This document shows, one piece after another, positions 1 through 64,000 of a stretch of 64,000 nt of DNA. The notes under the pieces are model-generated. The model had not been told where the DNA came from. It saw only the letters and a list, made by a program, of their open reading frames with translations, and ran no database searches. Each line of letters starts with the position of its first letter. Within the stretch, counting starts at the first letter, position 1. Origin of the DNA: Candidatus Caldarchaeum sp. (GTDB lineage Archaea; Thermoproteota; Nitrososphaeria_A; Caldarchaeales; Caldarchaeaceae); the NCBI GenBank assembly GCA_038885755.1, contig JAVZZH010000004.1:68430-132429 (forward strand), given 5' to 3'. The translations under genes were made by a program, and so were the position numbers.

Positions 1-120
1 CACGAAGAAAACAACCTCATCCACCCATGGACCTGTCTGCTGAACCTGCGCCGACAAAGCCGGCAGCAGCAACGAAAGCATCAAAAAAACGGTTGCCGTA
101 TGGCTAACCAGCTTTTCCAT
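1..120 (-). CDS. N-terminal fragment of a secreted protein, possibly an ABC-type solute-binding protein (gene continues past window start)
   Basis: Minus-strand ATG at 118-120 reads MEKLVSHTATVFLMLSLLLPALSAQVQQTGPWVDEVVFFV. This is a signal peptide plus a VDEVVF-type motif common near the mature N-terminus of family-5 binding proteins. The frame is open to position 1. It is too short for the ORF track. Confidence 0.35.
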   Translation of the reverse strand, partial: MEKLVSHTATVFLMLSLLLPALSAQVQQTGPWVDEVVFFV

Positions 121-140
121 GCCTTTATTAAGACACATAG

Positions 141-150
141 CTTTATAAAT
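141..150 (-). promoter_or_regulatory. TATA-like box for the leaderless partial gene at 1..120
   Basis: atttataaag on the minus strand, centred about 25 nt upstream of the ATG at 120. Confidence 0.35.
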
Positions 151-180
151 CTATCCCGAAAAAATCATGGCAAAACAACA

Positions 181-190
181 CTAAATAAAG
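181..190 (+). promoter_or_regulatory. TATA-like box for tRNA-Asp
   Basis: ctaaataaag, centred about 25 nt upstream of the tRNA 5' end at 211. Confidence 0.4.
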
Positions 191-210
191 CAACTACGAA
201 AAATCATACA

Positions 211-287
211 GCCCAGGTGGTATAGCCAGGTTAGCATCGCCGGCTGTCGCCCGGCGGACCCGGGTTCAAATCCCGGCCTGGGCGCCA
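211..287 (+). tRNA. tRNA-Asp (anticodon GUC), CCA encoded
   Basis: Hand-folded cloverleaf. Acceptor GCCCAGG/CCTGGGC. Anticodon stem GCCGG/CCGGC with loop CT-GTC-GC. T arm CCGGG-TTCAAAT-CCCGG. Discriminator G followed by CCA. Confidence 0.9.
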
Positions 288-847
288 CTAATTCTCAGCT
301 TGATCAAGCCCTTCGTCAGGGAGTGGTCTAGAATCTTTACGCCGTATTCTTCCAGGATTCCCTTCACGGCTTCGAAGACGCATTGCGTCGACTCGACTCT
401 TCCTCCCACCCCTATGACCGCTACCTCGTAGATGCCCTTTGACGTGTATTTGACGTCGAGCTTCTTGAGCGGGAAGAACCTGCTGACGATGCCCGCGAGC
501 TGCAGGAGGTCCTCTACGGTCTCTGCGTAGACTTTGAGGTATTTCCCCAAGTCTTGGCCGAGCTGTTTGAATTTTTTGAGAAGGCTTTCACGGTCTCTCG
601 AGTAGAGGTCGGCGATGAGGCTGTCCATGAAGTCGGATGGAAGCACTACGGCGTCTATGTCTCTGAGAACCCAGTAGGATTTTATCAAATTTTTGACATC
701 CTGTATGTCGAGGTTTTCCCTGAGAAGGTCTATCGACATTTTGAGCAGCTGGTTGGTAAGCGAGTAGAGCGTCATGCGCTTCTCCTCGGCTACTCGGGAA
801 AGGGCTTCAGCGATTTCAGCGTCGACCGCCAGAGAAGCTCTAACCAT
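266..847 (-). CDS. hypothetical protein (possible ribbon-helix-helix-like N-terminus)
   Basis: 193-aa ORF with normal composition. The N-terminus SLAVDAEIAEALSRVAEEKRMTLYSLTNQLL resembles RHH/CopG-type segments. The last 7 codons overlap the tRNA-Asp 3' end on the opposite strand. Confidence 0.55.
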   Translation of the reverse strand: MVRASLAVDAEIAEALSRVAEEKRMTLYSLTNQLLKMSIDLLRENLDIQDVKNLIKSYWVLRDIDAVVLPSDFMDSLIADLYSRDRESLLKKFKQLGQDLGKYLKVYAETVEDLLQLAGIVSRFFPLKKLDVKYTSKGIYEVAVIGVGGRVESTQCVFEAVKGILEEYGVKILDHSLTKGLIKLRISGAQAGI

Positions 848-884
848 GACTACGGTCTTTCACCAAGTTTATTAAACCTAGCTT

Positions 885-2129
885 TCACAACCTAAACCCT
901 CTCATCGACTTCTCAAAGGTGATCTCCTCGAACCGCAGGCCTAGCTGCTTGCCATATCTGTAGGACTCGAGTATCTCCTCCTTCGTCGGATAACGAGACA
1001 TCTCAACGTATCTTTTGTCGAACCGTGGGTCTGATGGGTTGCAGTAGCAGTCGGGATGGTACTGGTCCATGATGTTCACAGGGGTTAGGGGCATGTTTTC
1101 AGCGATCCACTTCAGAACGGGTTTGGTGCAGCAGTTGACGTGCCCAGGCATGATCAAATGTCTTATGACCACGTCCTCGCCCCAGCTGTACAGAAGCTTG
1201 TGGTTCTCGGCGACGGTCTCGAAATACCACGGCGTCCGGGAAAGCCATACGGCGCAGCGGTCGTTCCCAAACTTGAAGTCGGGAAGCCATATGTCCACCA
1301 GCTCGTGAAGTATGTCCATGGTTTCTCGGCTCATATACATGTTGGAGTTCCAGAGAATTGGGGTGTTGAACTCGCCCTCGTATGAGGCGTTGCGGACGTC
1401 CATGGTGTATGGATAGTATATGTCAGCCTTCGCCTCTAACGCCTTTTCCTCCACGTGGTTGAAGAACCTAAGCAGCCCTATCGCTTCGACGATAGTGTGG
1501 AGGTGGATGGTCGGCTCGCCCCCAACCAAGTTGATGTTATGACAGCCCTCCATACGCAGCTGCCACATGGCCCAGGCGAGCATGTGGGGCGTGAAGACTA
1601 TTCCATTATCTTTGTCGTGAGAGATGTCAGCGTTCTGGCAGAAGACACATCTCTGGTTGCATGATGTGAAGAAGATTGTCCCCGACCCCTTCGTGCCACG
1701 TATCGGGAGTTCTTCTCCACGGTGGTGGAAGTAGCTGGAGACGCGGGATGTCTCGCCCAGCTGGCATGTCCCAAGCTTCTTGGACGCTGTTCTGTCGACT
1801 CTACAGTTCCATCGGCAGAAGTTGCAGTGGCGGAGCATCTTCTTGACGAGAGCCACCTTGAGGTCCATGAAGCTAGGCCTCTCCGTTATAAGTTCTTTCA
1901 GACCGAGGCTTCCATCCCTCACAGCCCTGAAGACCTTGCTGAATTCGTCGGCTTTCTTCCTGTGAAGGCTCCACATCTCCTCCTCGCTCAGGCTGCTCAA
2001 ATCCTCTCCGACGGGTATCCGTCTACAGATAAGGTACTTGGCAGGCTTGAGGTTGTTCGCTACCGCATAGTACCAGTCGAGCCTTCCCTTTATCTCCGGC
2101 GAACGCCACGTCTCCAAGCTAGCGAACAA
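885..2129 (-). CDS. radical SAM protein, PflX-like (pyruvate formate-lyase activase-related family)
   Basis: CNQRCVFC (CxxxCxxC) radical SAM cluster motif plus an upstream CNFCRWNC cysteine cluster. 414 aa. Confidence 0.75.
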   Translation of the reverse strand: MFASLETWRSPEIKGRLDWYYAVANNLKPAKYLICRRIPVGEDLSSLSEEEMWSLHRKKADEFSKVFRAVRDGSLGLKELITERPSFMDLKVALVKKMLRHCNFCRWNCRVDRTASKKLGTCQLGETSRVSSYFHHRGEELPIRGTKGSGTIFFTSCNQRCVFCQNADISHDKDNGIVFTPHMLAWAMWQLRMEGCHNINLVGGEPTIHLHTIVEAIGLLRFFNHVEEKALEAKADIYYPYTMDVRNASYEGEFNTPILWNSNMYMSRETMDILHELVDIWLPDFKFGNDRCAVWLSRTPWYFETVAENHKLLYSWGEDVVIRHLIMPGHVNCCTKPVLKWIAENMPLTPVNIMDQYHPDCYCNPSDPRFDKRYVEMSRYPTKEEILESYRYGKQLGLRFEEITFEKSMRGFRL

Positions 2130-2212
2130 GACTTGCCCTACGACATTAAGAGCGGTGCTTACGTAAAAGCCTTGCTTTAGGCTTTTATGAAGGGTTGTTG
2201 AGTTAGACGTCT

Positions 2213-3232
2213 GTGTACAGGGTCAGCGTCATCCATGGGGATGGGATCGGGCCCCATGTCGTCGGGAAGGCCGTCGAGCTCGTAGGCTGGCTGGGTGATG
2301 TTTACGGGTTCAGCGTCGAGTTCGTCGAAGCGCCCGCGGGGGACAAGGTGTTTGAGGAGTATGGTGAGGCTTTACCTAGGAGCTCCTACGAGAAAATCAG
2401 GTCCAGCGATGCATGCCTCAAAGGCCCGGTGGGAGAGACCGCCCGGGACGTTATCGTCTACCTTCGGCAGAAGCTAGACCTCTACGCCAACTTGAGGCCC
2501 TTCAAGAACATTCCGGGAGTTCCTAGTAAGTGGTCTGGCGTGGACCTTCTTATCGTGAGGGAAAACACTGAAGACGTTTACAAGTCTGTCGAGGACTTGG
2601 GTGCTGATTACGCCGTCGCCCTGCTTGTTATAACCCGTAGGGCTGCGGAGAGGATAGCACGCCTTGCGGTGGAGATGGCGTTGTCTAGGCGGCGGAAGTT
2701 GACGGTTGTCCACAAAGCCAACGTGGTGAGAGCTTACCAGTTCTTCAGGAACGTCTGCATGGAGGTCGCGTCGAAAAACGAAGGCCTGCAAGTAAACGAG
2801 ATGTACGTCGACAACGCGGCCTACCAGCTGATCGTAAACCCACAGTCTTTCGACGTCCTTCTAACGCCGAACATGTTTGGAGACATTCTGAGCGACGAAG
2901 CCGCTGGAGTAGTCGGCACGATAGGCATAGCTGGGTCGGCAAACATCGGCGACTCTTTTGGGCTGTTCGAGCCTGTTCACGGCTCAGCGCCGGGGCTTGA
3001 CCCTGAGTACGCAAACCCCACGGCACAGCTTCTGGCGGCGAAGATGATGCTCGAGTGGCTGGGTAAGAAGAACGGCGACAGAAGAGTTGCGGAAGCAGCT
3101 CACGCGTTGGAAAAAGGTCTTGAAGAGACACTCGCCGACGGAGTTTTGTTGACGCCCGACCTAGGCGGTAGAGCAAAGTGCGGTGAGTTTGTCGACGCCG
3201 TGAGGAAGAAGATATCGAGTCGTATGAAGTGA
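2213..3232 (+). CDS. isopropylmalate/homoisocitrate/isocitrate dehydrogenase family protein
   Basis: 339 aa. N-terminal VSVIHGDGIGPHVV and internal VRENTEDVY and NMFGDILSDEAA motifs are typical of beta-decarboxylating dehydrogenases. Substrate cannot be assigned by eye. GTG start with a TATA-like ttttatga about 27 nt upstream. Confidence 0.8.
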   Translation: MYRVSVIHGDGIGPHVVGKAVELVGWLGDVYGFSVEFVEAPAGDKVFEEYGEALPRSSYEKIRSSDACLKGPVGETARDVIVYLRQKLDLYANLRPFKNIPGVPSKWSGVDLLIVRENTEDVYKSVEDLGADYAVALLVITRRAAERIARLAVEMALSRRRKLTVVHKANVVRAYQFFRNVCMEVASKNEGLQVNEMYVDNAAYQLIVNPQSFDVLLTPNMFGDILSDEAAGVVGTIGIAGSANIGDSFGLFEPVHGSAPGLDPEYANPTAQLLAAKMMLEWLGKKNGDRRVAEAAHALEKGLEETLADGVLLTPDLGGRAKCGEFVDAVRKKISSRMK

Positions 3233-4215
3233 TGAGGGTGCTTTCGGGGGTTTTTAAAGCTCCGTCAAGCTCCGCCAACGTAGGCCCCGGCTACGATGTT
3301 TTCTCCATAGCTCTTGAAAAACCATGCCTCGTCGTGGAGTTGAGGGTTGACGAGGGGGAAGAGGTTGTCGTGAAGGCAAAAGGCAAATATGCCTCGGAGA
3401 TTTCAACCAATCCCGAAACCAACTCAGGCGCCAGGGCTGCGGCAGCGCTTTTGGCTAGCAGGAAGTTGAGGAGAAGAGTCGAGATAACCTACCATGCTGA
3501 AATTCCTCCGAGGAAGGGTTTGGGCTCGAGCGGGGCTGAGGCGGCGGCTACCGTCTACGGGTTGAACAAGCTGCTGAAGCTAGGGATGACGGCCAGCCAG
3601 CTCGTCGAAGCAGGGGCTTCGGCTGAGCCGGGAATGCATCCCGACAACGTCGCAGCCTCAACGATGGGAGGGTTCGTGGCCTGTCTCCGAGACGATGACG
3701 GCTTCACCGTCTTCCGGGTCGACCCTCCACCAGACCTAGCCATGATGGTGCTGGTTCCTGACGTGGAAAAAACATCAACCGCCGACGCCAGAAAAGCCGT
3801 CCCCGAGTCTGTAAAAACCATGACGCATGTCCAGCTGACCGCCCGGGCTGCAGTAGCAGCACTAGCTCTGTGCAAATCCGACCTAGACACTTTCTTCAAA
3901 GCCATCTGCCTAGACCCGTTCGTCGAATACTCCAGAGCTGACGCAGGGGTTTACGGCAAGGGTGTCGACGGGCGGAAGCTTATGGAGGAGAAGCGACGGC
4001 TGTTGAGGAAGTATAACGTTGCGGAGACCATTAGCGGAGCAGGGCCATCTAGGGTTCTGTTCTACAAGTTGTCGGAGAACAACCAGCCCCTCGGTCAAAG
4101 ACCTGTCGACGGAGCCGTGGCGGAGATCGTCGAAACGCTTGAGAGGAACGGCTACAAACTGCTGGAATCCTTCGACACAAGGCCAAACACTTCTGGATGC
4201 ATACAAACACTCTAA
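3229..4215 (+). CDS. thrB: homoserine kinase (GHMP kinase family)
   Basis: APSSSANVGPGYDVF N-terminus and the GHMP ATP-binding motif PRKGLGSSGAEAAA. The start overlaps the upstream stop (GTGATG). Confidence 0.8.
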   Translation: MMRVLSGVFKAPSSSANVGPGYDVFSIALEKPCLVVELRVDEGEEVVVKAKGKYASEISTNPETNSGARAAAALLASRKLRRRVEITYHAEIPPRKGLGSSGAEAAATVYGLNKLLKLGMTASQLVEAGASAEPGMHPDNVAASTMGGFVACLRDDDGFTVFRVDPPPDLAMMVLVPDVEKTSTADARKAVPESVKTMTHVQLTARAAVAALALCKSDLDTFFKAICLDPFVEYSRADAGVYGKGVDGRKLMEEKRRLLRKYNVAETISGAGPSRVLFYKLSENNQPLGQRPVDGAVAEIVETLERNGYKLLESFDTRPNTSGCIQTL

Positions 4216-4237
4216 ATAACACTGTTCAAGACTAAGC

Positions 4238-5128
4238 ATGATGGATGCTGATTACAGGCGTTTCGTCGACAACGAATACAAGGATTACAGGGTTTACAGC
4301 ACGCTGGCAAGCGTCGAGAAAAACGGACAGCGGAAAGAAACCCTGCAGAAGCTGGCCGACGTCGAGAAGAGACATTTCAGCTTCTGGCTCCAGCACACCC
4401 CCGCCTACAAGCCTTCAACCTCTAGAGTGTTTCTCAACTTCGTGGTTCTGTGCAGGCTTTTGCTAGGCGTCACGTTTGTCGTAAAAGCCCTAGAGGGGCA
4501 TGAGAAAAAGACTCTCGAGGAGTACAGGCTGATGGTTTCGAGGCTTGAAAATAACAGCGTTGAGAAACAGGCTATCGAGAAGATCATCAACGAGGAGGTG
4601 GAGGTTGAGAGGGAGCTCGTAGGCCACATAGACGAGGCTGTGGCGAAGTATCTCGGGTTCATGATGCTCGGAGTGGCTGATGCGATAATCGAGCTGACGG
4701 GCGTGCAGACAGGGTTTCTGGGCGTCTCCAGCTCCACGGTTGTCGCAGGAATCGCGGGGCTCATAGTTGGATGCGCCGCCGCCGTTTCCATGGGAGCAGC
4801 CTCCTATCTCCAGGCAAGGCAGGGTGTCTCCGAAAACCCTGTGATTTCAGGAATCGTGACAGGCGGGATCTACATGATGACTGTGGTCGCACTAGTGTTC
4901 CCCTACTTCATACTCAGAGACATGCTCTACGCATTCATGCTGTCAATCGTATCGGCCACAATCCTAACAGCCTTCTTCACCTACTTCTCGACTATCCTTC
5001 AGGAAAAGAGTTTCTCGACGGAGTTTTTGATAAACATCTCAATCCTAGCAGCTGTGGCGGCTGGAACATATCTTCTCGGCAGAGCCTTGGGGGAGCTGTT
5101 TGGAGTCGACGTCCTTCCAGTGGCTTAG
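4238..5128 (+). CDS. VIT1/CCC1-family iron/manganese transporter with N-terminal ferritin-like domain
   Basis: The N-terminal EYKDYRVYSTLASVEK...EKRHFSFW segment is rubrerythrin/ferritin-like. The C-terminal half contains several hydrophobic helices in a VIT1-like layout. Confidence 0.65.
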   Translation: MMDADYRRFVDNEYKDYRVYSTLASVEKNGQRKETLQKLADVEKRHFSFWLQHTPAYKPSTSRVFLNFVVLCRLLLGVTFVVKALEGHEKKTLEEYRLMVSRLENNSVEKQAIEKIINEEVEVERELVGHIDEAVAKYLGFMMLGVADAIIELTGVQTGFLGVSSSTVVAGIAGLIVGCAAAVSMGAASYLQARQGVSENPVISGIVTGGIYMMTVVALVFPYFILRDMLYAFMLSIVSATILTAFFTYFSTILQEKSFSTEFLINISILAAVAAGTYLLGRALGELFGVDVLPVA

Positions 5129-6258
5129 GCTTCTTCAAGAAGTTCGAGTATCTTGGGGAAGACGTTGACGTTTGTGATGACTACGTCTGCGCCGTTTTCT
5201 AGGAAAAAGTCGGCGGTGTCGTGAGACTGCCCGTAGACGCCTGCGAAGAGGATGTTGGCAGATCTCTCTCTCGCTTTCCTAAACATCACATAGTCTTCGA
5301 CGCTGTTGCCGACGTAGACGACTTCTCCATCCACGCCGAGACTCTGTAGAGCCTGAAGAAGCGACCAAGGGCTGGGCTTTTCGTAGAGCTGTCTACCAGA
5401 GGGGTCTGCGGCTACATGGTCTCCGATGAACACGCAGGCTTTCTTGTCGAAGAAATCCGCCAAATCGCCGAGAGTTCTCCAAGTCTCCCACGAACCCCGG
5501 CCTGTGCTCATTCCGAGGACTATTCCACGTCTGCGCAGTCTCTCTAGGGTCGACCGCTCGACGAGAAGCTTCTCGTTCTTGAGCTTTCCCTCAAACGAGA
5601 AGAAAGGCCCAGACCCTCGAACCGTGTTGACGTTCTCCGACCCGAAGAAAACTTCGTCGAAAACGGTTGTCAAAAGGCTTTTTCCATATCTCTCTGGATA
5701 GTTGAGGACTTTCTTCAAGGCCTCGACTGCTGGAGACTTAATTCCCAAGGCCGACTCAACCTCGGACAGAGATGCTGCTGTGCCCTCTAGGGCTGAAATT
5801 TTTTCACCCAACTCGAGCATCAAAGCCGAGACTTCCGCGCTCGAGCCTGTATGCTTGTATGTTTTCATGGCCTCAGCCAGCTCTACCAAACTAAGATTTC
5901 TCAGGCTCTCCAGTCTCTCGGCTAGACTGTAGCCCGATTTTTCATCCATCTTCTTCACAGCCCATTCAACTATCAAGGCCAAGGTGTCGCAGTCGTTGTT
6001 GAAGCTTCCAACGGCTCTCACCCTGTATATCGTCTCCGAAGGTATGTCAGAGCTGTTGAACGACATCCCGGTCAGGAAGCCGAGAAGGGCCGCAGCCGCA
6101 TCCTTGACGGCTTCGTCGTAGGAGGACTTCTCGTCTATCAGGACTCCGTCGCAGTCAAACACAGCGCCGGTTATAGACGGAAGCCTCTCCATGGAGCCGT
6201 ATCTCACGTAGGAGACGCCGCCCGACCTTAGCTCGAGATACTCCCTAGCATCCTTCAT
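5125..6258 (-). CDS. HAD-superfamily hydrolase with large cap insertion
   Basis: Motif I is FDCDGVLID. The C-terminal GNSVEDY aspartate motif is present. 377 aa. Confidence 0.6.
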   Translation of the reverse strand: MKDAREYLELRSGGVSYVRYGSMERLPSITGAVFDCDGVLIDEKSSYDEAVKDAAAALLGFLTGMSFNSSDIPSETIYRVRAVGSFNNDCDTLALIVEWAVKKMDEKSGYSLAERLESLRNLSLVELAEAMKTYKHTGSSAEVSALMLELGEKISALEGTAASLSEVESALGIKSPAVEALKKVLNYPERYGKSLLTTVFDEVFFGSENVNTVRGSGPFFSFEGKLKNEKLLVERSTLERLRRRGIVLGMSTGRGSWETWRTLGDLADFFDKKACVFIGDHVAADPSGRQLYEKPSPWSLLQALQSLGVDGEVVYVGNSVEDYVMFRKARERSANILFAGVYGQSHDTADFFLENGADVVITNVNVFPKILELLEEA

Positions 6259-6341
6259 ACCGGGTCTATGGTTTGGAATGTTTGGTTTTAAGGCTGACCT
6301 GCTTCAAAGCTTTTATACCGAGTTGGAGGCTGGCTGCAGAG

Positions 6342-6704
6342 ATGATGCCTAGGCACGTAAAGTGGGATGAAGTGGCTTGGGAGAAAGTCAGGAGCGATGT
6401 TTGGAGGCGCGTGGTTTTTGGAGAGAAGATGACTGTTGCACAGATGCGTCTTCTGAAGGGCGCTGGGGTAGTCATGCATAGGCATCACAACGAGCAGGTG
6501 TCCTACGTTTTGGATGGCAGGGTTAAGTTTGTTTTCGAAGGCGGTTTTGAGAGAGTTGTCGAGGCCGGCGGCGTTATGGTCATACCCTCCAACGTGGAGC
6601 ATGCCGCAGAAGCCCTTGAAGACAGCCTCGTCGTCGACGTGTTCGCACCACCTCGAGACGACTGGCTCAGGGGTGAAGACGCCTACCTCAAGAAGTCGGC
6701 TTGA
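6342..6704 (+). CDS. cupin-domain protein
   Basis: The cupin motifs GVVMHRHHNEQVSYVLDG and VIPSNVEHAAEA are present. The start is moved to the ATG doublet at 6342, because the longer ORF from 6273 adds a non-protein-like leader. Confidence 0.7.
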   Translation: MMPRHVKWDEVAWEKVRSDVWRRVVFGEKMTVAQMRLLKGAGVVMHRHHNEQVSYVLDGRVKFVFEGGFERVVEAGGVMVIPSNVEHAAEALEDSLVVDVFAPPRDDWLRGEDAYLKKSA

Positions 6705-7035
6705 GAATCCATTCGCTCATAAGCCTCCAGTGCCACTCGTCAGACTCTTCTATCAGCTCGAACTCCTCTGTAAGCATGGCTAGCTTAACCGCTACCACGT
6801 GGTAGCACATGGGTTTTTCGTGGCTCATCACACGGAAGAAAAAGTCTTCGCAGGAGCAGTAGCCAACAGCTGGCAGGACCAGATAGTCTCTTGTTTTCCC
6901 GACAACAACCCAGCGGAGCCGGTTGCTCGGCTTGAACAGATACTTCTTGACTTTTTTCGCCTTGACGCATTCATACGCTTCTTCGAACAGCCTAGGATAC
7001 TCTGCCTGTATCCTCGTAAGCTCTTCACTCATCAC
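6688..7035 (-). CDS. SWIM zinc-finger protein
   Basis: CSC-x14-CYH matches the SWIM CxCxnCxH signature. 115 aa. The start overlaps the stop of the upstream phosphoesterase gene. Confidence 0.6.
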   Translation of the reverse strand: MMSEELTRIQAEYPRLFEEAYECVKAKKVKKYLFKPSNRLRWVVVGKTRDYLVLPAVGYCSCEDFFFRVMSHEKPMCYHVVAVKLAMLTEEFELIEESDEWHWRLMSEWILKPTS

Positions 7036-7826
7036 AGCACCTTCCTCAGCTCTCCAAGCCTTCCGAGCACCTTGCCGTCTAAGGTTATGACCTCAGCCAT
7101 GTCCACGTCGAACACCCCTGAGTGGAGCAGCGGCCCCCTGACGAGACGAGAAGGACCCAAGTCGTTCACGGACCTGCCTTGAAGGAAGGGGTTGAAGCTA
7201 GGCATTATCAGCAGCGACAACTCCCCCCTGACATCCCGATCATGTATACCGTACAACGCCCTGAGTAAAGACTTCCTAGAGGCTCTCAGCCTAAGCCATA
7301 CCCTCAGCCTAGCACCTCCGTCCCCAGACCCCACTCTAAGAACTGGATGTAGGTGGCCGGCGATGACTAGTCTGGCTTTGACTAATTTCTCGTCAGGCTT
7401 GACGTGCCCGTGAGTGATGGCGAGCCTCTCCTCCGGTATGTATATGCCACGGGTGGGAAGTATTTCAGCCAGCCCCTTCAAGACCTGCACTAGACGGCCG
7501 TCGTGGTTGCCTGGAATTATCATAACCCGCTCCACATGCTTGTTCAGCTCCGCGAGAAACATCGGCAGAATTCTGGACTCCAGCTCAGAGGGCCCTAGAA
7601 TGTTGTGCTTCAGGTCGCCGGCCACTATGACTTGGTCGGCCTTGGTCTTCTCAACGATTTCTTTCAACTCGTCCAGCAGCCTGCCGCTGTGAGACGGAAT
7701 CCTCACACCCTTCAGCCGTAGATCCATCTCGAACCCGAGATGGAGGTCAGCCACGACGATTGCTCTTTTAGGTTTCTCCACCAGAAGAGCGGGATGGCCT
7801 TCAACAATCATCAACTCTATCCTCAC
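7032..7826 (-). CDS. metallophosphoesterase, short archaeal SbcD/Mre11-related type (MJ0037/PF1019-like)
   Basis: Calcineurin-fold motifs occur in order: VVADLHLG, AGDLKH, IPGNHD, ITHGH, AGHLHP. 264 aa. The GTG start is 1 nt after the top6A stop. Confidence 0.75.
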   Translation of the reverse strand: MRIELMIVEGHPALLVEKPKRAIVVADLHLGFEMDLRLKGVRIPSHSGRLLDELKEIVEKTKADQVIVAGDLKHNILGPSELESRILPMFLAELNKHVERVMIIPGNHDGRLVQVLKGLAEILPTRGIYIPEERLAITHGHVKPDEKLVKARLVIAGHLHPVLRVGSGDGGARLRVWLRLRASRKSLLRALYGIHDRDVRGELSLLIMPSFNPFLQGRSVNDLGPSRLVRGPLLHSGVFDVDMAEVITLDGKVLGRLGELRKVL

Positions 7827-7827
7827 G

Positions 7828-8922
7828 CTACTTCTTAGAGACCTCGGCGAGCTTCTCAGGAAGATAGTCGGTAACTATGTACTCGAGCCCGTACCGGCTC
7901 AGCGACTCCAGCTCGGCCTTCCGCTGCATCTTCCTGAACATGCTTATTTCACGCTTCCACGGGTCTTGGACATAGCGTGGGTCTTTCTCAAGCTCCGACA
8001 CCCTCCGGATGTCTTCGTCGTTGAACTTCATTGAGGGAAGCTTGTACTTTGTTATGTCGCTAGCCCATAACCCCGCCCATACTCCGTCAGGGACGTTAAG
8101 CTCTCTCACATGTGCGGATAGGGCTGAGCCGAAGACGATGACGCTTGCGATGTGCATGCCCCAAGGGTCTGCGTCGCTGAAGATGTAAACAGGCAGGTTT
8201 AGCTCTTGGTTGAGGCGTCTGATGAACTTCCTCGTGGCCCTCGGAGCCTGACCCGCCGTGTGAACCACGATGGCTTTATACTTTTGCGGGACGTTTTCCT
8301 CGAGGAACCGCTGGTATATGGCGCCTTTCTCGACGACGAAAACTTGCTCAGCCTGGCACCTCACTATCCTGGCTGTTGTCATGGCGGGCCCGATCATAGC
8401 GCCGTCGGGAATGGTCCTCAAATCGAGAGTCCGCCCCTCGTATCCTGGAACCGTGTACTCAATCACCAGAGGTCCGAATATGCTTGACCTCTCCTCCGGG
8501 TAGATGTTGAAGTCCTCTCTCACGGCCCCGACTAGCGTTTCCAGCTCCGTGACGGCTTCGTCGCTCTCCTGCTGGTCTTCGAAGTCGACGTCGTAGCCGA
8601 GTGCGTTGTAGAAAGCATCCCTCAGCGTGCTCGTCTTCTTCGACACGATGAGCTGGGAGGCGAACATTATCATCCAGCACAGCTGGGCGAGAGGCCTTAG
8701 ATGCTTGATGTTCCTAGCGGTTCGGACAGACTTCCGCGGCCCTAGGACGTACTGCCTCAGGGTTGGGCTGTACTCTATGTTGGACGTGGAGCGGGCTGGG
8801 ATCTCAAAGCTGGGAAACTCTCCAGCTTCAACGGTCTTGACCACAGACCTGGCCAGCGACCTGATACGCTCCAGAACCCCGGCCTGAGCCTCTTGCGGCG
8901 CCCTCTTTGGTTTCTGTTTCAC
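7828..8922 (-). CDS. top6A: DNA topoisomerase VI subunit A (Spo11 homologue)
   Basis: 364 aa. The Toprim region YIFSDADPWGMHIA and overall Top6A/Spo11-like sequence are present. GTG start. Confidence 0.9.
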   Translation of the reverse strand: MKQKPKRAPQEAQAGVLERIRSLARSVVKTVEAGEFPSFEIPARSTSNIEYSPTLRQYVLGPRKSVRTARNIKHLRPLAQLCWMIMFASQLIVSKKTSTLRDAFYNALGYDVDFEDQQESDEAVTELETLVGAVREDFNIYPEERSSIFGPLVIEYTVPGYEGRTLDLRTIPDGAMIGPAMTTARIVRCQAEQVFVVEKGAIYQRFLEENVPQKYKAIVVHTAGQAPRATRKFIRRLNQELNLPVYIFSDADPWGMHIASVIVFGSALSAHVRELNVPDGVWAGLWASDITKYKLPSMKFNDEDIRRVSELEKDPRYVQDPWKREISMFRKMQRKAELESLSRYGLEYIVTDYLPEKLAEVSKK

Positions 8923-8944
8923 CGTCTTGATTCTGTATGGGAAG

Positions 8945-8954
8945 CTCTTATAGA
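8945..8954 (-). promoter_or_regulatory. TATA-like box for the top6A operon
   Basis: tctataagag on the minus strand, centred about 28 nt upstream of the top6A GTG at 8922. This implies a leaderless mRNA. Confidence 0.4.
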
Positions 8955-8955
8955 T

Positions 8956-10416
8956 TCACGCGGTTATTTGGTTTGAGATCAGAAAGGCTGCGTCAAGGAA
9001 TGGAGTCGGGTAGACGCCTATGACGATGGCTGCTGCTGCGAGGACAAGCAGGGGAGCTGTCATGCTTGCCCCGACAGGGTTTAGCTTATCGAGGGTGGGA
9101 GACGGGTTCTTCAAGAATATGGACTGGACTAGCCTTACGTAGTAGGCCACGCCGACGAGTATGTTGACGACCATGATGGCTGCGAGGACGGCGTATGTCT
9201 GTCCCGCGGAGAGGGCTGCGGTGATGATGGTGAACTCGCTCCAGAAGACGTTTAGCCCCGGAATTCCAGCCAAGGCGAACGCTCCCACGGCGAAGCATGT
9301 CGACGCCAAGGGTAGTTTCTTGCCTATCCCGGCCAAGCTGTCTATGCTTCTTGTGGCGGCGGCGTGGATGAACACTCCCGCAGCCAAGAAGAGCAAGGCT
9401 TTGACGACTGCGTGGTTGAGTATGTGGAACAGGCCTCCGGCCACGCCGGCTACGTTTGCCACGCTAAGCCCGAAGACGATGTACCCTATGTGGGCTATGG
9501 AGCTGAAGGCCAGCAGCCGTTTTATGTCCTCCTGCATCAAGGCCAGAAGGTTTCCAACAGTCATGGTGATGACGGCGAAAACAGCCAAGCCAAGGCTCCA
9601 GTCATACACCGTCGGCGGGAAGACGCCGAGTATGAGCCTGAGCATGGCGTAGACGCCGGTTTTTATCACAACCCCTGACAGCATCGCCGATATCGAGCTG
9701 GGTGCGGCGGGGTGGGCGTCGGGGAGCCATGAATGGAACGGAGCCATGGCTGCGTTGACTCCGAAGCCCGTGACGAGGAAAACTATCGCTATGTAGCTCC
9801 ACGCCTCGCCTGCTGCAGCAGCCGTCCCAAGCACCTCAGCCAGCCTGCTTATCTCGAGCGTGCCGGCCAGTCCGTAAAGCAGAGACATGCCGAAGAGAAT
9901 CGCCGAAGCTCCTGCAGCGCTGATGATCAGGTACTTGAGAGAGGCCTCGACAGCTTCCCAGGAACGATACCTGAAGGCGACCAGAAGATACGAAGCGATA
10001 GACATCATCTCCCAGAAGATGAAGAAGGTGAAGAGGTCGCCTGCGAAAACGACTCCAACCATTCCCGTGACCAGTGCTATGAGCAGAGGGTAGAACTCGG
10101 GTTTCCTCTCCTCGATGTAGCCTATGGAGAAAAGGCTGGCTAGGAGTCCGACGGCTATGAATATCAGGGATAGGAATGAGGATAGGGAGTCGACGTAGAT
10201 GGCTGACGAGTAAGGCCCCAGAGAGATGCTGAGGACTCCTCCCGCGAAGACTGTCTGTGCTTGAAAGTATGCGACGATGAAGCTGAGGGCGAAGGCTGCG
10301 AAGCTGTAGGCGTCTATGATGAAGGATGCCTTCAGACGTCTGGAGGCTAGGGAGAAGAGCGGAGAAAACACCGTGAAAATAATCAGGATGTTTAAGGTCG
10401 GGGTGAAGTTCACCAT
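8956..10416 (-). CDS. proton-conducting membrane transporter, NuoN/NuoM/MrpD-like subunit (solitary)
   Basis: About 14 predicted TM helices and NuoN/MrpD-type motifs (FHSWLPDAHPAAPS, LLAFSSIAHIGY). The start is moved to the ATG at 10416, because the longer ORF overlaps the nrdJ 3' end. Confidence 0.8.
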   Translation of the reverse strand: MVNFTPTLNILIIFTVFSPLFSLASRRLKASFIIDAYSFAAFALSFIVAYFQAQTVFAGGVLSISLGPYSSAIYVDSLSSFLSLIFIAVGLLASLFSIGYIEERKPEFYPLLIALVTGMVGVVFAGDLFTFFIFWEMMSIASYLLVAFRYRSWEAVEASLKYLIISAAGASAILFGMSLLYGLAGTLEISRLAEVLGTAAAAGEAWSYIAIVFLVTGFGVNAAMAPFHSWLPDAHPAAPSSISAMLSGVVIKTGVYAMLRLILGVFPPTVYDWSLGLAVFAVITMTVGNLLALMQEDIKRLLAFSSIAHIGYIVFGLSVANVAGVAGGLFHILNHAVVKALLFLAAGVFIHAAATRSIDSLAGIGKKLPLASTCFAVGAFALAGIPGLNVFWSEFTIITAALSAGQTYAVLAAIMVVNILVGVAYYVRLVQSIFLKNPSPTLDKLNPVGASMTAPLLVLAAAAIVIGVYPTPFLDAAFLISNQITA

Positions 10417-10454
10417 CGTCCTCGCCAAGATGGTTTTTAAGCAGCTTTTTAGTT

Positions 10455-13400
10455 TTAGGAGCAGCCCGTCGTGGCTCCGCAGTTGACGCAGACGTAGCAG
10501 GTTCCGCTTCGAGCCATTATGCTGCCGCATTCAGGGCATGGAGGAGCGTCCGGGGCAGGTGCTTTCACGGCTGAAACTTTCTCAGCAGAGGCCTTAGGCT
10601 CGACGTCGTCGCCGTCCACCAAACCAATCTCTTGACGCTGATCCTCTGGCAGAAACTTCAGCGCAAGCCATCTGAAAACGTAGTCTACAACAGACTTGGC
10701 GAACCTGATCTTAGGGTTGTCGGTGAAGCCTGAAGGCTCAAACCTAGTGTGGATGAACTTGTCAACCAACACCTTCAGGGGAACGCCGTACTGAAGAGCT
10801 ATTGAGGTGACTATCGAGAAGGAGTCCATGAGCCCCGCCAGAGTGCTTCCCTCCTTCGCCATCTTGATGAAGACTTCTCCGGGAGTTCCGTCCTCGTAGA
10901 GGCCAACAGTTATGTAGCCCTCCTGCTCGCCTATCCTGAACTTGTGAGTTACAGCTGTTCTCTCCGAAGGCAGTCTTCTTCTGACCGGCTTGGGGACGCT
11001 CTCTTCCTTGGCGGGTGTTTTCGCTGTAAGGGGCTGGGACAGCTTGCTTCCGTCGCGGTAGATGGATATGCATTTCAACCCCAACCGCCACGCGTCCATG
11101 TACACCGAGGCAACGTCTTCCGGCGTCGCATCGTTCGGCATGTTGACTGTCTTGCTTATAGCTCCGCTGAGGAACGGCTGGACTGCAGCCATCATGAGCA
11201 GATGAGCTCTGTAGTGGATGTACCTTCTCCCCTTCTTGCCTGAAGGCACGGCACAGTCGAAAACAGCGTAGTGCTCCTGTTTTAGATGAGGCGCTCCTTC
11301 GACGGTCATGGCTCCGCAGACAACTTCTTCAGAGGTGTTTATCTCTTCGTCTGAGAAGCCTAGGTGTTTGAGCAGGTTGAAGGAAGGGTCTTTGTATGCT
11401 TGTTCGGGCACGCCGAGCCTCCTCATGGTCTCAACCCCGAGCACCCACGGGTTCAGCACGTCTTTGAGGCTTGTGGCTGACGGCAGGAGCTGTTCGACTT
11501 TCTGTATCTCGGCTTCTGTAAGGCCACGTGCCTTGAGCGATTGGGCGTTCACGGGCTGAGGCCCGTAAAGCGTGTTCGTCCCCACGACGTACTGTATGAT
11601 GTCCTGTATCTGCCGAGATGTGTAGCCCAGCTTTCTGAGCGCAGGCTCGAGAGACCTGTTGACAAGCTTGAAGTACCCTCCTCCGACAAGCTTCTTCAAC
11701 TTCACGATCGAGAAGTCAGGCTCGATGCCCAGCGTATCGCAGTCCATCAACAGCCCGATAGTTCCAGTCGGAGCAATCAAGGTCGCTTGAGCGTTCCGGA
11801 CGCCGTATTTTTCACACAACTCCACCGCCCTGTCCCATGACCTTCGAGCTGCTTCCAGTATGTAAGAGTCGCAGAGCTCGAGCGGCGGCAGGTAGGGCTT
11901 GACCTCGAGACCCTCGTACTCCTCAGGCCTGCAGCAGTATATTGCTCTCCTGTGGTTGTTCAGAACCCTCAGAACATGACGTTTGTTCTTCTCATACTCG
12001 GCGAACGGGCCCTTTACTCTGGCAATTTCCGAGGAGGTCGCGTAGACTTCAGCCGTCATCAAAGCCGTCAACGCAGCAGCCACAGCACGGCCTCTGTCGC
12101 TGTCGTACGGAAGACCCATACGCATCAAAAGCCCGCCTAGGTTTGCGTACCCTAGGCCCAAGCTCCTCGTCCTGTAGCTCATCTCAGCTATCTCCTTGCT
12201 TGGGTACTGGGCCATGGCGACAGTTATCTCGAGGACTATGGTCCAGAGCCTGATGGCGTGTTTGAACGCGTCTATCAGGAAGACACCTTTCTCCTCATCG
12301 TAGAACTTGACTATGTTGAGAGAGGCGAGGTTGCAGGCGGTGTTGTCCAGAAAGTTGAACTCTGAGCATGGGTTTGTGGCGTTTATCCTACCCGTCTCTG
12401 GACAAGTGTTCCACTCGTTGATCGTTGTGTCGAACTGAAGACCCGGGTCGGCGCAAGCCCATGCAGCCCGTGCGATCTTGTCCCAAAGATACCTCGCCTT
12501 AACACGCTTCACCACTCTTCCGTCGGTCCTCCAAACAAGCTCCCAGTCGCCATCGCTCAAAACCCTTCTCATGAACTCGTTCGTCACCCTGACAGAGTTG
12601 TTGGAATTCTGTCCCGAGACAGTCTGGTACGCCTCACCCTCAAAGTCAGGCGAGTAGCCGGCAGCTACAAGCGCCGCAACTTTCTGCTCCTCCTTCATCT
12701 TCCAGTCGATAAAATCCTCAATCTCGGGATGGTCTACGTTGAGCACAACCATCTTTGCGGCTCTCCTAGTCGTCCCGCCGGACTTTATGGAGCCGGCCAC
12801 GGCGTCGCCCACCTTCAAAAACGACATAACGCCGCTCGAAACACCGCCTCCCGACAAAGGCTCCCCCTTCGCACGGAGCACGGAGTAGTTGCATCCTTCA
12901 CCACTTCCATACTTGTAGATGCGGGCCTGCTTGACCCATGTGTCCATGATTCCTCCAGGGTTGACGAGGTCGTCTTTAATCGACAGGATGAAGCATGCAT
13001 GAGCCTGTGGATGAGTGTAGGCGTCGGTTGAAGGAACAACTCCAACTTTCTCGTCGTAGTAGTAGTGTCCCTGGGCGGGGCCTGTTATTCCGTAGGCCGA
13101 CTGTAGCCCCGTGTTGAACCACTGCGGCGAGTTGGGTGAAGCTATCTGAGCGATGAGCATGTATTCTATTTCGTCCTGAAATGCCTGAGCATCCTCGAAA
13201 GTTGCGAAGTAGCCCAGCTTCTCACCCCACTGCCTCCAGCAGCCAGCAAGACGTCTAACAACCTGCTTGAGGGACCTCTCCGGGCCTAGTAATGGTTTTC
13301 CATCCCTGTCGAGGATCAGGTTTCCGTTCTCGTCATACTGCGGCACGCCTGTCTTGCGGAAATACTTCTGCGCAAGAATGTCGGTGGCCACCTGCGACCA

Positions 13401-13583
13401 GAAGCTGGGAACTTCAACGTCCTTCATCTCGAATATCACGTTGCCGGCTAGATCCTTGATCTGGGATGTTCGTCTCTCCCACCTGAAGTAGGAAAAGACA
13501 TCCCTTCCGTCGGTGTAGAACCTGCTTACACGGAGACCCTCCGCCCTATCGGGTTGAGTTCTTGATTGCTCGGCAACAGTCAT
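10455..13583 (-). CDS. nrdJ: adenosylcobalamin-dependent (class II) ribonucleotide reductase with C-terminal zinc ribbon
   Basis: 1042 aa. The N-terminus FYTDGRDVFSYFRWERRTS...FWSQVATDILAQKYFRK is typical of long NrdJ. The active-site region NPCSEF is present. The C-terminus reads CPECGS..CYVCVNCG. Confidence 0.9.
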   Translation of the reverse strand: MTVAEQSRTQPDRAEGLRVSRFYTDGRDVFSYFRWERRTSQIKDLAGNVIFEMKDVEVPSFWSQVATDILAQKYFRKTGVPQYDENGNLILDRDGKPLLGPERSLKQVVRRLAGCWRQWGEKLGYFATFEDAQAFQDEIEYMLIAQIASPNSPQWFNTGLQSAYGITGPAQGHYYYDEKVGVVPSTDAYTHPQAHACFILSIKDDLVNPGGIMDTWVKQARIYKYGSGEGCNYSVLRAKGEPLSGGGVSSGVMSFLKVGDAVAGSIKSGGTTRRAAKMVVLNVDHPEIEDFIDWKMKEEQKVAALVAAGYSPDFEGEAYQTVSGQNSNNSVRVTNEFMRRVLSDGDWELVWRTDGRVVKRVKARYLWDKIARAAWACADPGLQFDTTINEWNTCPETGRINATNPCSEFNFLDNTACNLASLNIVKFYDEEKGVFLIDAFKHAIRLWTIVLEITVAMAQYPSKEIAEMSYRTRSLGLGYANLGGLLMRMGLPYDSDRGRAVAAALTALMTAEVYATSSEIARVKGPFAEYEKNKRHVLRVLNNHRRAIYCCRPEEYEGLEVKPYLPPLELCDSYILEAARRSWDRAVELCEKYGVRNAQATLIAPTGTIGLLMDCDTLGIEPDFSIVKLKKLVGGGYFKLVNRSLEPALRKLGYTSRQIQDIIQYVVGTNTLYGPQPVNAQSLKARGLTEAEIQKVEQLLPSATSLKDVLNPWVLGVETMRRLGVPEQAYKDPSFNLLKHLGFSDEEINTSEEVVCGAMTVEGAPHLKQEHYAVFDCAVPSGKKGRRYIHYRAHLLMMAAVQPFLSGAISKTVNMPNDATPEDVASVYMDAWRLGLKCISIYRDGSKLSQPLTAKTPAKEESVPKPVRRRLPSERTAVTHKFRIGEQEGYITVGLYEDGTPGEVFIKMAKEGSTLAGLMDSFSIVTSIALQYGVPLKVLVDKFIHTRFEPSGFTDNPKIRFAKSVVDYVFRWLALKFLPEDQRQEIGLVDGDDVEPKASAEKVSAVKAPAPDAPPCPECGSIMARSGTCYVCVNCGATTGCS

Positions 13584-13606
13584 GCTGATACGTGGAAGCT
13601 GGAGAC

Positions 13607-13620
13607 GATATAAAATTTTA
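13607..13620 (-). promoter_or_regulatory. TATA box for nrdJ
   Basis: taaaattttatatc on the minus strand, centred about 30 nt upstream of the nrdJ ATG (13583). This implies a leaderless transcript. Confidence 0.45.
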
Positions 13621-13672
13621 CCTCTTGTCTAGGGTGGAATGAATAAACAACTTAAAAGCATGCATCGTTTGT

Positions 13673-14764
13673 TCAACGAGTGACCTCTTGGGCCTTGACG
13701 AATTCGTACAACCTCTTCGCCTTCGGGTCTGTCTCGAACCATTTTCTCACAGGGGTCAACAACTCGTCCAAGGAGCGAGCGACCGCGTTCTTGAGGTCGA
13801 GAGGATGAAGCGAGCCGTTGACGAAGTCCCGGGCGAGCTGGCTGTAGTCAACGTACTCAACGTCTCCGCCGAACTTGGCGGGCCTCTCGACCATCATCTT
13901 CTTCTTTAAAGGAAAGATCACATACCTGCAGTACTCTAGAACAGGGTTGCCTTGAACCTGTTTGGGCGGGCAGTAGGCGTTGTGGATCTTTTGCTTGATC
14001 GTCTCGTAGTCGTCGTGGACGTAGATGCTCGACTCGGGAATGCTTTTACTCATCTTGGAGCTTATCTGGACGTCGAGGGCTTCCTCCTCCTCCATGCCCA
14101 TAGGGCCCGTGGGACCGGCCAACCCCATCAGCATGTGGTGGTGGACTGCAACAGGTTTCCAAAGCCCGAGCTTCGGACCTATCTCCCTAGCTAGGATGTT
14201 GGCCCTTCGTTGGTCGAGGCCAAGCTGGCATATCTTCGCACCTAGGGTGAATATGTCGGCGACCTGCATGCCCGGGTACAGGAGCTGAGCTGCTTCCTGG
14301 AGCTCTCCCTCTCTCCTGCCCATTATGGGGAGGCAGCGGAGCACCCTCCTAAGCGTCGTGCTCTTCAAAACCTCTATGACGAGCTTCCAGTAATCCCTGT
14401 CAGCCGTCAGGTCGCTAGCCCATACTATGTCCACCTTACCGACGTCGACGCCCGAGGCCTTCCAGACTTCGACAAAATACTCTCCGACCAGCCGAATCTT
14501 CTCCAAGTCGCCGCCCATCTTCTTGTTTATAGCTGCGTGCCAGTCTGCCAGCAGTAGCTTGAACCTGCATCCCGCTTCGAGCATGTCTCTCAGCTTGACG
14601 ACCCTGAGCAGGGCGAAAGGTATGTGGGCGAGGCCGCTTGGCTCGAACCCGTCGTACGCGACGGGGCTTGATTCGGTTTCGAGCAGGCTTCTGAGCTCGT
14701 CTGGAGTAAGCACTTCCTCGGTCGGAGGCCGCATTATCAGCTCCATCCTAGTCTCTAAATCCAT
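13673..14764 (-). CDS. tyrS: tyrosyl-tRNA synthetase (crenarchaeal long form, 364 aa)
   Basis: YDGFEPSGLAHI (HIGH region), LLADWHA and the KMSKS motif are present. Homology begins at the internal ATG at 14764. The upstream 129 codons of the ORF overlap the divergent gene. Confidence 0.8.
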   Translation of the reverse strand: MDLETRMELIMRPPTEEVLTPDELRSLLETESSPVAYDGFEPSGLAHIPFALLRVVKLRDMLEAGCRFKLLLADWHAAINKKMGGDLEKIRLVGEYFVEVWKASGVDVGKVDIVWASDLTADRDYWKLVIEVLKSTTLRRVLRCLPIMGRREGELQEAAQLLYPGMQVADIFTLGAKICQLGLDQRRANILAREIGPKLGLWKPVAVHHHMLMGLAGPTGPMGMEEEEALDVQISSKMSKSIPESSIYVHDDYETIKQKIHNAYCPPKQVQGNPVLEYCRYVIFPLKKKMMVERPAKFGGDVEYVDYSQLARDFVNGSLHPLDLKNAVARSLDELLTPVRKWFETDPKAKRLYEFVKAQEVTR

Positions 14765-14842
14765 CGTATTTTCACCAGCCGTGTCAGGTAATAAACGATG
14801 CTCCGCAATATGCTCATTAAGCGCTTTTGAAAGACATACTGC

Positions 14843-16900
14843 ATGCGCAAGCCCAACAGGCTGGCCAACGAGCAGAGCCCCTACCTTCTCCAGCACGCCT
14901 ACAACCCCGTCGACTGGTATCCTTGGGGAGGCGAGGCTTTCGAGAAGGCTAGGGCGGAGAACAAGCTGATTTTCCTGAGCATAGGGTATTCCTCTTGCCA
15001 CTGGTGCCATGTGATGGAGCGGGAATCTTTCGAGGATAAGCAGATAGCTGAACTTCTGAACACTTACTACGTTCCGGTGAAGGTTGACAGAGAGGAGAGG
15101 CCTGACGTAGACGAGCTGTACATGAAGGCTGTGATGCTGATGACCGGCCACGGTGGATGGCCGTTGACCGTTATCCTCACGCCCGACCTGAAGCCGGTGT
15201 TCGGAGGAACTTACTTCCCTCCAAGAAGAAGAGGAGGTTTGAGAGGGTTGGATGAAATCCTCAGGGCATTAGCCGATCTTTGGAAGAGAAGCCCGGATGA
15301 GCTCAGGAAGGCCGCTGAGCAGACTTCCACCATCCTGAAAAGCCTCTACATGGTTGAGCCTGCCGACCAAGAGCCGGAGTACAGCGTCGTGGTCCAAGCG
15401 TTCGACACTTTAGTGAACTCCTACGACGAGGTCTACGGAGGTTTCGGGACAGCGCCCAAGTTCCCCATGCCTCTCTACATCGAGTTCCTTCATGCCTACT
15501 ACGCTGTCGAAAGGGAGGCGCTGGCTCTCAAAATGGCTTCCCACACCCTCGAGAGGATGGCTAGGGGAGGTGTTTACGACCAGCTTGCTGGAGGGTTTTT
15601 CCGCTACTCAACCGACCGCATATGGCTTGTTCCGCACTTCGAGAAGATGCTTTACGACAACGCACTGCTAGCCCGGGCGTATCTCCAGAACTACCAGCTT
15701 ACGGGCAACGAGTTTATGCGAAGAGTCGCGGTCTCGACGCTCGACTGGATGCTGGACGAGCTCTCATCTCCAGAAGGCGGGTTTTACTCAGCCGTCGACG
15801 CCGACAGCCCCGAGGGGGAGGGCGCTTACTACGTCTGGCGGAAGTCGGAGGTCGAGCAGGCTTTGGAAGGCAGGGACGTCGAGATAGCGTTGAAAGCCTT
15901 CGGCGTGGCTGAGAACGGAAACTTTGAGGAGGGAAAATCTATCCTGACCTTTGTCAAGGACTTGGAGACGCTTTCTAAGGAGCTGAACATCGGAGTCGAG
16001 GAGCTGAAGAACAGGATCGAGCAGGTGCGTGAATTGCTTCTCGACGCGAGGAGGCGGAGGCCGAGGCCTGCGGTCGACGACAAGATAATAACCTCTTGGA
16101 ACGGGTTGGCTGTTTCATGCTACAGCCATGCCTACCAAGCGCTTGGAGAGCAGCGCTACCTCGAAGCAGCGGCCAAGACCGCCGACTTCGTGCTGGACAG
16201 GCTTTACAGCAACGGTGTTCTTCACAGAGTTTACAGACAGAGAACCGGAGCGGAGGGTTTCTTGGAGGACTACGCCTTCATGGCGAACGGCTTGGTTGAC
16301 CTTTTCCAAACAACCTTTGAGACAAAATACTTGGAGGCTGCAGTCAACCTAGCCGACAAGATGACGGAGCTCTTCTGGGACGACGACAAGGGAGGATTCT
16401 TCTACGCTGTCGAGGACGTGGCGAATGTCTCGAGAATCAAGGAGGCTTACGACGGGGTAATTCCTTCAGGCAACTCCATGGCTGCGTGGCTACTGATACG
16501 ACTGTTCGAGCTGACAGGCCGGTCTCATTACATCGAGAGAGCGGGCAGGGTTTTCAAAGCCTTTTCAGACCAGCTCAACAACCATCCAACCGAGCACGTC
16601 TTCATGCTGCAGGCGCTTGCAGCCTACCGCAAGCCGAGGACGGAGATAGTGGTGGCGTGCGGCCGTAGAGAAGAGGCTGAACCATTCCTCAAGCATCTTC
16701 ACAGGAACTACCATCCATTCAAGACGGTTGTAGTCGTGGGTGACTGGAACAGGCTGAAGCTTTCGGAGCTTTCAACCCTCACGGCTGACAAACAGCCTTT
16801 AGACGGACAGCCAGCGGCCTACGTATGCGAGAACTACTCGTGCAGGCTGCCTGTGAAAGAACCGAGCGAGCTTCCCAAGCTTGTTGGGTGGGTTCGGTGA
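14843..16900 (+). CDS. thioredoxin-domain protein of the DUF255/YyaL family
   Basis: N-terminus [25 protein letters not shown] and [14 protein letters not shown], followed by a long alpha/alpha-barrel-like region. 685 aa. Confidence 0.8.
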
Positions 16901-18045
16901 ACGGGCCTGCTCGAAAGATACTGCTGCTAACATGGATATCATGGTTCTGGAGCCACGGCACCCGCGTGGGAATACCAGCCATAACACCTTTCATAAGGCA
17001 GCGGCTGGGGATCTCTACAGCTGAAGCCGCAGCCATGCCCGGGCTGCTGAACCTAGGCTTTTACCTATTCGCCTTCCTCTCGGGGAAGCTGGCTACTAGG
17101 ATAGGGTCGAGGAACGGCGTTGTCTACGCGTCTCTAGGCTCGGGCGTTGTGCTGGCGGCGTCCTCCCTAGCGGAGAACGTCTACGTCATGTATGCGGGGC
17201 TGTTTGCCACCGGCATGCTACTCTCGATGCATCTGCCCTCCGCCATCCCTTGGCTGGGAAGGCTCTTCAAAGGACCTAGACAAGGCCTCATCATCGGCGT
17301 CCACGAGTCAGCCGCCCCCACTGGACAAACCCTAGGCCCCCTGATACTCGCCTTCCTCATCTCATCGACCGCGTTCTCCGCCTCTCTCCTCGCATGGGCT
17401 TTAGTGCCCGTGCTGGCGGGGCTTTCCCTGATGTTTTTCAGGGAAGGAGGCCGTGAAACCCACGTGGCGGAAGGCGGGCTCCGATCGTCGGCGAAACCTA
17501 AGATTGTTCCGCTGACAGTGTTGACCACGGCGAACCTTGTGGGGAACTTGGGAGTTGTCGCGATAGTGCCTCTTCATCTAGTCGATACGTTTGGCCTAGA
17601 CAAGGGGTTCGTCGCCTCGGTAGTAGGCGCTAGCCGCCTATTGGGAGTGTTCGGCCAGCCGCTGGGCGGTCATCTCCACGACCGGTTTGGTTTTCTCGGA
17701 GTCGCCGCAGCCCTCTCGACGATAAACCTCGTGTCCAACGCTTACCTGATGCTGGCCCCCTACAGCGAGTTTTACGCCGCCGTGATGGTCGTCCAAGCAG
17801 CCTCTACAGCTATGTACTTCCCCCTCGTCTACAGCCATCTCGTCAGAAACTTCGGCCCAGCAGCCTCCACAACACTAGGCAAGATGTTCACTGTTGCAGG
17901 CATCGTCGGCCCAACCTCAGCTCCTTTCATAGCCGGGTTTATCGCTGACAGGATGGGCTACTCGGCTGCGCTAGCCTATCCCACAGGTCTGGCGGCTGCA
18001 GGCGTTGCCTCGCTGTTCTTCCTCAGGCGTGGAGGTAAGATTTAA
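16897..18045 (+). CDS. MFS transporter
   Basis: About 12 hydrophobic helices. A GTG start at 16897 overlapping the upstream TGA (GTGA) is preferred over the ORF-track ATG at 16825. Confidence 0.65.
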
Positions 18046-18078
18046 TATTATAAAGCTCGGGGTTTATCAAGGCTGTGC

Positions 18079-19212
18079 ATGGTTGTCCTGAAGCTACCGG
18101 ATGTTGGTGAAGGAATAGCCGAGGGCGAGGTCGTCAGGTTCTTGGTTAAGGAAGGCGACATGGTTGAGAAGTATCAGCCTCTAGTCGAAGTGATGACGGT
18201 CAAAGTCAACATAGAGATTCCGTCGCCAGTTAAGGGAAAGGTGGTAAGGTTTCTCGCCAGCCCCGGGCAGGTGTTGAAGGTAGGCGACCCTTTCATCGAG
18301 ATACAGTCGGATGAGGCTGTGGAGGAAGCTCCGGTGAAGGAGGAGCCGGCGCCGAAGACGTTGGCTCAGCAGCCTGTTCAGAAAACAGGCGTTTTAGCTA
18401 CTCCGGCGGTCAAGAAGCTTGCGAGGGATTTGGGCGTTGACATCTCTTCAGTGGCCGGAACAGGGCCGGGAGGTAGAATAACCGAGGAGGATGTTAGGAG
18501 GGCGGCTTCTGCGGCTGAAACGAGAATACCGATCAAGGGGTTGAGACGCATGATAGCTGAGCGGCTGGTCACCGCTAGGTCTAGGACTGCTTTGGTGACT
18601 GTTTTCGAGGTGGTTGACGCCGGGGAGCTTGTGAAGCTTAGGGATGAGCTGCGCAGAGACCCTAGAGCTAGAGACTTGAAGATAACTTACATGCCGTTGA
18701 TCATGAAGGCTATCGTTGAGACTGTGCGCAAATATCCGATGATGAACGGATGGATAGACGACGAGAGGAACGAAATTGTCGTCTCAAGAAGTGTCAACAT
18801 AGGTTTTGCCGTTGACACGGCTGAGGGTCTATTGGTTCCCAACGTGAAGAACGTCGAGTCGAAGGACGTGTGGACTCTCGCCAAGGAGGTTGAGGAGCTT
18901 GCGGAGAAGGCTAGGGCTGGACGGCTTACGCTGGACGAGATCAGGGGTGGGACGATCAGCGTCTCCAACTACGGTTCTCTCGGCTCGCTTTCAGGAACGC
19001 CGTTGATAAACTATCCCGAGATAGCTGTCGTGGGCGTTGGCAGGATTGAGAAAAGACCAGTAGTCCGGAACGACGCCGTGGTTGTGGGAGAGGTGCTTGA
19101 GCTGGCCACGACGATAGACCACAGAGCTGTCGACGGCGGAACTATGAGCGGTTTCGTGCTAGAGCTCAAGCGAAACCTAGAGAACATCAAGCAGGTTATA
19201 GGCCGATTTTGA
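18079..19212 (+). CDS. 2-oxoacid dehydrogenase E2 component (dihydrolipoamide acyltransferase)
   Basis: Lipoyl domain (LVEVMTVKVNIEIPSPVKG), peripheral subunit-binding domain (ATPAVKKLARDLGVDISSVAGTGPGGRITEEDV) and catalytic domain with the DHRAVDG motif. No E1 or E3 gene lies in the window. Confidence 0.85.
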   Translation: MVVLKLPDVGEGIAEGEVVRFLVKEGDMVEKYQPLVEVMTVKVNIEIPSPVKGKVVRFLASPGQVLKVGDPFIEIQSDEAVEEAPVKEEPAPKTLAQQPVQKTGVLATPAVKKLARDLGVDISSVAGTGPGGRITEEDVRRAASAAETRIPIKGLRRMIAERLVTARSRTALVTVFEVVDAGELVKLRDELRRDPRARDLKITYMPLIMKAIVETVRKYPMMNGWIDDERNEIVVSRSVNIGFAVDTAEGLLVPNVKNVESKDVWTLAKEVEELAEKARAGRLTLDEIRGGTISVSNYGSLGSLSGTPLINYPEIAVVGVGRIEKRPVVRNDAVVVGEVLELATTIDHRAVDGGTMSGFVLELKRNLENIKQVIGRF

Positions 19213-19832
19213 AGAGCTTGGCTGAAGCGGGGTTTATGGTCGGTGTCTGGGTAGAAACGATAGTCTCCACCTATTCGATTGACGGCATGCCGCACGCGGC
19301 TGCGATGGGCTGCACGACAACCGACGGCTCATCAATCCTGCTCAAGCCCTTCAAAGACACCAAGACATACAACAACTTGGTGAGCAGGAGGAGCTTGGTA
19401 GTAAACGTATGCCACGACCCTGTTGTCTTCTACAAAGCTGTCTTCGACCAAGGCTTGACGTTCGGAATGGCTAGGCGTGTCAACGCTCCTAGGGTTTTGG
19501 AGGCATCGGCCTGGGTTGAGGCCGTCGTCTCGGAGCTAAAAGAATTCCCGGGGCCTAGGGCTGAGGCCCTGTGCAGCGTCATAGACGTCGACTTGGTTTT
19601 TGAGAAGCCACGGCCTTACAGCAGAGCTGAGCATGCTTTGATGGAGGCCTTGATCCACTTCACCAGAGTCAGGGCCTTCGCAGGAACCGAGAGACACGGC
19701 GAGGCAGAGGTTCTGCTCGAGAGAATCAAGTACTACGAGGATCTAGTCAAACGCGTTTCCTCCAACCAGTTTCATCTAAGCATGATTGAGAAGATCGTCG
19801 GCGAAGCGTCTAGGCTGGTTGAGCGTTCTTGA
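19209..19832 (+). CDS. DUF447-family protein (methanopterin-biosynthesis-associated, FMN-binding split-barrel-like)
   Basis: About 200 aa. Resembles DUF447 proteins as I recall them, and sits directly upstream of and overlapping beta-RFAP synthase. The TTG at 19209 overlaps the E2 stop. An alternative ATG is at 19236. Confidence 0.5.
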   Translation: MKSLAEAGFMVGVWVETIVSTYSIDGMPHAAAMGCTTTDGSSILLKPFKDTKTYNNLVSRRSLVVNVCHDPVVFYKAVFDQGLTFGMARRVNAPRVLEASAWVEAVVSELKEFPGPRAEALCSVIDVDLVFEKPRPYSRAEHALMEALIHFTRVRAFAGTERHGEAEVLLERIKYYEDLVKRVSSNQFHLSMIEKIVGEASRLVERS

Positions 19833-20764
19833 TCGTGGAGGTCAAGTCTCCGGCTAGGCTTCACCTTGGTTTGACGGAGCTCGGTGGTCATTTTGGGCGG
19901 ATGTACGGCGGAGTGGGTGTTGGAGTTGAGCCACCTTCGTGCCGTGTGAGAGTAGAGAGCTGGGATTGGTTTGACGTCGAAGGGCATGAACAGTACTACG
20001 TCAAGAACCTAGCTTCTAAGCTTGAAAAAATCCTCGGCAGGAAACTCGCTGGGAGGATAAGCGTCCTCGAGACTATTCCAGCCCACGTCGGCCTAGGCTC
20101 ACGTACCCAGCTAGCGCTCTGCGTGGCTACAGCCCTATGCAAAGCCAACGGCTTGAACCCCTCAACGCGAGTGCTTGCGGAGGCCCTCGGCCGTGGAAGC
20201 GTTTCCGGAGTCGGGGTGGCGGTGTTCGAAAACGGCGGGTTTGTGGTCGACATGCCCAAGCGAATCAATTCGGGACGTGTTTCAGGCTATCTAAGGATGA
20301 GCTTCCCCGGCGACTGGGCGTTTGCTGTAGCATACCCCTTACATGACAAGGGCCCTTCCGACGAGCAGGAGGCCGAGCTGTTCAGCCGTCTCCCCGCCAT
20401 GCCTGAAGAAAAATGCGCCTCGCTGTCGCACCTAGTGTTGGGTAAGCTGCTGCCAGCCTTGGCCGACAAAGACGCTGTAGAATTCGGAGAGGCGTTGACA
20501 GAGCTGCAGAAAATCGTCGGCTCATACTTTTCACAGGTTCAGGGAGGGGTGTATAAGCGTCCCGAGCCTCTGAAGATTCTGGAGAATTGTGGAGCTCTGG
20601 GCTTGGGCCAGAGCTCTTGGGGCCCGGCTGTCTACGGGTTCTTCAGCTCCTTTCAAGACGCTGAGGAAGCGGTTTCTAGGACACGTGAACAGCTCGGCGA
20701 CGGATGGGTGGTCTTCGCCACGAGGGCAAACAACAAGGGCGCTCAAACTTCAGTCCTGCCTTAG
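19829..20764 (+). CDS. beta-ribofuranosylaminobenzene 5'-phosphate (beta-RFAP) synthase, GHMP-kinase fold
   Basis: N-terminus VEVKSPARLHLGLTELGG..GRMYGGVGVGVEPP and the GLGSRTQLAL motif are characteristic of the MJ1427-type family. Confidence 0.75.
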   Translation: MIVEVKSPARLHLGLTELGGHFGRMYGGVGVGVEPPSCRVRVESWDWFDVEGHEQYYVKNLASKLEKILGRKLAGRISVLETIPAHVGLGSRTQLALCVATALCKANGLNPSTRVLAEALGRGSVSGVGVAVFENGGFVVDMPKRINSGRVSGYLRMSFPGDWAFAVAYPLHDKGPSDEQEAELFSRLPAMPEEKCASLSHLVLGKLLPALADKDAVEFGEALTELQKIVGSYFSQVQGGVYKRPEPLKILENCGALGLGQSSWGPAVYGFFSSFQDAEEAVSRTREQLGDGWVVFATRANNKGAQTSVLP

Positions 20765-21856
20765 CTGTTTTATGATGTTTCCGACCTCGAAGCCGGGCAG
20801 TTTGACGTGGTCGAGGACGGTTCCAGAACATTTCCGTAGCTCGAGAGTCTCAACCAGCTCAGCGTACCTTCCGCCCCCCAGCCCGTCGGCGACCAAAGCA
20901 GCACCCATAGCAACGTCCTTAGCCCGTCTCGCAAATTCATAGACAGGCCGGCGAGCCTTGAGGCCTAGCCTGCGGTCTATAGCTTGGATGATATCCTCCC
21001 TCAGCTCGGGCACTCTGGATAGCCTACCCGTCAAAACAACCTCGTAGGGCTTCGAGTCCATCACCGACGACAAGCCTGCCACAGCCTTGACAACTCCCTC
21101 CACAAAACTTCTCCACCCATCTCTGAAGACCGAGCCGCGCCCCTGAACGAAATCCTCGATGGATACAGAAGAGCCGTAAGCCGTGTAGGAAGCGCCTCCC
21201 GTGAAAAGAATTTTTTTGCTGACCTCGCCCAAGAGATAAGCCAGCTCCCCGTCCATCCCTCCGTGAGACAGGTAGCCCGGCCCGGGGAAACACGTTCCCC
21301 CGAACCCGTCGACGATCCTGCCGTTCTCCACGGCGACCGCAGCGTTGTAGCCGTAGCCCAGCTCGACGCAGACAAGCCTAGTGTCCCCGTACTTGATCCC
21401 CAGCCTTCTGGACTGGTCCCAAACGGCGTAGGCCGCTGAGCAGGTCTTGTCAGCCGTGCCCATGTCGATTCTGTTCGTCTTGCGGTGTTCTGGTACTGAG
21501 GACAGCTGAACGACTCCGGGCACCATGTACGCGTTTATGCCCTCTTCCTTCATCATCCTCAGCAGTCGTCTAACACCGCTGAGCACAGATATCCCCGAGT
21601 CCGTCCTCTTCTCGAGCGTCGTCAGAGCCAAGTCATCGTTGGATAGCTCGGCCACTTTCTTCAACGGAAGGCCGTATCCCGAGGGCCCTGCCACGACGTC
21701 GGGCATGGCTCGTTTAATCACTTGGATGATTTTACCGGTCTCCTCGGCGACGAGCTTCGACGGAAATGTCTCGTCTAAAACAACCCTGTCCACGTCATCC
21801 TCGATGCAGCAGAAGTCGAAGTTCCCTGTCCCCGGGTCTATTCCCAGAGCACGCAT
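20750..21856 (-). CDS. DUF1464-family ASKHA (actin-like ATPase fold) protein
   Basis: The N-terminal phosphate-1 motif is MRALGIDPGTGNFDF. 368 aa. The 3' end overlaps the beta-RFAP synthase 3' end by 15 nt. Confidence 0.55.
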   Translation of the reverse strand: MRALGIDPGTGNFDFCCIEDDVDRVVLDETFPSKLVAEETGKIIQVIKRAMPDVVAGPSGYGLPLKKVAELSNDDLALTTLEKRTDSGISVLSGVRRLLRMMKEEGINAYMVPGVVQLSSVPEHRKTNRIDMGTADKTCSAAYAVWDQSRRLGIKYGDTRLVCVELGYGYNAAVAVENGRIVDGFGGTCFPGPGYLSHGGMDGELAYLLGEVSKKILFTGGASYTAYGSSVSIEDFVQGRGSVFRDGWRSFVEGVVKAVAGLSSVMDSKPYEVVLTGRLSRVPELREDIIQAIDRRLGLKARRPVYEFARRAKDVAMGAALVADGLGGGRYAELVETLELRKCSGTVLDHVKLPGFEVGNIIKQLRQD

Positions 21857-21869
21857 AAGAACCAGCCTG

Positions 21870-22928
21870 TCAGACAGACTTGACCAAGAGCCTCGTAATA
21901 GCAGACGGATCCACGACGCCTTCCTCGATGTTCTTGGCTATCGTCGACAGGTTCCTCACCTCAACCTCCTTCAACACCAGAAAGGCTATCAAAACAGACT
22001 GCTGGAAAGGCGTCTTGTAGAAGCTCTCGACAGCGTAACTGATCTTTGCATTTCTCGCACTTTCCTCGATTGACAACGCCGTCTTGTAAGGCTCGTCCTC
22101 GACGCTGACCTTTCGCAAGTAATCCATCAAAGGAATCTGCTGAAACGCAGCCTTGACGTCATCTGCCGTCAAAAGGTTCTCCACATGGCTCATCTTCAGG
22201 TTAATCGTCTGCGAGGGGAGAAACTCTCTAGCCTGTGGTACTGTAAGCCTCCAGCCTCTAGACCTCAAAGCCGTGGTCAGGGCGTATGTGTCTACATCCA
22301 TCGAGACGAAAGGCCTTAGGTATTTGCGGGCGCTTCTCGGAGTTTTCTTGAACGCCTTGAGCAGCCCTTCAACGTACATCTTGTCAAAGACAGCGTCTAT
22401 GGCTGAAAAATCCCTCCTGCTTTCCCAGACCGCTACGGCTGAAGAGACTAGGGAGGATAGCTCGGTCTTGACGAGCTCGTTCACGGCCTCAGCGATGTCC
22501 TTGGCGGATGTAGCCTTGAGGGCCCTGTCCCTGATGGCGAGGAGCGTTTCAGGATACAGGTCGACGGATTTGAGCACTTCATCCACAGGTTTGTTCATGG
22601 CTTTTCCTTTGAGGATGCTCTTGATGTTGAAGTAGACGTACCTCATGAAATACTGCTTCAGGAGATGGGGCTTGGGCGCGGTCTGCGTAAATCCGTAATG
22701 GACGTAAACTAAGTGTCTCCACAGGGATTTCTCTACTTCTAATGCTGTGAAGGGTTTTTGGAGCTGGGCTAGGAACGGGGCGTACGGCGATGTTCTGAGC
22801 CTATCCACAAAGTCTGTCAGAGACCTCGAGTCGGCCAGCTCCTCCAACACGGCGTAAGGCATAAGCAGCGACCTTAGCGCATAAGCCTTGGCCACCGCAT
22901 ACACAGGGTCGCCTTCAAGCCTCACCAA
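21870..22928 (-). CDS. atpC: A/V-type ATP synthase subunit C
   Basis: 352 aa, all-helical. The N-terminus YAVAKAYALRSLL...TDFVDRLRTSPY is typical of the AC39/subunit C(d) family. Confidence 0.7.
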   Translation of the reverse strand: MVRLEGDPVYAVAKAYALRSLLMPYAVLEELADSRSLTDFVDRLRTSPYAPFLAQLQKPFTALEVEKSLWRHLVYVHYGFTQTAPKPHLLKQYFMRYVYFNIKSILKGKAMNKPVDEVLKSVDLYPETLLAIRDRALKATSAKDIAEAVNELVKTELSSLVSSAVAVWESRRDFSAIDAVFDKMYVEGLLKAFKKTPRSARKYLRPFVSMDVDTYALTTALRSRGWRLTVPQAREFLPSQTINLKMSHVENLLTADDVKAAFQQIPLMDYLRKVSVEDEPYKTALSIEESARNAKISYAVESFYKTPFQQSVLIAFLVLKEVEVRNLSTIAKNIEEGVVDPSAITRLLVKSV

Positions 22929-22953
22929 GGCGGTTAAACTCCATGAAGCTGGT

Positions 22954-23289
22954 CTATAACGTTATCCTGCCCGATAGGATAGACCTCAGAACCAGTTCCT
23001 CAGCCTTCTGCCTCAGCTCCTCCGCTCTTCTCCTCACACGGCCAGCCTCCGAAGACCCTCTGGCGATGATCTCCCTCGCTATCTCCTCAGACCTCTTGAC
23101 CTCTTCAGAGAGAAGACTATCTTCCCTTGCTCTAGCCTCCTCCAGAAGCTTTGTCTTGAGCTTCTCAGCCTCCCTCGCCGCCGTCTCCAAAAGCTCCCTC
23201 CTGTAAGCGATTGCGGATTCCTGAAGCTCGTCCAGCTTCTCCTCGACCTTCTTCAAGAGCTCGACGACTTCCTCAACCTTGGTGGCCAC
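22954..23289 (-). CDS. coiled-coil protein, probable A-type ATP synthase peripheral-stalk subunit (H/G-like)
   Basis: 111 aa, highly charged E/K/R/A coiled coil. It lies immediately upstream of atpC on the same strand. Confidence 0.4.
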   Translation of the reverse strand: MATKVEEVVELLKKVEEKLDELQESAIAYRRELLETAAREAEKLKTKLLEEARAREDSLLSEEVKRSEEIAREIIARGSSEAGRVRRRAEELRQKAEELVLRSILSGRITL

Positions 23290-23349
23290 GACGTAGTTTT
23301 TGAACGGTTGATTATAACCTTATTTCGGACAGGCGGTGAAGTCCTGCGG

Positions 23350-23634
23350 ATGACCGAGCTGGCCGATAGAGTGGTCGAGAGTTTGAAGAGGCTCAGAGAC
23401 CCCGTCTCCGGAGCTCCGGCCATATTTCTAGAATCGTCGGTGGAGGTGAGAGACCTAGGCGGCGGAGTTGTGTTGATTCTGTACGTCTGCAGAGACCCTT
23501 ACTCGCCCAACGTCTTAACGTATGCCGAGGCTGCGAAGACGCTGGCAAGCAGATGTGAGGGGGTTAGGAAAGTCATCGTAGAGGTTAGGAACCACGTTCT
23601 GGCGGATTTCATCAACTTGAGGCTCAGCACATAA
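23350..23634 (+). CDS. DUF59/MIP18-like small protein
   Basis: VVESLKRLRDPVSG...VEVRD pattern with a single conserved Cys. The start is taken at the ATG at 23350. Confidence 0.4.
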   Translation: MTELADRVVESLKRLRDPVSGAPAIFLESSVEVRDLGGGVVLILYVCRDPYSPNVLTYAEAAKTLASRCEGVRKVIVEVRNHVLADFINLRLST

Positions 23635-23679
23635 CTCGCCGCCTTCAACATATTTAAACCAGCGTTGACCGGGTTAGGC

Positions 23680-24873
23680 ATGGCGGCTAACCCAAACCTG
23701 TTCGGCGATAGAACAATACTGATGATACCGGGGCCCTCCGAGCTCCATCCCGAGGTGATGAAAGTTCTAGCCACTCCGATAGTGGCCCACTACGGCCCCG
23801 ACTGGGCTCCTGTCTACGAGGACGCCGTCAAGCTTGCCGCATCGATCTTCAAGACAAAGGCTGAAGTGTTCATGATGCCTGCACCGGGGACGGTGGCGCT
23901 CGAGACCGGAGTGGCGAGTTTGCTCGAGCCGGGGGAGAAGGCGGTGGCGGTCGTCAACGGATATTTCGGGCAGAGGCTTGCCGAGGTCGCCGAGCTTGTG
24001 GGTGCGGATGTTGTCAGAGTATCGGCTGAGGAAGGAAGCGTCGTAGCGCCGAATAAACTAGACGAGGTTCTAAAGGCTCACCGAGATGCCAAGGCCGTCC
24101 TAGCCGTCCAAAACGAGACTTCGACAGGCGTTGTCAACCCCGTTAAGGAATATTCGAAGATAGCCGTTGAAAGGGGTTGTCTTTTCCTGCTTGACGCAAT
24201 ATCTTCGTACGGAGGTGTGGAGCTTGATTTCGACGGTTGGGGTCTCGACTACTGCGTCGGCTACGCTAACAAATGTCTGGGAAGCATACCGGGAACGGTG
24301 CCCGTGGCGGTCAGCGAAAAGGCTTGGGAAGCCTTCCGGAAGAGGAAGACAAAGCCACGTTCATTCTTCACAAACCTAGGCGTTTGGAGGTACTACATGG
24401 ACCAGTGGAAGGGCATAGGCCATCCATACCCGACGACGATAAGCCCCCACGCTGTCCTATGCTTCAGAGCCGCTGCAAAGGCGGCGCTCGACGAGGGGCT
24501 TGACGAAAGATACAGGCGTCACATCCGAGTTGGAGCCGCCTTCAGGAAAGCGATCAGGGCTATGGGGCTGGAGACTTTGCCGGCGGAGGACGTCGCCTCG
24601 CCCACAGTGACGGCTGTGGCGCTGCCGAGCGCAGTATGGAAGGATAGTGGAAAGATAAACCAGATAATGCTGAGGAAGCACAGAATAATGATAGGAGCCG
24701 GCATCTCTTCCCTGAGCGGCAAGATTATACGAGTCGGCCACATGTGCGTCACAGCCAGCTCCAGGTACATCATCCCGACGCTCGCAGCCTTGAGGGATAC
24801 GTTCAAAGAGCTGGGCATCAGCCTGAACGACGGAACAAACGTCTTCGCCGAGGAGATATCGGGGAGGGCTTAG
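23680..24873 (+). CDS. class V pyridoxal-phosphate aminotransferase (serine-pyruvate/alanine-glyoxylate type)
   Basis: N-terminal LMIPGPSELHPEV, mid-region NETSTGVVNP and LLDAISSYGG, and a Lys-containing ANKCLGS segment. The ATG at 23680 is preferred to the TTG at 23665. Confidence 0.8.
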   Translation: MAANPNLFGDRTILMIPGPSELHPEVMKVLATPIVAHYGPDWAPVYEDAVKLAASIFKTKAEVFMMPAPGTVALETGVASLLEPGEKAVAVVNGYFGQRLAEVAELVGADVVRVSAEEGSVVAPNKLDEVLKAHRDAKAVLAVQNETSTGVVNPVKEYSKIAVERGCLFLLDAISSYGGVELDFDGWGLDYCVGYANKCLGSIPGTVPVAVSEKAWEAFRKRKTKPRSFFTNLGVWRYYMDQWKGIGHPYPTTISPHAVLCFRAAAKAALDEGLDERYRRHIRVGAAFRKAIRAMGLETLPAEDVASPTVTAVALPSAVWKDSGKINQIMLRKHRIMIGAGISSLSGKIIRVGHMCVTASSRYIIPTLAALRDTFKELGISLNDGTNVFAEEISGRA

Positions 24874-25244
24874 CGTCTCCTCTGAATGTAGGACGCTACT
24901 GTTATGGCTGCTTGAGAGGCCAGCAGCCCGTCGTAGGCCCAGAGGCTGAACAGGTAGGCTGCGAACTCGGCGTAGGTCGTGCCGAACTCCGGCGCGGTGA
25001 GTATGTCGCCTAGAAAAACAGCAAGCTTCCCAACACCCCAGAAGACCCCTACGTTGGCCGTCCTCCTCCACGCAGCGAGAGCAGCTGCTAGAAGGACGGC
25101 GTCTAGGAACGTGAACACCATCAAACCGTATGCATGGCTTGGAGCGACGGTCCACAGCTCGGCATCGGTGAGCAGCAGAACCAAGCTGAACAGGATCGAG
25201 GATGATAGAGCAAGGACGACGTATACGTATCTCACCGCACTCAC
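24870..25244 (-). CDS. small integral membrane protein (4 predicted TM helices)
   Basis: 124 aa and hydrophobic. The start overlaps the stop of the cupredoxin gene. Confidence 0.5.
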   Translation of the reverse strand: MSAVRYVYVVLALSSSILFSLVLLLTDAELWTVAPSHAYGLMVFTFLDAVLLAAALAAWRRTANVGVFWGVGKLAVFLGDILTAPEFGTTYAEFAAYLFSLWAYDGLLASQAAITVASYIQRRR

Positions 25245-25720
25245 TTCTGAAGAATCTCAATAACTCCCTCCTGACCTCTGTCCCTGTGGCTGGGCCCCGC
25301 TATCGGAGCCACACTGCAGTAGTATTTGAAGGTCCCCGGAAACGAAGCCGTGAACTCGATGACCTGCACCTGCCCCCTCCTCAGTCTTTCAGACTTGACG
25401 TTGTAGGGTGATGGGCTTTTGTCGTCTAGGACGAAGTCGTGCACCACCGGGCCCGAGCCGTTGCCCACTAGCGTCAGCCGTATAAGGTCGCCGACGAATG
25501 CTCTGATGGTGGGCCCTCCACGGGAGGCGTTGTATCCGTAGTCGTTGAGGTAAAGCGTCAGCTCCACAACCCTAGGCACTACCGTCGCCGTGGTAGTCTT
25601 CGTGACGTCCGGAGCCGTTTGCCGAGTAGGCTCAGTGCCGGTCATGATCAGGAATGCACCAAGGCCAGCTGAAACAGCGACAGCGATCACCGCCATGACA
25701 AGTTTGGACCGCATGGGCAT
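25241..25720 (-). CDS. membrane-anchored cupredoxin-like (blue copper) protein
   Basis: N-terminal TM anchor. Candidate ligands are His in PVVHDF and Cys/His in YYCSVAPIAGPSHRDRGQ. Confidence 0.55.
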   Translation of the reverse strand: MPMRSKLVMAVIAVAVSAGLGAFLIMTGTEPTRQTAPDVTKTTTATVVPRVVELTLYLNDYGYNASRGGPTIRAFVGDLIRLTLVGNGSGPVVHDFVLDDKSPSPYNVKSERLRRGQVQVIEFTASFPGTFKYYCSVAPIAGPSHRDRGQEGVIEILQK

Positions 25721-25789
25721 CTAAAGCCACCAAGCCATGATTAATTACTTTTTTCCAAAGTATATTTAGAGGCTTATCGTTTGGTTGTC

Positions 25790-26431
25790 ATGCCCATCCT
25801 CAACGAAAACGACCGCAGGGCGGTTAGGAGCAAGCTCAGCGGCATGTCTTCGGAAGTTGTCATGAGGGTTTTCACTCAGGAGTTTGAATGCCAGTACTGC
25901 AGGGATTTGAGGGAGCTGGCGGAGGAGCTGACGGGCCTTGCCAACGGAAAGATAAAGCTTGAGGTCTATGATTTTGAGAAGGATAAGCAGGCAGCTGAAA
26001 AATGGCGGGTGGACAAGATCCCCGCTCTCCTTCTTCACGGGGAGAAGGAGTTCGGCGTCAGGTATTTCGGCCTACCGGCTGGGTATGAGTTCGCAGCCCT
26101 TCTGGAGGATTTGAACGACGTCAGCAGGGGGAAGTCGAGGCTCTCTCCCTCTACAGTCGAGAAACTGAAGAAAATAAACAGCCCAGTGCACATACAGGTC
26201 TTCGTGACCCCTACGTGTCCCTACTGCCCGAGAGCTGTCAGGACAGCTCACCAGATGGCTTTGGAGAACACGCTCATCACCGCGGACATGGTTGAAGCCA
26301 TAGAGTTCCCCCACTTGGCCAACAAGTACGACGTGATGGCTGTCCCTAAGGTTGTGATCAACGACAGGGTGATGTTTGAAGGAGCTCTGCCGGAGCCGCA
26401 TTTTCTTGATCATGTTCTGATGGCGGTTTAA
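25790..26431 (+). CDS. protein disulfide oxidoreductase (two thioredoxin folds, PDO type)
   Basis: Two CxxC sites (CQYC and CPYC) with thermophile PDO spacing. About 213 aa. Confidence 0.8.
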   Translation: MPILNENDRRAVRSKLSGMSSEVVMRVFTQEFECQYCRDLRELAEELTGLANGKIKLEVYDFEKDKQAAEKWRVDKIPALLLHGEKEFGVRYFGLPAGYEFAALLEDLNDVSRGKSRLSPSTVEKLKKINSPVHIQVFVTPTCPYCPRAVRTAHQMALENTLITADMVEAIEFPHLANKYDVMAVPKVVINDRVMFEGALPEPHFLDHVLMAV

Positions 26432-26465
26432 GCCCTAAATCGTTAAAAATAGGCTTCGACTCTGA

Positions 26466-27386
26466 ATGGGCGGTTTGAAGGCTGTTTGGATGGATGGAGA
26501 GCTTGTTCCGTGGGAGCAGGCCAAGATACACGTCTCCGTCAACGCCCTACACTACGGCTCAGCGGTCTTCGAGGGAATCAGGGGATACTATCACGACAAC
26601 GAGGTTTACGTTTTCAGGCTGAGGGAGCATGTCAAGAGGCTTGTCGACTCTGCTAAAATCATAATGCTGAACAACCCCTTCACAGTCGAACAGCTGGAGC
26701 AAGCGGTCATCCGAACAGTCAGGGAAAACGGCTTCAAGTCAAACATCTACATAAGACCTGTCATCTACGCTGGCGAGAACCTGATGTCTCTAAACGCTTT
26801 CGACCTTCCTGTCCACGCGTTTGTGTTAGTCTTTCAGTTTGAGAAATTCTTCTCGAAGCCGGGTCTGAAAGTATGCGTCTCCTCCTGGCGGAGGCTACCA
26901 GACACCTCGATGCCGCCTAGAGCGAAGGCTTCCGCCAACTACCTCAACTCGATCCTAGCCTCCACCGAAGCCAAGAAAGCAGGCTACGACGAAGCTATTC
27001 TCCTCGACCAGTCAGGATACGTCAGCGAGGGAGCTGGTGAGAATGTTTTCCTAGTCAAGGACGGGGTCGTCCACACGCCTGCGAAGAGTTCAGCGATCCT
27101 AGAGGGCATAACCAGGGACTCGGTCATTACTCTGGCCGGCGACATGGGCTACAAGGTCGTGGAGAGAGCCATCACTAGGACGGAGCTCTACACCGCCGAC
27201 GAGATTTTCTTCACGGGAACAGCTGTGGAGATTCTACCGGTGCTGGAGGTTGACGGCCGAACCATCGGGGACGGCTCTCCCGGACCCGTCACCAAGCAGC
27301 TGATGGAGAAATACTTCAGGACCGTGAGAGGGCTGGAGCCTCAGTACCGTGGATGGCTTACCCCGGTGTACGGCAGAGGGCAGTGA
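26466..27386 (+). CDS. ilvE: branched-chain amino acid aminotransferase
   Basis: 306 aa. HYGSAVFEGIRGY, the ANYLNSILA region and EGAGENVF are fold-type IV aminotransferase motifs. Confidence 0.85.
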   Translation: MGGLKAVWMDGELVPWEQAKIHVSVNALHYGSAVFEGIRGYYHDNEVYVFRLREHVKRLVDSAKIIMLNNPFTVEQLEQAVIRTVRENGFKSNIYIRPVIYAGENLMSLNAFDLPVHAFVLVFQFEKFFSKPGLKVCVSSWRRLPDTSMPPRAKASANYLNSILASTEAKKAGYDEAILLDQSGYVSEGAGENVFLVKDGVVHTPAKSSAILEGITRDSVITLAGDMGYKVVERAITRTELYTADEIFFTGTAVEILPVLEVDGRTIGDGSPGPVTKQLMEKYFRTVRGLEPQYRGWLTPVYGRGQ

Positions 27387-27737
27387 TTGCTTATGGTGTC
27401 GTGCCGGGTTTGCGGTGAATCGGTTGCCTACGTCCTTCTAAGAATGGAGATAGCTAGGTGTTCTAAGGGCCATGAGTTAGGGACGTGGGTTGCGTGCGGC
27501 AACGACAAGGAAAGCCATGTCTACTTGAGGACGGGTGAATCTCCCTGCCCCGTCTGCGGCGTAAACACGTACACACGCATGGCTAAAGGCGTGAAGGTCA
27601 AGTGCATGCATGTGGGGCCTTCGGGCCCGTGCCTCTACCCCTACTACAGCTGGCTTGAGGACGGCCCGCCGTGCCACATGAACCATCTGTCGAAGATCGT
27701 AGTCGTGAAGCATGAAGTTGAGGCTAAAGCTCCATGA
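27387..27737 (+). CDS. cysteine-rich (zinc-ribbon-like) hypothetical protein
   Basis: 116 aa with CRVCG, CSKGH, CPVCG and further Cys/His residues. It abuts the ilvE stop and overlaps the tsaC start by 26 nt. Confidence 0.45.
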   Translation: MLMVSCRVCGESVAYVLLRMEIARCSKGHELGTWVACGNDKESHVYLRTGESPCPVCGVNTYTRMAKGVKVKCMHVGPSGPCLYPYYSWLEDGPPCHMNHLSKIVVVKHEVEAKAP

Positions 27738-28323
27738 GGCGGTAGCTAAAGCCGCGGAGGCGGTGGCTAGGGGGGGCGTGGTTGTCTACCCTACGGAGAC
27801 TGTTTACGGTATTGGATGCAGAGTTTTCGACGCCAAAGCCGTCGAGAGGGTGATGATGATTAAACGGCGTGAAGAAAAGCCGTCGCCGGTTCTGGTCTCA
27901 GACTTCGACCAACTGGTCGAAGTCGCTAGGCCCAACGACAGCGAGCTAGAAGCCTGCTTTAGGCTTTGGCCCGGACCAGTTACTATCGTCATGGAGAAGG
28001 CACCCCAGCTGCCGCCCGTCGTGACTGCGGGGAGGGCCACGGTCGGTGTCAGGATGCCGGCAAACGCCGCGGCCCTGTCTTTAATCCAAAAGTCCGGCAC
28101 CCCTCTGCTCGGAACGAGCGCCAACATCTCCGGAAAGCCTGCGGCGACGTCTCTGGACTTGGTCGAGCCCGAGATAATCAAAATGGTTGACTGCGTCGTA
28201 GACGGCGGCAGGACATTCTACGGAAAACCTTCAACAGTAATTGAGCTGGTTGACGGAGAGGTCAGGGTCGTGCGGGAGGGGGCTTGGACTGTTGAAGAGA
28301 TCCGCTCGAGGCTTAAGAGCTAG
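27712..28323 (+). CDS. tsaC: L-threonylcarbamoyladenylate synthase, YrdC-domain-only form (TsaC/Sua5)
   Basis: GGVVVYPTETVYGIGC, PSPVLV and GTSANISG motifs. 203 aa. Confidence 0.85.
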   Translation: MKLRLKLHEAVAKAAEAVARGGVVVYPTETVYGIGCRVFDAKAVERVMMIKRREEKPSPVLVSDFDQLVEVARPNDSELEACFRLWPGPVTIVMEKAPQLPPVVTAGRATVGVRMPANAAALSLIQKSGTPLLGTSANISGKPAATSLDLVEPEIIKMVDCVVDGGRTFYGKPSTVIELVDGEVRVVREGAWTVEEIRSRLKS

Positions 28324-28865
28324 AGGAGAGTTTCCGCCATCCTCTGCATAATCATCATCTTAACCGCCTTCTCCCTGTTCTCAGCCTGCACGGCGCTCAA
28401 CTGTTTCTCCTCTATGCCGTAGAGGTTCATCAGCCGCTCTGTCTTCCCCTCGTCAGGAGCGAGGTCAACAAGCCTTCCCGCCAGCTCGACAACTCTTAAG
28501 GCCGTCTGCACGGTTTGAGGCTCGCTCCTGCCTACCGTGAAGAAGACAGCTCTTTTACTATTCTCCTTGAGCCCAACCCGTCGAATGGCTTCATCAAGCT
28601 GAGTTGTGGCCGCAAGCTTCAGCAGAACCTCGTTCGAAACCCGTTTAGCTCTCTGATAAGGCGTTCCGTAAACGATTACGGCGTTCAGGAAAGCTGCGTC
28701 GAAGACATCCCAATCCAGCACAACATCAGGGTCTACGAGCTGCGTGTTTTCGAACGACCTCAGAACTTCCTCCACCAGCTCGGAAGGGGAGGTGTTCATC
28801 AACTCCACGACGCCTGCGGCACAGTAAAACCCCCTAGCGTGAACTACACGCATCCCCGCCACCAT
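28320..28865 (-). CDS. cgi121: KEOPS complex subunit Cgi121
   Basis: About 180 aa. The pattern ...EVLLKLAATTQLDEAIRRVGLKENSKRAVFFTVG... and C-terminal LMNLYGIEE...AVKMMIMQRMAETLL parallels archaeal Cgi121 as I recall it. Confidence 0.6.
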   Translation of the reverse strand: MVAGMRVVHARGFYCAAGVVELMNTSPSELVEEVLRSFENTQLVDPDVVLDWDVFDAAFLNAVIVYGTPYQRAKRVSNEVLLKLAATTQLDEAIRRVGLKENSKRAVFFTVGRSEPQTVQTALRVVELAGRLVDLAPDEGKTERLMNLYGIEEKQLSAVQAENREKAVKMMIMQRMAETLL

Positions 28866-29172
28866 GTATTGAAGGGATCAGGCTGAGAACGTCCTCGTCT
28901 CCAACCTCCGTGTCGAGCCACGACGTATACCGGACGTCGGCGCCGTTGACGAGTATGAGCACCCCCGGCTGGGGATTCCCATGGTCGTCGACAACATGCC
29001 GTCTAACCCTCTCGTCCAGAAGCTCGAGAACATCCCTAAGCCTCAACCTCCCCTCAACCTTAAGACTCAACTCCTTCAAACCGGAGGCCGACCTTAAAGG
29101 CCCGAACAACTCAACCTTCAACGTGTCTTGGCCGGCGTCTTTTTTAAAATGTTTATCGCCGTCGCGATGCAA
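28834..29172 (-). CDS. MoaD/ThiS/Urm1-like ubiquitin-fold protein with residues after the Gly-Gly
   Basis: LKVELFGPLRSASG...GVLILVNGADV...LDTEVGDEDVLSLIPSIHGG matches the archaeal MoaD-family pattern. The ORF continues GDACSSR after GG. An alternative TTG start at 29121 gives the canonical N-terminus. Confidence 0.65.
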   Translation of the reverse strand: MHRDGDKHFKKDAGQDTLKVELFGPLRSASGLKELSLKVEGRLRLRDVLELLDERVRRHVVDDHGNPQPGVLILVNGADVRYTSWLDTEVGDEDVLSLIPSIHGGGDACSSR

Positions 29173-29205
29173 GATTTTTATCCAGTGCTCTTATACGGGT
29201 TCCCC

Positions 29206-29709
29206 ATGAGAATACCCGAGGAGAGGATAAGCCTATTCTTCCAGATGGAGGAGAGGTATAAGGCGAGGGACGTAGAGTTCTTCAAAAGCCTTCTCAAGCA
29301 TGAAGACTTCACGGTTAGGGCTAGGGCAACATGTATTTTGGCAGAGCTTGGTGGGAGAGGCTGCGTCGAAGACCTCGCCGACGTCCTTCTTCACGACGAA
29401 AACCCCATCGTCAGACACGAAGCTGCCTACAGCTTGGGGCAGCTTGGTTTCAGGGAAGCCATTTCCTACTTGGTGGAGTCGATGAAGCGCGACCCGCATC
29501 CAATCGTTCGCCACGAATCCGCCATAGCTCTGGGAGTGATAGGCAGGACCGACTGCTGGGATGATTTGATGAAGGTTTTGGAAGACCCTTCTCCCGAGGT
29601 CGTTGACTCGGCGGTCATAGCGCTGAGCAACATCGAGTTCTGCAGAAGGCTCTTCAGCAATCCTGTCGATGCGGAGGCGGCGGAGTTCGCACGCAAGACA
29701 GGCGGATGA
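29206..29709 (+). CDS. four-HEAT-repeat protein resembling one half of deoxyhypusine hydroxylase
   Basis: PBS-lyase/HEAT-like repeats. Two consecutive repeats carry His-Glu motifs (VRHEAAYSLGQLG and VRHESAIALGVIG) 32 residues apart. The ATG at 29206 is preferred, since a TATA-like gatttttatcc lies about 27 nt upstream. Confidence 0.6.
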   Translation: MRIPEERISLFFQMEERYKARDVEFFKSLLKHEDFTVRARATCILAELGGRGCVEDLADVLLHDENPIVRHEAAYSLGQLGFREAISYLVESMKRDPHPIVRHESAIALGVIGRTDCWDDLMKVLEDPSPEVVDSAVIALSNIEFCRRLFSNPVDAEAAEFARKTGG

Positions 29710-29740
29710 CATGTTTTTTAACATGTTTAAAGGGCTTTAG

Positions 29741-32008
29741 TTGATGCTGGTTGGTAAACCCCTTAAAAGAATTAACGACAGGAAGTTTCTCCAAGGCCTG
29801 GCGACGTATGTCTCGGACATAAGTCTGCCGGGCATGGTTTACATGCATGTAGTCAGAAGCCGCTACGCCCATGCATGGATAAAGGAAGTTGACGTGAGCA
29901 AGGCCGTCAAGCAGGGTGTTTTAGCGGCCTACACCCACAGAGACCTCGAGCCGATTGAGATCGACGTCGAGGAGAAAGCGGGGGACGCATATCCAGCTCA
30001 TCAGAAGATTCTAGCCGACCGGAAGGCGAGATACGTGGGAGAGCCGGTCGCCGTCGTGGTGTCCGAATCATACTCCAGAGGAGTTGACGCAGCCGAGGAA
30101 GTGCAGGTTTTTTACGAGCCGTTGAAGCCCGTTATGACGCCTGAAGAAGCCTTAGACCCCGGCGCTCCTCTAATCCACGAGCATCTAACCTCTAACATCT
30201 ACTTCAGAACGTCTAGAATGGTCGGCGACGTCGACGAAGCTTTCAGCAAAGCCGACGAAGTGGTCTCGGCTAGTTTCAAGATACAGAGGCTTGCGCCGTC
30301 CTCGATGGAAACAAGAGGCGTTGTGGCTTCATACAACCCGTCAACCGACTCCTACACAGTCTACATCTCATCGCAGAACCCTCACAAGGTAAGAGAGTTT
30401 ATCGCAAAAAAGCTCGGAGTCGGCCAGAACTCTGTAAGGGTGGTTGCTCCAGACGTCGGCGGCGGGTTCGGCTCGAAGCTGAACATCTATCCCGAGGACT
30501 TGCTAGCCCCGATTCTGTCTAAGAAACTCCGCAGACCCGTGGCGTGGTTTGAGACGAGGATGGAGAACTTCACGTCAACAAGCCATGGCCGGAGCATGCA
30601 TGGCAGGGTTGAGCTGGCTGCCTCCCGCAGCGGCAGGATACTGGGGCTGAAGGCTGAGACCACGGCTGACATAGGAGCTTACTCCTACATCTATTCAAGA
30701 AACATGTCTTCGAGCGTCCTAAGAATGATGACCGGCTGCTACAAGATAAGAAACGTGCAGGTCAAGGCGTTAGGTGTCTACACAAACAAAACTCCGATCG
30801 CACCTTACAGGGGTGCTGGAAGGCCTGAAGCATCCTATTTCATAGAGAGAGCCGTCGACAGGCTGGCGTCTAAACTGGGCCTCGACCCTGCAGACGTAAG
30901 AAAGACTAACTTCATCAAGCCCGAAGATTTCCCTTACGACAACGGAGTCGGCTCGACCTACGACACAGGGGACTACGGAAAAGCCCTAGACAAGCTTCTG
31001 CACATCTCGAACTACGGCGAGCTGAGAAGGCAGCAGCGTGAGATGCGGTCCACGGGTCGTTATCTGGGAATAGGCATCTCAACTTACGTCGAGGTCTGCA
31101 ACTTCCTCCACCAGCCGGCCTACGTGCGGGTCGAGCCAGACGGGTCCGTGCATGTTTACAGCGGGACGTCGCCGCATGGGCAGGGAGACGAAACAGCCTT
31201 CGCCCAGATCGTCTCCGACACGCTGGGAGTGCCGGTCGAAAAGATAACAGTCGTGCACAGCGACACGGCGCTGGGTCCCCCTGGCGGCGGAACGGCGGGA
31301 AGCTGGACGCTTTCATCAGGCGGAAACGCTGTTCTTAAAGCCTGCGTGAAAGTGCGTGAGAAGATGACCCGTATCGCCGCCCACATGCTTGAGTGCCGTG
31401 TCGAGGACCTTCTCTTTGAACGAGGAGCATTTATGGTGAAGGACGACCCCAGCAGGAGAGTATACGTCGAGGATGTCGCTGAAGCAGCCTACGACCCAGA
31501 CAGCCTTCCCGAGGACGTGGAGCCCGGGCTTGAAGCGCTTGAACACTACGTCCCAGAGTTAACCTACCCGTTCGGAGCACATCTCGCCGTCGTTGAAGTC
31601 GACCCGGAGACAGGCAGAGTCTTCATACGCAAGATCGTGATGGTCAACGACTGCGGCGAAGTGATCAACCCCATGCTTGTCGAAGGACAGGTCATCGGAG
31701 GCGCTGCACAGGCCATAGGCCAGGCCCTCTACGAAAGCCTCGAGTTCGGGGAGGACGGGTCTCCTCTGGTCTCCAGCTTCGCGGACTACTTGATTCCCAG
31801 CTCCACGGAGATTCCGGAGATAGTCGCCGAGAGAACGGTGACTCCTGCGAACAACCCGCTCAAGGCGAAGGGCGTGGGCGAGGCGTCGACAATCGGGCTC
31901 ACGCAGGCTATCGTCAACGCTGTCGAGGACGCTATCGGGAAGCCGGTCGACGAAACACCTCTAACACCATTCAGAGTTTGGATAGTTTTAAAGAGTGGTG
32001 GTCGCTGA
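29741..32008 (+). CDS. molybdopterin-binding large subunit, xanthine dehydrogenase/CoxL family (form II CoxL/CutL-like)
   Basis: 755 aa. The active-site loop APYRGAGRPE (AYRGAGR type) and C-terminal KGVGEAS are present. Confidence 0.8.
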   Translation: MMLVGKPLKRINDRKFLQGLATYVSDISLPGMVYMHVVRSRYAHAWIKEVDVSKAVKQGVLAAYTHRDLEPIEIDVEEKAGDAYPAHQKILADRKARYVGEPVAVVVSESYSRGVDAAEEVQVFYEPLKPVMTPEEALDPGAPLIHEHLTSNIYFRTSRMVGDVDEAFSKADEVVSASFKIQRLAPSSMETRGVVASYNPSTDSYTVYISSQNPHKVREFIAKKLGVGQNSVRVVAPDVGGGFGSKLNIYPEDLLAPILSKKLRRPVAWFETRMENFTSTSHGRSMHGRVELAASRSGRILGLKAETTADIGAYSYIYSRNMSSSVLRMMTGCYKIRNVQVKALGVYTNKTPIAPYRGAGRPEASYFIERAVDRLASKLGLDPADVRKTNFIKPEDFPYDNGVGSTYDTGDYGKALDKLLHISNYGELRRQQREMRSTGRYLGIGISTYVEVCNFLHQPAYVRVEPDGSVHVYSGTSPHGQGDETAFAQIVSDTLGVPVEKITVVHSDTALGPPGGGTAGSWTLSSGGNAVLKACVKVREKMTRIAAHMLECRVEDLLFERGAFMVKDDPSRRVYVEDVAEAAYDPDSLPEDVEPGLEALEHYVPELTYPFGAHLAVVEVDPETGRVFIRKIVMVNDCGEVINPMLVEGQVIGGAAQAIGQALYESLEFGEDGSPLVSSFADYLIPSSTEIPEIVAERTVTPANNPLKAKGVGEASTIGLTQAIVNAVEDAIGKPVDETPLTPFRVWIVLKSGGR

Positions 32009-32041
32009 AATACAGCTATAAGCAACACCGCTATAACTAAA

Positions 32042-32506
32042 TTGATGACAGGCGGCCGTGTTGTCCGGGAGTTCTCGTTCAAGCTAAACGGCCAACCCGT
32101 CTCGGTGAAAGCCCCGCCCGCGTACACCCTGCTCGAAACGCTCAGATACGTTCTCAAGCTTACGGGGACTAAGGATGGATGCAGCAGCGGGGACTGCGGA
32201 GCCTGCACGGTTCTTCTTAACGGGAGAGCGGTGCATTCATGCCTTACGCTAACGGCTCAGGTGCAGGGGATGGATGTTGTCACTGTTGAGGGGGCAGACC
32301 CAAGAATCGTCGAAGCGTTCGCTTCTGAGGGAGCGGTCCAGTGCGGCTACTGCACGCCCGGCCTGGTGATGGCTACGGAAGACCTGCTGAGGGAGAATCC
32401 GAAGCCCTCGACGGATGATATCAGGGAGAGTTTGCGGGGAAACCTTTGCAGATGCACGGGCTACGTCAAGATAGTCAAGGCGGTGAAGACAGCAGCAGGT
32501 GTTTAG
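32042..32506 (+). CDS. (2Fe-2S)-binding small subunit of molybdo-hydroxylase (CoxS/CutS-like)
   Basis: GCSSGDCGACTV and CGYCTPG...CRCTGY cluster motifs. 154 aa. Confidence 0.9.
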   Translation: MMTGGRVVREFSFKLNGQPVSVKAPPAYTLLETLRYVLKLTGTKDGCSSGDCGACTVLLNGRAVHSCLTLTAQVQGMDVVTVEGADPRIVEAFASEGAVQCGYCTPGLVMATEDLLRENPKPSTDDIRESLRGNLCRCTGYVKIVKAVKTAAGV

Positions 32507-32509
32507 CCG

Positions 32510-33388
32510 ATGCGTTCTCTGGCAGACGTTGACGTTCTATCGCCCAAGTCTCTGGATGAAGCTCTGCATCTCCTAAGCGAGAGAGCTGGAAGGGTTAGGG
32601 TGTTGGCTGGAGGAACAGACCTCGTCGTCCAGATGAAGCACGGCGTCGTGGATAAGATGGACCTTATCAACATCTACGGGCTGGAGGAGCTACGGTACAT
32701 AAGGCTCGAAGATGCCGTCGTCAAACTGGGAGCCCTGATAGACTTCTCATCAATCGTCAAATCACCCATAATACGGAGGTCAGCCCCAGTCCTCGCTGAA
32801 GCCTGTTCGACGATAGGCTCAACCCAGATCCTCAACAAAGCGACCATAGCAGGCAACATAGTCAACGCATCACCGGCAGCCGACTCGCTCCCAGCCCTCT
32901 ACGTCTTGGAGGCGAATCTTCTTCTGAGAAGCAGAAGCTCGTCGAGAACGGTTGCTGTCAGAGATTTCTACAAGGGATACAAGATGCTTGACCTCAAGCC
33001 CGATGAGCTGCTTGTAGAGGTTTCATTCAACCAGCTTACGGAAGCCCAGTATGGGAAGTTCTTCAAGCACGGGCTTAGGCAGGGAGACGCCATAGCCGTG
33101 GTTAACGGAGCAGTCCTCATCGAGTGGGATGAAGAGTCGAGGACTGTTTCGGACGCCAGAGTAGCTCTGGGAGCTGTGGCGCCGACTGTGGTGAGGGCTG
33201 AAAAGACCGAGGAGATCCTGAGAGGAAGCAGGCTCGACAAAGAAACCATTGAGAGGGCGGCGGAGGCCGTCCAGCGGTCCATAAACCCCATAGACGACGT
33301 CAGGGGCTCTGCTGCTTACAGGCGTGAGCTCGCCACCAACTACGTCTACATGACCCTGCTGCATCTCGCGGGGCTGGTTGGACATTGA
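32510..33388 (+). CDS. FAD-binding medium subunit of molybdo-hydroxylase (CoxM/CutM-like)
   Basis: LAGGTDLVVQMK and ATIAGNIVNASPAADS motifs. 292 aa. Confidence 0.85.
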   Translation: MRSLADVDVLSPKSLDEALHLLSERAGRVRVLAGGTDLVVQMKHGVVDKMDLINIYGLEELRYIRLEDAVVKLGALIDFSSIVKSPIIRRSAPVLAEACSTIGSTQILNKATIAGNIVNASPAADSLPALYVLEANLLLRSRSSSRTVAVRDFYKGYKMLDLKPDELLVEVSFNQLTEAQYGKFFKHGLRQGDAIAVVNGAVLIEWDEESRTVSDARVALGAVAPTVVRAEKTEEILRGSRLDKETIERAAEAVQRSINPIDDVRGSAAYRRELATNYVYMTLLHLAGLVGH

Positions 33389-35646
33389 CGGTCGAAGCTA
33401 AGTGGGTCGGCCGCCGGATAGCCAGAAGAGACGCGTATGAGAAAGCGTCTGGGAAAACCAAGTTCGCCTCCGACATCGTTCTCGATGACTGTCTCTGGGT
33501 CGCGACGCTTCGGAGCAAGCATCCACACGCTCGAATCCTCAACATAGACGTGTCCAAGGCCGCTCGAATGTCCGGCGTCGCAGGGGTTTTCACCCACCGG
33601 GATGTTCCGAACAACCGATACGGCTTGTTTGTCAAGGACAGGCCTGTACTGTGCGACGACCGGGTAAGGTACATAGGAGACCCGGTGGCGCTTGTAGCTG
33701 CGGAGTCGAGGGAGGAGGCTGAGGAAGCACTCGGAGAGATCAGGGTGGACTACGAGCCCCTACCCGTTGTGTCAGACCCCTTTGAGGCCATGAAGCCTTC
33801 AAGCTTCAAGATACACGAGAACGGCAACATCTGCAGAAGCACGAGAATAGCTTACGGCGATGTTGAAAAAGGCTTTCAACAATCAAGCGCCATCGTCGAG
33901 AACACCTACAGGACATGGCCACAGATCCATGCCTATCTCGAGACCGAGGCGGGGATCTCCTACATAGATGAACAAGGAAGAATAACAGTCGTAGCCGGCG
34001 GGCAGTCTCCCTACAGAGACCATCACGAAATAGTTTCCACGCTAAACCTGCCACCCGAGAAGGTGAGGGTCGTGATACCTCACGTCGGAGGAGCTTTCGG
34101 CGGGAAAGACGACATATCTGTCCAGATACATCTCGCCCTCGTTACTTTGAAGACAGGAAGGCCTGCTAGGCTTGTATGGAGCAGGGAGGAGTCGACCCTA
34201 GCGGGCACGAAGAGACATCCGTCTATCGTGAGGATGAAGACGGGGGCGTCGTCGGACGGCAGGCTGACAGCCAACGTCGTCGAGATAGTTTACGACACGG
34301 GAGCCTACTCAGCCCTAGGTCCAGCTGTTCTGGACGTAGCGATGGAGACTTGCAACGGCCCCTACAGAATACCCAACATAGAGGTCAAGGCATGGCTTGT
34401 ATACACGAACAACATGGTCGCATCAGCTTTCAGAGGCTTCGGAGCTCCTCAAGTCCACTTCGCCATGGAGCAGCAGATCGACCAGCTTGCGGAGGAGCTG
34501 GGGTATGACCCGATAGAATTCAGGCTGTTGAACGTTGTCAGGAAAGGAGATTACGGAGTTTTCGGGAACAAGCTGGTTGGAAGCGTCGGCATCGCTAAAT
34601 GCCTCGAGGCCTTGAGAGACCATACTGTCTGGAGGGAGAGGGAGAGGCTGAAGAGGGAGCCTACGGCTCCGTGGATAAAGCGCGGAGTTGGTGTTGCAGC
34701 GGCCATCAAGGGCTACACGCTTGGAGCTCTTCCTGACAAGGGCAGCGTGGGGCTTGAGCTGAAGATGGACGGAGGGTTCATAGTAAGGGGCAGCTTTACA
34801 GAAATAGGTCAGGGAGTTGTCCAGGCAATAGCTCAGCTGGCCGCCGAGGCTCTGAACACAAGCATCGACAAAATCGAGGTCATATTCGCAGACACCGCCG
34901 AGACCCCCGACACAAGCGTGACATCAGCATCACGCCAGCTGTTCCTAGCCGGGAACGCGTTAAGAAAGGCTGCATCCCTGATGGTCGAAGCCATGAAGAA
35001 GGGGCTGGAGATTCACTTCGGAAGGCCTGTCGGCGAGGTCTCCCTGCACAACGGAGCCGTCAGAACTTCAACAGGCCTAGACATGCCGTTGAGCAGAGTG
35101 GCAGAGATACTTGAGGAGACGGGGGTGGGGAGGAGTGTTGTTGGGGTCTATGAGGTTCCTCGAGTAGAGCCCATTCCCGGGTCTCTCGAGATACCGCATC
35201 TCTTCTACATGTTCGGGGCAACCCTCGTTCTTGTTGAGCTCAACACTTTGACCGGAGCTGTTTCTGTGAAAAACTTAGTCACAGCCGCCGACGTAGGGAG
35301 AGTTGTTAACCCTCAAACCTTGACAGGCCAGATGGAGGGAGCGGCAGCACAAGGCATCGGCTTCGCACTCCTCGAGGACGTGAAAATCCGAGACGGAAAG
35401 CTGCTGACAACCAACCTCTCAACCTACCTCATACCCTCGATTAAGGATGTTCCAGACATAGAGGTGATTCCCGTGGAAGACCACGAGGAGTCGGGGCCCT
35501 TCGGAGCCAAGGGCATCGGGGAGATCGGCATAATATCAGTCGCCCCTGCTATCGCCAACGCAATCCACGACGCCGCCGGAGTGAGGCCTCTGGAGGCCCC
35601 GATGACGCCTGAAAGGGTTTACTGGCTTGTTAAACAACGCAGATAA
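33385..35646 (+). CDS. second molybdopterin-binding large subunit (xanthine dehydrogenase/aldehyde oxidoreductase type)
   Basis: 753 aa. The AFRGFGAPQ loop and KGIGEIG catalytic Glu region are present. The TTG start overlaps the upstream TGA (TTGA). Confidence 0.8.
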   Translation: MTVEAKWVGRRIARRDAYEKASGKTKFASDIVLDDCLWVATLRSKHPHARILNIDVSKAARMSGVAGVFTHRDVPNNRYGLFVKDRPVLCDDRVRYIGDPVALVAAESREEAEEALGEIRVDYEPLPVVSDPFEAMKPSSFKIHENGNICRSTRIAYGDVEKGFQQSSAIVENTYRTWPQIHAYLETEAGISYIDEQGRITVVAGGQSPYRDHHEIVSTLNLPPEKVRVVIPHVGGAFGGKDDISVQIHLALVTLKTGRPARLVWSREESTLAGTKRHPSIVRMKTGASSDGRLTANVVEIVYDTGAYSALGPAVLDVAMETCNGPYRIPNIEVKAWLVYTNNMVASAFRGFGAPQVHFAMEQQIDQLAEELGYDPIEFRLLNVVRKGDYGVFGNKLVGSVGIAKCLEALRDHTVWRERERLKREPTAPWIKRGVGVAAAIKGYTLGALPDKGSVGLELKMDGGFIVRGSFTEIGQGVVQAIAQLAAEALNTSIDKIEVIFADTAETPDTSVTSASRQLFLAGNALRKAASLMVEAMKKGLEIHFGRPVGEVSLHNGAVRTSTGLDMPLSRVAEILEETGVGRSVVGVYEVPRVEPIPGSLEIPHLFYMFGATLVLVELNTLTGAVSVKNLVTAADVGRVVNPQTLTGQMEGAAAQGIGFALLEDVKIRDGKLLTTNLSTYLIPSIKDVPDIEVIPVEDHEESGPFGAKGIGEIGIISVAPAIANAIHDAAGVRPLEAPMTPERVYWLVKQRR

Positions 35647-35726
35647 CGTTTAAATAACGAACTCTCGATGAGCCGTCGGGTTCACCGAGTTGACGCTTCC
35701 CCATGACCGTCCATCGGTGGGTTTAG

Positions 35727-36935
35727 TTGGCTAGGGTGGTCGTCAAGTTCGGCGGTTCTGTATTGTCTGACGACGACAGCATCAGGAAAGCAGCAGAATA
35801 CGTTGAGAAACTGCGTCGAAGGGGAGAGGTGGTAGTCGTTGTTTCAGCTCTGAAAGGCGTGACAGACGAGCTTCTCCAGACAGTTCAGCGAATCAACCCT
35901 GAAGCATCGCCAGCCATGGTTGACGAAGTTCTAGCCATGGGGGAGAGGACCAGCGCAAGGCTGTTCGCAGTAGCTCTTCAGAAGCATGGGCTGCAGGCTG
36001 TCTTCATCGACCCGAGCATGGATGAATGGCCTATCGTGAGCGACGACAAGCACCTCGACTCAACGCCCATCCTAGAAGAATGCAGAACACGGGTTAGGAA
36101 TGGCCTAGAGAAGATGCTCAAGGCCGGCGTCGTGCCTGTTGTCTGCGGGTTCGTCGCGGTTTCGAAAACAGGCAAGATAACGACCATGGGCAGAGGAGGA
36201 AGCGACACTACGGCCTTGGTTCTCGCCAACTGCCTCGACGCCGAGGAAGTGATTCTAGTGAAGGATGTGGCAGGCGTGTATTCATCAGACCCGAAGAACG
36301 TCTCAAACACGAACGTCCTCGAGGTTTTGACAGTCGAAGAGGTTTTACAGCTAAGCAAGGGAGGAGCCAAGATAATCCACTCCAAAGCCTTGTCTTTCCT
36401 TCATCCACGTGGTAAGGTAAGGATAGGCTCGCTGGACAGCTTAGAAACAACCGGGACAGTCATAATAGGAGAGGACAGGCCGAGGCTAGAAGTAAGCCTC
36501 GACAACACGAACGCCACAATGGTGACTATTCTAGGCAGGTCGATGAAGGACCCCGAGAAGATCTCCGCAGCTGTGTCGGCTTTGAGAATGTCCGGTGCAA
36601 GGGTGCTCGCAGTATCCGTCGAGGAGGAGTCGATGATACTCTACTTGGACGGGGACGGCGATGTTGTCGAGAAGCTTCACGACTACTTCGTCGGCCACGG
36701 CTTGGGAAAGGCTGTGAGCCACTTTCCCCACCTAAGCCTCATCAGAATCTACGGCCCCATGCTTGAGGTCGTGCCTGGAATAGTTCACCGGGTTGTCCAG
36801 CCGCTAGCATCCAACGCCATCAACGTCTACGGAATCCTCACCATAAGCTCGTCCATCAGGATCTTCGTCTCCACGAGGGATGTGGAAAAGGCTGTTAGGC
36901 TAGTTAAACAGAGCGTCGAAGAGTTGAGCTCTTAG
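35727..36935 (+). CDS. aspartate kinase
   Basis: VVKFGGSVL N-terminus, an amino-acid kinase fold, and C-terminal ACT-like repeats. 402 aa. Confidence 0.8.
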   Translation: MARVVVKFGGSVLSDDDSIRKAAEYVEKLRRRGEVVVVVSALKGVTDELLQTVQRINPEASPAMVDEVLAMGERTSARLFAVALQKHGLQAVFIDPSMDEWPIVSDDKHLDSTPILEECRTRVRNGLEKMLKAGVVPVVCGFVAVSKTGKITTMGRGGSDTTALVLANCLDAEEVILVKDVAGVYSSDPKNVSNTNVLEVLTVEEVLQLSKGGAKIIHSKALSFLHPRGKVRIGSLDSLETTGTVIIGEDRPRLEVSLDNTNATMVTILGRSMKDPEKISAAVSALRMSGARVLAVSVEEESMILYLDGDGDVVEKLHDYFVGHGLGKAVSHFPHLSLIRIYGPMLEVVPGIVHRVVQPLASNAINVYGILTISSSIRIFVSTRDVEKAVRLVKQSVEELSS

Positions 36936-37855
36936 CCCTCCAGGGACTGGACCAGCCCGAGAGCGAGCAGGGGGAGGACGATCGTCGCGTCTCCCTTGAC
37001 GAACACCTGCTTAGACTTGGGCGAGACTTTGTGCCATGATACTGCTTCACGGGGTCTTGCGCCGCTGAGGCTTCCGTCATACTCGTCAGCCGCCGATATG
37101 TAGACGGCGTAGTCGAGACCCTCACCACCGAACTGAGACCACCAGAGGAGATGATGCTTGGATATGCCTCCGCCCACCAGAAGCCCTCCCTTCCTGCCAG
37201 CCTTCCACATCATCTCGTCGAGGAGGTCCATGTCTGCGACCAAGTCTACGTAAACACCTCTCTTACCTCCCTGAAGCCACATCTGGTACCCTACGGCGCC
37301 GTCAAATATCCCTGGAACGAACACCGGTATCTTGTTCCTCCAGCACCAGTAGAGGATAGAGCTCTCCGACCCAAGCCTCTCGCCAATCATCCAGCAAAGC
37401 CTGTGGCCCGCAACCCTCCCCTCAAGCCCAACTTCGTCGAGCAGGCCCTTCACCTCCTTCTCAACCACGACGCCGTAGCTCTCCTGGTCTATGAAGACGC
37501 TTCCAAGCCTGTGGATGTTCTTCTCGGCGAGCTGCCAGTCGTCGGCGTCGAAGCTTCCCTGCCTGTAGAAGGAGCGTGTGCGGGCGATGTCATGGTCTAA
37601 AGCGCCGCAGGTCGTCACCACGAGGTCGAAAAGCTTTCTCCGCAGAAGCTCCACCAACACTCCCCGAAGACCCGTGGCCACCAAGTTGCCTGTGAAGGAC
37701 AAGCCCCTCAGGCACGATTCATCCCTCACCATTTCGCTGAGAACCTCGAACGCACGGCCTACGTGCATGCCCATGAACCCGCCCATCCTAGACATCATCC
37801 TAAGCAGCTCGACCGCTGAGACTTCTCTACCTAGCCGGAGGTCTTCGACACGCAT
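36932..37855 (-). CDS. dys: deoxyhypusine synthase
   Basis: 307 aa. FTGNLVATGLRG, TTCGALDHD, GGGISKHH and DGSLSGARPREAVSWHK motifs are present. Confidence 0.85.
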   Translation of the reverse strand: MRVEDLRLGREVSAVELLRMMSRMGGFMGMHVGRAFEVLSEMVRDESCLRGLSFTGNLVATGLRGVLVELLRRKLFDLVVTTCGALDHDIARTRSFYRQGSFDADDWQLAEKNIHRLGSVFIDQESYGVVVEKEVKGLLDEVGLEGRVAGHRLCWMIGERLGSESSILYWCWRNKIPVFVPGIFDGAVGYQMWLQGGKRGVYVDLVADMDLLDEMMWKAGRKGGLLVGGGISKHHLLWWSQFGGEGLDYAVYISAADEYDGSLSGARPREAVSWHKVSPKSKQVFVKGDATIVLPLLALGLVQSLEG

Positions 37856-37918
37856 AAACCAATACGCCTGTTAAGCCTATTATAAACCATGCCGAGCAGA
37901 TAGTGTTGAGGATCGGGA

Positions 37919-38173
37919 GTGGGGTTGATAGAGTTTCTTGGGATGTTGACTTCTGTCGTCGGAGCAGGCTTGACCTTTGGTGGTTTCTGGCTCTGCTGGG
38001 ATGTTTACAAGACACAGCAGTACGAGGGAGGGTCGGCGGCAACGCCGTTCCCCCTGCCTTTCTTCAAAGCCTACCTTAAGCGGGATGCGGCGTTCGACCT
38101 CGGAGTAAGCATGGGGGTCGCCGGCTATTTCCTCGGCATCATTGGAGGGTTTCTTGCAGGCTCAGCCCTGTAA
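37919..38173 (+). CDS. small membrane protein (2 TM helices)
   Basis: 84 aa with Gly-rich hydrophobic segments at both ends. No recognisable family. Confidence 0.4.
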   Translation: MGLIEFLGMLTSVVGAGLTFGGFWLCWDVYKTQQYEGGSAATPFPLPFFKAYLKRDAAFDLGVSMGVAGYFLGIIGGFLAGSAL

Positions 38174-38250
38174 TATACATAAAAGGCGGCGTGACGCCGT
38201 AAAACTAGAACGGAACGCCGTTTGAGTGTTAAGGAGTCGTGGAATAGAGA

Positions 38251-39504
38251 ATGGAGGTTAGGTTTCTAGGCGGGACGCTTGAGGTTGGAAGGTCAGCGGT
38301 CGAGGTCTCGTACAAAAACACCCGAGTTCTTCTGGATTACGGAGTGATGCTGAACGACCATCCCGAGTTCCCGCTGCCGGTCGAGACACGTAAACTCAAC
38401 GCAGCCATACTCACGCACGCCCATCTAGACCATTCCGGCGCCCTGCCCATGCTTTACACAAGCCACGCGCAAAAGCTCTACTGTACCTCTATGACGAGGG
38501 ACACGGCAGCCCTACTCGTTCAGGATTTCATAAAGCTCTCGGGAGACCATCTCCTCTTCGAGAGGATGGAGATGGACAAGATGCTGCAGAACACCAAGAC
38601 AGTCTACTACCGGGAGCCCTTCAGAGTGGGAGACTTGGAGATAGAGCTTGTCGACGCAGGCCACATCCCGGGAAGTGCGCAGGTGATCGTGAACGGGGAC
38701 AAAACTCTGGTGTACACGGGAGATTTTACAACGGTCAGGACCAGGCTGCTTGAAGGTGCCGACACCACGCTGGGAACCGTCGACGCCGTGGTGATAGAGT
38801 CGACCTACGCCCACGAGGACCATAGGCCGCGTCCAGAGCTGGAGAAAGAGTTTGTGAAATCCTGCAAAGAGGTTGTCGAGGACGGCGGTGTCGTCCTAGT
38901 CCCAGCCTTCTCAGTCGGCAGAGCTCAGGAGATTATATGCATACTCACCGCTCACAACTTCAAGCATCCCGTCTGGCTTGACGGAATGGCTAAGAAAGCT
39001 TTGGAGTTCTACCTGAGCGATAAGAAATTCGTCGACGGAGTAGATGTTCTCGAGAAGGCGAGCCGGAAAACTAGAATGGTGCATGGCAGACGTGGGAGGC
39101 AGAACGCTTTGTCCGAGCCCGGCGTCATAGTTTCGCCTGCAGGCATGCTCAAGGGCGGGCCCGCCATGTTCTACGCTCCGAAAGTCGTTGAGGACGAGAA
39201 ATCGGCCATCTTCCTCGCAAGCTTCCAAATACCGGGAACGCCGGGAGAGATACTGCTAAACAGAGGTGTTCTGGTAGCGGACGGCGTTGAGAAGCCGGCC
39301 AACTGCAAGGTCAAGCAGTTCCGTTTTTCGGGACATGCGGGGAAAAGCCAGCTCCACGACTACCTCAAGAAGATCGAGTCCAGCACCAAAGTCTTCACAA
39401 TACACGGCGAGCCACAGCAATGCAGCCTACTGGCTGGCTGGGCTTCTTCAGAGCTGGGAGTCGAGGCGGCATCCCCCGAAAGAGGCCAGTCCTTCAAGAT
39501 TTGA
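38251..39504 (+). CDS. beta-CASP family metallo-beta-lactamase-fold ribonuclease (aCPSF2-like, no KH domains)
   Basis: The HAHLDHSG motif, later Asp/His motifs and a C-terminal HGE motif are present. 417 aa. Confidence 0.75.
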   Translation: MEVRFLGGTLEVGRSAVEVSYKNTRVLLDYGVMLNDHPEFPLPVETRKLNAAILTHAHLDHSGALPMLYTSHAQKLYCTSMTRDTAALLVQDFIKLSGDHLLFERMEMDKMLQNTKTVYYREPFRVGDLEIELVDAGHIPGSAQVIVNGDKTLVYTGDFTTVRTRLLEGADTTLGTVDAVVIESTYAHEDHRPRPELEKEFVKSCKEVVEDGGVVLVPAFSVGRAQEIICILTAHNFKHPVWLDGMAKKALEFYLSDKKFVDGVDVLEKASRKTRMVHGRRGRQNALSEPGVIVSPAGMLKGGPAMFYAPKVVEDEKSAIFLASFQIPGTPGEILLNRGVLVADGVEKPANCKVKQFRFSGHAGKSQLHDYLKKIESSTKVFTIHGEPQQCSLLAGWASSELGVEAASPERGQSFKI

Positions 39505-39756
39505 ATGCAAATACTTTTGAGAACACTAATTACCCGGCTGTCCCCAACAAATGAGTGCATCGCTATCTCCGCCTAGCTTCAAGCTTCGCTGTCTTTCTCA
39601 CCAGTGGCAGGGCCAAACTAAAACCTCCCGCTTGGACTTTGTTAGCCGGCGTCATCTTAACCATAAACCCCTACGCATTTCGCATCGGCTTTCCTAGACG
39701 GCTTGGATTCCCCGCAAGATGAAGTGGATGGCTGGATACCGGAGTCGAGGAAATCG

Positions 39757-39765
39757 TTTAAATAA
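39757..39765 (+). promoter_or_regulatory. TATA box for tRNA-Gly
   Basis: tttaaataa, centred about 28 nt upstream of the tRNA 5' end (39789). Confidence 0.45.
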
Positions 39766-39788
39766 TTCTCCCACCACGTTCGTTGCGT

Positions 39789-39892
39789 GCGGCGGTCGTC
39801 TAGCCTGGTAGGACACCAGCCTGCCACGCTGGGAGTTCCGCGCGCCGGCTCGCCGCGGGCCTGAGTCGCGGGTTCAAATCCCGCCCGCCGCA
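39789..39892 (+). tRNA. tRNA-Gly (anticodon GCC) interrupted by a ~30-nt non-canonical intron in the variable-loop/T-arm junction
   Basis: Acceptor GCGGCGG/CCGCCGC. Anticodon arm CCAGC-CTGCCAC-GCTGG. T arm GCGGG-TTCAAAT-CCCGC. 35 nt lie between the anticodon stem and the T stem where about 5 are expected. No CCA is encoded. Confidence 0.85.
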
Positions 39893-39933
39893 TCCGTAAA
39901 AACACTTATAGAGACATGTTGATTTGGGACGGG

Positions 39934-41283
39934 ATGAGGCTTGTTCCTGTTCTTCTGCTGGCTTCCCTCCTGCCAGCAGCATGGAGTCTTTCGCCTCCCC
40001 AGATGGTTGACGTTAATCTGGGCGGAACGCCTTCGAGGATAGACTCGGACGGCGGAGTGTGGGTGGCTGTCTCTTTCGCCGACAGGCCCGTTCTGGGTCT
40101 TTACAGGACGGACATTAGCTCTTACGTCGAGTTTGAGGCTCCCAGCAGGGTTGACAAGACGGTGTTCGTCATGGGTAAAGCCGTGGCTCTTCTCTCAACA
40201 AGGAACAGCCTTTTCGTCGTAGACCTAGCTTCGAAACAGTCTTCAACCCACAGCCTAGAGATGCGCGCAGGAGGGCTAGCCTCGGACGGAAGACACGTCT
40301 ACGTGTCCCACCCAGCAGCACGGACAGTAGCTAAACTAGACCCTGAGAGCTTGACGGTTCTAGAGAACTACGACGCGGACGTGGCTGACGGGCTTAACTA
40401 TCTCTCTGCCTCCGACGGAGTCGTCTGGGCTGTTGCCAAGTCGCTGGACAGCCTAGTGGTTGTGAGGAACGGTGTCGCCGAAACCATCAGAGTAGAGGGC
40501 TCTGTCGTCAGAGTCGAAGCTGCTGGGAACGCCGCCTGGCTGGTGTTGAACAACGACAACGTGGTTAAAGTTTCAGGCGGGTCCATCGTGCAGAGAACAT
40601 CCCTCCCCCGAGCGACCTTCCCCTCCTCGACGGCCGTGATTGGAGACAAGCTTGTCTACTCCAGCGTGTCCAGAAGAGTGGTCGGCGTAGTCGACCAGAC
40701 AGGCTACAGAGAGTCAAGCCTCGCCTCAGCGTCGCCAAGCTCCGTCGCAGCCGGAGCCCAATCCAGGATATGGTTCCTCGACTCAATTTCTAACAAGATT
40801 GGTTTCATATACGACTCGAGAACACCGACGGTGTCCAACTGGCTGGTGAACAGGCTTCAGGATGGTTCGGCTGAAGTCAGGGTGAGGGTTTCAGACCCAG
40901 AGCAGGACTTGGCCTCCGTGAAGCTTGTCGCGGTCGAGTACACTGGAATCTACGTAGCGGCCTTCAAGGAGTTCGACATGGTTCAGAGAGGGGAGATTTT
41001 CACGGGCGTGTACAGACAGTCTCCCGAGGTGTCGCGAGTTGAGCTATTCGTCAACGCGACAGACATTGCGGGCAACAACGTCTACCAGAAGGTGGGCGAG
41101 CTAGACTACAGAACCTCCACAACCTCCCCTTCAATAACCATAGCCACAACGGCTGAAGCTCCTCCGCAGAGCCAGACGGTCCTCTCCCTTCTGACCGAGC
41201 TGCTTCTCCTCGTCCCGCTCTTCCTTGTCCTGACCGTCTTCGTGCTAAACAGGAGTCGGAGAAAGCCTAGAAAGAAGAAGTAG
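39934..41283 (+). CDS. secreted repeat protein (beta-propeller-like blades plus Ig-like domain) with C-terminal TM anchor
   Basis: Signal peptide MRLVPVLLLASLLPAAWS. About 6 repeats of roughly 40 aa, each ending in a W/V-hydrophobic strand. C-terminus LLLLVPLFLVLTVFVLNRSRRKPRKKK. The ORF track starts at 39916, but the ATG at 39934 fits the TATA-like cacttataga. Confidence 0.55.
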   Translation: MRLVPVLLLASLLPAAWSLSPPQMVDVNLGGTPSRIDSDGGVWVAVSFADRPVLGLYRTDISSYVEFEAPSRVDKTVFVMGKAVALLSTRNSLFVVDLASKQSSTHSLEMRAGGLASDGRHVYVSHPAARTVAKLDPESLTVLENYDADVADGLNYLSASDGVVWAVAKSLDSLVVVRNGVAETIRVEGSVVRVEAAGNAAWLVLNNDNVVKVSGGSIVQRTSLPRATFPSSTAVIGDKLVYSSVSRRVVGVVDQTGYRESSLASASPSSVAAGAQSRIWFLDSISNKIGFIYDSRTPTVSNWLVNRLQDGSAEVRVRVSDPEQDLASVKLVAVEYTGIYVAAFKEFDMVQRGEIFTGVYRQSPEVSRVELFVNATDIAGNNVYQKVGELDYRTSTTSPSITIATTAEAPPQSQTVLSLLTELLLLVPLFLVLTVFVLNRSRRKPRKKK

Positions 41284-41829
41284 GTCGCTGGGCTTGTCTA
41301 GGTCGAGCGCCGTCCCGAGCTCGACGAAGGTCTTTGTAGGGAAACGCCGGCTGAGGCTTGCCAGATGACGCCGGTAGCTGTCGGGCCCGAACATAGGTAC
41401 GAGGCTTCTTCCGTCGAAATGGTAGAGCATGTTGGAGCCGTTCAGCCTCAGGTCCGGGCATACGACGCAGCGTTTCCTCCCGCCGATGTGCAGTACTGAC
41501 TCGATGCTAGCTAGGCTTAGAAGCGGGAGGTCGGGCAGCACGATCAGGACCGGGGCCTGAGGCAGGGATTTCAAAGCTCTCCGTATCGAGGGGTTGAGCC
41601 CGAGGCCCGAGTCGTCGACCAGCCTCCACCCACGCCTATCCGAAGCTTTCTCGACCTCCGAGTCGCTTGACACAACCACGACCTCCAAGCCAGCGGCCTC
41701 GCAGAGAACCCCGGTCCTGACTAACAGCCGTAAAACCAACCTCTTCCTCTCAGCCGGGGACAAGGCTTTACGCAGCCTCGTCTTAGCGTCATCCAGCCTC
41801 TTGACAGGCAAGACGGCGTAGCATCTCAA
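41245..41829 (-). CDS. cofC: 2-phospho-L-lactate (or PEP) guanylyltransferase CofC/FbiD
   Basis: N-terminus AVLPVKRLDDAKTRL, the LPDLPLL motif and the NGSNML segment. 194 aa. It overlaps the cofD stop. Confidence 0.7.
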   Translation of the reverse strand: MRCYAVLPVKRLDDAKTRLRKALSPAERKRLVLRLLVRTGVLCEAAGLEVVVVSSDSEVEKASDRRGWRLVDDSGLGLNPSIRRALKSLPQAPVLIVLPDLPLLSLASIESVLHIGGRKRCVVCPDLRLNGSNMLYHFDGRSLVPMFGPDSYRRHLASLSRRFPTKTFVELGTALDLDKPSDLLLLSRLSPTPV

Positions 41830-42758
41830 CTAACCGCTCCCAGCTCCCGGAGAACCGTCCTAGCCAGAAGAACCTTGTCCTCCAGAGTATTCATCACAGT
41901 GTTAGCGGCGACAGGCTTGATTCCTAAAGCCCTCACCTCTTCAACGTATGATGAATCAACAAGGTCGAACACCAAAACATCGAGGAAGTCGCTGTAGAGC
42001 CTCGCTATCCCGGATGGAGACGGCTCGAGCCCTAGGTCAGCCATCATCCTCGCAGCCGGTCCCTTCAGCGCACGGCCTCCCACGAACGGGCAAACAGCCA
42101 GTATCTTCGCCTCAACTCTCCTGAGCCTCTCCCTAACACCCTTGAGCGACAGTATGGGAGATATGCTTACGAGGGGGTTGCTCGGGCTGAGGACCACGTA
42201 GTCGGCTGTGTCGATCGCCTGTAGGACTGCCTGTGTCGGACTGGCTGACTCAACGCCCTCAAAGATTATCCTCCTCACGCTCAGCCTGTGCCCATGCTTT
42301 ACGAAATACTGCTGGAAAGGCATGACCCCCAGCTCTGTCTCGACCATGGTTTTCACCCTGTCGTCCGTCATGGGCAGCACTCTCCAGCCGGCACCCAGTC
42401 TATCAGCGATCTCCTCAGTAGCCTGCGTAAGGGAAGCACCCTCCATCATCCTCATAGTCCTGTACAGGCTTACCGCCAAGTCTCTATCGCCCAGCTTGAA
42501 CCATGTCTCGCAGCCCAGCTTTCCAAGCATCTCCAAAGCGTTGAAGCTGTCGCCCAAGACTCCCCAGCCCCGCTCAGAGTCTCCCAGCCCCGCCAAGCCG
42601 TACACAACCGTGTCCAGGTCGGGGGAGACATGAAGCCCGTAGAAAATCTCGTCGTCTCCGGTGTTTACCACCGCAGTCCCACGCTCAGGGCCCATGACAT
42701 GCTTCAGCCCGACCAACAGCTTCGTAGCACCAACTCCTCCAGCTAGGACGGTCAGCAT
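41826..42758 (-). CDS. cofD: 2-phospho-L-lactate transferase CofD/FbiA
   Basis: N-terminus LTVLAGGVGATKLLVGL, and YVVLSPSNPLVSISPIL. 310 aa. Confidence 0.8.
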   Translation of the reverse strand: MLTVLAGGVGATKLLVGLKHVMGPERGTAVVNTGDDEIFYGLHVSPDLDTVVYGLAGLGDSERGWGVLGDSFNALEMLGKLGCETWFKLGDRDLAVSLYRTMRMMEGASLTQATEEIADRLGAGWRVLPMTDDRVKTMVETELGVMPFQQYFVKHGHRLSVRRIIFEGVESASPTQAVLQAIDTADYVVLSPSNPLVSISPILSLKGVRERLRRVEAKILAVCPFVGGRALKGPAARMMADLGLEPSPSGIARLYSDFLDVLVFDLVDSSYVEEVRALGIKPVAANTVMNTLEDKVLLARTVLRELGAVS

Positions 42759-43378
42759 AACGGATTACCCCATTTATTCAAGAAAGCAACTTCACCGAGA
42801 GGCTTACGAACCCCAGATGTTTCACCTCCCTTGAGACCAACCTCCACCATAGCCTGAGGCTCGACGTCAGGCGGAATTCCCAAAACCCTCCTAACAGCAT
42901 CCTGAGCAAAAAGGGGCGAGCATCTCCAGCAAGAGCCGTATCCAAGCCCGTGGACAGCCAGCAGGATGTTCTGTACAGCCGCCGCGACGCTCTGGACGCC
43001 CATCAAGTATTCTAGCCTGCTCCGACGGCTGTCCCAGTAAACATCCATGTCCTTCATGCTGAGACAGGCGATTATCAGGAAAGCTGCTCGACGGCTTCTG
43101 TTTTTAAACATCTCCACTATTTTCTCAGCCTTTCCGGGCTCCATGCCGTCGCCGGTCAAGTCCTCCAGCCAGTCCCTGCCCATTTCCTCAAGCAGCCTCT
43201 CCTTCACACCCTCATCGCCTACGACGACAAACCTCCAAGGCTGACACCCGTGAGCGTTAGCAGCCCATACACCTGCCTCAACAGCCTTCACAACCACCTC
43301 GAACGGCACATCTCCGGAGCCGAGCGTCTTCGAAGATCTTCGACTCCTCAGAAAGCTCAGAAAACCATCCGAAGCCAT
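42752..43378 (-). CDS. nitroreductase-family protein, possibly FbiB C-terminal-domain-like
   Basis: RSRRSSKTL...AANAHGCQPWRF nitroreductase N-terminal signature. 208 aa. There is a 7-nt overlap with the cofD start. Confidence 0.6.
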   Translation of the reverse strand: MASDGFLSFLRSRRSSKTLGSGDVPFEVVVKAVEAGVWAANAHGCQPWRFVVVGDEGVKERLLEEMGRDWLEDLTGDGMEPGKAEKIVEMFKNRSRRAAFLIIACLSMKDMDVYWDSRRSRLEYLMGVQSVAAAVQNILLAVHGLGYGSCWRCSPLFAQDAVRRVLGIPPDVEPQAMVEVGLKGGETSGVRKPLGEVAFLNKWGNPLC

Positions 43379-43454
43379 CCGCCAAACAACCCCTGCGTTA
43401 GTATTTTAAACCTAATGCGGCTTTTTAAGAAGGCACACACCATCGACAAAAAGG

Positions 43455-44441
43455 ATGGTTGAGGTCTGGTTCAAGTACGGCAGCACAGAGATATTCGCCG
43501 ACTTGGATGAATCGGTCGAAATCCTCAACCCGCCGGAAAAAAAGCATGCCAGCTACGACGAGGTGAGACGGCTTATAGAAGACGGGGTCGAGACCGTGGT
43601 CGTAGACTATGTTTACGCAGTAGACGGCTACGACGAGGCCGTGGTGTCAACGGTTGAGACATGCAGGGAAAACTTTCCCAGCGTCGAGGTTTATGTTTCA
43701 TCATGGCGGTATGCTGATTCTCAAGTAGAGAAGAGCTTGTATGAGCATGTGAAGAAACTTCTCCCAAGCGTCAAGAACATACAACCATACGAACGGCTTG
43801 AGAACGTAGAGCCCTCCAAAACACTCCTCATCTCTCCCGCCGTATACTGGGACGGAAGAGTTATCGGACCCAAAGACCTCTGGAAAAAACCCGGCGACAG
43901 CCTGAGGCTGGTGTCGCCTGTTGTTGGATGCGGAGGCTACGTGGCTGAGGTTATGGCTGGCGAGTTTGAAGAGGTCGCCGAACAGGTTGTACGGAGGGCT
44001 GAGGCCTTGTCCAAGTATTCGCCGAACAACCCAACCGACGTCGTGCTCGTCGGAGGCCCTGGACATCCTGTCGACAAGCGTTTCACGGCATGCCTCTACA
44101 TGGCTTACTCCGTCTCAAGGCTGGAGCCCGGCAAGGTTGTGGTGTTCATGTTCGAGGCTTCTGAAGGATTGGGTGAGGAATGGTTGCTGAGGCTCGCCAA
44201 GGGCGAGCACTTCCAAGAACCTGAAGTAGTTGAGCGGTGGAAGACTTGGAGGGCAGTGGCCGACGAGCATAAAGTTGTGCTGGTTACGGCGCTTCCCTCC
44301 ACTGTTGTTGAGAAGATTCTCAACGCTCGGCAGGCCGACACTCTTGACCAGGCGGTCGTGTATGCGAGAAGGGTGAAGTCTAGGGAGGCGAGGGTGCTGG
44401 CTGTTCCTAACTGCGTTGGAACCTGTCTCGAAGGTTTTTAG
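43455..44441 (+). CDS. hypothetical protein, shortened LarA (DUF2088)-like
   Basis: 328 aa. The N-terminal strand VEVWFKYGSTEIFADL and the C-terminal VVLVTALPSTVVEKILNARQADTLDQAVVYARR..VLAVPNCVG resemble the two ends of lactate-racemase-family proteins as I recall them. The central catalytic residues are not evident. Confidence 0.35.
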   Translation: MVEVWFKYGSTEIFADLDESVEILNPPEKKHASYDEVRRLIEDGVETVVVDYVYAVDGYDEAVVSTVETCRENFPSVEVYVSSWRYADSQVEKSLYEHVKKLLPSVKNIQPYERLENVEPSKTLLISPAVYWDGRVIGPKDLWKKPGDSLRLVSPVVGCGGYVAEVMAGEFEEVAEQVVRRAEALSKYSPNNPTDVVLVGGPGHPVDKRFTACLYMAYSVSRLEPGKVVVFMFEASEGLGEEWLLRLAKGEHFQEPEVVERWKTWRAVADEHKVVLVTALPSTVVEKILNARQADTLDQAVVYARRVKSREARVLAVPNCVGTCLEGF

Positions 44442-45580
44442 AACATCCTGGTCAGGGGGACGAAGCTGAGAACGAGCATGGCTGCAAGCCCTATCAGGGA
44501 AACCTTTCTCCAGAAAGAAAGCGGAGAGACGTCGTCCAAAGGAACTATGTCGATGCTCCTGCCCATCATGAATATTAGCAGCAAGGCCATGAAGTAGTAG
44601 CCCGCGACAACCAGCACGCCTAGAGAGATGTAGGAAGCGATTAGGTGCTGCCTTCTCGACAGGAAGCTCCTGAATATGCGGCCGCCGTCAAGCTGCCATA
44701 TGGGCATGAGGTTCAAGGCCGTGACAACCATGCCCAGCCAAGCAGCGAAGCCAACAGTCATGAAGAAAGGAACTTCGTCAGGCCTTCCATAAAGAAGTCT
44801 TATCAGGGTGAAGATCAGCGGAACATCTACGACCGACCCCTCCCTCGCAGCCGCTTCGATCAAAGCACGGTACTGGTCGACCGGAACCCACGTGGCGGTC
44901 TGGAAAGCAACGAAGGCCACCACGACCGCTGTAGCGAACCCAGCAACAGGCCCGCTTATCCCTATGTCAAACATGTCATCCCTGTTAGCGAGCGGCTCCT
45001 TCTGAAAAATCACAGCACCCAGGGTTGGAATGATGCCGGGAAACCCGGGTATGAAGTAGGGATAGCTCGCGGAGACGCCGTCTATACGAGCTGAAAGCTT
45101 ATGGCCCATCTCGTGGATGAATATTATTGCGAGCAGAGCTGCTGAGAAGACAATGCCGTTGAAGAATACATCGCTGAAGCTGTAGCCGGGATGCACGACG
45201 CTGTATATCCTTCCAGAAGACCTTATGAAGCCGTCGAAGGACACGGTAGCCAGAGTAGCCAGGCCGAGAACCAGCGGTATGCGTATATCGTTCTTGGGAG
45301 GCTTGGCGTAGGGAAACACCCTTATCTTAACCACTCCGTTCTCCCTACGAGCCGTGGCTATCAACCCCAGGCTCTTGAGCTGAGGTAGGCATCTCTTGAA
45401 CCTCTCCTTTATCACGTTCTCAGCAACCTCAAAAGTCAACACACCAGCGTCTAGGTAAACACTAGTCACCGTGAAGCTGCTTTCAAGAACCCTCTTAGCT
45501 GCGTCAAAATCCACGGAAGCGCCCCCGTACAACTCCATGATACAGACCACCTGAACATTATAAACCCAATCTAAAAACAT
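44438..45580 (-). CDS. site-2 protease family (M50) membrane metalloprotease
   Basis: The HEMGH zinc motif lies within a TM segment, and the protein has multiple TM helices. An alternative ATG start is at 45538. Confidence 0.75.
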   Translation of the reverse strand: MFLDWVYNVQVVCIMELYGGASVDFDAAKRVLESSFTVTSVYLDAGVLTFEVAENVIKERFKRCLPQLKSLGLIATARRENGVVKIRVFPYAKPPKNDIRIPLVLGLATLATVSFDGFIRSSGRIYSVVHPGYSFSDVFFNGIVFSAALLAIIFIHEMGHKLSARIDGVSASYPYFIPGFPGIIPTLGAVIFQKEPLANRDDMFDIGISGPVAGFATAVVVAFVAFQTATWVPVDQYRALIEAAAREGSVVDVPLIFTLIRLLYGRPDEVPFFMTVGFAAWLGMVVTALNLMPIWQLDGGRIFRSFLSRRQHLIASYISLGVLVVAGYYFMALLLIFMMGRSIDIVPLDDVSPLSFWRKVSLIGLAAMLVLSFVPLTRMF

Positions 45581-45855
45581 TACCTTGCAAAACGTTTTTT
45601 GTCTAACGAAAACTGTTCCAGGTTGGGGAAAACGCTCGGGTCATGTCTTCGGCGTGGACGGCTGCGGCACGCTTTCTCAGCTGCCTGAAGCCAGAAAGCT
45701 TAGAAGCTTGATGGTTCCGCTTGACATCAGGCCTCTCGACACGAAGAGTCGGAGGGGCGGCTTGTTGCTGAAAACTAAGGTAGTTTCCATTACAGGCTTC
45801 CCAGATTGAAGGCTCCCGCCGGTCCTTCCAACAGGCTCAAATATCGTAGGACGAG

Positions 45856-45870
45856 CAAACAACAAAAACA
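45856..45870 (-). terminator. oligo-T terminator downstream of tRNA-Pro
   Basis: The minus strand reads TGTTTTTGTTGTTTG about 35 nt after the tRNA 3' end. Archaeal terminators are oligo-T tracts. Confidence 0.35.
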
Positions 45871-45902
45871 CAGCCATCCACTTAGGCCCGGCTCTAGAAA
45901 GC

Positions 45903-45978
45903 TGGGGCCGCCCGGATTTGAACCGGGGACCTCGCGGGCCCAAGCCGCGCATCTTAGACCAAGCTGGACCACGGCCCC
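45903..45978 (-). tRNA. tRNA-Pro (anticodon UGG)
   Basis: Reverse complement folds as acceptor GGGGCCG/CGGCCCC, anticodon arm CGCGG-CTTGGGC-CCGCG, T arm CCCGG-TTCAAAT-CCGGG, discriminator A. No CCA is encoded. Confidence 0.9.
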
Positions 45979-46009
45979 TTGAATGTATTCATGTGTTCGC
46001 CTCTATATA

Positions 46010-46780
46010 TTATTCCATTCGGGGGGCTATCAGGAACTCTATTTTTCCAGCTGTTATGGGGAAGGCTAGCTTGATGGGCTTGTTCGTTGACAGCTCTATT
46101 CCAGTCTCGGCTGACAGCTGCCTGCTGGCAGACATGATTTTCTCGAGGTAGGTCAGGCTGAAGCTTGCTGAGACTTCTTTGTCGGTTGATATTTCGTGGA
46201 CCAGGCTGCCGTCCTTCTCCAGCTTGGTTTGGTTGAGGCCCAAGTCGCTCTTGCTGCTGAGCAGCAGATAGTTAGGGGTTATGGTTATCCGCGTGTAGTC
46301 GCTGACCAAGGCGGCGTCGTTTACCGCTTCGTAGAAAGCCGACGTATCCACCCTGCATCTCGCTTCGAAAGAGAGTTTCGGGACGGGTGTCTGGCTGAAG
46401 GCCGACTCCAAAGTGTTCAGGACGAACGTCCTCTCCTTCCGCGCCGCAGCGTTAGAAAGGACTAGCCTAAGCTTGCGGGCGGATTCGTCGTACTCGAGTG
46501 CCAGCGACTCGTTTCCAGCTCTTTTTAGGAACTTGAGCAGCTCCGGAATGTTCAGCCTTATCTCTGTCGGATGCTCGCATGCGTATTCTTCAGCGGCCTC
46601 CCTGCCGAGGACGAAGGTGACCATGCTGACGTGAGCAGGGTCCATGCCCACCAGCTTCAGAGAATCTTTGTCAGCCGTGAAAGAACCCTCGTCCACAACG
46701 GCTGAAATGGCTTTGACAAGGCCTGCGAAATAATCGGCCGACGGAAGCCTCATGCGGAAAGGGATCGATGACTCGGTCAT
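46010..46780 (-). CDS. pcn: DNA polymerase sliding clamp (PCNA)
   Basis: 256 aa. The N-terminus FRMRLPSADYFAGLVKAISAVVDEGSF and the two-domain repeat organisation are typical of archaeal PCNA. Confidence 0.85.
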   Translation of the reverse strand: MTESSIPFRMRLPSADYFAGLVKAISAVVDEGSFTADKDSLKLVGMDPAHVSMVTFVLGREAAEEYACEHPTEIRLNIPELLKFLKRAGNESLALEYDESARKLRLVLSNAAARKERTFVLNTLESAFSQTPVPKLSFEARCRVDTSAFYEAVNDAALVSDYTRITITPNYLLLSSKSDLGLNQTKLEKDGSLVHEISTDKEVSASFSLTYLEKIMSASRQLSAETGIELSTNKPIKLAFPITAGKIEFLIAPRME

Positions 46781-46919
46781 GCTGAAGCAATAGGTTTAAG
46801 CGGTAATTTAATGTTTGGAGGCGTTCTACAGGTATTATCTGGAGGTTTTCTCGATATTACTCGGGCGGTGTTTGGCCCTCTCAAGGATATATGGGAGTTG
46901 TTGGTAGCTGGTTGAAGGC

Positions 46920-47330
46920 TTGAGCCGAGGCAGGAAGAGGATTAAGCTGGAGATGGAGACGTCGGAGGGCGACAAGATCTCCATCGTGTTTGAAGGCTCG
47001 CTGAACAGGGACAAGCTGTTCCAGTTAGCTGACTTCCTCGAGCTCGTCGAAGGGCCGTCTGAGAGCCAGGCTGACGTTAGGGTGAACAAGCTGACGAGGG
47101 TGATGGAGTTGATTGAGAAACGCTTTCCGTTCTCCTCGTTCACGTCGAGGGAGGTCGCCGATGTTTATCAGCACGAATACCGGGAGCCTATTTCCATGAG
47201 CACGGTCTCCACCTACTTGGCTAGGCTTGCTGAGAGGGGGTACTTGGAGAGGTTTGGGGCTGGAAACATGGCGAGGTACAGGATGATGCATGAGGCTGCT
47301 AGGCAGGAGAACAGGCTGATGGAAGGCTAG
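46920..47330 (+). CDS. winged-helix DNA-binding protein (putative transcriptional regulator)
   Basis: The C-terminal FTSREVADVY....MSTVSTYLARLAERGYLERF segment is wHTH-like. TTG start at 46920, with an alternative ATG at 46953. Confidence 0.45.
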   Translation: MSRGRKRIKLEMETSEGDKISIVFEGSLNRDKLFQLADFLELVEGPSESQADVRVNKLTRVMELIEKRFPFSSFTSREVADVYQHEYREPISMSTVSTYLARLAERGYLERFGAGNMARYRMMHEAARQENRLMEG

Positions 47331-49981
47331 ATGGTTATCGGTATCTTTTCACGAATCTGCAGCGATGCCTGAGCCGCAGCCAATCGTGCTATGGGTACTC
47401 TGTAGGGTGAGGCGCTGACGTAGTCCAGTCCTGCTTCGTTGAAGAACTTTATGCTGGCAGGGTCTCCGCCGTGCTCTCCGCATATTCCAACCTCCAGCCT
47501 TGGGTTTGCTTTCTTCCCCTCGGCGGTTGCGTGCTTCACCAAGAAGCCGACGCCGGAGACGTCAAGAGTCTCGAATGGGTTTGCTGGAAGTATTTTCTTC
47601 ATCAAGTAGCTTGCCATGAACTTTGCCTCGACATCGTCCCTGCTGAACCCGAAAGTTGTCTGGGTTAGGTCGTTTGTTCCAAACGAGAAGAAGTCAGCGA
47701 CCTTCGCTATCTCGGAAGCCGTGATGGCGGCTCTGGGAGTCTCGATCATGGTACCGACCTTGTATTCTATCTCCTCCCCCATCTCCTCGAAAACTTTGTT
47801 GGCTGTCCTTTCGACGACCTCCCTGAGGTAAGCCATCTCGTTCCGCTCCCCGACCAGAGGAAGCATTATCTGGATCTTCGCCGTGCTGCCTATCTTTCTC
47901 CTCACCTGTATGGCTGCCGTCAGTATAGCCCTAACCTGCATCTCATAAATCTCTGGATGAGTTATGCCGAGCCTGCATCCCCTGTGTCCAAGCATCGGGT
48001 TGTGCTCGTGCAGGGTCTGAACCTTCCTCAGCAACGACTGTTTTTCAGCCAGCTCGTTTTCCTTTCCAGGCTTGTTAACCAGCTCCAGCATCTCCTTCAA
48101 GACCTGGTCTGGCGGTGGGAGGAATTCGTGGAGTGGGAGGTCGAGCAGACGAACCGTTACTGGCAGGTCTCTCATTACTGTGAATATTTCTACGAAGTCG
48201 TTTACTTGGAATGGTAGAAGCTTTTGGAGAGCTTTACGCCGGCCTTCGTCGTCGTCGGCCATTATCATCTCACGGACTATGGGCAGCCTGTCCGGCGCGT
48301 TGAACATCCTCTCGGTCCTGCACAGCCCAATGCCCTCCGCTCCAAAAGCCCTTGCCTTCGCAGCCGCCTGTGGCGTGTCGGCGTTAGCTCTCACGCCAAG
48401 CCTTCTATACCTGTCGGCTATCGCGAGCAAGTCGTTAAGCTCGCCCGTCAGCTCCGGCTCGACGGTTGGAACCTCTCCCAGGAATACCTGACCCGAGCCT
48501 CCGTCGATGGTTATGATGTCTCCGTGCTTAACGATTAAACCTTCCGAGGTTTTGAAGTATCTTTCATCCATGTTTATTGAGATGCTCTCGCAACCTACGA
48601 CGGCTGGTTTCCCCATCCCACGCGCCACTACAGCGGCGTGCGAAGTCATGCCACCCCTAGAGGTCAGCACTCCCTGCGCGGCTATGATCCCTTTAATGTC
48701 CTCGGGCGTCGTCTCAGGCCTCACCAGTATTATCTTCTCACCTTTAGACCCTCGCTCGGCTGCTTCATCCGTGTCGAAGACAACGATTCCCGTCGCTGCT
48801 CCGGGAGATGCGTTGAGCCCTCTGGCGATGGGTTTGGCTTTAACATCTGGATGAAGCCTTCTGTGGAGAAGCTGGTTCAGCTCATGCGGGTCTATGCGGA
48901 GCAAGGCCTCCTCAGGGGTTATGAGGCCTTCGCGAACCATGTCAACCGCTATCTTGACAGCGGCCTGCGCCGTCCGCTTCCCGTTCCTTGTCTGAAGAAG
49001 GTAGAGCTTCCCGTTCTCCACAGTGAACTCAAAGTCCTGCATGTCCTTGAAGTGTTTCTCAAGCCTTTCAGCAACTTCCTCAAGCTGCTTCCTCAACTCT
49101 GGAGGAAGTCTATCTATCGGGAGCGGAGTTCTTATGCCCGCGACAACGTCCTCCCCCTGAGACTTAGGCAGATACTCGCCGTACAGCTTCTTCTCACCGG
49201 TCGAGGGGTTTCGTGTGAAGCCGACACCCGACCCTGAATTTTCGCCTAGGTTGCCGAAGACCATTACCTGAATGTTGACAGCCGTACCCAGCTCGTCGGA
49301 TATTTTGTAGTACCTCCTGTACTCAACGGCGCGGGGGTTGTTCCACGACTTGAAGACAGCCTCCACCGCTATCCTAAGCTGCTCCCAAGGGTCTTGCGGA
49401 AAATCGCGCCCCGTCTCTTCCTTCACAATACGCTTGAACTCTTCGACAACCTTCTTCATCTCCGAAGCCGGGATCTCGACGTCAGACTTGACGCCAAGCC
49501 TGTGCCTGACGTTTTCCAAAAGCTTCTCAAACTTCTCACCCTTGACACCCATCGCTATCCTGCCGAACATCTGAATAAGTCGGCGGTATGCGTCGTAGAC
49601 GAACCGCTCGTCTCCCGTTAGCTTGATGAGGCCCTCAGCGACACGGTCGTTCATGCCTAGGTTGAGAATAGTGTCCATCATGCCCGGCATCGAGTAGGGC
49701 CCGCCCGACCTCACCGACAGTAGAAGAGGGTTCGACGGGCTGCCAAGCTTCTTGTTGAGCCTAGACTCGAGCAGGGCAAGCTTCTGCCTCACCTCATCAA
49801 GGAGGCTCTCAGGCATCCTCCCACCCAGCCGGTAGTACTGCTTGCAGGCCTCTGTCAATATTATCAGGCCGGGTGGGACGGGCAAGCCCATGCTCGTCAT
49901 CTGGACCAGGCCGAAGCCTTTTCCACCAAGTTCGAACCTGCTCAGATTCGTAAGCTCTTCAAACAGACCGACTAAACTCAT
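47327..49981 (-). CDS. ppdK: pyruvate, phosphate dikinase
   Basis: 884 aa. LGGKGFGL ATP-grasp N-terminus, phospho-His region GGMTSHAAVVARGMGKPAV, and a C-terminal PEP-utilising TIM barrel. TTG start. Confidence 0.9.
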   Translation of the reverse strand: MSLVGLFEELTNLSRFELGGKGFGLVQMTSMGLPVPPGLIILTEACKQYYRLGGRMPESLLDEVRQKLALLESRLNKKLGSPSNPLLLSVRSGGPYSMPGMMDTILNLGMNDRVAEGLIKLTGDERFVYDAYRRLIQMFGRIAMGVKGEKFEKLLENVRHRLGVKSDVEIPASEMKKVVEEFKRIVKEETGRDFPQDPWEQLRIAVEAVFKSWNNPRAVEYRRYYKISDELGTAVNIQVMVFGNLGENSGSGVGFTRNPSTGEKKLYGEYLPKSQGEDVVAGIRTPLPIDRLPPELRKQLEEVAERLEKHFKDMQDFEFTVENGKLYLLQTRNGKRTAQAAVKIAVDMVREGLITPEEALLRIDPHELNQLLHRRLHPDVKAKPIARGLNASPGAATGIVVFDTDEAAERGSKGEKIILVRPETTPEDIKGIIAAQGVLTSRGGMTSHAAVVARGMGKPAVVGCESISINMDERYFKTSEGLIVKHGDIITIDGGSGQVFLGEVPTVEPELTGELNDLLAIADRYRRLGVRANADTPQAAAKARAFGAEGIGLCRTERMFNAPDRLPIVREMIMADDDEGRRKALQKLLPFQVNDFVEIFTVMRDLPVTVRLLDLPLHEFLPPPDQVLKEMLELVNKPGKENELAEKQSLLRKVQTLHEHNPMLGHRGCRLGITHPEIYEMQVRAILTAAIQVRRKIGSTAKIQIMLPLVGERNEMAYLREVVERTANKVFEEMGEEIEYKVGTMIETPRAAITASEIAKVADFFSFGTNDLTQTTFGFSRDDVEAKFMASYLMKKILPANPFETLDVSGVGFLVKHATAEGKKANPRLEVGICGEHGGDPASIKFFNEAGLDYVSASPYRVPIARLAAAQASLQIREKIPITI

Positions 49982-50006
49982 ATCCAGAAAATATTGTCTA
50001 GAATAC

Positions 50007-50016
50007 CATAATATAA
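50007..50016 (-). promoter_or_regulatory. TATA-like box for ppdK
   Basis: cttatattat on the minus strand, centred about 30 nt upstream of the ppdK start (49981). Confidence 0.35.
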
Positions 50017-50099
50017 GCTGCTCTTCATCTTCGCCGGCTTCATAGTGTATGGAACATCCATAGGATCCCTAAATTTTAGCTGCGTCAGGCTTATGCTGG

Positions 50100-50837
50100 A
50101 TGTCCTCAGAACCTCCACGGTTGAAACGGAGAGCTCTGCTCGCGTCGTCTGCTGCGGCTGCTGTATCTGCGGGAGTTGCTGTTTTCTCGTCAAACGATGT
50201 CGGCAGGTTGGAGACGAGCCTCGTCGACGCGGCGTTGGGATCCATCGTTGTTTTCCTGCCCGACCTTCATCTACACAGCATCGGAGCTTTCGAGGAAGGT
50301 TTAATCGATTCAGTCAACAGGCTTCAGCCAGACGTAGTTGTTTTAGGGGGCGACATGGTTGACGGGCTGACGGCTGATGCAGAGGTCCTTAGAATGTTCG
50401 TGTCGCAGGTGGATGCTCGTGAAAAGCTCTTCGTCTTGGGAAACCATGACTACTGGAGTGGACATTCAGAGTCTGTGGTTAGGATACTGAAGGAGGAGGG
50501 GTGGGTGGAGCTGTCCGGGCTTTACTCGAGCAGGTACATGGGTAGGGTCTACGGCTTGGACTGGGTGAACGATAGGAGGTATCCGAGGATAAGGGCTGAG
50601 GGTGTTGTGGTTGTTCACGACCCTAACGCAGCAGACTACGTTGAAGGCCCTTGCTACATATTCTCCGGACACACGCACGGCGGGCTGGTTTTAGGAGGGC
50701 ATGTCGTTTACAGCAACTCGAAATACGTAAGAGGTTTTTACAGCCTTGGTGATAAGAAGCTCTACGTGTCTAGGGGCCTAGGACAGATGATACCTTTAAG
50801 AATTTTCTCTCCGCCTGAACTGCTCGTGATTAGGTAA
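50100..50837 (+). CDS. exported metallophosphoesterase with twin-arginine-type signal
   Basis: N-terminus KRRALLASSAAAAVSAG. Motifs PDLHLH, GGDMVD, LGNHD and GHTHGG. Confidence 0.7.
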   Translation: MSSEPPRLKRRALLASSAAAAVSAGVAVFSSNDVGRLETSLVDAALGSIVVFLPDLHLHSIGAFEEGLIDSVNRLQPDVVVLGGDMVDGLTADAEVLRMFVSQVDAREKLFVLGNHDYWSGHSESVVRILKEEGWVELSGLYSSRYMGRVYGLDWVNDRRYPRIRAEGVVVVHDPNAADYVEGPCYIFSGHTHGGLVLGGHVVYSNSKYVRGFYSLGDKKLYVSRGLGQMIPLRIFSPPELLVIR

Positions 50838-50870
50838 AACTCTTATTAACTGGACGGACTGTTTAGAGCC

Positions 50871-51383
50871 ATGCAGGAGGCTGAGAAGGCCGGCCGGCCG
50901 AAGGCTTTCTTCCGCACAGTCATGATGGAGGACCTGATTCAAGTCATGAACATCAACAGGGTCTGCCTTCCTGAAAACTATACCTACAGCTTCTTCGAAG
51001 ACCTTGCCAAGGAGTATCCCAAGGCCTTCTGGGTTGCTGAGGTGGACGGTAGAATCGTCGGCTACGTGATGTGCAGGGTTGAGAGAATATTCTCTAAGAT
51101 CGACTTCCTCAAGATTAAAAAAGCCGGACACATCGTATCTGTTGCAGTCCTTCCCGAGCACAGGAAGAGAGGAATTGCGACGGAGCTGATACGTCAAGCG
51201 CTCAAGTCGCTGGCTGAACACTATGGATGCGAGGAGGCTTATCTAGAGGTCAGAGTCTCCAACGACGTTGCGATATCACTCTACCACAAGCTTGGGTTTG
51301 TCTCTCGCGAGGTTCAGAAAAGATACTACGCCGACGGAGAGGACGCCCTCCTGATGGCGGTCAAGCTTCCGCAAAACGCCTGA
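50871..51383 (+). CDS. N-terminal acetyltransferase (Ard1/RimI-type GNAT)
   Basis: LPENYTYSFF and the acetyl-CoA motif HRKRGIATELI. 170 aa. Confidence 0.75.
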   Translation: MQEAEKAGRPKAFFRTVMMEDLIQVMNINRVCLPENYTYSFFEDLAKEYPKAFWVAEVDGRIVGYVMCRVERIFSKIDFLKIKKAGHIVSVAVLPEHRKRGIATELIRQALKSLAEHYGCEEAYLEVRVSNDVAISLYHKLGFVSREVQKRYYADGEDALLMAVKLPQNA

Positions 51384-52053
51384 CCACTCGCATAGCCTCC
51401 TCAAGGTCTTTATGGCTGTCGATGCTTATCCATTCAGCGTCTTCGTAAGGGAAAGCCTTGATGGCGTTTTTATCAACCAGAAGAGGGAAGGTATGTTTCT
51501 CCAAGTCTCCCCTGTCTGGAAGATATTCGAAGACGCCTGATGCAAAAAGATAGACGCCTGCGTTTATGTAGTTTGAGAGCTGGGGCTTTTCTGCGAACCT
51601 CTTAACGTAGTGGCTTTTCTCATCGAACTCAACTATGCCGTAGGGTGAGGGTAGGCGGGTTAAAGCTATGCATGCGATACAATCGGTTAGGTGGTCCAGC
51701 ATCGTTAGAGGGTTGAGGGTGGTGAGGATGTCGCCGTTGACGACGATGAACTGGCTGTCGTGCTTAAGCAGATGCTCGGCGTTCTTGAGTGCTCCTCCGG
51801 TTCCCAGAGGTTCGTCCTCGACCGAGTATCCTATCTTGACGCCTAGCCTTCCGCCGCTCCCCAGAGCCTCGATGATCTTCTCCCTTAAGTAGCCTGCGCA
51901 TACGATGAACTCCCTCACGCCTAATTTCTTGAGCCATTCAATCTGCCACACGAGTATTGGCTTGCCCGAAACCTCTAGGAGTGGTTTGGGAGTGGTCTCG
52001 GTCAGAGGCTTGAGACGTTTCCCGTAGCCTCCAGCAAGCAAGACAGCTTTCAC
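51361..52053 (-). CDS. sugar-phosphate nucleotidyltransferase
   Basis: N-terminal KAVLLAGGYGKRLKPLTETTPKPLL signature. 230 aa. Confidence 0.8.
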   Translation of the reverse strand: MKAVLLAGGYGKRLKPLTETTPKPLLEVSGKPILVWQIEWLKKLGVREFIVCAGYLREKIIEALGSGGRLGVKIGYSVEDEPLGTGGALKNAEHLLKHDSQFIVVNGDILTTLNPLTMLDHLTDCIACIALTRLPSPYGIVEFDEKSHYVKRFAEKPQLSNYINAGVYLFASGVFEYLPDRGDLEKHTFPLLVDKNAIKAFPYEDAEWISIDSHKDLEEAMRVVRRFAEA

Positions 52054-52059
52054 GCCTTC

Positions 52060-53496
52060 TCACCTAACTATCCTCACCCTTTCACGGTCCTTCAGATCCT
52101 CTACCACGACGCCGAGCTCGAGCAGCTCCCTTCTAATCCGGTCGCCCAAGTCATACATCCCACGCCTCCTCAACTCCCTCCTCACATCCAGCAAGATCCT
52201 CAACAGGTCCCGGGCCCTAGCCGTGTGTTTGTCTTCATCCTCCTCGAGAAGGCCCAGAACGCTGCACATTTTCCTCAGAGAATCCATGGCGTGCATCAGG
52301 TCTTCCTTGCCGACGTCGTGCCGGCTTAGATGCTGGTTTGCTTGCCTGACCAGCTCGTAGAGGGAGGCGAGGGCGTTCGAGCTGTTGAAATCCATGGCCA
52401 TGGAGCTGATGAACTCCGTTGTCAACCGGTCGACCACTGCCCTGAACTCGGGGTTTTCGCTTCCCTGTTCAGCTGTTTCGACAGAGAGGTTCAAGTCCTC
52501 CAAAAGGTTTCTTATTTTAGAGACGTTCTCCTCAGCCTGCTGCAGAGCCGTCTCGCTGTAGTCGAGCGGCGTCCGGTAGTGAGCGGAGAGTATAAACAGC
52601 CTGATTACAGAGGGCGAGTATTTCTTCAGCACGTCTCTTATCGTCAGGAAGTTTCCGTAAGATTTGTGCATTCCTCTCCCGCCCACGGTGAGCTCCCCCG
52701 TGTGCAGCCAGTATTTTACGAAAGGCTTTAGGCCTGTCAGCGCCTCCGACTGGGCGATCTCGTTTTCGTGATGCGGGAAGATGAGGTCTTGGCCGCCGCC
52801 GTGGATGTCTATCCGCTCACCCAGGTACTTCATGCTCATCACGGAACATTCGATATGCCATCCGGGGAAGCCGTAGCCCCACGACGTCCTCCACGAAAGA
52901 GGATAGTCTGGCGCTGCCTCTTTCCACAGCGCGAAGTCGGCCGGGTTTCTTTTCCTAGGGTCCGGCTCGACACGATGGACATCCATTTCTTCAGGCTTGA
53001 CTCTCGAGAGCTTGCCGTAGTCCGGGACTTTGGAGACGTCGAAGTAGACGCTGCCGTCAACCCTGTAGGCGTAGCCTTTGTCGAGGAGTTTCTCCACGGC
53101 TTGGATTATGTCGGGTATGTGCATGCTAGCCCGAGGCTGTATGTCGGGTCTCCTGACGCCCAAAGCCTTCATGTCGCTGAAAAACTCCATCATGTACTTG
53201 TCAGCCACCTCCATCGGGTGTTTCTTCAGCCTCGCCGCCCCCTGAATCATCTTGTCCTCCCCAGTGTCCCTCAAATGACCGACGTCCGTGATGTTTCTGG
53301 CGTACCTCACCTCGTACCCCATGAATTCTAAGAACCTGATTATCGCGTCGAAAGCTACGTAGGTTCGGGCGTGGCCTAGATGGGCCACGTCGTAGACGGT
53401 CGGGCCGCATACGTAGATTGTTGCTACGCCGGGAGTCCATGTCTCAAAAGGTTCGAGGGAGCGGGATAGGGTGTTGAACAGCTTTATTTGAGTCAA
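52060..53496 (-). CDS. cysS: cysteinyl-tRNA synthetase
   Basis: [17 protein letters not shown] (HIGH), the WHIEC zinc site and the KMSKS-variant GMHKSYGN. 478 aa. Confidence 0.9.
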
Positions 53497-53644
53497 GCCG
53501 GTTATGTTTTTCCTGCGTTGGATTTATTTTTTGTAAGAAGAACCCGTGGAAAAGTTTATATATCTGTCCATCTATCATACATAGGAAAGACTTATAGGCG
53601 AATAAGTAAACAACCAGCCTATATGTCTTTCTGGGGGAGATGGA

Positions 53645-54568
53645 ATGGTTAGAAGAAACTGGAGGGGGCAAGAGCTTTGCCCGGAATGTGGAAACGAGAT
53701 GCTAGTAACGGACCAGAGGACCGGTGAGGTTACCTGCTCGGTCTGCGGGTTTGTGATACAGGAGAAGGACGTCGACATGGGGCCTGAGTGGAGGAACCTC
53801 GACGAGGAGGAGGGGAGCAGGAGCAGGGTCGGCGCACCGTTATCACCAATGTACAGAGACCACGGTCTCTCAACAGTGATCGAGAGGGTTGACGAGGACG
53901 CGGCTGGCCGAAAACTATCTAAGGAGACGAGGGAGAAGATGCTCAGGCTCAAGAAGCTCGACGCAACATCCCAGATCAACTCAAGCGAAACCCGGAACAT
54001 GCAGCAGGCCGTCAACATACTCCAGATTTACTACGACAAACTCCGTCTTTCGCAGACAGTTGCGGAGAGAGCCATGCTCATCTACAGGAGAGCGCTCAAG
54101 GCGGGTCTGGTGAGGGGCCGGTCGATCAAGTCGATCATGGCCGCGGCCACGTATGCCGCGTGCAGGATGCTGGGCACGCCAAGGGACTTGAGAGAGTTTG
54201 AACGCTCCTACCCAGCTGTTAAAAGGAAGACCATCGCACAGGGATACAGGCTTCTGCTCAAACACCTAGGGCTGAAGGTGCCTGTCGCAGACCCATCGAT
54301 CTACGTCAACAAAATAGCGTCCAAGGTCGGGCTCGACCAGAAAACAATTCAAGAGGCTTTGAGGCTTCTCAGAGAAGCGGTTCAGAAGAAGGCTACAGTA
54401 GGCAAGGACCCGGTCGGCATAGCGGCTGCAGCTCTTTACATGGCCTGCCAGGAGACGACTCAGAACTTGACGCAGAAAGACATCGCGAAGGCAGCTGGAG
54501 TGACGGAGGTAACGGTCAGGAACCGGTTCAAAGGCCTGAAGGACATACTCGAAAGCCTACCCGCCTAA
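53645..54568 (+). CDS. tfb: transcription initiation factor IIB (TFB)
   Basis: N-terminal zinc ribbon CPECG...CSVCG, followed by two cyclin-fold repeats. GGAG-like SD 8 nt upstream of the ATG. Confidence 0.9.
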   Translation: MVRRNWRGQELCPECGNEMLVTDQRTGEVTCSVCGFVIQEKDVDMGPEWRNLDEEEGSRSRVGAPLSPMYRDHGLSTVIERVDEDAAGRKLSKETREKMLRLKKLDATSQINSSETRNMQQAVNILQIYYDKLRLSQTVAERAMLIYRRALKAGLVRGRSIKSIMAAATYAACRMLGTPRDLREFERSYPAVKRKTIAQGYRLLLKHLGLKVPVADPSIYVNKIASKVGLDQKTIQEALRLLREAVQKKATVGKDPVGIAAAALYMACQETTQNLTQKDIAKAAGVTEVTVRNRFKGLKDILESLPA

Positions 54569-54906
54569 ATCACCTCTATATTTTCTTCGGAGAGCCCGAG
54601 CTCGAGCAGAGTTTCCCGAGCCTTATCACGATGGTCTCCCTGAAGAAGTATCAGACCGTCCTTCACGACGCCTCCGCAGGCTAGCGCTGCTTTAAGCTTG
54701 GAGGCTATCTCCTGAAGGTCTTTCTTGGTTCCGTTCAACCCCTCTATGACTGTGGTGGGCTTGTTCCACTTACGGCGCTCCAGCTTTATCTTAACCCTCT
54801 GCTGTTCACGGCTTATCGTTCCGCAAACGCATATGGATTGTGGCAGACCGCAGGTCGGGCATATCTCGGCCATTACTTCTTCCTCTTCCTCACCTAGCAT
54901 ATTCAA
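54565..54906 (-). CDS. translation initiation factor aSUI1 (eIF1 homologue)
   Basis: N-terminal CPTCG..CVC knuckle and a SUI1 domain (TTVIEGL...LKAALACGG). 113 aa. Confidence 0.85.
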   Translation of the reverse strand: MNMLGEEEEEVMAEICPTCGLPQSICVCGTISREQQRVKIKLERRKWNKPTTVIEGLNGTKKDLQEIASKLKAALACGGVVKDGLILLQGDHRDKARETLLELGLSEENIEVI

Positions 54907-54960
54907 TCAAAAGGTTGTTTTTAAACTCTCCGCATGGCTCGACGCTATTTGAAGAACGCG

Positions 54961-55668
54961 CTACTGCTTGAGATAACTCTGTTTCTTTCGCAGATACTCT
55001 TTAACGTCGTAGGCCACTCTGGCCGGTACGCCGTAGACGACGACGTTTGGCGGGACGTTTCTAGTGACTACGCTGCCGGCTCCCACGACAGACCCTTCTC
55101 CCACTTCGACGCCCGGCAGTATTACCGAGCCTGCTCCTATCACGGCGTTCATCCCTATCGTGGGGCCCTTGAGAGGCGACCCCACGGGGTAGGGGTCGTT
55201 TGTCATCACTACGTTGGGGCCTATGAAGGCGTTGTCCATCACCTTGGTGAGGTGCGGTATGTAAACGTTGGACTGTATGTTGACGTTCCTGCCGACTAGC
55301 ACAGCGCCGTCAAGAAGTGTCGAACTGCCCACCTTTGAGCCGCTGAGAATCATCGAGCCAGACCTAATCAAAACGTTGTGGCCCAGCTCGACGTCTCCCT
55401 CAACGATTACTTCGTCGTAGATTATGCAGCCTCTCCTGACTATGCATCGGGGCCCCACGAAACTACCCACGCTAGCCTCATCGACCAACAGCGAGTCCTC
55501 GACTGTCCTGCCCTCAATCGCCTTGAGCAGCCGCTGCCTCGACGGATACCCTATGGTCACGCATTCGTCGACGAAGCACCCCTCTCCAACCTCGGTGGCC
55601 CCATAAACATACACGTTATTGGATATGATTCCCTTGATCTTCGCACGGGGTGAAACATACCCCGACAT
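54961..55668 (-). CDS. left-handed beta-helix (hexapeptide-repeat) acyl/acetyltransferase
   Basis: There are many [LIV]-G-x-x-x-x hexapeptide repeats. The ATG at 55668 is preferred over the TTG at 55719, because a strong TATA lies about 27 nt upstream of 55668. Confidence 0.65.
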   Translation of the reverse strand: MSGYVSPRAKIKGIISNNVYVYGATEVGEGCFVDECVTIGYPSRQRLLKAIEGRTVEDSLLVDEASVGSFVGPRCIVRRGCIIYDEVIVEGDVELGHNVLIRSGSMILSGSKVGSSTLLDGAVLVGRNVNIQSNVYIPHLTKVMDNAFIGPNVVMTNDPYPVGSPLKGPTIGMNAVIGAGSVILPGVEVGEGSVVGAGSVVTRNVPPNVVVYGVPARVAYDVKEYLRKKQSYLKQ

Positions 55669-55690
55669 TATGCTTTCAGCGGCTGAAGGG

Positions 55691-55706
55691 TATATATATT
55701 TTTTCA
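55691..55706. promoter_or_regulatory. palindromic TATATATA box, probably bidirectional
   Basis: tatatatattttttca sits between the divergent hexapeptide transferase and alpha/beta hydrolase genes. It is about 27 nt from the minus-strand ATG at 55668. Confidence 0.45.
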
Positions 55707-55774
55707 CGGCGGCCGGCAATGCTTATGTTGACGAGATTCGTTGCTGGGCTGAGTTGAGCAGCTGGTCCGAGCAC

Positions 55775-56581
55775 GTGGCTGCTGGGTCGAAAGTTAACGT
55801 CGACGGTGTCGAGACTTTCTACGTCGAGAGAGGTAGTGGGAGAGCGGTGCTGCTCGTCCATGGATGGGCTTCGTCATCGTTCAGCTGGAGGAACAGCCTG
55901 CCAGCTCTCTCGAAAAAATACAGGACGATAGCGGTCGACCTGCCGGGGTTCGGCATGTCGCAACGGCTTCCGACAGGCCTGCACCTAGAGAACATAGCAC
56001 AGCATCTGACGCGTTTTCTGGACATCTTAGGTGTTGAGAAGTTCAGCCTCGTAGGACATTCCATGGGCGGAGTTGTTTCGACGTATGTTGCAGCATCATG
56101 GCCTAGCAGGGTTGAGAAGCTTGTACTGGTCAACCCAAGCCTCTTCGGCTCAGAGGCGGGCCGCAGGCCTATCATGATGGAGGTTGCGAGAAAAAAGCCA
56201 TTCGGAGGGCTTTTGACCCGTTTATTCGTCAGCAGGTTTATCATCAGAAAAGTGTTGAAGAACATCTACGTAAGGAAGGAGTTGGTTGACGACTACTTGG
56301 TCGAGGGGTACTATCAGTCTGTTAAGCGTGCGGGAACCGTTCTACTCGAAGCAGTCAACGTCATGAATGAGTTCAGCCTCGACCTCGTTTCGAGGATAAC
56401 TTGCCCCGTCCTATTCGTTCTCGGAGAGCACGACACCATAGTTCCATTCGAGAAAAGCAGGCAGCTGGCTGAGCAGATAGGCGCAAGAATATACGTCGAC
56501 CCCGGCTCGGGACACAGCGTCCATGAAGAAAACCCGGAAGCCGTCAACAACGTTATATTGGAATTCCTCGAAGACTGTTGA
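55775..56581 (+). CDS. alpha/beta-fold hydrolase
   Basis: HGWASSSF oxyanion region, the nucleophile elbow GHSMGG and a C-terminal GHSVHEE. The start is uncertain: GTG 55775, TTG 55754, or the ORF-track ATG at 55619/55670, which lie upstream of the TATA. Confidence 0.7.
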   Translation: MAAGSKVNVDGVETFYVERGSGRAVLLVHGWASSSFSWRNSLPALSKKYRTIAVDLPGFGMSQRLPTGLHLENIAQHLTRFLDILGVEKFSLVGHSMGGVVSTYVAASWPSRVEKLVLVNPSLFGSEAGRRPIMMEVARKKPFGGLLTRLFVSRFIIRKVLKNIYVRKELVDDYLVEGYYQSVKRAGTVLLEAVNVMNEFSLDLVSRITCPVLFVLGEHDTIVPFEKSRQLAEQIGARIYVDPGSGHSVHEENPEAVNNVILEFLEDC

Positions 56582-56585
56582 CGGA

Positions 56586-56798
56586 ATGGATAGGAGGAGG
56601 CAGGCCGAGAAGCTGCTCGAGGTTCTGATGTCGAGCGTCAACCTTGACAAGGTTCCGCCGCAGCTGGGCTGGTCTGTGTGGAGGATGTTTGTTTCAGGTG
56701 AAATTTACTCGGAGAGCGGTGTAAGGCTTCTGGCACGGGCGTGTAGGCTTTGCGAGCCTGAGAAGACGAGGATCGTTCTGAGGGGTGGTGATGTCTGA
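56586..56798 (+). CDS. small hypothetical protein (70 aa)
   Basis: ATG 5 nt after the hydrolase stop, and its own stop overlaps the next gene. No recognisable motif. Confidence 0.3.
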   Translation: MDRRRQAEKLLEVLMSSVNLDKVPPQLGWSVWRMFVSGEIYSESGVRLLARACRLCEPEKTRIVLRGGDV

Positions 56799-57730
56799 AG
56801 CCGTTCTTCTCGGTCGAGGTTGTGCCTAAAGACCCTGTCTGGAAGCTCTTGATGGCGTCTGTCATGGTCGAGCAGAAGGGGTTTGACGGAGTTTGGGTGA
56901 GCGACCATTACTTCAACAGAAGCAGCTTCATGACGTTGTCTTTGATGGCGATGAACACGAGGAAAGTTCTTCTCGGCCCAGCGGTCGTCAACCCCTACAC
57001 GACGCCTCCGGCTTTAATTGCTCAAAACATTCTCACGCTTAGTGAGGTGGCTGTTGGAAGGGTGAGGCTGGCGATAGGAGCTGGAGACCAGCTGGCCCTC
57101 AAGAAGCTTGGAATAGCGAGGGAGAAACCAGTCGAGAAAGTCGTTCAAGCCGTTGAAGCCGTCAAACAAATCCTCTCAGCGTCATCAAGCACGGTAGCTG
57201 TCTACGTAGGCGCTCAGGGCAAGAGAATGGTTGAAGCGTCCACAAAAGCCGCCGACGGCGTTCTAGTAAACTGGTCCAGCTTGGAGAAGCTGAAAAAAAC
57301 AGCCGAACTGCTGAGGCAGACAGCTTCCAACAGGTTCCGAAAAGCCGCCTACGTCATCACCTCAGTCCACGAAGACGAGCCTAAGGCGAGAAAGACAGCC
57401 ATACCCTACGCAGCCTACCTCATGACGGGAACCAGCGCAAAGCATTTAGAGGAGATGGGGATAGACGAAGATTTCAGAAGACGTGTGGAAAACCTGCTCA
57501 ATTCAGGCAGCTGGGAAGAGCTCTACCGAGCATCCTCAGGTGAATGGGTTGACCAGTTTGCTTTCTGGGGAAGCTCGAGAAAGCTTGAGGAGTTCTCGGC
57601 CGAGGTGCTCGGGATGGGGTACGACGAGGTTGTGTACGCAGGCCCTCTAGGCCCCAGATATCTCCATGCACTGAACCAAGTCTCCTTAATATGCAGGAGG
57701 TTGAGGAGGGAGATGGCTGGAGTTGGCTGA
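56795..57730 (+). CDS. luciferase-like (LLM class) F420-dependent oxidoreductase, Mer-like
   Basis: GFDGVWVSDHY and the TIM-barrel pattern are present. The first conserved strand (KPFFSVEVVPKDP) lies upstream of the ORF-track GTG at 56822, which suggests initiation at CTG 56795. Confidence 0.7.
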   Translation: MKPFFSVEVVPKDPVWKLLMASVMVEQKGFDGVWVSDHYFNRSSFMTLSLMAMNTRKVLLGPAVVNPYTTPPALIAQNILTLSEVAVGRVRLAIGAGDQLALKKLGIAREKPVEKVVQAVEAVKQILSASSSTVAVYVGAQGKRMVEASTKAADGVLVNWSSLEKLKKTAELLRQTASNRFRKAAYVITSVHEDEPKARKTAIPYAAYLMTGTSAKHLEEMGIDEDFRRRVENLLNSGSWEELYRASSGEWVDQFAFWGSSRKLEEFSAEVLGMGYDEVVYAGPLGPRYLHALNQVSLICRRLRREMAGVG

Positions 57731-59225
57731 GCAGAGGCTGCTTTCGAGGCATGAGGCTGAGAAGCTCAATAAGGAGCTCGCCGCTGAGCTGAGGCTCTCG
57801 AAGCTGCCTTCAGACCTTGAGCTGACCTCGCTCGGGAAAGGCAGAGTCGTCAAAAAACCTGTCAAGACCGCCTCCGGCGTCTCCGTCATAACTGTCGTGG
57901 CGCCGATATTCAGCTGCCCGCACGGGAAGTGCGTCTACTGCCCGGGTGGAAGGCCCTACGGAACACCTCAGAGCTACACGGGTGAGGAGGTCGTTGTAAA
58001 GAACGCTGCGGCGATGGGCTATGACCCGTACAGTCAAGTCATGTCAGCTGTTAAAAGGCTGCGGGACATGGGGCATGACGTCGACAAGGTTGAGCTAATC
58101 ATTATCGGCGGCACTTTCACAGCCACATCCATCGTGTTTCAGCGCAGGTTCATCCAGAGATGTCTGGACGCCTTGAACGGAGTTGATTCGAGAAGCTTGG
58201 AGGAGGCGCTCAGGCTGGCTGAGAACTCCCAAATACACGTCTCAGGGATAACGATTGAGACGAAGCCTGACTGGGTGAAGAGCAGCGTGGCGTCGGGTTT
58301 GGTCGAGATGGGCGTGACCCGTGTCGAGGTCGGTGTTCAGGCGCTTGACGACGAGATACTTAGGCTGGTCAACAGAGGGCACAGCCTGGCCGACGTGGTC
58401 GAAGCAACTGCAGACCTGAGAGACTTGTCGTTCAAGATATGCTACCATGTCATGCCCAACCTTCCCGGCTCAAGCCCAGCCAAAGACCTTCAAATGCTGC
58501 TTAACCTCTTCGAGGACGAAAGGTATAGGCCAGACCATCTCAAGATCTATCCGACGCTCGTGCTCCCGAACACCGAGCTGGAGAAGATGTGGAGGAGGGG
58601 GGACTACACCCCCTACCCCGAGGACGAGCTTGTGAAGGTTTTGGCAGAGTTCATGCAGAGGCTTCCGCCCTATGTAAGGATATCTCGGGTTCAGAGGGAG
58701 ATACCCTTGAAGCTTTCTCTCGACGGCTTACGCACGCCTAACTTGAGGCAGGTCGTCGAAGCCAACGGGTTGTGCCGCTGCATACGATGCAGGGAGCATG
58801 CTCGCCGGCTAGACGGTGTGAGGCCTGAAAGGGCTGAGGTGCGGAGGTTTGTGTACAGGGCTTCGGAGGGGCTTGAGTACTTCATATCCGTGGAGGACCC
58901 GGTCTCGGATGCTTTGCTCGGCTACGTTAGGCTGAGGATTCCAAGCAGGATGCTGAGGCCTGAGCTGGAGAACGCTGGCCTAGTCCGTGAGCTCCATGTC
59001 TACGGCTACATGAGACCCGTCGGGTCCGAGCCGGGCGAGGGGACGTCGCAGCACCGGGGGTTTGGACGTCTGTTGATGATGGAGGCGGAGAAGGTTGTTT
59101 TCGAAGAGAAGGGGTTGGACAGGGTCGTGGTGATTAGCGGCGTAGGAGTTAGGAACTACTACCGGAAGCTCGGCTACGTGCTTGACGGGCCCTACATGAG
59201 CAAGCGACGTAGGTGTTCAGAGTGA
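57723..59225 (+). CDS. elp3: Elp3-type radical SAM/GNAT tRNA-modification enzyme
   Basis: CPHGKCVYCPGG cluster motif, a radical SAM core, and a C-terminal GNAT with HRGFGRLLM. 500 aa. Confidence 0.85.
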   Translation: MAEQRLLSRHEAEKLNKELAAELRLSKLPSDLELTSLGKGRVVKKPVKTASGVSVITVVAPIFSCPHGKCVYCPGGRPYGTPQSYTGEEVVVKNAAAMGYDPYSQVMSAVKRLRDMGHDVDKVELIIIGGTFTATSIVFQRRFIQRCLDALNGVDSRSLEEALRLAENSQIHVSGITIETKPDWVKSSVASGLVEMGVTRVEVGVQALDDEILRLVNRGHSLADVVEATADLRDLSFKICYHVMPNLPGSSPAKDLQMLLNLFEDERYRPDHLKIYPTLVLPNTELEKMWRRGDYTPYPEDELVKVLAEFMQRLPPYVRISRVQREIPLKLSLDGLRTPNLRQVVEANGLCRCIRCREHARRLDGVRPERAEVRRFVYRASEGLEYFISVEDPVSDALLGYVRLRIPSRMLRPELENAGLVRELHVYGYMRPVGSEPGEGTSQHRGFGRLLMMEAEKVVFEEKGLDRVVVISGVGVRNYYRKLGYVLDGPYMSKRRRCSE

Positions 59226-60568
59226 CCGTTCTCCAGACACTATCCAGACCCCAAGGCTTCGAGAAAAGAGTTGCCCTAGCATGCTTCCTGACGCTATTGA
59301 TTCTCAGGCTGGCTGTCATCAACACGCCTTCGCCCACAACCCCTGTCGAAAACTGCATAGACGCGCCGGGCGGAGGGTTCCCGACAGAGTGTGGGTTCGT
59401 CTTCGACGAAGCTCACTACGTTCCAGCTGTGCGGAAGCTTTTGAGAGGTGTTTCAACAAACCACGAGCATCCTCCGTTGTCAAAGCTTCTCATCGCAGGC
59501 ACTATGCTGGTCCTCGGCGACAACCCCGTGGGGTGGCGGTTTACGCCCGCCGTCCTCTCTTCGGCTGCAGCTGCTTTCATCCCGCTGATTGCTTGGCAGC
59601 TTACTCGTCGTAGGGACATAACTCTTCTTGCGACGATGATGATAGCGTCGGACGTGATGTTCTTCAACATAGGCTCGATCGCCATGCTCGACGGGCCCGC
59701 GCTCTTTTTCCTGATGGCGGGAACTTGGGTTTTTCTGAAGAACAAGCACTCAGCAGCGGCCCTCTTACTAGGCCTCGGCTTTCTCTGTAAAACAGCCGTA
59801 TTGTTCAACGTTGTCGGCCTTCTAGCCTACTTCCTGCTTCTGGCCTACTCCCGCAGAGGCAGTCTGAGGGCGGCGTTTTACGACTGGTCCCCGGTGTTTG
59901 AGAAGACCGTCTTGATTATGCTCGCCGCGACGATAGCTGGACTAGCCGCATACGACTACGGCTTCAGGGCTTTCAACAACCCCTTCGCCCACCTCGACTT
60001 CATGGTCTCTTACCACAGCCAGCTAAGGTACGAATGTAGAGAGTTTCAGCTTCCTCTCAGATGCACTGTCGTAGACCCCGACGGGAAGAGAACCGTCGTA
60101 GACCTTCCGCTCAGCTGGATAAGCCCGGTATCACCGTTCTCGCCAGCTCCCTACCACCTAGTCACGGTGTCGGCGGGAGACCGTGTCTGGCACCCCATCG
60201 CCTACTGGGGGATATACAGCCCTTCTTGGTGGACGACGGCTCTAGTCCTCGTCATATCTGCGTACACCACTGTACAAAGCAGGTGGAAGAACCAACAGCA
60301 TGCCTTCATCTTCACGTGGATGATTTTCAGCTACGGGCCCTACTTCCTGCTGGCCCACCTCCTAAACCGCTACGTCTACACGTTCTACTTCCTACCCACC
60401 CTGCCCGCCCTAGCCATCGGCCTGCCTCTAGTTCTGTCCGACGACAAATTCTCCAGAGCAGTAGTCGTAGCGGTGGCGGTCATCCAAGCAGCATGGTTCT
60501 TCATATACTTCCCCGTCAAGTCAGACACCCACATCGCCCTCCTCGAGCTGCTCAACCTCCCACGGTAG
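59213..60568 (+). CDS. GT39/PMT-like membrane glycosyltransferase
   Basis: The first loop FDEAHYVPA...EHPPLSKLLIA carries the DE motif of PMT/ArnT-type GT-C enzymes. There are more than 10 TM helices. Confidence 0.6.
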   Translation: MFRVTVLQTLSRPQGFEKRVALACFLTLLILRLAVINTPSPTTPVENCIDAPGGGFPTECGFVFDEAHYVPAVRKLLRGVSTNHEHPPLSKLLIAGTMLVLGDNPVGWRFTPAVLSSAAAAFIPLIAWQLTRRRDITLLATMMIASDVMFFNIGSIAMLDGPALFFLMAGTWVFLKNKHSAAALLLGLGFLCKTAVLFNVVGLLAYFLLLAYSRRGSLRAAFYDWSPVFEKTVLIMLAATIAGLAAYDYGFRAFNNPFAHLDFMVSYHSQLRYECREFQLPLRCTVVDPDGKRTVVDLPLSWISPVSPFSPAPYHLVTVSAGDRVWHPIAYWGIYSPSWWTTALVLVISAYTTVQSRWKNQQHAFIFTWMIFSYGPYFLLAHLLNRYVYTFYFLPTLPALAIGLPLVLSDDKFSRAVVVAVAVIQAAWFFIYFPVKSDTHIALLELLNLPR

Positions 60569-60570
60569 AA

Positions 60571-61293
60571 ATGAACCTCGTAGAAGCTGCTAGGAGAGGG
60601 CTTGCCAACGGCTCGGTCATAGTTATGGCTGGGCCCTGCACCGTCGTCTACGAGGGACGGGGATCCTCTAGGCTGGGCTTAGGCGAGAGGCTTGTGATAA
60701 TAAAACGGGACAGGAGCATTCTCGTCCACAGACCGGTCGGCCACGAGCCAGTTAACTGGCAGCCGCCGGGCTCATCGCTGGAGTTCAGGGTGGAGGAGGG
60801 CCGTCTGGTGGTCAGGGCGAGCAACGGCGATGAATTTTTGAAGATACAGTTCACGGAGGAGCCGTCGCTGGTTGTCTACAACCTGAACGACTCAGCGGAG
60901 TTTGAGATGTACGCCTCGGAGCAGGAGATGAAGAGAGCTGTTTTAGCCGAGCCAAGCCTCATAGAGGAAGGGTTCAAGCCCGTAGAGGATGAAAGGCCTG
61001 TTAAAGACGCCGGCAGGGTTGACGTCCTTGGGCTGGACAGGAACGGCGTGCTCACCGTGGTGGAGCTGAAGAGAAAAACCGCGACAGGCGAAGACGTTAG
61101 ACAGCTGGTCAGCTATCTCAACGACTTGGAGAGAGAGTTTGGAAGGAGGCCCCGGGGGATAATCGCTGCACCCTCAGCCACCAAAACAGCCATGAGGGAG
61201 ATGTCAAGCTCGGGCGTCGAGTTCAAGTGCCTGACGCCCCGGAGATGCATGGAAGTTAACAGAAGGCTTCGAGGCCTCGACTCATACCTTTAG
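60571..61293 (+). CDS. nucS: endonuclease NucS/EndoMS
   Basis: 240 aa. The N-terminal half-barrel domain and the C-terminal RecB-like nuclease (GRVDVLGLD..GVLTVVELKR) are present. The C-terminal LRGLDSYL looks like a PIP box. The ORF-track extension from 60061 is rejected. Confidence 0.8.
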   Translation: MNLVEAARRGLANGSVIVMAGPCTVVYEGRGSSRLGLGERLVIIKRDRSILVHRPVGHEPVNWQPPGSSLEFRVEEGRLVVRASNGDEFLKIQFTEEPSLVVYNLNDSAEFEMYASEQEMKRAVLAEPSLIEEGFKPVEDERPVKDAGRVDVLGLDRNGVLTVVELKRKTATGEDVRQLVSYLNDLEREFGRRPRGIIAAPSATKTAMREMSSSGVEFKCLTPRRCMEVNRRLRGLDSYL

Positions 61294-62516
61294 AAAAGCG
61301 AAACCTCTCTTGCGAGAATCAAGTCGGTAACCCTACGGATTTTTCCAACCTCGTCGAGCGCGATCGCCTCGATGTCTCTGACAAGGCTAAGGTCGAATTT
61401 GTCAACCGGTATAGCTTGGATTGAGACGGTCAGCGGCTGGTTGATCGGCTTGCCTATCTGGCTGAGCAGACGAACGTAGACCTCATTAACTCTACCCGTT
61501 TCCTCGTAGATCCTCTTAGCCGTCAACCCCGCTAGAACGTTGTAGATCTTGCCCACGTGCGATATTGGGTTTTTGCCCGCCGTAGCCTCGAGAGACATCT
61601 GCCTGTTAGGCGTTATGAGGCCGTTGGCTCTGTTGCCCCTGCCCGTGTTTCCGTCGTCGCCATGCTCGGCGGAAGTGCCCGTGAACGTCAAGTAATAGAC
61701 CTCCTCCCCGCCGGCTCCCCCGTATTTGTCGGCCGTGTTGACGAAAACCGTCACATCGTTGTCGGGAGCAAGCTTAGCGGCCAAGTCCTCCACCTCGGAC
61801 TTGATCGCCTGCTTGACGGCTATGTAGTGGTCTCTGTCTTTCGTCAGAGTGCTGACAATTCCGTCTGCGATGGTTATGGTTATTTTCCTCCCTCTCCTCA
61901 GCCCCATGACCTTCACGTCCTCCCCGCTCTCCTTCACCCTCGACTTGAAAGACGGGGAGTTCAGGTGCCTTTCAGTAGTGTAGACAAGCTTCTCCAGAGG
62001 TGTGAACGGGTAGAAAGCAACACCGTAAGAGGTGTCGTTGGCCAGAGGCACGTCGCTGCTGCTCTCCACCACAGCCTTTAGGTCTGGGCTGCTCTCCCTA
62101 ACCCTAACCTCGAGCTGGATGTGTGAATCAAAGTCGAGGAAGCGAAAGTTCCTCTTAATCATAGACCTCACAGCATCCCTGATGATTTCCCGGTAGGGAA
62201 CGTTAACAACCCCGCTGTGTGTCTTGACTGTTGTAGAAGCTCTTCCAGCTATGATGATCGTTATCGGCTCTTCGAGCCTGCCGTAGCCAAAGGTGTTGTA
62301 GGCCCTACCCCCGACGAGAAGACCCTTGTCGACGTTGTGATGCAAAACCCTGCCGAATTCCCTGAGATAATACATGGAAAGCATCAGAGAAGCCTCCTCG
62401 CAAGCGCTGTCTATGATGTAGTCAGGATGCCCGAGACCCTTCCGCTCAACCAGTTCGATCTCCTGCTTTTCAACGGGGGTTCGGTCTAGAGGCTCAACCG
62501 CTACGAACGAAGACAA
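61290..62516 (-). CDS. mat: archaeal-type S-adenosylmethionine synthetase
   Basis: 408 aa. [14 protein letters not shown] near the N-terminus is typical of archaeal MAT. Confidence 0.85.
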
Positions 62517-62591
62517 TCACCGTTCACCAACCCATCGGGGCGTTTGCTGAAATATTAACTTCTCATGCGGATAACCATGAGAAGAGTGTGT

Positions 62592-62816
62592 TTACTCGAG
62601 CACCAAATACATGATGTTGTTGCCTCTAATCAGCACTTTAGGATACCCCGCAGTCTTGCTATCTCCCTGGTACTCGACGGCGTGCTCCAGAAGAAGGTTC
62701 ATGTAGGTGTCGCACTCAACCATCAATCCTTCGTACCTCAGGTCGTTCTTCAAATAAACCTTTACAGGCCTGTTGATGCTCCGCATGATTGTTGTGAGGG
62801 GGCGTGTCGACTCCAT
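62592..62816 (-). CDS. Sm-like archaeal protein (SmAP/LSm)
   Basis: Sm1 (VKVYLKNDLRYEGLMVECDTYMNLLL) and Sm2 (VLIRGNNIMYL) motifs. The start is taken at the ATG at 62816. Confidence 0.8.
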   Translation of the reverse strand: MESTRPLTTIMRSINRPVKVYLKNDLRYEGLMVECDTYMNLLLEHAVEYQGDSKTAGYPKVLIRGNNIMYLVLE

Positions 62817-62851
62817 CGTCCTAACACCTAGAGACACACATGCCCGGCGCC

Positions 62852-63520
62852 CTAGGACTGAGCAATCCGTAGCTCGCTGAAACACACGGTGCAGACAACA
62901 TGCTCACCTATCTTCATAGACTCGTCAACCGGTGCTCCGCAGACGGGACAAGGCAGGGCCTTCGGGTCCGGCTTGTAAAGCTCGGCCCCGCACTGGCCGC
63001 ACACCTTGGCGCCCAAAACGTTCAAAGCCCCGCATGTCTTGCAGACCTCGTCAACACCCCTCGTCACCACCGTCACCCTTTCAGCCGGGGGCTTTGGCTT
63101 GGCCTCCTCAACCTGAACCTGCGCCGCAGTGTTTTGCTTCTGAACGCGTCGAGGCTCAACGGTCTTGACCTCTATGGCTGGCTTATCGTCTGCAAGCATG
63201 GCCTCGAGCTCTCTCTCGACAACTCCCAGCTCGGACGGTGGAGGAGTCCTTCGAAGGGTTCTACGGGGGGCTGGAGCGGGTCTTGAGTATTCTGGTGGGG
63301 CCCTCATCCCCTTGATGAACAACAGCAGGCCGACTGAGCTCACCACGCCGCCGGCAGCGGTTATGACTACTCCGAGAGGTAGGCCGGGAGCCAGCGGAGT
63401 GTCGTAGAGTTTTTGAACAGGAGAGTCCGACCCGCCCGTTGCGAAAAGAAGCACCACGGGGAGAAGCACGACGGCGACGCCCACGGCGGCAAAGGCTAGG
63501 CCTATCTTGGTTTTCGCCAT
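62852..63520 (-). CDS. membrane protein with cytoplasmic double zinc ribbon
   Basis: Two N-terminal TM helices. The C-terminus has CKTCG..CGQCG and CPVCG..CTVC. Confidence 0.5.
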   Translation of the reverse strand: MAKTKIGLAFAAVGVAVVLLPVVLLFATGGSDSPVQKLYDTPLAPGLPLGVVITAAGGVVSSVGLLLFIKGMRAPPEYSRPAPAPRRTLRRTPPPSELGVVERELEAMLADDKPAIEVKTVEPRRVQKQNTAAQVQVEEAKPKPPAERVTVVTRGVDEVCKTCGALNVLGAKVCGQCGAELYKPDPKALPCPVCGAPVDESMKIGEHVVCTVCFSELRIAQS

Positions 63521-63541
63521 TTCGTAAAGACGCCAAACCAG

Positions 63542-64000
63542 CTAGTTATAAGTCTTACCGCCTTCCTGCCTGAAGCCTATCCTCACCATAACGCCGTCGA
63601 CATCCCATTCCCGCACAAAGTATCCAGCTGGAATGGCTGTGTCTAGGCCTGTGAACGTTGTTCTGGACCGCGTCTCCTCCTCGACGAAAGCCTGCATACG
63701 CCGGAGGCTGCGGAGAAATTCTTCGTCATCCGACTGAACCACGCACTCTATTCTGCTTAGAATGTCTAGGTCGGCCTCTTTCCTCATAACCTGAATCCTT
63801 CTGATGACCTCCTTCGCGGCAGACAAAGCCTCCAACCCCTCAGACACCGAGAGGTCTACGTAAACCTCCGCCGCCTCGTTCTCGGCGGCCGAGTAATTCT
63901 CAGGCAGAATCTTCCTGAAGCGGAATAGGCTCTTGGGAAGGAAGTACTCCTCGCCCGAGAGGTTTATCCTCAGACCTCCCTCCAGATCCATGAGGGTCTT
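63542..64000 (-). CDS. ileS: C-terminal part of a class I aminoacyl-tRNA synthetase, most likely isoleucyl-tRNA synthetase (partial, continues past window end)
   Basis: The frame is open to position 64000. EVIRRIQVMRKEADLDILSRIE resembles the IleRS C-terminal domain. Confidence 0.5.
   Translation of the reverse strand, partial: KTLMDLEGGLRINLSGEEYFLPKSLFRFRKILPENYSAAENEAAEVYVDLSVSEGLEALSAAKEVIRRIQVMRKEADLDILSRIECVVQSDDEEFLRSLRRMQAFVEEETRSRTTFTGLDTAIPAGYFVREWDVDGVMVRIGFRQEGGKTYN

Follow-up and report, generated by a model that had tools for sequence, protein, structure and literature searches.

The closest described system to the protein considered here is the eukaryotic deoxyhypusine hydroxylase (DOHH, EC 1.14.99.29), represented by the human enzyme (PDB 4d4z) and by yeast Lia1. 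It consists of a single chain of ~300 aa in which eight HEAT repeats form a symmetric dyad, with two His-Glu motifs in each four-repeat unit. In human DOHH the diiron centre is held by H56, H89, E90, H207, H240 and E241, E57 and E208 help to bind the deoxyhypusine side chain together with the conserved Gly of the motif (numbered G65/G214 and implicated in this binding), and a long-lived peroxo-diiron(III) species hydroxylates C2 of the same side chain (PMC9117371). The other proteins with which a comparison has to be made are the generic PBS-lyase-type HEAT proteins (MTH187, 1te4; the CpcE/F lyase, 5n3u; YibA of Escherichia coli, 1oyz; and the designed alphaRep), which share the repeat class and the length of the protein described below and vary at the positions where its family has His-Glu. 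To our knowledge, none of the generic proteins compared is a metal enzyme.

According to reviews up to 2021, archaea possess deoxyhypusine synthase (DHS) and have no known DOHH homologue, so that the source of archaeal hypusine is an unsolved question. Hypusine has been reported in Sulfolobus, Acidianus, Pyrodictium and Thermoproteus, and deoxyhypusine in Euryarchaeota. A preliminary description of the stretch of DNA analysed here (64,000 nt in its full length, hereafter the window) had pointed to a short HEAT repeat protein as a candidate for the missing hydroxylase, adding that no archaeal DOHH had been assigned. The published literature agrees with this last statement, but the automatic annotation of IMG does not, since many relatives of the protein are already labelled there as "deoxyhypusine monooxygenase". 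We have rejected this label as evidence, a similar one being attached to an unrelated 71-aa bacterial fragment.

The gene (Table 1) encodes a product of 167 aa that is 100% identical to the protein of one Candidatus Caldarchaeum sp. MAG. The ATG at 29206 can be taken as the start codon because the orthologues share the same M-[RK]-IPEER beginning, in preference to the TTG found upstream at 29128. Scans for sigma-70 promoters do not apply to archaeal DNA; read by eye, the TATA-box-like element in front of the gene may be its own promoter, giving rise to a leaderless mRNA. Among the Pfam models the product matches only the generic HEAT ones (HEAT_2, HEAT and HEAT_PBS), and its 93.7 bits for HEAT_2 and 46.6 bits for HEAT_PBS exceed the respective gathering thresholds of 27.7 and 20.9; the NCBIfam matches are all below threshold and correspond to phycobilisome-lyase-type proteins. 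The AlphaFold2 model (pLDDT 94.4, pTM 0.88) starts with a helix at the N terminus, after which come four helical hairpins. Family members are 160-170 aa long, 65-89% identical to the window protein within Caldarchaeales and ~50% identical in the relatives from Nitrosopumilaceae, Nitrosotenuis and Nitrososphaera. This is a real and conserved gene.

Table 1. Features of the half-size HEAT protein gene and of its surroundings in the window.
Feature	Position	Strand	Remarks
Sua5	27712-28323	+	
Cgi121	28320-28865	-	
ThiS/Urm1-like	28834-29172	-	
TTTTTAT, TATA-box-like element	29175..29181	+	~28 nt 5' of the ATG; read from the sequence
DOHH-like half-size HEAT protein gene	29206..29709	+	ORF from ATG to TGA, stop codon included; 167-aa translation
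His71-Glu72 codons CAC GAA, in NPIVRHEAAYSLGQLG	29416..29421	+	Equivalent to H56-E57 / H207-E208 of human DOHH
Gly78 codon of the Y-S-L-G-Q motif	29437..29439	+	Invariant; seven residues past His71
His103-Glu104 codons CAC GAA, in HPIVRHESAIALGVIG	29512..29517	+	Equivalent to H89-E90 / H240-E241 of human DOHH
Conserved C-terminal Thr-Gly-Gly tail	29698..29706	+	-TGG in 119/120 family members
CoxL/S/M-type molybdo-hydroxylase operon	29741-35646	+	Begins 31 nt past the 29709 stop codon
Deoxyhypusine synthase (DHS)	36932..37855	-	Pfam DS 321 bits; NCBIfam equivalog 390.5 bits (cut-off 350)

By BLASTP the window protein aligns to both halves of DOHH, with 31% and 36% identity, and its His-Glu pairs fall in register with those of the human enzyme whichever method is used (BLASTP, HMM or hhalign). 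The two proteins have the HEAT-hairpin fold in common, two His-Glu motifs per four-repeat unit and the Y/F-x-L-G-Q and A-L-G-x-I-G signatures, and both co-occur with DHS. There are also clear differences. The window protein has one four-repeat unit in its 167 aa, against the eight repeats that make up the dyad of the eukaryotic chain; its two His residues are 32 positions apart instead of 33, and an N-terminal helix and a C-terminal -TGG tail are found in its family and not in eukaryotic DOHH. The preliminary description had located the same two His-Glu codon pairs, 32 residues apart, and had compared them with the motifs of human DOHH, concluding that the protein looks like one DOHH half. The translation, the human motifs and the in-register alignment of this single four-repeat arm to either half have proved it right in all of these points.

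The residues involved are highly conserved. In an alignment of 16 sequences that extends from Caldarchaeales to Nitrosopumilaceae, with an overall identity of ~50%, H71, E72, G78, H103 and E104 are all invariant. Both motifs, with the His residues 32 apart, are present in 118 of the 120 best family matches; in one of the other two the motifs are 49 residues apart because a short segment has been duplicated, and the remaining one does not fit the motif pattern. There is a second clade of half-size proteins, which comes from soil metagenomes (its named members are labelled Candidatus Bathyarchaeia archaeon by NCBI), and 117 of its 119 members have the two motifs at this same distance. The preliminary description had made its proposal depend on such conservation in orthologues, and the conservation is observed here. 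Not only the putative iron ligands are preserved. Gly78 aligns with the Gly located seven residues past H56 and H207 of human DOHH, so that the Glu and the Gly of the motif H-E-x-x-Y/F-x-L-G-Q to which substrate binding is ascribed in DOHH (PMC9117371) are both kept, as E72 and G78. As a background for comparison we have used 148 generic HEAT proteins (those best matching the family profile), in which His-Glu occupies the two equivalent variable positions in 6 of 1635 repeats (0.4%); of 716 pairs of neighbouring repeats, 2 have it in both. To judge from these frequencies, the His-Glu pairs are no chance feature.

A half-size protein would need to form a homodimer in order to build the predicted diiron site, which the eukaryotic DOHH holds within a single chain. 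Natural fusions of two copies provide a way to look at this problem. A profile search in a 1.84-billion representative library gave best 150 matches that were almost all giant multi-repeat HEAT proteins, and from the same search came P0125, a natural protein of 363 aa in which two family copies stand in tandem, with four His-Glu pairs in all. When P0125 was compared with 5.8 billion proteins, a few family members were retrieved and then bona fide DOHHs of plants, fungi, red algae and animals, along with proteins of ~280 aa that have four His-Glu pairs, at a distance of 32 in each half. One of the latter could be named, MCA9496351.1, from a Nanoarchaeota (DPANN) MAG. These DPANN proteins resemble the window family in being archaeal, in the His-Glu distance and in belonging to the HEAT_PBS class, but they have two units fused in one chain, are only ~30% identical to the family and are encoded next to PCNA and a NOG1-type GTPase, without DHS. 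The -TGG tail is absent from them, as it is from the soil clade and from eukaryotic DOHH. Two-copy fusions are found, then, in eukaryotes, in DPANN archaea and in P0125.

In a neighbour-joining tree of the half-units, the N and C halves of the eukaryotic proteins appear together, the N and C halves of the DPANN proteins likewise, and both halves of P0125 are placed with the half-size proteins of Nitrososphaeria. Three independent duplication-fusions of a half-size ancestor would fit this tree, which is crude and in which gene conversion or composition bias could mimic the pattern. The AlphaFold2 model of P0125 (pLDDT 85.8, pTM 0.85) matches the dyad of human DOHH with a TM-score of 0.80 (normalised to DOHH) and designed alphaRep and HEAT solenoid proteins with 0.52 at most, although the input alignment contained eukaryotic DOHHs and the model may be biased towards the dyad. 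Along these lines, the suggestion made previously that two halves could rebuild one site gains support from the tandem fusions and, as far as the model can be trusted, from its similarity to the DOHH dyad.

We consider it reasonably probable, by analogy with the eukaryotic enzyme, that the 167-aa protein is a homodimeric, O2-dependent diiron deoxyhypusine hydroxylase. The product would fold as four HEAT hairpins, and two copies would pair as a dyad resembling the two arms of eukaryotic DOHH. His71, His103 and Glu104 of either copy would bind one iron, so that a diiron centre would form where the two copies meet, Glu72 and Gly78 would help to hold the deoxyhypusine side chain, and O2 would be the oxidant, as in DOHH-type chemistry. 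The substrate would presumably be aIF5A, and the Caldarchaeum from which the window derives would be expected to contain hypusine. This half-size and presumably homodimeric architecture would represent a new variant of DOHH, as far as can be told from the sequences.

The genomic context speaks for a connection with hypusine. DHS, which catalyses the preceding step of the pathway, is encoded 7.2 kb downstream of the half-size gene, and the assignment made in the preliminary description is borne out by its Pfam and NCBIfam scores (Table 1). A 74% identical relative (L091) has DHS at ~5 kb, with the same synteny as the window; in both, the molybdo-hydroxylase operon and an amino-acid kinase gene lie between the half-size gene and DHS. 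In archaeon HR01, another member of Caldarchaeales, the orthologue (69% identical) is located 76 nt from a divergently transcribed DHS paralogue of 344 aa and ~1.1 kb from the canonical DHS. The richest context is that of P0125, whose contig (Logan SRR21363124_14) has hypusine- and polyamine-type genes within 7 kb. Apart from the fused DOHH-like protein, they encode an IF5A-N-domain protein whose loop reads KAGKHGG (29.7 bits in Pfam, where the cut-off is 27.1), a second IF5A-N-domain protein (30.9 bits), a DHS (323 bits with the NCBIfam DHS model against 129 with that of homospermidine synthase), an Orn/Arg decarboxylase, a CN-hydrolase and an agmatine deiminase. The two IF5A-N-domain proteins bear KxGKHG-like loops. 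Linkage to DHS or IF5A-like genes therefore exists in two lineages, and this cassette, together with the DHS adjacency in HR01, makes the link to hypusine stronger than was known when the gene was first described. A metagenome scan with P0125 recovered only two short single-copy loci of Nitrosopumilales, and a second copy of the cassette was not found in it. Within the 64,000 nt of the window, no aIF5A was detected by its hypusine-loop motif.

The same contexts leave some room for an enzyme that is DOHH-like and binds metal but acts on something else, be it another polyamine-modified protein, a free polyamine or some other small molecule, with aIF5A not being the target. In most of the relatives examined (L001-L004, L089, L090, L094 and L095) no linkage to DHS was found, nor are most relatives linked to aIF5A, their neighbours being unrelated housekeeping genes. 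The IF5A-like proteins of the P0125 contig are atypical, with the N domain only and long acidic extensions, and a TauD/GBBH-like dioxygenase and cNMP-binding proteins are encoded upstream, from which it follows that related chemistry on non-canonical targets exists. The N-terminal helix and the -TGG tail of the family, not being DOHH features, would also suit another substrate. Against this, the family has as invariant residues the very Glu and Gly implicated in holding deoxyhypusine in DOHH, and such functional links as were seen all lead to DHS and IF5A-like genes. DOHH itself has no other known substrate (PMC9117371). We regard a different substrate as unlikely, and aIF5A as the better choice for the proposed hydroxylase.

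Some neighbours of the family gene deserve mention on their own. In Nitrosopumilus ureiphilus it overlaps the gene of a copper protein of the plastocyanin type, and its neighbour in Nitrosopumilaceae is a redoxin gene. The ThiS/Urm1-like gene that precedes it in the window was considered as a conserved partner and discarded, the small divergent ORFs found upstream of the orthologues not being homologous to it.

HEAT repeats are a very widespread type of structure, and a way to decide how much of the similarity to DOHH is specific is to compare scores in both directions. In the profile-profile comparison that the preliminary description had called for, the family aligned by hhalign to the C-terminal half of the eukaryotic DOHH alignment with a probability of 99.7% (E = 6e-26). 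An HMM of the DOHH half, built from 180 halves of 90 eukaryotic DOHHs and scored by best-domain bits, gave 81.2 bits to the window protein and 71.5-94.5 bits to 120 family members, against a median of 41.5 and a maximum of 62.1 bits for the 148 generic HEAT proteins. When both His-Glu pairs of the window protein were changed to Ala-Ala, its score went down from 81.2 to 60.2 bits, so that the four ligand residues account for ~21 of the 81 bits and repeat-class similarity for the rest. Since the altered protein scores no better than an idealised alphaRep (62.2 bits), the DOHH-specific signal rests largely on these four residues, to which the context is added.

In the reverse direction, human DOHH (4d4z) is the best natural match in the PDB by sequence, with E = 3e-26 for the single sequence and E = 9e-37 for the family profile, which scores one half at 66 and the other at 61 bits, the His-Glu pairs being in register (against this profile the human sequence and that of 4d4z scored practically the same, 129.7 and 129.8 bits). 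Among the fold matches listed, too, human DOHH comes first by query-normalised TM-score (0.71). The family profile does not discriminate by itself, because designed alphaRep proteins reach ~62 bits per domain, about the same as DOHH; among natural generic HEAT proteins YibA obtained 43, CpcE 34 and MTH187 28 bits. The hhalign and DOHH-half HMM results, together with the PDB matches by sequence and fold, support the view that the 167-aa protein is specifically DOHH-like, beyond a generic HEAT protein.

The equal score of the alphaRep binders is nevertheless one of the arguments that could be raised for a non-catalytic HEAT adaptor, or for a metal-binding chaperone or sensor, in which the His-Glu pairs would bind a partner or a single metal ion. 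The purely generic or phycobilisome-lyase-like matches in Pfam and NCBIfam go in the same direction, as do the copper protein and redoxin neighbours mentioned above. Such a role appears improbable, more so than that of an enzyme with another substrate, when it is set against four residues that are invariant at the exact ligand positions of DOHH in two deep clades, positions that are hypervariable in generic repeats. A non-catalytic role would also leave the repeated fusions into the DOHH architecture, and the cassette with DHS and IF5A-like genes, without an obvious reason. We therefore retain the diiron hydroxylase as the preferred function.

The distribution of the family delimits what such a hydroxylase could account for. 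In a scan in which every GTDB species was represented by one genome, relatives were found in at least 576 species genomes, of which the best 80 all belong to Nitrososphaeria and include obligately aerobic ammonia oxidisers. A scan of viral contigs for relatives gave no match. Among the matches listed (the best 80 of at least 576 genomes) there were no members from Sulfolobales, Thermoproteales or Pyrodictium. In the comparison with the archaea known to contain hypusine, which had been suggested as a check, the family is present in Nitrososphaeria and in the soil clade labelled as Bathyarchaeia, and the lineages with reported hypusine are missing from the matches listed. Pyrodictium and Thermoproteus, moreover, are anaerobes, and their hydroxylase cannot be a diiron enzyme that requires O2. 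In the literature that we found, neither hypusine nor deoxyhypusine is reported for any of the Nitrososphaeria, and Thaumarchaeota and Nitrosopumilus are not connected with DOHH or hypusine in any paper.

The family is, in consequence, a strong candidate for the DOHH of Nitrososphaeria and not a general solution to archaeal hypusine. The proposal of the preliminary description may hold for the first and does not serve as an answer for archaea at large. For Sulfolobales, and for Pyrodictium and other strict anaerobes, another enzyme would still be required, probably one independent of O2. Even within these limits, the ammonia oxidisers and the thermophiles related to them, which form a very abundant group of archaea, now have a concrete candidate. 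If the protein is active, two identical small subunits would suffice to make up a diiron site of the DOHH kind, hydroxylation would be older than eukaryotes and eukaryotic DOHH would gain a clear evolutionary origin. It is plausible that the family is of the ancestral type from which the eukaryotic enzyme derives. A more complete scenario, in which the half-size protein is the ancestral homodimeric DOHH, Nitrososphaeria make hypusine with O2, the eukaryotic enzyme originated by duplication and fusion, and DPANN and the P0125 cassette acquired their fusions independently, is put forward only tentatively and with less confidence than the enzymatic activity itself.

The operon that follows the half-size gene in the window is a different matter. 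The 31-nt distance given in the preliminary description is correct. Among the loci examined, the window and L091 alone have the operon next to the half-size gene, which makes the adjacency unlikely to be functional. An accessory or maturation factor for the CoxL/S/M-type molybdo-hydroxylase, as the shared orientation and the short gap in these two loci might indicate, is very hard to reconcile with the unrelated neighbours found in HR01, in other Caldarchaeales-type contigs, in Nitrosopumilales and in the soil clade, or with the T-rich, TATA-like stretch within the 31-nt gap, which suggests that the operon is transcribed separately.

The C-terminus of the half-size protein is conserved in the family: the pattern F-[AT]-[KR]-x-T-G-G closes 119 of the 120 members from Caldarchaeales and Nitrososphaerales. 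Neither the soil clade nor the DPANN proteins nor eukaryotic deoxyhypusine hydroxylase (DOHH) has this Thr-Gly-Gly tail.

In the window the half-size gene adjoins the Sua5 and Cgi121 genes. In the two soil-clade loci a Trm5/TYW2-type tRNA methyltransferase gene lies immediately 3' of it (overlapping by 4 nt in L094), and a gene for a 259-aa TP_methylase, a possible diphthine synthase, is close by. The half-size gene sits in a recurring, loose neighbourhood of translation-related modification genes, which may be a coincidence. In Nitrosopumilaceae, a divergent thioredoxin/AhpC-like redoxin gene is consistently found upstream of the family gene (all three loci), and one database entry, P0278, appears to be a chimaera of the two proteins. 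Archaeon HR01 has a second, divergent deoxyhypusine synthase (DHS) paralogue, whose gene stands head-to-head with that of the DOHH-like protein and back-to-back with canonical DHS. It has ~25% identity to canonical DHS, and its 401 bits with the top NCBIfam DHS model fall short of the cut-off of 434. No counterpart of this paralogue was found in the window.

A further gene arrangement is the compact cassette around P0125, the natural tandem of two family copies (Logan contig SRR21363124_14, L085 1-7903 and L088 1-11903; host GC ~41%). Its two proteins reduced to the IF5A N domain carry the loops KAGKHGG and KTGKQGH. By its appearance, the cassette is a self-contained system, similar to hypusination, whose substrates are non-canonical. 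Apart from this tandem, we identified ~280-aa proteins with four His-Glu pairs (P0280, P0289, P0291, P0296, P0298, P0301, P0303 and P0336), which are archaeal full-length DOHH homologues. The source named for one of them is a Nanoarchaeota archaeon MAG, and archaeal PCNA and NOG1-type GTPase genes appear on their contigs. We found no mention of such archaeal homologues in the literature open to search.

Table. Features of the window and of related loci
Feature	Location	Strand	Remarks
Conserved C-terminal tail, DOHH-like protein	window 29698-29706		
ThiS/Urm1-like beta-grasp ORF	window 28834-29172	-	Pfam ThiS 43 bits
Molybdo-hydroxylase operon	window 29741-35646	+	
tRNA, 104 nt	window 39789-39892	+	Rfam 53 bits
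Divergent second DHS paralogue, 344 aa	L012 1888-2922	-	archaeon HR01
Half-size gene regions	L094 8850-11643; L095 5989-11605		soil clade labelled Bathyarchaeia
Family gene preceded by a redoxin gene	L001 5030-5695; L092 834-1493; L093 452-1108		Nitrosopumilaceae
Full-size DOHH-like genes	L086 6001-6849; L087 6001-6849		
Tandem DOHH-like protein P0125	L085/L088		P0125 cassette; hydrophobic N-terminal extension
Two IF5A-N-domain-only proteins	L085/L088		P0125 cassette; long acidic N-terminal extensions
DHS, Orn/Arg decarboxylase, CN-hydrolase, agmatine deiminase	L085/L088		P0125 cassette
TauD/GBBH-like dioxygenase, cNMP-binding proteins	L085/L088		P0125 cassette

The window differs from the locus of the 74%-identical relative (L091). 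The ThiS/Urm1-like ORF ends in IHGGGDACSSR, eight residues past the Gly-Gly at which the L091 orthologue stops (IHGG*), and this extra C-terminus may represent either a tail of the precursor type or a sequence difference of local extent. In the molybdo-hydroxylase operon, large CoxL-like subunits of 755 and 753 aa are encoded on either side of a [2Fe-2S] subunit (154 aa) and a FAD subunit (292 aa); because L091 has a single large subunit, one of the two in the window is an extra paralogue. Lastly, the tRNA detected by Rfam was missed by ARAGORN and probably contains an intron.
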